From a virus (Duplodnaviria > Heunggongvirae > Uroviricota > Caudoviricetes), in IMG/VR virus record IMGVR_UViG_2695420763_000003: a stretch of 19,770 bases of DNA; one strand, written 5' to 3'. The notes beneath the pieces were generated by a model that was not told the origin of the DNA, searched no databases, and worked only from the letters and a program-made list of their open reading frames with translations. The position numbers and the translations under genes were made by a program. Of this stretch, positions 1 through 19,770 are shown piece by piece. The first letter of the stretch is position 1, and every line of letters starts with the position of its first letter.

Positions 1-1404
1 CCCGCCAGTATCCCAGCAGATACGGGATACCGACATTTCTGCACCATTCCGGCGGGTATAGGTTTTATTGATGGCCTCATCCACACGCAGCAGCGTCTGT
101 TCATCGTCGTGGCGACCCATAATAATCTGCCGGTCAATCAGCCAGCTTTCCTCACCCGGCCCCCATCCCCATACGCGCATTTCGTAGCGGTCCAGCTGGG
201 AGTCGATACCGGCAGTCAGGTAAGCCACACGGTCAGGAACGGGCGCTGAATAATGCTCTTTCCGCTCTGCCATCACTTCAGCATCCGGACGTTCGCCGAT
301 TTTCGCTTCCCACGTCTCACCGAGCGTGGTGTTCACGAAGGTTTTACGTTTTCCCGTATCCCCTTTCGTCTTCATCCAGTCTTTGACAATCTGCACCCAG
401 GTGGTGAACGGGCTGTACGCCGTCCAGATGTGAAAGGTCACGCTGTCAGGCGGTTCAATCTCTTCACCGGATGACGAAAACCAGAGAATGCCATCACGGG
501 TCCAGATCCCGGTCTTTTCGCAGATATAACGGGCATCAGTGAAGTCCAGTTCCTGCTGGCGGATGACGCAGGCATTATGTTCGCAGAGATAAAACACGCT
601 GGAGGGATCATCCGGCGTCCATTTGAGGCCAAACGGCGTCTCTTTATCGCCAAATTTAAGGTACTGCTCCTCCCCGCAGTGCGGGCAGGCAACATGAAAA
701 CGCATAAAATGCGGGGATTCACTGGCTGCACGCTCAATCTGACAGGTGCCTCTCACTTTGGGCGTGGAGCCACGGATGGACTTTGGCCAGACCGAGCCTT
801 CAATACGCTTGTCACCCAGGAACGTCGGAGAGCCTTCCTGTTCAATATCATCATCAAAAGCAGCAAGTTCATCATAACCCGCCACATCCACCGACTTTTC
901 ACGGTAGTTTTTTGCCGCTTTACCGCCCAGGCACCAGAAGCCACGCCCATTAGTGAAACGCTTCATGGTGAGCGTGTTATCCCGGTGCTTTTTACCATAC
1001 CACGGGGCCAGCGCCAGCAGCGACGGAATATCACGAATAGTCGGCTCAACGTGGGTTTTCATAAAGTTCTCGGCATCACCATCCGTCGGCAACCAGATAA
1101 GGGTGTTGCGCTGCTTATGCTCTATGAAGTAGGCATAAACACCCAGCAGCATTTTGGAATAACCGACACGGGCAGACTTCACCACATTCACCTCACGGAT
1201 GTAGTCGCTGCCCATCGCATTCATGATGGCCCGCTGAAAGGGCAGTGTTTCCCAGCGCCCTTCCTGGTATGCGGATTCTTTCGGGAGATAGTAATTAGCA
1301 TCCGCCCATTCAACGGCGGTCTGTGGCTCCGGCCTGAACAGTGAGCGAAGCCCGGCGCGGACAAAATGCCGCAGCCTGTTAACCTGACTGTTCGATATAT
1401 TCAC
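1..1404 (-). CDS. A: Terminase large subunit gpA, N-terminal part (partial; continues beyond window start)
   Basis: Minus-strand translation from GTG at 1404 reads VNISNSQVNRLRHFVRAGLRSLF... and stays in frame to position 1. Spot checks at 541-600, 721-780, 961-1020 and 1261-1378 give SVFYLCEHNACVIRQQELDF, SIRGSTPKVRGTCQIERAAS, LLALAPWYGKKHRDNTLTMK and TAVEWADANYYLPKESAYQE, matching phage lambda gpA as recalled. Absent from the ORF track because it has no stop inside the window. Confidence 0.9.
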   Translation of the reverse strand, partial: MNISNSQVNRLRHFVRAGLRSLFRPEPQTAVEWADANYYLPKESAYQEGRWETLPFQRAIMNAMGSDYIREVNVVKSARVGYSKMLLGVYAYFIEHKQRNTLIWLPTDGDAENFMKTHVEPTIRDIPSLLALAPWYGKKHRDNTLTMKRFTNGRGFWCLGGKAAKNYREKSVDVAGYDELAAFDDDIEQEGSPTFLGDKRIEGSVWPKSIRGSTPKVRGTCQIERAASESPHFMRFHVACPHCGEEQYLKFGDKETPFGLKWTPDDPSSVFYLCEHNACVIRQQELDFTDARYICEKTGIWTRDGILWFSSSGEEIEPPDSVTFHIWTAYSPFTTWVQIVKDWMKTKGDTGKRKTFVNTTLGETWEAKIGERPDAEVMAERKEHYSAPVPDRVAYLTAGIDSQLDRYEMRVWGWGPGEESWLIDRQIIMGRHDDEQTLLRVDEAINKTYTRRNGAEMSVSRICWDTGG

Positions 1405-1924
1405 TCAGCAACCCCGGTATCAGTTCATCCAGCGCGGCTGCTTTGTTCATGGCTTTGATGATATCCCGTTTCAGGAAATCAACATGTCGGTTTTCCAGTT
1501 CCGGAAAACGCCGCTGCACCGACAGGGGGATCCCGTCGAGAATACTGGCAATTTCACCTGCGATCCGCGACAGCACGAAAGTACAGAATGCGGTTTCCAC
1601 CACTTCAGCGGAGTCTCTGGCATTCTTCAGTTCCTGTGCGTCGGCCTGCGCACGCGTAAGTCGATGGCGTTCGTACTCAATAGTCCCTGGCTGGAGATCT
1701 GTCTCGCTGGCCTGCCGCAGTTCTTCAACTTCCCGGCGCAGCTTTTCGTTCTCAATTTCAGCATCCCTTTCGGCATACCATCTTATAACGGCGGCAGAGT
1801 CATAAAGCACCTCATTACCCTTGCCACCGCCTCGCAGAACGGGCATTCCCTGTTCCTGCCAGTTCTGAATGGTACGGATACTCGCACCGAAAATGTCAGC
1901 CAGCTGCTTTTTGTTGACTTCCAT
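1379..1924 (-). CDS. Nu1: Terminase small subunit gpNu1
   Basis: 181-aa ORF MEVNKKQLADIFGASIRTIQNWQEQGMPVLRGGGKGNEVLYDSAAV... is near-identical to lambda Nu1 as recalled. Its 3' end overlaps the GTG start of A, as in lambda. Confidence 0.95.
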   Translation of the reverse strand: MEVNKKQLADIFGASIRTIQNWQEQGMPVLRGGGKGNEVLYDSAAVIRWYAERDAEIENEKLRREVEELRQASETDLQPGTIEYERHRLTRAQADAQELKNARDSAEVVETAFCTFVLSRIAGEIASILDGIPLSVQRRFPELENRHVDFLKRDIIKAMNKAAALDELIPGLLSEYIEQSG

Positions 1925-1944
1925 TGTTCATTCCACGGACAAAA

Positions 1945-2125
1945 ACAGAGAAAGGAAACGACAGAGGCCAAAAAGCCCGTTTTCAGCACCTGTCGTTTCC
2001 TTTCTTTTCAGGGGGTATTTTAAATAAAAACATTAAGTTACAACGAAGAAGAACGGAAATGCCTTAAACCGGAAAATTTTCATAAATAGCGAAAACCCGC
2101 GAGGTCGCCGCCCCGTAACCTGTCG
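1945..2125. other. cos: cos site: cosB R-element inverted repeats plus cosN cohesive-end sequence
   Basis: The lambda cohesive-end 12-mer GGGCGGCGACCT appears as its complement AGGTCGCCGCCC at 2102-2113. A perfect 15-bp inverted repeat GAAAGGAAACGACAG (1950-1964) / CTGTCGTTTCCTTTC (1990-2004) lies between cosN and the Nu1 start where lambda has its Nu1-binding R elements. Flanking sequence matches both lambda genome ends. Confidence 0.8.
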
Positions 2126-2312
2126 GATCGCCGGAAAGGACCCGCAAAATGATAATAATTATCATCTGCATGTCACAACGTGCATCTACGCAATCAAACC
2201 ACGTCAAATAATCAATTATGACGCAGATATCGTATTAATTGATCTGCATCAACTTAACGTAAAAACAACTTCAGACAATACAAATCAGCGACACTGAATA
2301 CGGGACAACCTC

Positions 2313-2507
2313 ATGTCAACGAAGAACAGAACCCGCAGAACAACAACCCGCAACATCCGCTTTCCTAACCAAATGATTGAACAAATTAACATCGCTCTTG
2401 AGCAAAAAGGGTCTGGGAATTTCTCAGCCTGGGTCATTGAAGCCTGCCGTCGGAGACTAACGTCAGAAAAGAGAGCATATACATCAATCCAAAGTGATGA
2501 TGGATGA
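2313..2507 (+). CDS. Small putative ribbon-helix-helix (Arc/CopG-like) DNA-binding protein, 64 aa
   Basis: Track ORF MSTKNRTRRTTTRNIRFPNQMIEQINIALEQKGSGNFSAWVIEACRRRL... has a basic N-terminus, then a beta-strand-like NIRFP followed by two short helices, the pattern of RHH proteins. An AT-rich palindrome-containing region (2150-2300) lies upstream. The fold is inferred from sequence pattern only. Confidence 0.45.
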   Translation: MSTKNRTRRTTTRNIRFPNQMIEQINIALEQKGSGNFSAWVIEACRRRLTSEKRAYTSIQSDDG

Positions 2508-2694
2508 ACATCCCGGTTTCTTCCACCATCGCACCGGAAAAGCGACTATGAGGGTAACCCTGCGTCTGTCAGCACAGTAAAACCCGGTGTGCATCGTTTT
2601 TGATTATTCCCGCACACTCACGCAGAAGGAATTCCCCGTCGGGCTACGGTCATGGTTAATGCGGGAATACGGCGACGATACAGCGCATAATGTG

Positions 2695-3243
2695 TCAGGC
2701 TTGAATACCTTTATCGAATCCCGGTAATAAAAACTGTCTCTGTCTCTCCAGACGTTCCAGCTTTGCAAGCAATTGAGGTTTTTTCGTTCTCCCCCAGCGA
2801 TTGAGCAGACGGCCTGGCATGCTGGCGACATCCTTCTCTTTCATGTACTCCAGCATTACGGCGTTACGTTCTGCTTCATAACTTTCGCTGTACTTACGGA
2901 GTTCTGCTGACATCCAGTTAAACGCATTGATATAGGCTTCTTTAACAGCATCGGCTTTTGCCCCGTTAAATCCCATAACCAGCATAACGAAGCCACTAAA
3001 GTCCATGCGGTAGTAAATCTGTTTCTTGTCAAAAATACCTAAGTCATTGATTTTCTCGACGGCCCAAAAATGGGTTGTCGAGAATTCCTCAGAACATCTC
3101 AAACATTTAATAGCCCTAATCACATGCTGATGGCGTTTACCAAATGCCCTGGCAATCTGGAAGGTGTCAGTTACCGGTTGACCTTCTGCTGCGGTAACTA
3201 ACTGGCGAAAGTCGAAGTCATGATTCGCAATTAATTCATTCAT
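2695..3243 (-). CDS. Rha-family phage regulatory protein (antirepressor-like)
   Basis: MNELIANHDFDFRQLVTAAEGQPVTDTFQIARAFGKRHQHVIRAIK... carries the GQPVTDS..IA..FGKRH..V.R.I pattern of the Phage_pRha domain. The track ORF extends to a TTG at 3327; I prefer the ATG at 3243. Confidence 0.65.
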   Translation of the reverse strand: MNELIANHDFDFRQLVTAAEGQPVTDTFQIARAFGKRHQHVIRAIKCLRCSEEFSTTHFWAVEKINDLGIFDKKQIYYRMDFSGFVMLVMGFNGAKADAVKEAYINAFNWMSAELRKYSESYEAERNAVMLEYMKEKDVASMPGRLLNRWGRTKKPQLLAKLERLERQRQFLLPGFDKGIQA

Positions 3244-3391
3244 GGCGTTGCCTGCTTCTTGAAATGAACCTTTGCCGCACAGGAAACCAGCCCACCGAGG
3301 CTCGCCAGCACTAACTGGTATCCTCAAAGGCCCATTCCAAAGGGTCAGGTTCGGTGTTTATTGTGCGCTGCGGTGCGCGGTGAAATACCGG

Positions 3392-3420
3392 TACAAAAAT
3401 GCCCCGCATCTGCGAGGCAT
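3392..3420 (-). terminator. Intrinsic terminator downstream of Rz/Rz1
   Basis: On the minus strand AUGCCUCGCA-GA-UGCGGGGCAU forms a 10-bp stem (one G-U pair) followed by UUUUUGU. It sits about 40 nt after the Rz stop. Confidence 0.5.
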
Positions 3421-3460
3421 TTTCCTGAAAGTCACTTGTTAAATTTCAGTGAAATTAAAA

Positions 3461-3898
3461 TTATTTTAAGCACTGCGTCCTGATGTATTCCTGCAGGTAG
3501 TTAACCTGCGCGGTTATCTTGTCGATTCCACCTCGGAGACGGTAATAATTGAGTTCAGCATCTGCTGTAAGTCCTGGGCTTTCTCCATCGCCCATGCTGC
3601 TGGCTCCGGTCGTTGACTTTGCACAGGTGGCGGAGACTTGCAGGCGCTTACGCCCAGCAGAAACATCAGCACGGAGACTTTCGATAGTCGCATTAGCATC
3701 AGCAAGCTCCTTTGTGTATCTGGCGTCAAGTTCTGCTACATCACGTTGCCGCTTCTGCATATCAGCGATGATGGATGTGGCTTTATCGCGCTGCTCTTTG
3801 TAGGCGATGGCGTTATCACGGTAATGATTAACAGCCCATGACAGGCAGGCGATAATGCAGATAACCAGAGCGGAGATAATAACGGTTACCCTGCTCAT
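3461..3898 (-). CDS. Rz: i-spanin Rz
   Basis: [39 protein letters not shown]... resembles lambda Rz with its N-terminal TM segment. The ATG at 3898 overlaps the R stop (ATGA). The track ORF starts at an upstream GTG (3910). Confidence 0.85.
3514..3699 (-). CDS. Rz1: o-spanin Rz1 lipoprotein, embedded in the +1 frame of Rz
   Basis: Track ORF 3514..3729 contains [36 protein letters not shown]..., a signal peptide with lipobox-like VSAC and a proline-rich mature region, fully inside Rz as in lambda. Exact start is uncertain. Confidence 0.6.
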
Positions 3899-4392
3899 TG
3901 TTGCCCCCACAAACAGACTTCACGCTCAATCTCGCGGCGAGTCATCAGCCCTTTCCATTGCTTACCGCCAGCGTATGTCCAGCGCCGTAGCTGATCACAT
4001 GCGCCTTTGATATCGCCCTGGTTTATTTTGCGAAGAAGCGTCGATGTTCTGAAATTGCCAGCGCCCACGTTGTAAACGAACGAGTAAAGAGCGCCGCGCG
4101 TTGTTTCCGGTATATCGACGTTGATGTACGGGTTAATTTGTCTGGCGACCGTGGCAAGGTCTTTATTCAGGAGGGCTTTGCATTCTGCTTCGGTATACGT
4201 TTTACCGGGCATGATGTCTTTTCCGGTGTGTCCGTGACATACAGTCCATACGCCAACGATATCTTTGTATGGTATGTAGCTGACACCTTCCAGACCATCG
4301 TTACCACCTGGACCAGTGATGAGCACAGACGCTATGGCAACAGCCCCACTACCAATAGCAGCTGCAACAGCCTTGCGTAATGACGGCGACAT
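3895..4392 (-). CDS. R: SAR endolysin (P21 R-type lysozyme)
   Basis: 165-aa [60 protein letters not shown]... is near-identical to the phage 21 R endolysin as recalled, with its glycine/alanine-rich N-terminal SAR segment. Confidence 0.9.
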
Positions 4393-4598
4393 TATTCACC
4401 TCTCGCAGCCTTACGCTTATCTTCTTTAATCTTGAAATAAAGATTTGTCAGATACGTCAGCAGGCCAAACAGCAGACTTCCCAGCACACCTATTGCCACC
4501 CACTGGGACGGAGAGACTTTGTCCAGCAGCTGCAGTAACCAGTATCCCGTCCCCACCGCTGACGTGGTGTATGACACACCTGTTGTGATTTTTTCCAT
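4392..4598 (-). CDS. S: Pinholin (S21-type holin)
   Basis: 68-aa [68 protein letters not shown] resembles phage 21 pinholin S21. Its stop overlaps the R start. Confidence 0.85.
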
Positions 4599-4640
4599 CT
4601 GATGTATGTCTCCGTCACCGCCGACAGAAAATGAAAGTAA

Positions 4641-4679
4641 AGAAAAACAAAAAAGCCGCCAGTGTCACCCACTGACGGC
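4641..4679 (-). terminator. Intrinsic terminator about 45 nt upstream of the S start, in the late-transcript direction
   Basis: Minus-strand RNA GCCGUCAGUG-GGUGA-CACUGGCGGC forms a 10-bp stem (one G-U pair) followed by UUUUUUGUUUUUC. Confidence 0.5.
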
Positions 4680-4853
4680 CAACGCCGGGAGCCGTGATTA
4701 TGGCATTCAGGCTCTGCTAAAAATGCCAGATAACATTCCGGCCTCCCCTGATTCAGGTTATAAATGACACAATATCTTGACAACATCCGTCACTGTCTGT
4801 CAGAAAATGTACTGCCATATAGAAGCAACATGTGAAGTACATCTATCCTTTTG

Positions 4854-4896
4854 AGCCAGCACCTCTCCACCGAAAGTCAGTGCTGGCTGTTTTTTT
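4854..4896 (+). terminator. Plus-strand intrinsic terminator (unit A)
   Basis: 9-bp stem AGCCAGCAC (4854-4862) / GUGCUGGCU (4880-4888), 17-nt loop, then GTTTTTTT. Confidence 0.5.
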
Positions 4897-5003
4897 CCTT
4901 AATAAGGCATCTGTAACTGAAACAATCCGCATATTGATAATATATTGACAGGCATCATTGCTGTCTGTGAAAAATAAGTCTCTACAAACATATAAGGCCT
5001 TTT

Positions 5004-5045
5004 AGCCAGCGTCTTCTTTTTCAGGTCAGTCGCTGGCTTTTTTTA
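5004..5045 (+). terminator. Plus-strand intrinsic terminator (unit B)
   Basis: 8-bp stem AGCCAGCG (5004-5011) / CGCTGGCT (5031-5038), 19-nt loop, then TTTTTTT. It ends exactly at the stop codon of the convergent esterase gene. Confidence 0.5.
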
Positions 5046-6896
5046 TTATGCTGCCGGTGCATTTATCTCCAGCATCAGACTTTCTATCTCAACGCCATAC
5101 GCTGCATTTTTTGTAACATCCGTCAGCGTCAGCGCATTCAGTCCCAGTGTCAGACTGTCTTTTATAACCTGGAATGCCGGGCCAGCCACTCCATTCAGTT
5201 TCGGAGTAACCGTGGCACTGCCGGCGGTGAACACCAGCTCCAGCGTCTGCCAGTCGTTACCGTAATCGCCGAACTCCCCCAGCTTCGTGTTTCCGGCTTT
5301 CCTGTGATGCATCAGATTCACTCTGCCGTCAGTGGTCTGAGTGAAGTACGACATCAGGAACGGATTACCGGTACCCGTCATCGCCACACCATCAGGAACG
5401 GGAGCATCCGTATACAGATAAATCCCCAGCCCGAACTGATTGTTGGTCAGTGCGCCTGACAGGCGGAACTTACAGGTCAGTCTGCCGCCCTGTGTCAGCA
5501 GGGTAATTGCGTCATCCACCGGATGCGTCAGGGACCAGGTTTTATTGCTCTGCTTGGTGATCTTAAATACACCATCTGACAACTGAATTCCGCCATCCTT
5601 AATGCTCCAGCCCTGCGCAGCAGCCTCTCCGGCTGCCGGCAGCAGGGAGATTGTGCGAACGGACGTATCTGCAGACGGACCCGATGGCGTGTTGCCGCCG
5701 GGCGAGGGTTTGATTTCCGGTGCCTTACCACTGATGAAGGCTGAGGTGCGCCCGGCTGCGTTCAGAATAGCGGTTGCCAGACGATCCGGAATAATGCTCC
5801 TGCGCGCCCATGAACTGAAATGTGTCGGGCGGTTTGATGATACCTGGTTTCCATTCGTTCTCGATGCCGCACCGTAATATCCTGATGCCGGAATATCCGG
5901 ATCTTCTGCCGGCGCGTTAGTGGCGGTATTGACGCCGTTACCGTCTGTCATGAAGGGCACAAAATAAACGCCCTCACTCTCCCTGTTTTTGTACGCCCCG
6001 TAAATGGTGTTGTACTGGGTGCCGTAGGTATTTTTCCAGTAATACGTCGTGTCACCACAAATCCACGGCACATCTGCAGCACTGCCACCATGGCACTGCG
6101 CGTTAAACACGGAGAGGTCAGCACGAAACTGTGTCAGCATGGCTGTAAACAGCGCAGGTTGCTGTGCGTGGGTGGCGGCGCTCATGTCAAACTCTCCCTG
6201 CATCCAGCACACCGCCAGCAACACATTTTTCGGGTTCTTCTGTAATGCAGCTTTGGTGCGCGCAATCAGGTCCTGATATAACGGTTTACCCACACCCCAG
6301 CGCGCCGAATCCTGGCTGGCCCCCGTGTCCGCACTGAATGTCCCCTCCGCGCCCTGGGTAAATGCCGAACCACCACGACAGCATGGTACCAGCAGGATCC
6401 CCGCGTTATTCGGGATATACGGGAGCAGTTTTTTGGCAATATGTAAACCCTGGCCGACACAGCCGTACTGCCCTTTGCTCAGGTCTGCCTTCGGATGATT
6501 CAGCGTACTCATATCCTGCACATCATGCAGGCAGTGGTCGGCCGGAATAATATCGTTATATCTGCAGGCAGCCCCACCCGGCGTCACTGTACTGCGGCGC
6601 GCCAGCTGTTTAATGCGCGGATCCGGAGCATCGTATGAATCCGGCAGCGGAAGCCCTTCACCGTAAGCCATGGCATTGGATTGCCCGGCCAGTACGATGA
6701 CGTAGTACCAATCCGGCTCAGTTGCACCACTGACCACCACATCACCTTCTGCTGTAATCGCCTGCATCAGGGTATAAGGGGTTATGGCCACCGGACTACC
6801 AAACGGCTGCCAGCCCTCTTTCAGTTTGTGTGTCAGCTTTTCCGCAAGGTCTGACGGCGACGCCGCCCTGACAACATCATAATGTTTAAATGTCAT
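5046..6896 (-). CDS. nanS-p: Prophage sialate O-acetylesterase, NanS-p type (DUF1737 N-domain + SGNH/SASA esterase + C-terminal domain)
   Basis: 616-aa ORF. The N-terminus MTFKHYDVVRAASPSDLAEKLTHKLKEGWQPFGSPV is DUF1737-like. VIVLAGQSNAMAYGEG carries the GQSN motif of SGNH/SASA esterases. The C-terminal ~200 aa are Gly/Thr-rich and beta-rich. Position between Q and S matches nanS-p genes of Stx and related prophages. Confidence 0.8.
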   Translation of the reverse strand: MTFKHYDVVRAASPSDLAEKLTHKLKEGWQPFGSPVAITPYTLMQAITAEGDVVVSGATEPDWYYVIVLAGQSNAMAYGEGLPLPDSYDAPDPRIKQLARRSTVTPGGAACRYNDIIPADHCLHDVQDMSTLNHPKADLSKGQYGCVGQGLHIAKKLLPYIPNNAGILLVPCCRGGSAFTQGAEGTFSADTGASQDSARWGVGKPLYQDLIARTKAALQKNPKNVLLAVCWMQGEFDMSAATHAQQPALFTAMLTQFRADLSVFNAQCHGGSAADVPWICGDTTYYWKNTYGTQYNTIYGAYKNRESEGVYFVPFMTDGNGVNTATNAPAEDPDIPASGYYGAASRTNGNQVSSNRPTHFSSWARRSIIPDRLATAILNAAGRTSAFISGKAPEIKPSPGGNTPSGPSADTSVRTISLLPAAGEAAAQGWSIKDGGIQLSDGVFKITKQSNKTWSLTHPVDDAITLLTQGGRLTCKFRLSGALTNNQFGLGIYLYTDAPVPDGVAMTGTGNPFLMSYFTQTTDGRVNLMHHRKAGNTKLGEFGDYGNDWQTLELVFTAGSATVTPKLNGVAGPAFQVIKDSLTLGLNALTLTDVTKNAAYGVEIESLMLEINAPAA

Positions 6897-6939
6897 TATT
6901 CCTCCCGGCCGGGATAGTGTATTAAATCAGATATGGAGT

Positions 6940-6984
6940 GGGCTGTAGTCCGGAAGCCTGAATGACACACGGGGACTACAGCCC
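6940..6984. repeat. Perfect 12-bp inverted repeat (stem-loop) in the 5' leader of the esterase gene
   Basis: GGGCTGTAGTCC (6940-6951) and GGACTACAGCCC (6973-6984) separated by 21 nt, about 45 nt upstream of the ATG at 6896. No adjacent T-run. Confidence 0.6.
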
Positions 6985-7079
6985 AAGAAATGAAGAAGGC
7001 CACGCAGTTGCGCAGCCTGATAAACCCTGGTTAAAATCCACACGATAACAACACAACAATATCAGTATCTCATGCTATT

Positions 7080-7105
7080 GCCCGAACCCATTCGGGCATT
7101 TTTTA
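7080..7105 (+). terminator. Plus-strand intrinsic terminator
   Basis: GCCCGAA-CCCA-TTCGGGC (7-bp stem) followed by ATTTTTT. Confidence 0.45.
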
Positions 7106-7110
7106 CCCAT

Positions 7111-7141
7111 AAAAAATGCCCCTCCGGAGAGGGGCATTTTT
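7111..7141. terminator. Bidirectional intrinsic terminator
   Basis: AAAAAA-TGCCCCTC-CGGA-GAGGGGCA-TTTTT: 8-bp GC-rich stem with an A-run on one side and a T-run on the other. Confidence 0.55.
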
Positions 7142-7338
7142 GCATGCACATTCTTTTTCTTGCATGGTGCCGGGTGCCTCCCGGTGAATTCAGTATCAGC
7201 ACCTGAATCCGCGATTATCACATATACCTACTTGCTGATTGCCCCTCCGCACAGGGGGATTCACCATGCAGTAGTATTTTTAATAAACAGCAAATAAAAA
7301 AATCAAGCATTATGCAGGCTGTTTCTTTTTATCACCGG

Positions 7339-7470
7339 CTACAGCAATACCACAATGCCGCAGACCAGCACCCCATCCGCCAGCACCGACATGATTCTGC
7401 TGGTGAAATCCACCATCACCACCAGAAACAGCAGGAGTGCAGCCACAGCCAGGCGCAGTTTTACCGTCAC
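7339..7470 (-). CDS. Putative 43-aa hydrophobic small protein, start overlapping the stop of the TerB-like frame
   Basis: GTG at 7470..7468 overlaps TGA at 7469..7467 (GTGA). Translation is VTVKLRLAVAALLLFLVVMVDFTSRIMSVLADGVLVCGIVVLL, a single predicted TM helix. Below the ORF-track length cutoff. Expression is unproven. Confidence 0.3.
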   Translation of the reverse strand: MTVKLRLAVAALLLFLVVMVDFTSRIMSVLADGVLVCGIVVLL

Positions 7471-7960
7471 AGGTGATTCTCCAGACGAAGACCCAGAACA
7501 CCGGCAATCTCTTCCAGCACCTTGCGCTCTTCCGGCTCAATTTCGCCGTCTGCCTCCGCAATGGCCACCGCCACATCCAGCACATCTTCCGCTTCACGCG
7601 TATCGTGTTTCACATCCTCGATCTCACGTAACGCCGCACGACGACCAATTTTAAAGTTCGTATCCAGCTGACCGATAATGGTTGCGCTAATCGCATTAAT
7701 TTCTGACGTAAACGCGGACAGCGCAGGCTGATTACGCAGTACCTGTTCGATCTTCGCTTTCTAGGAAGCCTCACATTCACCATCTGCACAGGCCACCAGG
7801 TAGGCAGCATTAATAACCGCCTGTGCCAGATCGCGTTTCTCAAACTTTCCTTTTTCCGGTTAACGTGACACACCAATAACTCTTGTCGAAAAAGCCAGCA
7901 AGCTGAAAGACCGGTATTCACAACCACCAGCGCGTTTACTGTACTGGCGTGATTTCAGTC
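7467..7960 (-). pseudogene. Degraded TerB-family (tellurite-resistance-like) gene
   Basis: Minus-strand segments translate to ...AGFFDK..., ...PEKGKFEKRDLAQAVINAAYLVACADGECEAS, then in-frame TAG (7761-7763), then KAKIEQVLRNQPALSAFTSEINAISATIIGQLDTNFKIGRRAALREIEDVKHDTREAEDVLDVAVAIAEADGEIEPEERKVLEEIAGVLGLRLENHL*. These segments show TerB-like ADG and EEK motifs. They are broken by an in-frame TAA (7860-7862), the TAG, and at least one frameshift near the N-terminus. No Met-initiated intact ORF remains. Confidence 0.5.
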
Positions 7961-7990
7961 ATAAAAAAACCCGCCTGGCGACGGGTGTAA
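7961..7990 (-). terminator. tR'-like intrinsic terminator of the short pR' leader RNA
   Basis: Minus-strand RNA ACCCG-UCGCCAGG-CGGGU followed by UUUUUUUAU, about 40-60 nt downstream of the predicted pR' start. Confidence 0.6.
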
Positions 7991-8033
7991 AAAATCTTCT
8001 AACGTCAGGCATAAAACGCCCATCGTTAGGGCA

Positions 8034-8061
8034 AATTTACCACAGATTCGGGAAAAATCAA
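8034..8061 (-). promoter_or_regulatory. Late promoter pR' with adjacent qut-like region
   Basis: Minus-strand TTGATT (-35, 8061..8056), 16-nt spacer, TAAATT (-10, 8039..8034). The segment GGTAAATTTGCCCTAACGATGGG closely matches the lambda pR' -10/start region GGTAAATTTGACTCAACGATGGG as recalled. It lies directly downstream of Q. Confidence 0.65.
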
Positions 8062-8066
8062 CAAAG

Positions 8067-8888
8067 CTATCTGGTCACCTTTTTCAGTTGTTGTTCTGCC
8101 CATGCTTCTTCAATATCAAACTGCACCACCAGCGTATCGTAAAAACGTTTAACTGTTTTTTTCCATGTATCAAGAGATATGGCATCGGTTACATTACATA
8201 TGGCATTAAATGCCTCCGTTGAAGGTAATCTTTCATAGCCACGACCACCACAACGCTGGCAGTCTCTGATAACAGGCATACCACGTTTTACCGACTCTTC
8301 ACGATGAATGGCAACACCGCGCCCACGACAATCTTTACAGGCAGTGGATACCTCTCCCTTCCCTCCACACTCCGGACAGGCAACTTTTACCACCTCCCTG
8401 ACTTTTTTCCATTCCTCCCAGTAAGACGGATACACGCCTTTTGTGCACTTTGCCCACACTGGCGGCTTACCATCCGGATACTGGATCTTGTTTGTAAAAA
8501 CCTCGCTTTCAATAAATTTTTTTCCGTGACAACAGGGGCACTGTTTTTTGCTCGCCGCGCTACGGGCATAATCTTCAAACGCATACGAAGCCATAATACG
8601 CATCACTGCCGGTTTTATTTCTGCCGGGAGTTTTCTTAACGCCGCCACGCGATCACACCGACTGAGTGCATATTCTGTCAGCAATTCTGTTGCCCGCTCT
8701 CTGTCATTCATACTAATGCCCATTTTCCCAAGGAACGCAGAAAACCCCATCTCAGCCCAATTCTGTGTCATGCCCTGCGCGGCCATCACATCAGTGATAC
8801 TCAGCGTATCTTTCGACGTTGAGGCCGATGCATCAGTCAGGCCGGGGGATTTTGGGGAGTAGTATTTCGGTAAATCTTCCAGTTTCAT
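8067..8888 (-). CDS. Q: Late-gene antiterminator Q (Qin quuQ-like, 273 aa)
   Basis: Sits between rusA and pR'. The N-terminus MKLEDLPKYYSPKSP... resembles Qin-type Q as recalled. Contains four CxxCxGxG-like motifs (CPCCHGKK, CPECGGKG, CKDCRGRG, CQRCGGRG). Start overlaps the rusA stop (ATGA). Confidence 0.8.
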   Translation of the reverse strand: MKLEDLPKYYSPKSPGLTDASASTSKDTLSITDVMAAQGMTQNWAEMGFSAFLGKMGISMNDRERATELLTEYALSRCDRVAALRKLPAEIKPAVMRIMASYAFEDYARSAASKKQCPCCHGKKFIESEVFTNKIQYPDGKPPVWAKCTKGVYPSYWEEWKKVREVVKVACPECGGKGEVSTACKDCRGRGVAIHREESVKRGMPVIRDCQRCGGRGYERLPSTEAFNAICNVTDAISLDTWKKTVKRFYDTLVVQFDIEEAWAEQQLKKVTR

Positions 8889-9259
8889 TTTTTGACCTGC
8901 CCTTCAAGCATTATGGGGTAAATTTTCACCCCCAGACGTCCACCAGATACTGGCTGAGCACGAACGATATTGATTTCATCAAACTGCTCATCGTCCATTA
9001 GCAACCCCGCATGCGTCAGCGCATCCAGCGGCGCTTTCAGAATATTGTCCAGGTCACGGCGGCGCTTATCCGGTGGCTCGGCAATAATCTTTATCGCCAG
9101 CCTTCCGGACAGGCTTAATTTCAGCCGCTGCTGGCGAACAATAAGCGCCACAGCCCGGCGATAACGCTCACCGGCTTTTGATACAAAATATGTGCTGCCA
9201 CGACGTCGCCAGTAGGTGTTCACCGTCGGCGGGTAAAGCAAAACAAACTCTATACGCAT
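8885..9259 (-). CDS. rusA: Holliday-junction resolvase RusA
   Basis: 124-aa ORF with RusA family motifs (...PPDKRRRDLDNILKAPLDALTHAGLLMDDEQ...). AGAGG RBS upstream. Confidence 0.9.
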   Translation of the reverse strand: MRIEFVLLYPPTVNTYWRRRGSTYFVSKAGERYRRAVALIVRQQRLKLSLSGRLAIKIIAEPPDKRRRDLDNILKAPLDALTHAGLLMDDEQFDEINIVRAQPVSGGRLGVKIYPIMLEGQVKK

Positions 9260-9271
9260 CAGTAACCTCTT

Positions 9272-10318
9272 TTACCCGAGCACGCCGGTTGCAAAGGCGT
9301 GATCAAGAAAACGAAAAATTAAATCAACCTGGGAACCATGCTTTTCTTCAAATGCCAGCGGATCAGCATGAAGTTCGTTGTGATGCTCCCGACACAACGG
9401 TAGCGTGAAAATATCGTGGGCTTTTGTCCCTATTCCGCCCTGACCATGACCAATCAGGTGATGGGGATCGTCGGCTGGCTTACCACAACACGCACACGGC
9501 TGTGTCTTTACCCAGCGTGTGTATTTCTCATTTACCCAGCGGCGACGTTTAGGTCGCTTCATTAAAGATTCCGGAGACTCCGGATCAACAGCAATGCTGA
9601 CCACCGTCTTTTCCTGTGGCGGGTTTTGCTGGTGGGCGTGAGGCAGCGGCGCAAGATTTTTTGTGCGCTGCTTCAGTATGCTGGTGGCGGTCGGTTCTCC
9701 CGGTATGATGTCGCTTTCGCGGTACACCGGGCGGATTTTTTCCGCACGTAATCCCAGCGAACGACGCAATACTGCCTCCGGTAGCGCGTCCGCCACCTGA
9801 TTGCAGACAGCCCACCAGGATAATTCAGCCAGCGATAATTCCCGCTCCTGCGTGCCATTCATTGCATGGCGTATGACGTCAATCATCCATGCTGACAGGT
9901 TTTGGTGAGCAAGTTGCCCGAGTGATTCGGAAGTCTGGTCACGCAGCTGGTTGTCGCAGTGCCAGCACAACACCATCGCGCCGGTACCGTAACGATGTAT
10001 GACGGTTTCACTGTGATGGTAGTCACCATGAGGCCACTGGCAGGATTTGACATGACGCAGGAGCCAGTCAGACAGTGCACCAGCACCGCCTGCAGCGCGA
10101 ATCACCCGTTCGTTTCTGAAAAATGGCAGTAATGATTTATCTTCCGCCAGCGGCTGGCGAACGGCAGGAACGACCCCGGACGACAGATTACGCATGCTTT
10201 TCGGTTCAGGCTCCACCAGCACTCGAGGGTTATGAAATACCTGCATGGATTCACGGCCCGGCTTAACGATCACCAGCCCGAGTTCCGGTACCAGAACAGG
10301 TCGAAGTAATACCCGCAC
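9272..10318 (-). CDS. ydfU: DUF968-family protein with C-terminal HNH-like Cys/His motif (Qin YdfU-like)
   Basis: 348-aa MRVLLRPVLVPELGLVIVKPGRES... ending ...CACCGKPADDPHHLIGHGQGG...CREHHNELH. Matches my recollection of Qin YdfU. GTG start. Confidence 0.75.
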   Translation of the reverse strand: MRVLLRPVLVPELGLVIVKPGRESMQVFHNPRVLVEPEPKSMRNLSSGVVPAVRQPLAEDKSLLPFFRNERVIRAAGGAGALSDWLLRHVKSCQWPHGDYHHSETVIHRYGTGAMVLCWHCDNQLRDQTSESLGQLAHQNLSAWMIDVIRHAMNGTQERELSLAELSWWAVCNQVADALPEAVLRRSLGLRAEKIRPVYRESDIIPGEPTATSILKQRTKNLAPLPHAHQQNPPQEKTVVSIAVDPESPESLMKRPKRRRWVNEKYTRWVKTQPCACCGKPADDPHHLIGHGQGGIGTKAHDIFTLPLCREHHNELHADPLAFEEKHGSQVDLIFRFLDHAFATGVLG

Positions 10319-10319
10319 G

Positions 10320-10598
10320 TTACCTCCAGATGCGTTGCTGGAATGTGCGGGACGGACGCGGTGGGCGTTCGGAGTAAGGAAGCCTGACGGAGATTATCCA
10401 GTGACGATAATCGAGGCTGAGGGCTTTCTTAATCTCGTATCCGTGTCTGCGGTAGCACTGAATTAGCCACTCGGCCTGTTCTTCAGTGCATGGGGGATGC
10501 TGGAACCAGTCAGATTTGAAAGTGCGGGAACGCCGCCCGTGCCTGCTGGCAAAGACGGCAGAATCATCAGAATTGTATAATTTGGTATCGTGCGCCAT
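10320..10598 (-). CDS. rem: Small hypothetical protein in the position of Qin rem
   Basis: Track ORF 10320..10679 starts at a TTG that overlaps the hok terminator. I prefer the internal ATG at 10598 (MAHDTKLYNSDDSAVF..., 92 aa). Assignment to rem is by synteny (ydfU-rem-hokD) only. Confidence 0.35.
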   Translation of the reverse strand: MAHDTKLYNSDDSAVFASRHGRRSRTFKSDWFQHPPCTEEQAEWLIQCYRRHGYEIKKALSLDYRHWIISVRLPYSERPPRPSRTFQQRIWR

Positions 10599-10667
10599 CG
10601 GTTGTCTCTGCTGGCGCAGCAGGTGCCAGTTGTTCAGGCTGGCGTGCGAATTGTAAACCAGAATGCC

Positions 10668-10698
10668 AGGAAAAAACAAAACCCGCCGAAGCGGGTTA
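10668..10698 (-). terminator. Intrinsic terminator of the hok mRNA
   Basis: Minus-strand RNA AACCCGC-UUCG-GCGGGUU followed by UUGUUUUUUCC. Preceded by a 9-bp hairpin GGCGAGGGA-GAAA-UCCCUCGCC in the 3' UTR (about 10734-10755). Confidence 0.5.
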
Positions 10699-10765
10699 AG
10701 TGCGGGTGCGTTGAGGATGCCTGATTCATCAGAGGTGGCGAGGGATTTCTCCCTCGCCGGGTCTC

Positions 10766-10921
10766 TTACTCCTCAGGTTCGTAAGCTGTGAAGACAGCGA
10801 CCTCCGTCTGGCCGGTTCGGATTCGTACCTCGCAGAGGTCTTTCCTCGTTACCAGTGCCGTCACTATGACGGTTAAACAGATGACGATCAGGGCGATTAA
10901 CATCGCCTTTTGCTGCTTCAT
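10766..10921 (-). CDS. hokD: Type I toxin Hok (HokD/RelF-like, 51 aa)
   Basis: MKQQKAMLIALIVICLTVIVTALVTRKDLCEVRIRTGQTEVAVFTAYEPEE with AAGGAG RBS. The track ORF 10766..10978 adds an in-frame 19-codon upstream extension (mok-like). The upstream leader carries a 9-bp inverted repeat (11043-11051 / 11070-11078). Confidence 0.9.
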   Translation of the reverse strand: MKQQKAMLIALIVICLTVIVTALVTRKDLCEVRIRTGQTEVAVFTAYEPEE

Positions 10922-11166
10922 AGCCTGCTTCTCCTTGCCTTTCGGCGCGTAAGAGGCTAACCTACATGTGTCTAGCATGAAATTGGCCTCAGATTAATGT
11001 TAGGCGTCTTGCAGGACGCGTAATGTTAACTGGGGCTTTTCTCTGTCTGCCTTACGGTGGCATGCCCGAGGCAGACAGCCTCAAGCGCCCGCAGCAATTC
11101 TACTTAACTCTCGCTTTACCGCAAACCGTTTTTACCCGATATGGGAATTCCCATATCGTAATGAAT

Positions 11167-11271
11167 TTAGTTCCCTAGTCGATCCATCAAAAACACAACC
11201 AGGCAGTAAACGCCCACAACAGCAATAACAGCCAGCGCACCTTCCATTGCCAGTGAGATATCATCCGACAT
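11167..11271 (-). CDS. Putative 34-aa small membrane protein
   Basis: AAGGAGGG RBS 4-5 nt before the ATG at 11271. Translation is MSDDISLAMEGALAVIAVVGVYCLVVFLMDRLGN, one predicted TM helix. Too short for the ORF track. Confidence 0.3.
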   Translation of the reverse strand: MSDDISLAMEGALAVIAVVGVYCLVVFLMDRLGN

Positions 11272-11306
11272 ATTCCCTCCTTTGGTGTTAATCCCGGCGA
11301 ACGTTT

Positions 11307-11390
11307 TTACCCCCACCGACAAATAACATATACTAAAAAAGCGATAGCCATAGCAACGCCTGTAATTGCAAATGCTTCAGGCCAGTTCAT
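11307..11390 (-). CDS. Putative 27-aa small hydrophobic protein, start overlapping the stop of the upstream 197-aa gene
   Basis: ATG at 11390..11388 overlaps TGA at 11389..11387 (ATGA). GGAGG lies 8 nt upstream. Translation is MNWPEAFAITGVAMAIAFLVYVICRWG. Confidence 0.3.
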   Translation of the reverse strand: MNWPEAFAITGVAMAIAFLVYVICRWG

Positions 11391-11980
11391 TGGCACACCT
11401 CCTGCGGCGGTTCTGGTAGCGGCATCCAGTGTGACGGTTTCCACGACGCACCAGGAATTATCCACCCATCATTAGCGTCAGGATGCCCCGGGATGTAAGT
11501 CGCCCACTTCATTCGCCAGTCACCTTTCCTGTCAAACTCCACGGCAACAAGAACGGCTGTTTTGGTATCCGGCATTCGCTCACTACAGCTTATCCAACCA
11601 TCCGGAGTTACCGGATAGTTGGTTGACGTTTCCGAGATTTCCCGAAAATTATTGGTTGACGAACCCTTATTTTCCCGAAAGTTTCCAGCCTGAAGCATGG
11701 CGGCGCGGTGACACCAGATAATCCAGCCAAGCGCCATATCCCATGCCATGTATTCTCTATCGCCATTTTTTGCTCTGCGGCGATCTACAGATTCTCCGAA
11801 ACGCTTCTCCATAAATAATTCATAGGCTGCTCGTTCATCCGATACTGCTGCCAGTGATGCCAGCGCAATCCGTGCCAGCTCTTCCGCTTCTTCTGCTGGC
11901 AGTACAACGTTGCTACCAGGTCCGTATGTTTCGCGCCACTCCTTGATTGTCAGCAGTCGCTCTTTGGTAATAGTGATCAT
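11387..11980 (-). CDS. Hypothetical protein with C-terminal DUF551-like region
   Basis: 197-aa ORF. The C-terminal Trp-rich segment GWISCSERMPDTKTAVLVAVEF...WMPLPEPP resembles DUF551 of lambdoid nin-region proteins, from memory. Confidence 0.55.
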   Translation of the reverse strand: MITITKERLLTIKEWRETYGPGSNVVLPAEEAEELARIALASLAAVSDERAAYELFMEKRFGESVDRRRAKNGDREYMAWDMALGWIIWCHRAAMLQAGNFRENKGSSTNNFREISETSTNYPVTPDGWISCSERMPDTKTAVLVAVEFDRKGDWRMKWATYIPGHPDANDGWIIPGASWKPSHWMPLPEPPQEVCQ

Positions 11981-12492
11981 GCCGCGTTTCCTTCTTTCTT
12001 ATTAACAATTACACCGTCATATATTTCATTAAGGTGCCCTCTCAACTCCATGCGCCTTAATGCAGATAACATGTAATCGCATTCAACCTGCTTATTCCCA
12101 ATAAAAGGTTTATCTTCAGGGTTACCCCAACAGCAATTCCCCTTGGGCCATCCATGTACTTTCCGTACTCTTCCGTTAACAACGTGAAGTAATCCCCAGC
12201 CAGGAGGTAAATCCTCAATTGAAATAATTCCCGGCTCACTAATAAAGAATCGCCAGTCGCCCATGCCAAGTGAGGGATTTTTACGGAAACGCTTTTTTCT
12301 ATCTGCCAACAAATCAGCACGAGAACACTTCGCCTCTATCAGGCATGATGCTGAATTTCTGAATCCCATAGCATCTGGCTGTTCTCCGGTACTGGTTACA
12401 GCTATAAAGCGGTCATGAAAACAAACCTTGAACCCGTTGCGCTTAAGGAACTTGTACGCAATCTGACAGAGTTCGCGGTGTGTTAACGCCAT
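11977..12492 (-). CDS. Hypothetical protein with a PD-(D/E)XK nuclease-like motif
   Basis: 171-aa ORF. GEQPDAMGFRNSASCLIEAKCS contains a PD...ExK pattern typical of restriction-endonuclease-fold nucleases. Start overlaps the upstream stop. Confidence 0.5.
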   Translation of the reverse strand: MALTHRELCQIAYKFLKRNGFKVCFHDRFIAVTSTGEQPDAMGFRNSASCLIEAKCSRADLLADRKKRFRKNPSLGMGDWRFFISEPGIISIEDLPPGWGLLHVVNGRVRKVHGWPKGNCCWGNPEDKPFIGNKQVECDYMLSALRRMELRGHLNEIYDGVIVNKKEGNAA

Positions 12493-12493
12493 A

Positions 12494-12931
12494 TCACTCT
12501 CCTTTGATGCGAATGCCAGCGACGCGTAATGCGTGTTCTAGGTCAATCAGGTAAAGCCAACTGCCATTTTCTTTAGGTATCATGACATGTCGCTCATCTG
12601 CATTTATCGGGTGTCCATATCGAAGGTCGTAGCGAGTCGGTAATTGAACTTCCCGCGCTTCCAGTTCAGCAATACGCTTGCTCCCATCAGAGATAACGCC
12701 TTCGTAATACTCACGCTGCTCGTTGAGTTGTGATTTTGCTTCTTCCAGTCCATCCAGCAAATCAGCGATAATATCCGCTTCCCGATGACGGATGTGACGC
12801 TTAAACGCAGCAAGAGCCGCATCACAATCCCGTTCAGCATTTGGGCTGTCCGGGATAGCCTGATACCACGCCAGCGTCGACTGATAGTTTTGTGCTGCCT
12901 CACGAAGCGCCTCATAGTTAACCTCTCTCAT
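12494..12931 (-). CDS. Hypothetical protein (145 aa), nin-region accessory gene
   Basis: Complete ORF, tightly packed in an operon-like array. No recognised domain. Confidence 0.5.
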   Translation of the reverse strand: MREVNYEALREAAQNYQSTLAWYQAIPDSPNAERDCDAALAAFKRHIRHREADIIADLLDGLEEAKSQLNEQREYYEGVISDGSKRIAELEAREVQLPTRYDLRYGHPINADERHVMIPKENGSWLYLIDLEHALRVAGIRIKGE

Positions 12932-13293
12932 TGAGCCACCTCCTGATAAATCACCGCATGCCCCAGTTTCTCCGCCAGTGCCAGCTCTGCCTTAGCGCCC
13001 GCTGACCGCTGCCAGCCATTCAGCATGTAAATCGCATCCACACAACGAATCATTGCCATGCAAATATCCATGTAGTGCGGCTGTGTCAGCCCGTCCGGAA
13101 GTACTGCCGGGGTTAAGACGGTATGCCCTTCCCGTTTCAGTTCCTCTTCCGCCTTGTGAAACGCCTCACGGTTGAAATTTTCATATCCCGTCATTGGACC
13201 GGCAATATAAACTCTCACCCTCACTCCATCACCTCCTGAAAGTTTCCCCGATAGAACGCCAGCACACGCTGCATAACTTCGCTCTGGCGGCAC
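12928..13293 (-). CDS. DUF4406-like (nucleoside 2-deoxyribosyltransferase-like fold) protein
   Basis: VYIAGPMTGYENFNREAFHKAEEELKREGHTVLTPAV...DAIYMLNGWQRSAGAKAELALAEKLG matches the DUF4406 pattern as recalled. The true start may be the GTG at 13218 rather than the ATG at 13293. Confidence 0.55.
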   Translation of the reverse strand: MPPERSYAACAGVLSGKLSGGDGVRVRVYIAGPMTGYENFNREAFHKAEEELKREGHTVLTPAVLPDGLTQPHYMDICMAMIRCVDAIYMLNGWQRSAGAKAELALAEKLGHAVIYQEVAQ

Positions 13294-13628
13294 TCACGAC
13301 AAATTATGTTCTGCCGTCTGTTGTAACGACGTATTTCTCCGTCAGGTAACTTTCGAATCAGTGTCGGGTCAGCAGCCTTCTCCGGTGTCTTACGCCATAC
13401 GCGATACGCCTGCTCTGATGGAAATACCCCGCAATCAGAGAGCCAGACATCACCACTGGCCGCAAGCGCACCAGATAAACGACGAATAGCGGTCTTACTG
13501 ACACCCGTTTTATCTGCCAGTTGTCGAAAAGTTTCTCGTCCGCTCAGGCGCACGAATTCCACAATGCGCGCCTTCACTTCTTCCCGCTCTTCTGGTGTAA
13601 ATACTTTTGCCATAAGCGCCTCCGGCAA
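13221..13628 (-). CDS. Hypothetical HTH-containing protein (135 aa)
   Basis: Helix-turn-helix-like segment RETFRQLADKTGVSKTAIRRL near the N-terminus. Confidence 0.5.
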   Translation of the reverse strand: MPEALMAKVFTPEEREEVKARIVEFVRLSGRETFRQLADKTGVSKTAIRRLSGALAASGDVWLSDCGVFPSEQAYRVWRKTPEKAADPTLIRKLPDGEIRRYNRRQNIICRECRQSEVMQRVLAFYRGNFQEVME

Positions 13629-14399
13629 TCACTTTTCCGATACAACACGGCGGGAAGAATCAGTAATCTGTCGAACAATATCCCGGTGCTTGTTCAGCTC
13701 CCGCAGCGCGGCGCAGACTCGCTCCCACTTCTGAACATCACTTTTCGCCCTGCGCAGCGCCAGGTTTGCCCTGCGAAGGGACGGAAAAATCAGCTCATCT
13801 GCTTGCGTTTCGGTAAACGATGGCAACGGCTGCACAATGTCCGCCACAGTTTCTGTTTTAATTTCTTCCTGTGTTGCGGCTTCCCGGACTGGTAACGCAG
13901 CACCTGCTGGCTGAGGAAAGGCCTTACCATCACTTTCCGTTACCAGCGCGGCTTTCGGCTCTGCTGGTAAATTATCGCCCGGCATGCAGTAACGAAATTT
14001 ACCGTTCTGATTAACGCGTGCCAGCCGCCCCGTTGCGGTTACCACCGCCAGCGTGGAAGCAACCTTGCGAGTACTGACACCGAACTTACCCGCCAGTTCC
14101 TCACACGTTTTAGCCCCATCCTGACCGATAAACTCAATCATCATGTCTGCGGTAACTTTTTGTTCGACCTCCCCGGTCAGCATATCCTGTGCTTCAGATT
14201 TTACTGGCCGCTCTTCGGTTACCCGGGATTCACCTTCGCCAGCCAGAAACCAGGTGTGACCAGTTTTATCAACGACGCCATTTCTTTTGAGTTCCCACAG
14301 CTCGTTGACAGCCTCTTCACGACTGATTCCAAGGCGAGCTGCCACCACATGTGAAGAGGCTTTTTTCAGTGCTTTCAGTGCGTCAGATACGGTTTCCAT
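13629..14399 (-). CDS. Hypothetical protein with two winged-helix-like segments (possibly DUF1627-like)
   Basis: 256-aa ORF directly downstream of the DnaC-like gene. Two wHTH-like segments: SHVVAARLGISREEAVNELWELKRNGVV and TCEELAGKFGVSTRKVASTLAVVTATGRL. Confidence 0.55.
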   Translation of the reverse strand: METVSDALKALKKASSHVVAARLGISREEAVNELWELKRNGVVDKTGHTWFLAGEGESRVTEERPVKSEAQDMLTGEVEQKVTADMMIEFIGQDGAKTCEELAGKFGVSTRKVASTLAVVTATGRLARVNQNGKFRYCMPGDNLPAEPKAALVTESDGKAFPQPAGAALPVREAATQEEIKTETVADIVQPLPSFTETQADELIFPSLRRANLALRRAKSDVQKWERVCAALRELNKHRDIVRQITDSSRRVVSEK

Positions 14400-14420
14400 T
14401 AAAATTTCCTCCGGACAAAA

Positions 14421-15167
14421 TTACTTCACAACCCTCATATTGCTGACATTTGGACGCCAGCTATCCCAGTTAAACGTCACCCATCGACCACCGTTCATGG
14501 TCATGCGGTCCATAATCCTCTCACCAAGAAGCGTACTCATTGCGGCATGATTCAGGTTTGTTAACATCCCGACACTGCACAGTGATGCTGTCCGGCGATC
14601 AATTATCTGGTGCAATACCACCTGCTCGTTTTTCGTCTCACGCTGAACGCCTATTTCATCCAGGACCAGCAAATCAACCCCGCAAAGCTCCTGTAAAAAT
14701 TTTTCCCCGGATTTGCCGTTGTCGTAGCTGTCATGCAACACGCTCATGACGTCAGACACGGTGACGATAATCACGCTGCGCCCCTTCACCATCAGCCGGT
14801 TGCCCATCGCCGCTGCAAGGTGATTTTTCCCGGTGCCGGTTTTACCGCTGAACACAAAATTCGTGCACCCGGTCATCAGTTCGTCAGCTATGGATTTGGC
14901 CTGGCTCAGCGCGTATTTTTGCCCGTCGTTCTGCACCTGATAATTTGCAAACGAGCATTTGCTGTGCAGAGGCTGGATGCCCGAACGATTCAGGATTTTT
15001 TCCACCCGCAACTGGCGATTCTGGCGGTTAATCTCCTCGCTGCGTTTTCGTCCTTCAGCAAGTTGCCATTCCCGCCACTCCTCCACCGTCCGGTACGGTG
15101 GAACCGACCCCTGTGGTGCAAGTCTGCGAATACGTTCAAGAACCCCAACTGCCGCAATGTTTTTCAT
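14421..15167 (-). CDS. DnaC-like replicative helicase loader (IstB-type AAA+ ATPase)
   Basis: 248-aa ORF with Walker A FSGKTGTGKNHLAAAMG and Walker B LLVLDEIG. Confidence 0.9.
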   Translation of the reverse strand: MKNIAAVGVLERIRRLAPQGSVPPYRTVEEWREWQLAEGRKRSEEINRQNRQLRVEKILNRSGIQPLHSKCSFANYQVQNDGQKYALSQAKSIADELMTGCTNFVFSGKTGTGKNHLAAAMGNRLMVKGRSVIIVTVSDVMSVLHDSYDNGKSGEKFLQELCGVDLLVLDEIGVQRETKNEQVVLHQIIDRRTASLCSVGMLTNLNHAAMSTLLGERIMDRMTMNGGRWVTFNWDSWRPNVSNMRVVK

Positions 15168-15173
15168 GACACG

Positions 15174-16151
15174 TCACCCCCTGAATCCCGGCGGTATTTC
15201 AGTGTCCGGTTCAGAAATGTGATTCACGCAACGCTGCGCAGGCGAACGCCCCAGGCGGATAACCAGTTCATCCCATTTTTCCCGGAGTTTTGCCGGACTC
15301 ATGATGTTTTTTACCCAGAACGAATCCCGCTGGAGACGCCCAAACATTTCACAAATTTGTCTGTGAGTTCTGCCATCCAGCATCCGCATTGTGCGAACGT
15401 CATTGGCCCATGCTGTCCAGTTGGGTTCTTTCGGTCTAGTGATCTCGCCATCATAGCTGGCCGCCTGCTCGTAAAGACTCACGATTCGTCCCCAGATCCA
15501 CTGTGCGCACACCAAATCTTCCTGACTTCCCCACTGGCGTTTTTTCGCACTGAACACAACCGCGTCAGGGTGTCGGGTTAAAAAATCCTGTTCAGCCGTC
15601 TGCGGGTCCGGTTGCGAAGCGTCCGGACAAGAAGATCTTTTATCTGACGGATCAGGTTTTAATACTGACGGATCGGGGTCAATCATCGCCCCCCTAATCG
15701 GCAGTTTTTTATCAACAGTTGATCCATCAAAATTTGACGGGTCAACCGTTGAGGGGGCAATATTTGACGGGTCAACTGTTAACGGGTCATTTTTTGCCGG
15801 GCTAATTTTTCTTTTCGGTTTATATGACTCACGCGCCGCCGCCGCAGCTGCTTCGAGTTTTTCCACATTAAGCCGATAGATATTGCTTACATTACGCCCA
15901 CCGACCTTACGCTCTTCCTTCGTCAGCCAGCCCTCTTTCGCCAGTTCTGCAATAGCCGATTTCACTGTGGATTCACTTCTTGCACCGATCTGACGCCGGA
16001 TAGTTTCAATGGCAGGCCATGACACGCCCTCGTCATTGCTGTAGTCTGCAAGACGGGCCATAACCGCCACCCTGGATAAGATCATGCCGGTGAAGGCGCA
16101 CCCTTCCCAGACAAGACCATGAAGCTTGCTGCTCATAAAACCCCCGAACAC
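15174..16151 (-). CDS. Replication initiation / primosome protein: N-terminal HTH domain, repeat-containing linker, C-terminal DnaT-like domain
   Basis: 325-aa ORF. The C-terminus ...NHISEPDTEIPPGFRG matches the conserved C-terminal tail of E. coli DnaT (...VSEPDSQIPPGFRG) as recalled. The linker PLTVDPSNIAPSTVDPSNFDGSTVD is encoded by the iteron array. Confidence 0.8.
   Translation of the reverse strand: MFGGFMSSKLHGLVWEGCAFTGMILSRVAVMARLADYSNDEGVSWPAIETIRRQIGARSESTVKSAIAELAKEGWLTKEERKVGGRNVSNIYRLNVEKLEAAAAAARESYKPKRKISPAKNDPLTVDPSNIAPSTVDPSNFDGSTVDKKLPIRGAMIDPDPSVLKPDPSDKRSSCPDASQPDPQTAEQDFLTRHPDAVVFSAKKRQWGSQEDLVCAQWIWGRIVSLYEQAASYDGEITRPKEPNWTAWANDVRTMRMLDGRTHRQICEMFGRLQRDSFWVKNIMSPAKLREKWDELVIRLGRSPAQRCVNHISEPDTEIPPGFRG
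15644..15790. repeat. Iteron array (candidate origin of replication) inside the initiator gene
   Basis: CTGACGGATC at 15644-15653 and 15665-15674. Near-palindromic TTTGACGGGTCAAC at 15733-15746 and 15763-15776. Related TCAACAGTTGA / GTCAACTGTTAACGGGTCA elements. A T-rich stretch follows at 15790-15812. Confidence 0.55.
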
Positions 16152-16158
16152 CGTGCTT

Positions 16159-16584
16159 TTAGTGCATCACCACAGCATTCCCTGCCGGGCCGCCGCGATT
16201 CATCTGGTCATACAAAACAACCGCTGACGCAACAAAATCATCGACATCCTTCACCAGCCGATCCCTCCGTTCGACGATCTCACGGTAATATTCAGAACTG
16301 TGGCTGCGCATACGGGCCACCAGCAAAGGCGGCATCGCCTTTTCGATCGCCGGTAACAGAGCCTGCATTTTTTCAACAGCATCAGGGGTGTCTTTATCCA
16401 GCCAACGGAAAATTTTCTGGGTATTACGGGCCAGGGCTTCCGGATGGCTGTCGTCATACAGTTCCGGGAACGTCATTCCCAGCTCGAAATACGCTTTGGT
16501 AATTTTCGCAGCCGGCACTTTTTCGCCGTCCGGATGCGCCCAGACATTCATCGCCATGCGGATGTGTTCATGCTTGATTTTCAT
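16159..16584 (-). CDS. YdaT-like protein (Rac prophage family)
   Basis: 141-aa MKIKHEHIRMAMNVWAHPDGEKVP... Sits immediately downstream of the Cro-like gene, with an AGGAG RBS. Family assignment is from memory of Rac ydaS-ydaT synteny. Confidence 0.55.
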   Translation of the reverse strand: MKIKHEHIRMAMNVWAHPDGEKVPAAKITKAYFELGMTFPELYDDSHPEALARNTQKIFRWLDKDTPDAVEKMQALLPAIEKAMPPLLVARMRSHSSEYYREIVERRDRLVKDVDDFVASAVVLYDQMNRGGPAGNAVVMH

Positions 16585-16849
16585 GAATCAAGCTCCTAGA
16601 AAGTGGTTGTGTTAACGTTTTGGTATCTTCCAGCTCGGGCCAAATATTCATCCAATCAAAAGGCCTTAGTTGCTGACGTGTAACTTCACCATTACTGGCT
16701 CGCTCAATAAGGACACATAACGATGCCCCTAACACTTGACCTTTACTCAATGCCTTTCTTAGATAACCGATGCTGGTACCACACTCGCATGCAAACATAC
16801 GCTGTTCATCTGACGAAAGAGAATTGAGAAATATTCTTAATTCTTCCAT
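16568..16849 (-). CDS. Cro-like HTH regulator (YdaS-like)
   Basis: 93-aa ORF with AAGGAG RBS, divergent from the repressor gene. The pattern FACECGTSIGYLRKALSKGQVL...IERASNGEVTRQQLRPFDW resembles YdaS/Cro-type HTH proteins. Confidence 0.6.
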   Translation of the reverse strand: MEELRIFLNSLSSDEQRMFACECGTSIGYLRKALSKGQVLGASLCVLIERASNGEVTRQQLRPFDWMNIWPELEDTKTLTQPLSRSLIHENQA

Positions 16850-16874
16850 AGCTACTCCTTAGTAAACACAGCAA

Positions 16875-16943
16875 AGAATACCCACAGGTAAACAAAAGTC
16901 AATACCCACAGGTTGTTTACCTTGCGGTAATCGCATCTATTAT
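16875..16943. promoter_or_regulatory. Divergent promoter/operator region of the immunity switch
   Basis: Direct repeats ATACCCACAGGT at 16878-16889 and 16902-16913. Inverted repeat GGTAAACAA (16887-16895) / TTGTTTACC (16913-16921). Minus-strand promoter TTGACT-16-TATTCT overlaps the repeats. Plus-strand -10 TATTAT (16938-16943) lies about 6 nt before the repressor ATG, implying a leaderless mRNA. Confidence 0.55.
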
Positions 16944-16949
16944 TTACCT

Positions 16950-17369
16950 ATGGACAAATATGAATTTAGACGACAGCAACTCATCAAAATTCGTGATGAG
17001 AAATGCGATGGTAAAGCGGTTAACGTGGCCAGAAAGATCGGGCGCGAGCCTTCTTATGTATCAAGAATGTTGTACCCAGAGGGGAAAAAGGGAAAAAAAC
17101 GGATCGCTGATGATATGGTGGAGATTATCGAAGAGTCCTTTGGGTTACCCCGGGGATGGATGGATGGTATCGTTTCATCATCAACGAACACAGCCTCCAG
17201 TTATGAAACAAGGGTTCTAACGCCACGACAACGTATTTTTTTAGATCTCTTAGACGAACTGCCAGAAAGTGAAGCGGATAAATTATTAAAAACTCTTGAA
17301 GAGAAAAAACAGTATTACAATATGATCTACGAAGAAATCCGTAAAAAGAAAGCACAAAACGCATCATAG
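16950..17369 (+). CDS. dicA: Prophage repressor (DicA-like HTH protein)
   Basis: 139-aa ORF divergent from the Cro-like gene, with HTH segment AVNVARKIGREPSYVSRML. The C-terminal ...LLDELPESEADKLLKTLEEK resembles the DicA C-terminus as recalled. No SD sequence upstream. Confidence 0.7.
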   Translation: MDKYEFRRQQLIKIRDEKCDGKAVNVARKIGREPSYVSRMLYPEGKKGKKRIADDMVEIIEESFGLPRGWMDGIVSSSTNTASSYETRVLTPRQRIFLDLLDELPESEADKLLKTLEEKKQYYNMIYEEIRKKKAQNAS

Positions 17370-17403
17370 CTCACCAAACAACTAGTCACCAGTTAAGACA
17401 CCG

Positions 17404-17450
17404 CAAAAATTTACCCATAGGTATTTACTTTTTAAATACCTATGGGTATC
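17404..17450 (+). promoter_or_regulatory. 15-bp perfect palindrome (operator-like) doubling as a terminator-like hairpin downstream of the repressor gene
   Basis: ACCCATAGGTATTTA (17404-17418) and TAAATACCTATGGGT (17424-17438), followed by ATCCTTCTTTTC. The half-site ACCCATAGGT is related to the ACCCACAGGT repeats at 16881-16913. Confidence 0.5.
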
Positions 17451-17634
17451 CTTCTTTTCATACCAACCCACCCCGCCCCACAGAATGCAGGGCAATACTT
17501 CGAGTTACCAGGCAGTGGTCAGGGGTTAAGTAGCCAGCCCGAGGCGTAAGAACATGACGGCAGGGTTCAACTTTAATAACTATGCAGCAGGTTTTTGTTC
17601 CGCTACCCCGGCGTTAAGGGGAAATGAGGTCAGC

Positions 17635-17790
17635 ATGGATACTATCGATCTTGGCAACAACGAATCTCTGGTGTACGGCGTGTTTCCCAACCAGGACGGC
17701 ACGTTCACCGCGATGACGTATACCAAAAGCAAAACGTTTAAAACCGAAAATGGTGCCCGTCGCTGGCTGGAAAGAAACTCAGGTGAGTGA
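17635..17790 (+). CDS. ydfA: YdfA-like small protein (DUF1391-like, 51 aa)
   Basis: MDTIDLGNNESLVYGVFPNQDGTFTAMTYTKSKTFKTENGARRWLERNSGE with GAGG RBS. The track ORF starts further upstream at 17554. First gene of a dicB-type operon by synteny. Confidence 0.7.
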   Translation: MDTIDLGNNESLVYGVFPNQDGTFTAMTYTKSKTFKTENGARRWLERNSGE

Positions 17791-17791
17791 T

Positions 17792-17920
17792 ATGGATTTC
17801 GACACAATCATGGAAAAGGCTTACGAAGAATACTTCGAAGACCTTGCCGAAGGCGAAGAAGCTCTCAGCTTCAGTGAGTTTAAACAGGCGCTTTCCAGCT
17901 CGGCAAAATCTAACGGCTGA
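17792..17920 (+). CDS. ydfB: YdfB-like small acidic protein (42 aa)
   Basis: MDFDTIMEKAYEEYFEDLAEGEEALSFSEFKQALSSSAKSNG. The ATG lies 1 nt after the ydfA stop. Too short for the ORF track. Confidence 0.6.
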   Translation: MDFDTIMEKAYEEYFEDLAEGEEALSFSEFKQALSSSAKSNG

Positions 17921-17949
17921 TAAGCGAAGTAGCACCGCGAGGAATCAGT

Positions 17950-18168
17950 ATGCAGAAACGAGAACCCGTCATAATCGCGCCAGACTATACCGATGATGAA
18001 CTTTATGAGTGGATGCGCCAGAAAATTAATGCAGCGCAGGATCTGAAATGGGCTAATGAAGCCAGGGCTAAGCAGGCTGAAAATCTGTCCGCTCTGGAGC
18101 AGGATATCACCAATCTGGAAAAAGCAGCGGCATTAAGCATTGCCAGAATGATTACATACCCGCGTTAA
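17950..18168 (+). CDS. ydfC: YdfC-like protein (72 aa)
   Basis: Track ORF MQKREPVIIAPDYTDDELYEWMRQKINAAQDLKWANEARAK... with GAGGAA RBS. Length and position match ydfC of the Qin dicB operon. Confidence 0.65.
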   Translation: MQKREPVIIAPDYTDDELYEWMRQKINAAQDLKWANEARAKQAENLSALEQDITNLEKAAALSIARMITYPR

Positions 18169-18507
18169 TAGCTAACCAACGAAGCTAAGGTTGGTAATTA
18201 AGGAGTTCTCCACGGGTGAGGTGGGGTGCGTGCGCCGGACACGGGTGAGCATCCGGCACTGACAGTTTACTGAAAGGATATTTCCCTGAAAAGTCAGACC
18301 ATAACGCGAAAGCGCACGGCGAGGTAGCTGGTTCATAGATAGCCTGTCGTTAAATTTTCGTCGACCGTGCGCTTCCGGTTGTGGCAATCCGCGAAATGGC
18401 GCGGCGGTAAGTATGGAGGGGTTATTCCTTCCCCGTTGAGGACACCGGGTTGTCAGGTTGACCATACGCTTAAGTGACAACCCCGCTGCAACGCCCTCTG
18501 TTATCAA

Positions 18508-18561
18508 TTTTCTGGTGACTTTTGGCGGTATCAGTTCTACTCCGTGACTGCTCTGCCGCCC
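18508..18561 (+). ncRNA. dicF: DicF small RNA (ftsZ-targeting sRNA processed from the dicB operon transcript)
   Basis: TTTCTGGTGACTTTTGGCGGTATCAGTTCTACTCCGTGACTGCTCTGCCGCCC followed by TTTTT matches the 53-nt K-12 DicF sequence as I recall it, with about 3 substitutions. It ends in a GGCGG...GCCGCC terminator hairpin. Coordinates are from my own line indexing and were not re-verified to the base. Confidence 0.75.
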
Positions 18562-18735
18562 TTTTTAAAGTGAATTTTGTGATGCGGTGAATGCGGCTAA
18601 GCGCACGCGGAACAGTTAAAACCAAAAACAGTGTTATGGGTGGATTCTCTGTATCCGGCGTTAATTGTTAACTGGTTAACGTCACCTGGAGGCACCAGGC
18701 ACTGCATCACAAAATTCATTGTTGAGGACGCGATA

Positions 18736-18924
18736 ATGGAAACGTTATTACCAAACGTTAATACGTCTGAAGGTTGTTTTGAAATTGGTGTCACTATCAG
18801 TAACCCTGTATTTACTGAAGATGCCATTAACAAGAGAAAACACGAACGGGAGTTATTAAATAAAATATGCATTCTTTCAATGCTGGCCCGTTTACGTCCG
18901 ATACAAAAAGGATGCTGGCAATGA
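18736..18924 (+). CDS. dicB: Cell-division inhibitor DicB (62 aa)
   Basis: METLLPNVNTSEGCFEIGVTISNPVFTEDAINKRKHERELLNKICILSMLARLRPIQKGCWQ with GAGGA RBS. Matches my recollection of DicB. The track lists it with a longer upstream extension (18631). Confidence 0.8.
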   Translation: METLLPNVNTSEGCFEIGVTISNPVFTEDAINKRKHERELLNKICILSMLARLRPIQKGCWQ

Positions 18925-19112
18925 ATACAGCATTTGCACTTGTTCTGACATTTTTTCTTGTTTCCGGAGAGCCAGTTGATATTGCAGTCAGTGTTCACAG
19001 GACAATGCAGGAGTGTGTGACTGCAGCAACCGAACAGAAAATTCCCAGTAACTGTTACCCGGTCGATAAAGTTATTCACCAGGATAATAACGAAATCCCG
19101 GCAGGTCTTTAA
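18921..19112 (+). CDS. ydfD: YdfD-like small protein (63 aa) with hydrophobic N-terminus
   Basis: MNTAFALVLTFFLVSGEPVDIAVSVHRTMQECVTAATEQKIPSNCYPVDKVIHQDNNEIPAGL. The ATG overlaps the dicB stop (ATGA). Confidence 0.75.
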   Translation: MNTAFALVLTFFLVSGEPVDIAVSVHRTMQECVTAATEQKIPSNCYPVDKVIHQDNNEIPAGL

Positions 19113-19204
19113 AACAGTTCCGTAATAAACATCCGATTTCATTCTTATATGCCAGCAATGGCAGGGATTTGTTCACCCTTAAATCTGTAATGAGGTAAAA
19201 CAAA

Positions 19205-19770
19205 ATGAGTAAAGTCTTTATTTGCGCCGCCATTCCGGACGAACAGGCAATAAAGGAAGAAGGTGCAGTCGCTGTAGCCACTGCCATTGAAGCCGGTGAT
19301 GAACGTCGCGCCCGCGCAAAATTTCACTGGCAATTCCTGGAACATTATCCGGCTGCTCAGGACTGCGCTTATAAATTTATTGTCTGTGAGGATAAACCCG
19401 GCATACCCCGCCCTGCCCTCGATTCCTGGGATGCTGAATATATGCAGGAAAACCGCTGGGATGAGGCGTCTGCTTCCTTTGTCCCGGTTGAGACTGAATC
19501 AGATCCGATGAACGTCACTTTTGACAAGCTGGCCCCTGAAGTACAGAACGCTGTCATGGTTAAGTTCGACACATGTGAAAACATCACCGTTGATATGGTT
19601 ATTAGCGCACAGGAATTGTTGCAGGAAGACATGGCAACATTCGACGGACATATCGTTGAAGCGTTGATGAAAATGCCAGAAGTTAACGCCATGTATCCGG
19701 AGCTTAAGCTGCATGCCATCGGGTGGGTTAAGCATAAATGTAAGCCTGGTGCCAAATGGCCCGAAATTCA
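19205..19770 (+). CDS. ydfE: YdfE-like protein, N-terminal 188 codons (partial; runs off window end)
   Basis: MSKVFICAAIPDEQAIKEEGAVAVATAIEAGDERRARAKFHWQFLEHYPAAQDCAYKF... with GAGG RBS and no stop before the window end. Assigned by synteny and recalled similarity. Confidence 0.6.
   Translation, partial: MSKVFICAAIPDEQAIKEEGAVAVATAIEAGDERRARAKFHWQFLEHYPAAQDCAYKFIVCEDKPGIPRPALDSWDAEYMQENRWDEASASFVPVETESDPMNVTFDKLAPEVQNAVMVKFDTCENITVDMVISAQELLQEDMATFDGHIVEALMKMPEVNAMYPELKLHAIGWVKHKCKPGAKWPEI

Follow-up and report, generated by a model that had tools for sequence, protein, structure and literature searches.

Genes and promoters of the region

The stretch of DNA analysed here (19,770 nt, hereafter the window) carries a short repressor gene, with a Cro-like gene and a ydaT-type gene on the opposite strand to its left and an operon of the ydfABC-dicF-dicB type to its right. 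The genes, the parts of the repressor and three predicted promoters are arranged as follows.

16159-16584 (-): ydaT-type gene downstream of cro, CII-like, 141 aa (Pfam YdaT_toxin, 2.8e-10; PHROG 163 "CII-like transcriptional activator", 3e-47)
16568-16849 (-): Cro-like gene, 93 aa (ORF; PHROG 35 "transcriptional repressor", 4.8e-23)
16574-16591: TTGATT-N6-AATCAA dyad at the cro stop and ydaT start, its sole exact match in the window
16855-16859 (-): Shine-Dalgarno (SD) sequence AGGAG of the Cro-like gene
16875-16902 (-): PR-like promoter of the Cro-like operon, -35 TTGACT (16902-16897), 16-nt spacer, -10 TATTCT (16880-16875); promoter scan
16916-16943 (+): PRM-like promoter of the repressor gene, -35 TTTACC (16916-16921), 16-nt spacer, -10 TATTAT (16938-16943); promoter scan
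16950-17369 (+): repressor gene, 139 aa (ORF; PHROG 5736, 6e-70)
16950-17171: N-terminal DNA-binding domain of the repressor, residues 1-74 (domain homology), followed by a disordered linker
17205-17369: C-terminal two-helix tail of the repressor, residues ~86-139, DicA/Tritos-CI type
17424-17452 (+): PL-like promoter of the ydfABC-dicF-dicB operon, -35 TTTACT (17424-17429), 17-nt spacer, -10 TATCCT (17447-17452); read by eye
17635-19112 (+): operon past PL
17635-17790 (+): ydfA
17793-17920 (+): ydfB
17950-18168 (+): ydfC
18510-18561 (+): dicF sRNA
18736-18924 (+): dicB
18921-19112 (+): ydfD

Gene names within the operon are those given by RefSeq to the EC958 locus, which is 99.8% identical, and they are supported by a Pfam DUF1391 match and by an Rfam DicF match of 71.5 bits. 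The repressor gene lies directly upstream of ydfABC-dicF-dicB, which is the position of DicA. The Cro-like protein has a weak Pfam YdaS match (9e-6, under the gathering score), and homologues with 40-73% identity occupy the same divergent position in related loci.

Transcription from the PR-like promoter is predicted to start near 16868 (promoter scan), that from the PRM-like promoter at the A of the repressor ATG at 16950, and that from the PL-like promoter at 17459/17460. The PL hexamers, with 8 of 12 matches, fall under the promoter-scan threshold and are weaker than the family consensus described below. The TTGATT-N6-AATCAA dyad is known as OM, the high-affinity operator of YdaT in CP-933P, where it lies at the end of ydaS (PMC9986795); by analogy with that prophage, the copy in the window may be a PRE-type establishment element.

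Putative operator sites on both sides of the repressor gene

An earlier note on this DNA had drawn attention to a 10-bp motif, ACCCAYAGGT, on both sides of the repressor gene. Exact matches number four in the window (16880-16889, 16904-16913 and 17413-17422 on the plus strand; 17438-17447 on the minus strand) against 0.03 expected, a count reached in none of 200 shuffles, and the observation is borne out for the whole window, all four copies lying around the repressor gene and nowhere else. With two mismatches allowed, the whole window holds 21 matches where 23 are expected by chance, so that only the exact cluster is meaningful.

The two copies in the divergent region, which the note had read as direct repeats of 10 bp, do belong to a perfect direct repeat, of 13 nt (AATACCCACAGGT) and 24 nt apart, but the true unit is a 12-bp dyad, TACC-N4-GGTA. 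Four exact dyads and a fifth with one mismatch (OR2) occur in the window, all within two intergenic regions. Three of them lie in the 100 bp between the Cro-like and repressor genes and overlap the hexamers of PR and PRM; one of these three, at 16918-16929, had been overlooked when two sites were counted. What had been described as a 15-bp palindrome after the repressor gene is, in fact, a longer inverted repeat composed of the remaining two dyads and their flanks, beginning 43 nt past the repressor stop codon.

16879-16890: OR1, TACCCACAGGTA, between the PR -35 and -10; centre at -65.5 from the repressor ATG
16903-16914: OR2, TACCCACAGGTT, right arm degenerate, adjoining the PR -35; centre at -41.5
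16918-16929: OR3, TACCTTGCGGTA, overlapping the PRM -35; centre at -26.5
17412-17448 (+): perfect inverted repeat of OL1, OL2 and flanks, 16-nt arms, 100% complementary, 5-nt loop
17412-17423: OL1, TACCCATAGGTA, adjoining the PL -35
17437-17448: OL2, TACCTATGGGTA, within the PL spacer and overlapping the PL -10

A candidate fourth OR site over the ATG (TACCTATGGACA, 16945-16956, two mismatches) was dropped because it is conserved neither in the family nor in the Salmonella relative and in part simply spells conserved Met-Asp codons.

To judge by their sequence and placement, the TACC-N4-GGTA dyads are predicted sites for the repressor, the Cro-like protein, or both. A literature search with six common operator variants brought up only unrelated primer sequences; the repressor DNA-binding domain and its operator form a widespread family of which we found no description.

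Conservation among related loci

The plan was compared across 56 loci that encode relatives of the DNA-binding domain, drawn from gamma- and beta-proteobacteria (Edwardsiella, Klebsiella, Pantoea, Yersinia, Aeromonas, Vibrio, Neisseria, Burkholderia, Xanthomonas, Stenotrophomonas and others). At least two OR sites are present in 49 of the 56 and three in 35, mostly near -72, -47 and -32 from the ATG. The OR1 equivalent falls at -71 to -75 in most loci, and farther upstream in a few with an N-terminal extension; the OR2 equivalent sits at -47/-48, its right arm degenerate in every locus listed; and the OR3 equivalent is at -32/-33. A Klebsiella subgroup lacks the -47 site, and the three-site plan is therefore not universal. 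Downstream of the repressor gene, an OL pair with 24-26 bp spacing is found in 43 of the 56 loci. Operator density is 36.4 per kb in these regions as against 0.18 per kb elsewhere.

The promoters are conserved along with the sites. A PR cassette of the form [OR2]-TTGACn-N6/7-[OR1], its -10 overlapping GGTA, was found in 39 related loci, and in 46 of 46 listed cassettes (43 of the 56 genome loci) the PL consensus [OL1]-TTGACA-N7-[OL2]-TAnnnT has the same strand as the repressor gene, always oriented away from that gene. Both cassettes follow one plan, in which a conserved -35 TTGAC adjoins one operator and the -10 overlaps the other. The DNA-binding domain relatives, the Cro-like protein and the operator sites are co-inherited. 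The proposal of the earlier note that a single repressor could govern the Cro-side promoter and the dicB operon through operators flanking its gene is well supported by the comparison of the 56 loci.

The repressor protein

No Pfam match to the repressor is seen even at E = 10, and the S24 peptidase domain (PF00717) is absent. Searches of the DNA-binding domain against Pfam, NCBIfam and PDB sequences returned nothing meaningful; the best PDB match, a Z-alpha domain at E 0.37, is regarded as noise. With the N-terminal domains of CI repressors of the S24/LexA type the same domain shares 70-82% identity, and PF00717 is present in 17 of 34 aligned relatives.

The earlier description of the repressor as DicA-like holds for its last ~50 residues, which share 33% identity with DicA over 46 aa (BLASTP), and fails for its DNA-binding domain, which is unrelated to the HTH_3 domain of DicA: DicA matches HTH_3 at 1.3e-16, the window repressor not at all. 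Against the DicA model NF007257 the repressor scores 24.5 bits, where the cut-off is 101, and the match is limited to residues 86-136.

An AlphaFold model of the repressor (pLDDT 85) places four helices in residues 3-63, a stretch modelled for the most part at pLDDT >90. Foldseek relates it to helix-turn-helix proteins of the XRE type, C.Esp1396I, C.BclI, HigA and TP901-1 CI (TM 0.63-0.70 on the target, rmsd ~2.9 A, with weak E-values of 0.2-0.4), the best structural match being SPC32H Rep (PDB 5D50/5D4Z, E = 2e-3). By homology, the repressor is a composite of a DNA-binding domain usually carried by SOS-cleavable S24 repressors and a short helical tail of the DicA/Tritos type. The S24 autocleavage domain marks the lambda cI subtype rather than the lambdoid switch itself. 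PHROG annotation of the neighbouring ORFs revealed no antirepressor, and the ORF at the rem position (10320-10679), considered as a Rem-type antirepressor, bears no similarity to K-12 Rem.

Alternative readings of the sites and the repressor message

The chance that the operator repeats are accidental, or remnants of duplication devoid of any regulatory role, appears negligible. The count at two mismatches, which equals chance expectation, would agree with such a reading, but the exact copies far exceed it, and both the positions and the arms of the sites are conserved in about 50 loci whose proteins share 40-80% identity, whereas the four nucleotides between the arms are free to vary; even among E. 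coli variants, the operator arms have changed at 2 of 40 positions as against 11 of 20 central ones. We regard the chance reading as refuted by the excess of exact copies, the conserved positions and the site density. A different question is posed by the start of the repressor message. As the earlier note had observed, the ATG (16950) follows TATTAT by the six nucleotides TTACCT, with no SD; a search upstream for the cores AGGA, GGAG and GAGG found none. The same message could instead be leadered, beginning at an upstream promoter (of PRE type within cro, or another) and being translated SD-less by way of an A/U-rich leader, in which case TATTAT would be no working -10. Such a reading draws on the exact YdaT operator at 16574-16591, which implies an establishment promoter directed towards the repressor gene as in CP-933P, and on the PRM -35 TTTACC, weak in the promoter scan. 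It is nonetheless very unlikely: 44 of the 56 related loci, spread over two bacterial classes, place the end of a -10-like hexamer 6-7 nt ahead of the ATG, a regularity difficult to account for in another way, and no more than 7 of the 56 have an SD core. Every start among the repressor relatives is ATG, which fits the leaderless reading because leaderless translation requires it, and protein conservation begins at M1. Gene callers frequently extend genes of this family upstream, which fits the absence of a ribosome-binding site to anchor the start. Lambda shows the same spacing, and a leaderless start has been proven for the analogous PaaR2. A leadered transcript would, moreover, be an addition more than an alternative: in lambda, PRE gives a leadered transcript alongside the leaderless one from PRM. 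A leaderless PRM message is, in sum, a prediction well supported by comparison; the label covers PRM transcripts alone, as an establishment promoter would also yield a leadered repressor message.

The OL inverted repeat invites another reading, in which it serves chiefly or additionally as an intrinsic terminator, stopping PRM transcripts before the toxic dicF/dicB operon, while PL transcripts, starting past the stem, escape. As RNA the repeat folds at -22.5 kcal/mol (z = -8.45) into a 16-bp stem with five G-C pairs, followed by the tail UCCUUCUUUUC; a terminator scan flags it on both strands, no other hairpin exists in the 43 nt between the repressor stop codon and OL1, and in a Serratia relative the corresponding position holds a classical terminator. 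The fold is kept at -18 to -24.5 kcal/mol in the 10 E. coli relatives folded and at -24.4 in a Salmonella relative (L064). Despite their varying operator centres, the E. coli relatives pair in 98.6% of 144 cells, two pairs having changed on both sides, and the resulting covariation score was matched by 2 of 500 shuffles. Against a terminator stand the interrupted U-tract (UCC comes first), the loss of that tract in a 92%-identical lineage (L061-63) and the lack of a strong hairpin in OL pairs across the wider family; concerted changes in an inverted repeat can, besides, come from template switching without selection, and operators plus a promoter account for the conservation without any RNA role. 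As a family-wide device the terminator was rejected: hairpins at loci where OL directly follows the gene are no stronger than in the rest (median -9.2 versus -12.1 kcal/mol), and the reading is accordingly confined to the E. coli/Salmonella lineage. All told, we consider the terminator reading possible but rather improbable. For the short-repressor lineage of E. coli and Salmonella we suggest, tentatively and as an unlikely reading, that the OL pair may have been moulded into a perfect hairpin and put to dual use, as DNA providing the repressor sites that shut the dicBF promoter and as RNA a terminator or insulator that keeps the constitutive, leaderless repressor transcript out of the division-inhibitor operon. 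Were this so, selection and not accident would account for the compensatory changes that link the two operator centres.

A probable lambdoid immunity switch

The positions of OR1 and OR2 relative to the ATG match those in lambda, and on this ground we read the region as a canonical OR/PRM/PR plus OL/PL switch; on the sequences, positions and conservation described above, it very probably serves a lambdoid E. coli prophage as its immunity switch and follows the plan of lambda. Such an arrangement is the standard lambdoid OR/OL design and not an unusual one.

Within such a switch, the 139-aa repressor, and probably the Cro-like protein as well, would bind TACC-N4-GGTA with its A/T flanks, some 16 bp in all. 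Occupancy of OR1, between the PR -35 and -10, would block PR, while OR2, 24 bp from OR1 and with its degenerate arm, would probably be filled cooperatively and activate the weak PRM; at high repressor level, OR3 would shut PRM off through its overlap with the -35. Transcription from PRM would begin at the A of the ATG, 6 nt past the -10, and so give a leaderless message. OL1 and OL2 bracket PL (TTTACT-17-TATCCT), which is predicted to drive ydfABC-dicF-dicB, and the same repressor would thereby keep the division inhibitors silent. A likely establishment promoter would be marked by the site for the CII-like YdaT where cro ends. With a tail of the DicA/Tritos type in place of the S24 domain, induction is probably by antirepressor and not by RecA-mediated cleavage.

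Breakpoints of homology to heteroimmune phages lie at 16596, 17253-17368 and 17466, so that cro-OR-DNA-binding domain and OL/PL are bracketed as the specificity parts; homology to other prophages resumes at 17466, just past PL. Other E. coli strains carry the same switch module ahead of a Rac-type operon. The earlier note had called the switch a chimera, and a chimera it is, with the qualification that one junction lies inside the repressor gene, between DNA-binding domain and tail, and others at the module borders; this is ordinary lambdoid mosaicism.

The switch is carried by 822 of 5426 complete E. coli genomes (about 15%), among them ST131 strains, EPEC E2348/69 and some O157:H7 strains. 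A switch of this prevalence can now be assigned its operator (TACC-N4-GGTA), its promoters and its likely start sites, and in many carriers, the window included, it would be what holds DicB and DicF silent. Together with its Cro partner and its operators, a domain that has no entry in Pfam or the PDB has moved across gamma- and beta-proteobacteria with nearly fixed geometry, and the three offer a natural series for the study of evolving immunity specificity and of switch set-points.

Comparison with known systems

The design itself is nothing new, lambda, Qin and CP-933P being alike in it, and the value of the present case is practical and comparative. In lambda, too, the repressor and cro genes diverge from a region of three operators, and further ones are found at a second same-strand promoter past the repressor gene. 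Its OR1 and OR2 centres lie at -66 and -42 (-65.5 and -41.5 here), its cI start reads TAGATT, 6 nt, ATG without SD (TATTAT, 6 nt, ATG here), and its cro leader is similar (TACTAAGGAG). The differences are that the lambda operator is 17 bp, compared with the 12-bp TACC-N4-GGTA dyad; that OR3 and OR2 are 23 bp apart in lambda and 15 bp here; and that lambda has three OL sites to the two of the window. The window, for its part, lacks rexAB between the repressor gene and OL, its repressor lacks the S24 cleavage domain, and PL leads into ydfABC-dicF-dicB where lambda has N.

For DicA of Qin, operators at dicCp and dicBp have already been described (PMC10448788, PMC3441716). Qin shares the gene order (cro-like gene, repressor, ydfA-ydfB-ydfC-dicF-dicB-ydfD), a short repressor without cleavage site and with a homologous C-terminal tail, and a repressor ATG (dicA) that also lacks an obvious SD. 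Two promoters, the divergent one and that of the dicB operon, are under DicA control, and DicA is also its own activator; the same is predicted of its counterpart in the window. Unlike that counterpart, DicA has a Pfam HTH_3 domain and the operator TTGTTAGTCATAACTAACAA, neither of which is found in the window: the DicA operator (TTAGTCATAACTAA core) has no match within three mismatches near the locus. Nor is DicC of Qin (76 aa) the Cro-like protein of the window.

CP-933P of E. coli O157:H7 combines a short CI-like repressor with a ydaS-ydaT pair read divergently from it; where its cro-like gene ends lies the YdaT operator TTGATT-N6-AATCAA, which recurs exactly in the window. PaaR2 is made from a leaderless message, as established by 5' RACE and protein N-terminal sequencing, and has operators at OR and at a PL-type promoter (PMC8630535). 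Compared by description, PaaR2 differs in that it starts MQKKE and has the repeat consensus GTTTAGTAA; in CP-933P the paaA2-parE2 toxin-antitoxin pair comes next, whereas here OL follows directly.

Salmonella phage SPC32H Rep, the best structural match, is likewise a short, non-cleavable repressor and is controlled by an antirepressor; at 16-23% sequence identity the match is a weak one. The CI of phage Tritos is also of 139 aa and has a homologous tail (75% at the DNA level over window positions 17253-17368), with a ydaT-type gene on one side and a ydfA-dicB operon on the other; its N-terminal domain and the operators around its promoters are different ones. For coliphage mEp043, the literature that mentions it yielded nothing on its operators; the DNA-binding domain of its cI is 76% identical and its Cro 73% identical, and it has the same OR triplet (TACCTGTAGGTA, TACCCATAGGTT and TACCGGCAGGTA at -72, -47 and -32) and the same OL pair, but its cI has 228 aa and includes an S24 peptidase domain, OL is preceded by an additional gene, and PL drives N. 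The window offers a clean case of sensing-domain exchange, from S24 autocleavage to a DicA-type tail, with the DNA-binding half and its sites unchanged.

Setting and predicted operators of the switch

The window belongs to a lambdoid prophage of E. coli. Between 16500 and 17700 it shares 99.8% identity with ST131 strains such as EC958; at least 80% of this stretch is found in 822 of 5426 complete E. coli genomes, and EPEC E2348/69 is 100% identical over 17300-17470. The features of the region are as follows, the minus-strand genes being called from open reading frames and family matches.

14421-15167, minus strand, DnaC-like gene
15174-16151, minus strand, O-like replication gene
16159-16584, minus strand, ydaT/CII-like gene
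16568-16849, minus strand, Cro-like gene
16879-90, divergent-region dyad OR1
16903-14, divergent-region dyad OR2, one arm mismatch
16918-29, divergent-region dyad OR3
16950-17369, plus strand, repressor gene, 139 aa (PHROG 5736)
17412-23 and 17437-48, downstream dyads OL1 and OL2
downstream of the repressor gene, plus strand, ydfA, ydfB, ydfC, the DicF sRNA (18510-18561), dicB and ydfD

The earlier note had read copies of ACCCAYAGGT on both sides of the repressor gene as the operators of one immunity switch, a reading that in outline is real and correct and was upheld when other loci were compared. The motif search that it proposed finds exactly four matches in the window (16880, 16904, 17413 and, on the reverse strand, 17438) against 0.03 expected, all at the flanks of the repressor gene; with two mismatches allowed, extra matches in the window occur at chance level only. 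The upstream copies do form a perfect direct repeat, of 13 nt, but a 12-bp dyad, TACC-N4-GGTA, describes the motif better; of this dyad a third upstream copy, OR3, is also present. What had been taken downstream for a perfect 15-bp palindrome consists of two inverted 16-nt arms around a 5-nt loop. A promoter scan gives the Cro-side promoter PR as TTGACT-16-TATTCT; the putative promoter of ydfABC-dicF-dicB, PL, read by eye as TTTACT-17-TATCCT (17424-17452), has hexamers weaker than the family consensus. We hold this switch architecture to be very probable.

Conservation across relatives

For comparison, 56 genome loci with genes for relatives of the repressor's N-terminal DNA-binding domain (DBD) were taken from Enterobacterales, Aeromonas, Vibrio, Neisseria, Burkholderiales, Xanthomonadales and others. 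Their upstream regions align nearly base for base, in the common order TTTACC-N4-GGTAA, ~12 nt, TCAATACC-N4-GG..ATTTACC-N4-GGTAA, ~10 nt, a TAnAAT-like hexamer, 6-7 nt and ATG. At least two operator sites are found in 49/56 loci and three in 35/56, mostly near -72, -47 and -32 from the ATG, while a pair spaced 24-26 bp lies 3' of the repressor gene, 43 to about 2200 nt past its stop, in 43 of the 56. These regions hold 36.4 sites per kb, as against 0.18 elsewhere. The family promoter cassette consists of a site, TTGACn, N6/7 and a second site, with the -10 starting within the GGTA arm, and downstream it is always oriented away from the repressor gene; PR and PL of the window fit this plan. Because the same loci also encode the Cro-like protein, at 40-73% identity, Cro, operators and DBD make up a single module, old and inherited together.

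Some lineages depart from the common order. Five Klebsiella loci (L004, L007, L008, L010, L011) keep the site near -73, and three of the five that near -33; the -47 site is missing, with a different sequence, TTTGCTATATTTT, in its place. At loci from beta-proteobacteria and Xanthomonas (L020, L030, L033, L034, L036, L037, L039, L045, L048, L053-L054) the Cro-like gene seems to start 6-7 nt past the PR -10, e.g. GGTAAATTGTAGTC-ATGGACAAATTG, so that both divergent genes may be leaderless there; the E. coli Cro-like gene, in contrast, has a leader with a Shine-Dalgarno (SD) sequence.

The operator centres vary in their own right. Among nine E. coli versions (L001, L068-L074; window centres 16883-16886, 16907-16910, 17416-17419, 17441-17444), 11 of the 20 positions in the central N4 of the five operators differ, as against 28/751 other positions (Fisher p = 1.5e-10) and 8/172 third codon positions (p = 3.6e-8). 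The operator arms changed at 2/40 positions, and both proteins, repressor and Cro, are nearly identical. Family-wide, 135 of 223 sites have a pyrimidine-purine-pyrimidine-purine centre. Relaxed constraint, a mutational hotspot, gene conversion and affinity tuning are candidate explanations for the variation.

The repressor protein

PHROG 5736 is annotated as 'transcriptional regulator', and a Pfam search with the repressor gives nothing even at E = 10. The resemblance to DicA proposed in the earlier note holds for its last ~50 residues (33% identity over 46 aa by BLASTP; DicA model 24.5 bits against a cut-off of 101). The first 74 residues, on the other hand, share 70-82% identity with the N-terminal domains of repressors 221-242 aa long that bear an S24/LexA peptidase and come from Salmonella, Edwardsiella, Klebsiella, Pantoea, Yersinia and others. 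The CI of phage Tritos, also 139 aa, has a clearly homologous tail, whereas its N-terminal domain and operators differ. On these grounds the repressor is a domain-level hybrid, in which a DBD usually paired with an SOS-cleavable domain precedes a tail of DicA/Tritos type.

Among 1.84 billion cluster representatives searched, this DBD occurs in 620 clusters (E <= 0.001), or in 223 under the stricter limit of E <= 1e-10; its C-terminal partners vary. Peptidase_S24 is matched by 17 of 34 aligned members, and Pfam DNA-binding models give nothing for the 34 but one weak HTH_38 match; the DBD profile finds no credible match among PDB sequences. In an AlphaFold model (pLDDT 85) four helices make up the N-terminal domain, residues 77-87 a disordered linker and two helices the tail. 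With Foldseek, the nearest structure to the whole model is the antirepressor-controlled Rep of Salmonella phage SPC32H, and the N-terminal domain falls among XRE-type helix-turn-helix proteins, both with weak E-values.

Within the gene, the A-run at 17083-17102 (GGGGAAAAAGGGAAAAAAAC) encodes a conserved GKKGKKR loop. Database proteins of ~135 aa (P0010-P0019) start in another frame, at ATG 16960, and enter the repressor frame at this A-run, which suggests that some E. coli genomes carry a one-base frameshift there that would destroy the DBD.

Start of the repressor message

As the earlier note described, TATTAT (16938-43) is followed by six nt and the repressor ATG, with no SD sequence. In 44/56 loci the ATG is preceded, at a distance of 6 or 7 nt, by a TATAAT-like hexamer (T at position 6 and at least four TATAAT positions matched); other distances are rare, and an SD core occurs in only 7/56. 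Five loci encode a short N-terminal extension, and each time the upstream ATG again lies 6-7 nt past a -10-like hexamer. Conservation of the repressor begins at Met1, and every start is ATG. For PaaR2, the analogous repressor of CP-933P, 5' RACE, N-terminal sequencing and mass spectrometry have shown a leaderless start (PMC8630535). A leaderless start from PRM, the maintenance promoter, is thus predicted here, with somewhat less confidence than the switch architecture itself. In many database relatives the conserved domain begins 30-50 residues inside the annotated protein, an offset that fits gene callers picking an upstream start where the true ATG has no ribosome-binding site.

The YdaT operator sequence, TTGATT-N6-AATCAA, occurs at 16574-16591, at the cro stop and ydaT start, as the sole exact copy in the window. 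A high-affinity operator of YdaT (CII-like) has the same position in CP-933P (PMC9986795). By analogy this would imply a PRE-type establishment promoter; as in lambda, there is probably a leadered establishment transcript too.

The downstream hairpin

The RNA of the OL pair has a predicted fold of -22.5 kcal/mol (z = -8.45), with UCCUUCUUUUC after it. The pair could be both operator and RNA terminator, in this lineage only, a dual role that we regard as rather unlikely. The hairpin is retained in ten E. coli relatives folded (-18 to -24.5 kcal/mol) and in a Salmonella relative (L064, -24.4). In a nine-sequence alignment 98.6% of cells are paired, two pairs have changed on both sides (e.g. CATA/TATG versus CACA/TGTG), and only 2/500 shuffles reach the covariation score. 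Such concerted change can, however, arise in inverted repeats by template switching. The U-run, moreover, is interrupted, and is absent from one lineage, and the wider family has no such hairpin even where OL lies directly 3' of the gene. On the minus strand, too, the hairpin (17412-17448) is scored as terminator-like, with AATTTTTGCG as its tail, and there it could act on antisense transcripts arriving from the direction of the dicB operon.

Module borders

The window resembles the heteroimmune phage Tritos over ydaT (16170-16596), the repressor tail (17253-17368, 75%) and all that lies from 17466 onward (98%), but not over cro-OR-DBD and OL/PL; similarity to K-12 Qin begins only at 17597. 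The switch, which the earlier note called a chimera, is indeed a mosaic with one joint inside the repressor gene, although this is ordinary lambdoid mosaicism. In E. coli HKUOPY1 (L068) and 13C1065T (L069), positions 925-1371, the cro-OR-repressor-OL module precedes a Rac-type operon (ydaF, sieB) and not ydfABC-dicF-dicB, which suggests that one immunity type guards differing PL operons in differing prophages.

Comparison with known switches

In the lambda record, operators are centred at -66, -42 and -19 relative to the first base of the cI ATG, and the PRM -10, TAGATT, is followed by six nt and the ATG. The window has centres at -65.5, -41.5 and -26.5 and the same -10-to-ATG spacing. Given this geometry and established knowledge of lambda, the site at -41.5 would occupy the PRM-activating position, OR1 would block PR, and OR3, over the PRM -35, would mediate negative autoregulation. 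The Cro-like leader (16850-16874, minus strand; GTTTACTAAGGAGTAGCTATGGAA) closely resembles that of lambda cro (ATGTACTAAGGAGGTTGTATGGAA, L067), whereas the proteins and operators differ.

In Qin, operators lie in the dicA-dicC and dicA-dicBp regions, and DicA represses dicBp and dicC and autoactivates dicA, under control of the antirepressor Rem (PMC10448788, PMC3441716). Experiments on CP-933P have demonstrated OR, OL/PL, the leaderless repressor and the YdaT site (PMC8630535, PMC9986795). Our literature search, which included mEp043 and operator variants, found no description of this DBD with a TACC-N4-GGTA operator. The switch layout itself matches those of Qin and CP-933P.

What the first reader, a model, noticed from the sequence alone, without database searches (positions are those of the whole stretch)
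18170..18735. Long structured leader upstream of DicF with internal repeats
About 340 nt of ORF-poor sequence separates ydfC from DicF. It contains a 10-nt direct repeat CACGGGTGAG (about 18213-18222 and 18240-18249), a long-range 10-bp inverted repeat AAGCGCACGG / CCGTGCGCTT (about 18306-18315 and 18368-18377), and several local hairpins. DicF itself differs from the K-12 sequence at about three positions (as recalled). The leader is likely the RNase III/RNase E processing substrate, but could carry extra small RNA species.
Basis: partly seen in the sequence, partly recalled or inferred. Interest (0 to 1): 0.45.

Follow-up and report, generated by a model that had tools for sequence, protein, structure and literature searches.

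The report
Conserved pseudoknotted RNA domain preceding DicF
The untranslated stretch before the small RNA DicF is the known RNase III/RNase E processing substrate, but its last 115 bases form a conserved, pseudoknotted RNA fold that matches no described RNA family, recurs in many temperate phages ahead of different small RNAs, and may control whether transcription continues past them.

Summary
There are 340 ORF-poor bases between ydfC and DicF. The direct repeat lies at 18211-18220 and 18240-18249. The inverted repeat lies at 18307-18319 and 18365-18377. DicF (18509-18561) differs from K-12 at two positions, not three.

The processing interpretation matches published work. A stable 190-nt "long DicF" has an RNase III-made 5' end, and counting back places that end in the 3' arm of the inverted repeat. 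The direct repeat is not conserved and carries no signal.

The interesting part is the 3' third of the leader, 18378-18492. It has four helices and a 9-bp pseudoknot, with invariant unpaired blocks. Covariation supports it: 14 pairs changed on both sides, against 7.9±1.3 in shuffles. No Rfam family matches, and it is unrelated to HK022 put RNA.

The domain occurs once per element in repressor-controlled early operons of Enterobacterales phages and P1-like plasmids. It is nearly always followed by an exchangeable sRNA with a terminator. It is deleted in relatives that encode an N antiterminator.

Best guess (about 0.35): a cis-acting element promoting read-through. Rivals are an sRNA-precursor domain and a trans-acting RNA.

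The parts
17950..18168 (+). ydfC, the last coding gene before the leader
   Evidence: ORF. Annotated as ydfC in the K-12 and Tritos homologues. No Pfam family matches it.
18169..18306 (+). Mosaic 5' part of the leader. It holds the direct repeat CACGGGTGAG (18211-18220, 18240-18249) and a local hairpin GCCGGA/TCCGGC (18234-18257).
   Evidence: Repeat confirmed. Relatives carry different sequence 5' of about 18228, and the first repeat copy is not conserved.
18307..18377 (+). Long-range inverted repeat (arms 18307-18319 and 18365-18377). It is the probable RNase III stem whose cleavage makes the 5' end of the 190-nt long DicF.
   Evidence: 13 nt, 92% complementary. The 190-nt RNase III-dependent species is described in PMC10448788, and 18561-190+1 = 18372. 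The arms show no compensatory changes.
18367..18377 (+). Conserved 11-nt flank GUGCGCUUCCG directly 5' of helix P1. Relatives carry a boxA-like GUGCUCUCUUC, AUGCUCUUUCC or CGCUCUUUUC at this place.
   Evidence: The resemblance to boxA (YGCUCUUUA) is from my own knowledge and is poor in this window.
18378..18492 (+). Conserved pseudoknotted RNA domain. P1 18378-18385/18485-18492. P2 18389-18393/18400-18404. P3 18418-18421/18431-18434. P4 18447-18455/18475-18483. Pseudoknot 18406-18408 plus 18411-18416 with 18462-18470. Invariant single-stranded blocks are CGGCGG-AAG and CAGGUUGACCAU-CGC-U-AG.
   Evidence: Covariance model R1 scores 155 bits, with a single copy in the window. Pair counts are, P3 variants. 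Rfam gives no hit at E<=10.
18493..18508 (+). Linker GCCCUCUGUUAUCAAU, with the RNase E site at its 3' end (AU|UUU).
   Evidence: The DicF 5' end is RNase E-dependent (PMC10448788; PMC9438474). The sequence is read directly.
18509..18566 (+). DicF sRNA (53 nt, 18509-18561) with its intrinsic terminator and U tract.
   Evidence: Rfam RF00039, 71.5 bits. Two substitutions against K-12.
18571..18718 (+). Long stem-loop after DicF (19-bp arms 18571-18589 and 18700-18718). It is the probable RNase III site giving the 72-nt DicF 3' end, and it is weakly STnc100-like.
   Evidence: Rfam gives 34.7 bits, below the gathering score. The 72-nt species is described in PMC5069750 and PMC9438474. 18509+72-1 = 18580.
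18737..18925 (+). dicB, the first gene that needs read-through of the DicF terminator.
   Evidence: ORF frame. Annotated as dicB in the homologues.

Best explanation
What it is (well supported): the leader has two layers.

Its middle part (18307-18377) is an RNase III stem. Its last 115 nt (18378-18492) fold into a conserved domain of four helices and a pseudoknot. Together with a 16-nt linker and DicF, this domain makes up the known stable 190-nt 'long DicF'. RNase E then cuts at 18508/18509 to release the 53-nt DicF.

The domain is a portable unit. It is found once per element, on the sense strand of repressor-controlled early operons. These are the early-left operons of lambdoid prophages and the P1/P7 ban operon, where it starts 35 nt after the transcription start. 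In nearly every case it sits in front of an exchangeable Hfq-type sRNA that ends in a strong intrinsic terminator. Downstream genes are dicB or kil, recombination genes, or tRNAs and ban.

How it most likely works (inferred, not shown): the nascent domain acts in cis on the transcribing RNA polymerase. It may act alone, like HK022 put RNA, or together with Nus factors bound to the boxA-like stretch at its 5' edge. A useful fraction of polymerases would then read through the sRNA terminator and through Rho-prone untranslated RNA. The operon could thus yield both a terminated sRNA and the downstream genes without an N protein. RNase III and RNase E then trim the RNA.
For: Structure. 94-95% of cells are paired. 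12-14 pairs changed on both sides, against 5.9-7.9 in shuffles (0 of 500 shuffles reach this), and slid controls give 0-6. The pseudoknot was not part of the model, yet it is paired in 39 of 39 sequences, with UA, CG and UG at one pair. P3 has about 12 different stems at the same place. Long invariant unpaired blocks imply a specific partner.

Context. All 129 instances with enough flank are followed by an intrinsic terminator 43-125 nt after P4, with at least 10 different sRNA bodies. In P1 and P7 the domain and a canonical terminator lie between the C1-controlled ban promoter and the tRNAs and ban, 0.6-2.6 kb further on. In Stx2c-type phages the order is a good PL-type promoter, a 290-nt untranslated leader, the domain, an sRNA with terminator, then genes.

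N protein. None of 157 domain-bearing loci (132 with at least 1.5 kb upstream) has a tblastn match to two N proteins. YdfA, YdfB and YdfC are not N. The two N-encoding relatives (PF25694, 1e-25) have lost all or most of the domain but keep the sRNA cassette.

Other points. A boxA-like YGCUCU core abuts P1 in 29 loci from five independent flanks. A divergent clade sits inside about 1.8 kb of ORF-poor RNA with CGCUCUUUUC at its edge. A stable, RNase III-trimmed RNA parallels what is reported for put RNA (PMC9378689).
Against: There is no direct evidence for any effect on transcription.

In K-12, which carries the domain, the 1,146-nt transcript ending at the DicF terminator is the main species. 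The read-through 1,608-nt RNA is seen only when RNase E is inactivated, and nothing longer than ydfD was detected. Any antitermination is therefore partial, or not processive there.

There is no sequence or model similarity to putL or putR, and the architecture differs.

The boxA-like flank is poor in this window (GUGCGCUUCCG) and absent in P1.

Rac-type relatives lack both the domain and a recognisable N, so the anticorrelation is imperfect.

Only two N queries were used, and one of them was recalled from memory.

The sequences are mostly from closely related Enterobacterales, so covariation counts are inflated by shared ancestry.
Confidence: 0.35

Rival explanations
1. Precursor domain for sRNA biogenesis. 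The fold is the structured body of a pro-sRNA of about 180-190 nt. It insulates the sRNA seed from upstream mRNA. It resists exonucleases and fixes where RNase III (5') and RNase E (3') cut. Possibly through an adaptor protein, as RapZ does for GlmZ, it controls when the active short sRNA is released.
For: The 190-nt species is stable. It accumulates in stationary phase and in rne-ts cells, and it needs RNase III. The domain is nearly always followed by an sRNA with a terminator. In P1 the distance from promoter to terminator gives a primary RNA of about 180 nt with the same layout.
Against: A simple hairpin would serve for insulation or stability, and this does not explain the invariant unpaired blocks. 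Rac-type and N-bearing relatives keep the sRNA, the terminator and the RNase III stem without the domain. The divergent clade has the domain but no sRNA or terminator next to it.
Confidence: 0.25
2. Independent trans-acting structured RNA. After RNase III and RNase E cleavage, an RNA of about 137 nt (about 18372-18508) is released. It binds a host or phage protein as a decoy, sponge or cofactor. The sRNA merely shares its transcription unit.
For: The fold is compact and pseudoknotted with invariant loops. Processing sites flank it on both sides. There is one copy per element. Published northerns used a dicF probe, so a separate 5' product would not have been seen.
Against: The tight linkage to a downstream terminator and the sense-strand position in early operons go unexplained. 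No stable RNA of that size has been reported. No conserved neighbouring protein gene is shared between lambdoid and P1 contexts.
Confidence: 0.15
3. Riboswitch-like attenuator. The domain senses a ligand or condition and switches the DicF terminator on or off through alternative pairing.
For: A complex aptamer-like fold sits upstream of a terminator. The minimum-free-energy fold of the 190-nt RNA pairs J2/3 (GGCGGUAAGUAUGGAG) with the 3' strand of the DicF terminator. Most associated terminators start with GGCGG.
Against: The spacer to the terminator is variable in both sequence and length, so no overlapping expression platform exists. The alternative pairing is impossible in P1, whose terminator is GCCCAUC/GGUGGGC. 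The clade without a nearby terminator does not fit. No Rfam riboswitch matches.
Confidence: 0.05
4. No function beyond being a ribonuclease substrate. The similarity among phages reflects recent common descent and recombination of a neutral spacer.
For: Most copies are more than 85% identical and come from one bacterial order. Natural deletions are tolerated.
Against: Compensatory changes occur in four helices and the pseudoknot. P4 is fully re-coded in Izhakiella (GGGUAACCA/UGGUUACCC). P3 has about 12 stem versions. The loop is kept invariant while the flanks on both sides are replaced.
Confidence: 0.1

Closest known systems
The 190-nt 'long DicF' precursor of the E. coli K-12 dicBF operon (Faubladier 1990; Ragunathan et al. 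2023, PMC10448788)
   Same: It is the same locus, 97.7% identical. It has an RNase III-made 5' end, an RNase E-made 53-nt product and the terminator 3' end. By length, the domain is the 5' two-thirds of this RNA.
   Different: The papers I could read treat the extra 137 nt as precursor sequence. In those papers, in Rfam, and in the sequence searches I ran, I found no fold, pseudoknot, conservation outside dicF loci, or function described for it.
HK022 put RNAs (putL, putR), cis-acting RNA-only processive antiterminators
   Same: Both are structured nascent RNAs in repressor-controlled early operons of N-less temperate phages. Both lie upstream of terminators and yield a stable processed RNA. 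A single putL-only arrangement exists in HK639 (annotation).
   Different: There is no sequence or covariance-model similarity. put is about 70 nt with two stem-loops and a triplex. This domain is 115 nt with four helices and a pseudoknot. The sets of phages carrying each do not overlap. Activity of this domain is untested.
Lambda-type nut sites (boxA plus boxB) and rrn or CRISPR boxA antitermination
   Same: A boxA-like pyrimidine-rich stretch (YGCUCUUU/C) is followed about 11 nt later by a hairpin (P2). The location is near the start of the early-left operon, in long untranslated RNA.
   Different: No N gene is present. P2 does not have the GNRA-like boxB pentaloop. The boxA match is weak in this window and absent in P1. 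The structured part is far larger than boxB.
The 'dicF-like region' annotated in the P1 genome (AF234173, 68472-68573)
   Same: It covers the 3' half of the P1 copy of the domain plus the following terminator.
   Different: It is annotated only as similar to dicF. The similarity is in fact to the leader domain and not to DicF itself: the blastn match is to query 221-317, which is window 18389-18485.
3'UTR-derived or intra-operonic sRNAs processed by RNase E (SroC, CpxQ, MicL)
   Same: The sRNA is cut from a longer mRNA at an RN|WUU-type site downstream of structure.
   Different: Those precursors are not known to carry a conserved, exchangeable pseudoknotted domain shared among different sRNAs.

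Membership tests
DicF sRNA (Rfam RF00039) | The covariance model score reaches the gathering score. | tested here: met
   71.5 bits against 48 at 18510-18561. Two substitutions against K-12.
Long DicF (190-nt RNase III product) | Same sequence as the K-12 region shown in Fig. S1 of PMC10448788, with an RNase III-dependent 5' end 190 nt from the 3' end. | tested here: inconclusive
   Sequence identity of 97.7% is met. The cleavage position is placed only by length (about 18372), inside a 13-nt, 92% complementary inverted repeat. Cleavage itself cannot be tested here.
HK022 put antiterminator RNA | Sequence or structure homology to putL or putR. | tested here: not met
   Model R1 finds nothing at putL or putR of HK022. 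blastn of putL against 50,697 phage records hits 24 records, none of which carries the domain. No put covariance model was built to scan the window in the reverse direction.
HK022 put antiterminator RNA | Two stem-loops of about 70 nt in total. | tested here: not met
   The domain has four helices and a pseudoknot over 115 nt.
HK022 put antiterminator RNA | Suppresses downstream terminators in cis by binding the beta' zinc-binding domain. | not testable with these tools
   This needs transcription assays and rpoC mutants.
Lambda-type nut site | boxA consensus YGCUCUU(U)A. | tested here: inconclusive
   The window has GUGCGCUUCCG. Relatives have GUGCUCUCUUC, AUGCUCUUUCC or CGCUCUUUUC. P1 has none. 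The consensus is from my own knowledge.
Lambda-type nut site | A cognate N protein is encoded in the operon. | tested here: not met
   YdfA is DUF1391, and YdfB and YdfC match no family. 0 of 157 domain-bearing loci match two N queries.
Transcriptional riboswitch | The 3' strand of the aptamer overlaps the terminator or antiterminator, and a ligand is known. | tested here: not met
   The spacer is variable at 43-125 nt. The alternative pairing is not conserved in P1. No Rfam hit. Ligand binding cannot be tested.
Any Rfam 15 family | A cmscan match in 18169-18509. | tested here: not met
   At E<=10, only DicF, a weak STnc100-like hit and a chance tsr32 hit appear, and all lie 3' of 18509. The divergent loci also give no hit.
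tRNA-like element | A cloverleaf recognised by ARAGORN. | tested here: not met
   0 genes found in 18100-18800.

The most novel reading that the evidence does not exclude
The domain defines a new class of phage cis-acting antitermination RNA, unrelated to put and independent of N. It may use Nus factors through a boxA-like edge. It would let early operons of lambdoid and P1-like phages carry terminator-ended regulatory sRNAs as plug-in cassettes while still expressing downstream genes. It is present next to DicF in most E. coli genomes.
Probability: 0.25. Interest if true: 0.85.

Novelty: new variant of a known kind. Interest (0 to 1): 0.6.

Why it matters
DicF is one of the oldest known bacterial sRNAs, and some part of the 568-nt region studied here is found in 4,719 of 5,426 complete E. 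coli genomes.

A conserved, pseudoknotted domain makes up most of its long precursor, and the same domain heads the P1 ban operon. This turns 'precursor sequence' into a defined RNA element with testable mutations. The pseudoknot pair U/A against C/G is a ready-made compensatory test.

If the domain controls read-through, it would explain how N-less temperate phages express early-left genes past strong sRNA terminators, and how sRNA cassettes are swapped between phages.

If it controls processing or binds a protein, it adds a new layer to the regulation of the toxic dicF, dicB and kil genes.

Either way it is a candidate new RNA family that could be added to RNA family databases.

Tried and rejected
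(1) The direct repeat as a functional motif. It is real in the window, but the first copy is not conserved. The second copy lies in the loop of a small hairpin, and that loop varies.

(2) Covariation in the inverted-repeat arms. Only wobble-compatible or disruptive single changes occur, roughly half and half.

(3) A coding reading of the 111-aa minus-strand ORF, which some phage records annotate as 'hypothetical protein'. It is rejected because of 1-nt indels and stem covariation.

(4) A second copy near AgvB and STnc100 in the window. There is none; the best other hit scores 10 bits.

(5) Membership of the put family. Not met. I did not build a put covariance model, so the reverse test was not run.

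(6) A tRNA-like or RNase P substrate. ARAGORN is negative.

(7) An internal promoter in front of the domain. The scan finds none, and the literature finds none.

(8) Resemblance of GGCGGUAAG to the RfaH ops element GGCGGUAG. I dropped this because there is a 1-nt insertion and the key T varies (C in P7).

(9) The P3 loop UCCUU pairing with the GAGGA of J3/4 or of the dicB RBS. J3/4 is not conserved, and P1 has no such gene.

(10) A literature search for the invariant 12-mers. It returned only unrelated human primer hits. The P1 genome paper and King 2011 (put-like RNAs) are not in the library.

The metagenome collection was never scanned.

Full report
LOCUS. The window carries a Qin-like prophage immunity region. 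The features, in order, are:
- dicC, 16568-16849, minus strand
- dicA, 16950-17369
- ydfA, 17635-17790 (DUF1391)
- ydfB, 17792-17920
- ydfC, 17950-18168
- DicF, 18509-18561 (Rfam 71.5 bits)
- dicB, 18737-18925
- ydfD

The 568 nt from the ydfC stop to the dicB start are 97.7% identical to K-12. Some part of this query matches in 4,719 of 5,426 complete E. coli genomes.

OBSERVATION.
- The direct repeat CACGGGTGAG lies at 18211-18220 and 18240-18249. Two matches are seen against 0.03 expected.
- The inverted repeat lies at 18307-18319 and 18365-18377, 13 nt at 92% complementarity.
- The leader folds better than shuffles, z = -3.2.
- DicF differs from K-12 at two positions, 18520 G>T and 18537 T>C. 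The first lies in the 5' single-stranded part. The second lies in the 3' region that pairs with ftsZ and pykA according to PMC5069750. I did not predict the effect on targets.

WHAT IS ALREADY KNOWN. Ragunathan et al. 2023 (PMC10448788) confirm Faubladier 1990.
- DicF exists as a 53-nt form and a stable 190-nt form.
- The 190-nt form needs RNase III for its 5' end and accumulates when RNase E is inactivated.
- There is no internal promoter.
- The main transcript is the 1,146-nt ydfABC-dicF RNA ending at the DicF terminator. A 1,608-nt read-through RNA is seen only in rne-ts cells.

That repeat is therefore very probably the RNase III stem. This is an inference from length.

A second inverted repeat of 19 bp (18571-18589 and 18700-18718) fits the RNase III cut that gives the 72-nt DicF. 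The position works out as 18509+72-1 = 18580.

WHAT THE REPEATS ARE WORTH. In relatives, the sequence 5' of about 18228 is replaced, and the first copy of the direct repeat is absent. Variants in the inverted-repeat arms are single changes. About half preserve a wobble pair and half give a mismatch, and none are compensatory. Comparative data therefore add nothing to the experimental evidence for this part of the leader.

THE NEW ELEMENT. blastn showed that one piece of the leader, window about 18378-18500, travels on its own. It is found in:
- Stx2c-converting phages, cdtI, Ayreon, 2H10 and Salmonella phage F1055
- P1 and P7, just after the C1-controlled ban promoter. There GenBank labels part of it 'dicF-like region', although the match is to the leader and not to DicF.
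- hundreds of P1-like plasmids

Pattern scans added viral contigs. In the species-dereplicated genome set they added Escherichia spp., Shigella, Citrobacter, Trabulsiella, Serratia symbiotica, Erwinia tracheiphila and Izhakiella. A further scan found a divergent clade. Hits outside Enterobacterales looked random.

STRUCTURE. 75 distinct sequences (alignment A1) and a model-based alignment of 39 diverse ones (A3) support the following elements:
- P1, GUUGUGGC/GCUGCAAC. It is absent in P1 and P7, and it is 11 bp as GUUGCGUGCUGU/ACAGCGCAAC in the divergent clade.
- P2, CCGCG/CGCGG. It shows no double changes.
- P3, a hairpin with about 12 different stems at the same place and a mostly conserved UCCU in the loop.
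- P4, GGGUUGUCA/UGACAACCC. It is GAGUUGCCA/UGGCAAC in P1 and GGGUAACCA/UGGUUACCC in Izhakiella.
- A pseudoknot between J2/3 (GGU..GUAUGG) and the P4 loop (CCAUACGCU).

The pseudoknot was not in the covariance model. It is paired in 39 of 39 sequences and has UA (32), CG (4) and UG (3) at one position.

Overall, 94.4% of cells are paired. 14 pairs changed on both sides, against 7.9±1.3 in shuffles (0 of 500 shuffles reach this), and slid controls give 2-5. On A1 the figure is 12 against 5.9±1.6.

Invariant unpaired blocks are CGGCGG-AAG and CAGGUUGACCAU-CGC-U-AG.

Two caveats apply. The sequences are related, and the nested helices were aligned to the model.

Rfam gives no match at E<=10. ARAGORN finds nothing. 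The window holds one copy (155 bits).

CONTEXT. The domain is always on the sense strand of an early operon under repressor control.
- In this window it lies about 950 nt from the promoter, after three small genes.
- In Stx2c-type phages it lies after a 290-nt untranslated leader from a near-consensus promoter.
- In P1 and P7 it starts 35 nt from the start site.

All 129 instances with enough flank are followed, 43-125 nt after P4, by an intrinsic terminator. This terminator is preceded by a variable single-stranded 'seed', and there are at least 10 distinct sRNA bodies, DicF being one. A long stem-loop follows. In P1 the distance from start site to terminator is about 180 nt, close to the 190-nt long DicF.

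The divergent clade (L170, L172, L177, L179) is the exception. There the domain sits in about 1.8 kb of ORF-poor sequence and is followed directly by the long stem-loop. The next terminator is about 680 nt away.

An 11-nt flank abutting P1 is conserved across otherwise different upstream sequences. It resembles boxA in many relatives (GUGCUCUCUUC, AUGCUCUUUCC, CGCUCUUUUC). The resemblance is poor in this window (GUGCGCUUCCG) and absent in P1.

NATURAL DELETIONS. Rac-SA53, phage 666R9 and phiSTEC1589-Stx1c keep the upstream leader, the RNase III stem, an sRNA with terminator, the long stem-loop and kil. They lack the domain, and the junction reads GGUUGU|AAAUAAC. Shigella phage 75/02 Stx keeps only the 3' remnant of the domain.

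The two Stx phages encode an N antiterminator (PF25694, 1e-25). None of 157 domain-bearing loci matches two N queries, and YdfA, YdfB and YdfC are not N. Rac-type elements lack both the domain and a recognisable N.

MECHANISM. The fold with invariant loops calls for a specific partner. Four features are best explained together by a cis-acting element that helps RNA polymerase read through:
- its position ahead of strong terminators, with genes downstream known to depend on the same promoter (P1 ban, dicB)
- its occurrence in long untranslated stretches
- the boxA-like edge
- its loss in N-bearing relatives

HK022 put RNA and lambda nut sites are the functional analogues. It is not a member of either family: there is no homology to put, no N, and no boxB-type loop.

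Against this explanation, K-12 shows substantial termination at DicF and no transcripts beyond ydfD. I put this explanation at about 0.35.

The rivals and their weights are:
- a precursor domain governing sRNA maturation or stability (0.25). It fits the 190-nt RNA but not the deletions or the clade without an sRNA.
- a released trans-acting RNA of about 137 nt (0.15)
- a riboswitch-like attenuator (0.05). An alternative pairing of J2/3 with the terminator 3' strand appears in the minimum-free-energy fold, but it is not possible in P1.
- neutral spacer (0.1), which the covariation contradicts.

VERDICT. The processing interpretation is supported but already published. The internal repeats are of little interest, apart from the inverted repeat acting as the RNase III stem.

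The real finding is a 115-nt pseudoknotted RNA domain for which I found no description in Rfam or in the papers I could search. It is portable and widespread in Enterobacterales phages. Its function is unproven.

Noticed in passing
window 18559-18768 (+): The DicF-dicB spacer gives a sub-threshold STnc100 match (34.7 bits against a gathering score of 47). It shares the hairpin UCACCNGGAGGCACCNGGCAC with the true STnc100 copy at 7105-7295. It is closed by a 19-bp inverted repeat that fits the RNase III cut giving the 72-nt DicF.
   Followed up: partly
window 7043-7295: AgvB (7043-7104, +) and STnc100 (7105-7295, -) abut and are convergent. STnc100 ends in a strong terminator hairpin facing AgvB's own terminator.
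   Followed up: no
window 10916-11090 (-): A sok antitoxin RNA (Rfam 115 bits), implying a hok/sok module inside the prophage.
   Followed up: no
window 17412-17448: A perfect 16-bp palindrome between dicA and ydfA that is terminator-like on both strands. It could be the dicA terminator, an operator near dicBp, or both.
   Followed up: no
window 18435-18443 and 18721-18729: GTTGAGGAC occurs in the domain's J3/4 linker and again at the dicB ribosome-binding site. J3/4 is not conserved in relatives, so this is probably chance.
   Followed up: partly
window 18279-18302: The small hairpin CCCUGA-AAAG-UCAGGG covaries in relatives (CCC/GGG, CUC/GAG). It is mismatched (ACC) in this window and in K-12.
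   Followed up: partly
L172 4000-5833 (also L170, L177, L179): A divergent clade of the domain lies in about 1.8 kb of ORF-poor, GC-rich sequence ending in a 13-bp terminator. Separate pieces of that stretch recur in Klebsiella, Citrobacter and Dickeya phages and in Pantoea, Serratia and Leclercia plasmids. This suggests a mosaic of several unannotated structured RNAs. Rfam finds nothing there.
   Followed up: partly
L161 about 4660-4760, L162, L144, L159, L006 (downstream of the domain): In the Erwinia, Izhakiella, Serratia, Trabulsiella and F1055 variants, the sRNA terminator is a long hairpin. It contains AGGAG followed by AUG or GUG, so a tiny ORF may run through the terminator.
   Followed up: no
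L165 2340-2440, L166, L167 2680-2720: Rac-type and phiSTEC1589 loci look like precise losses of the domain between the two strands of P1 (GGUUGU|AAAUAAC|GACAUUGCUG). The domain therefore behaves as an insertion/deletion unit.
   Followed up: partly
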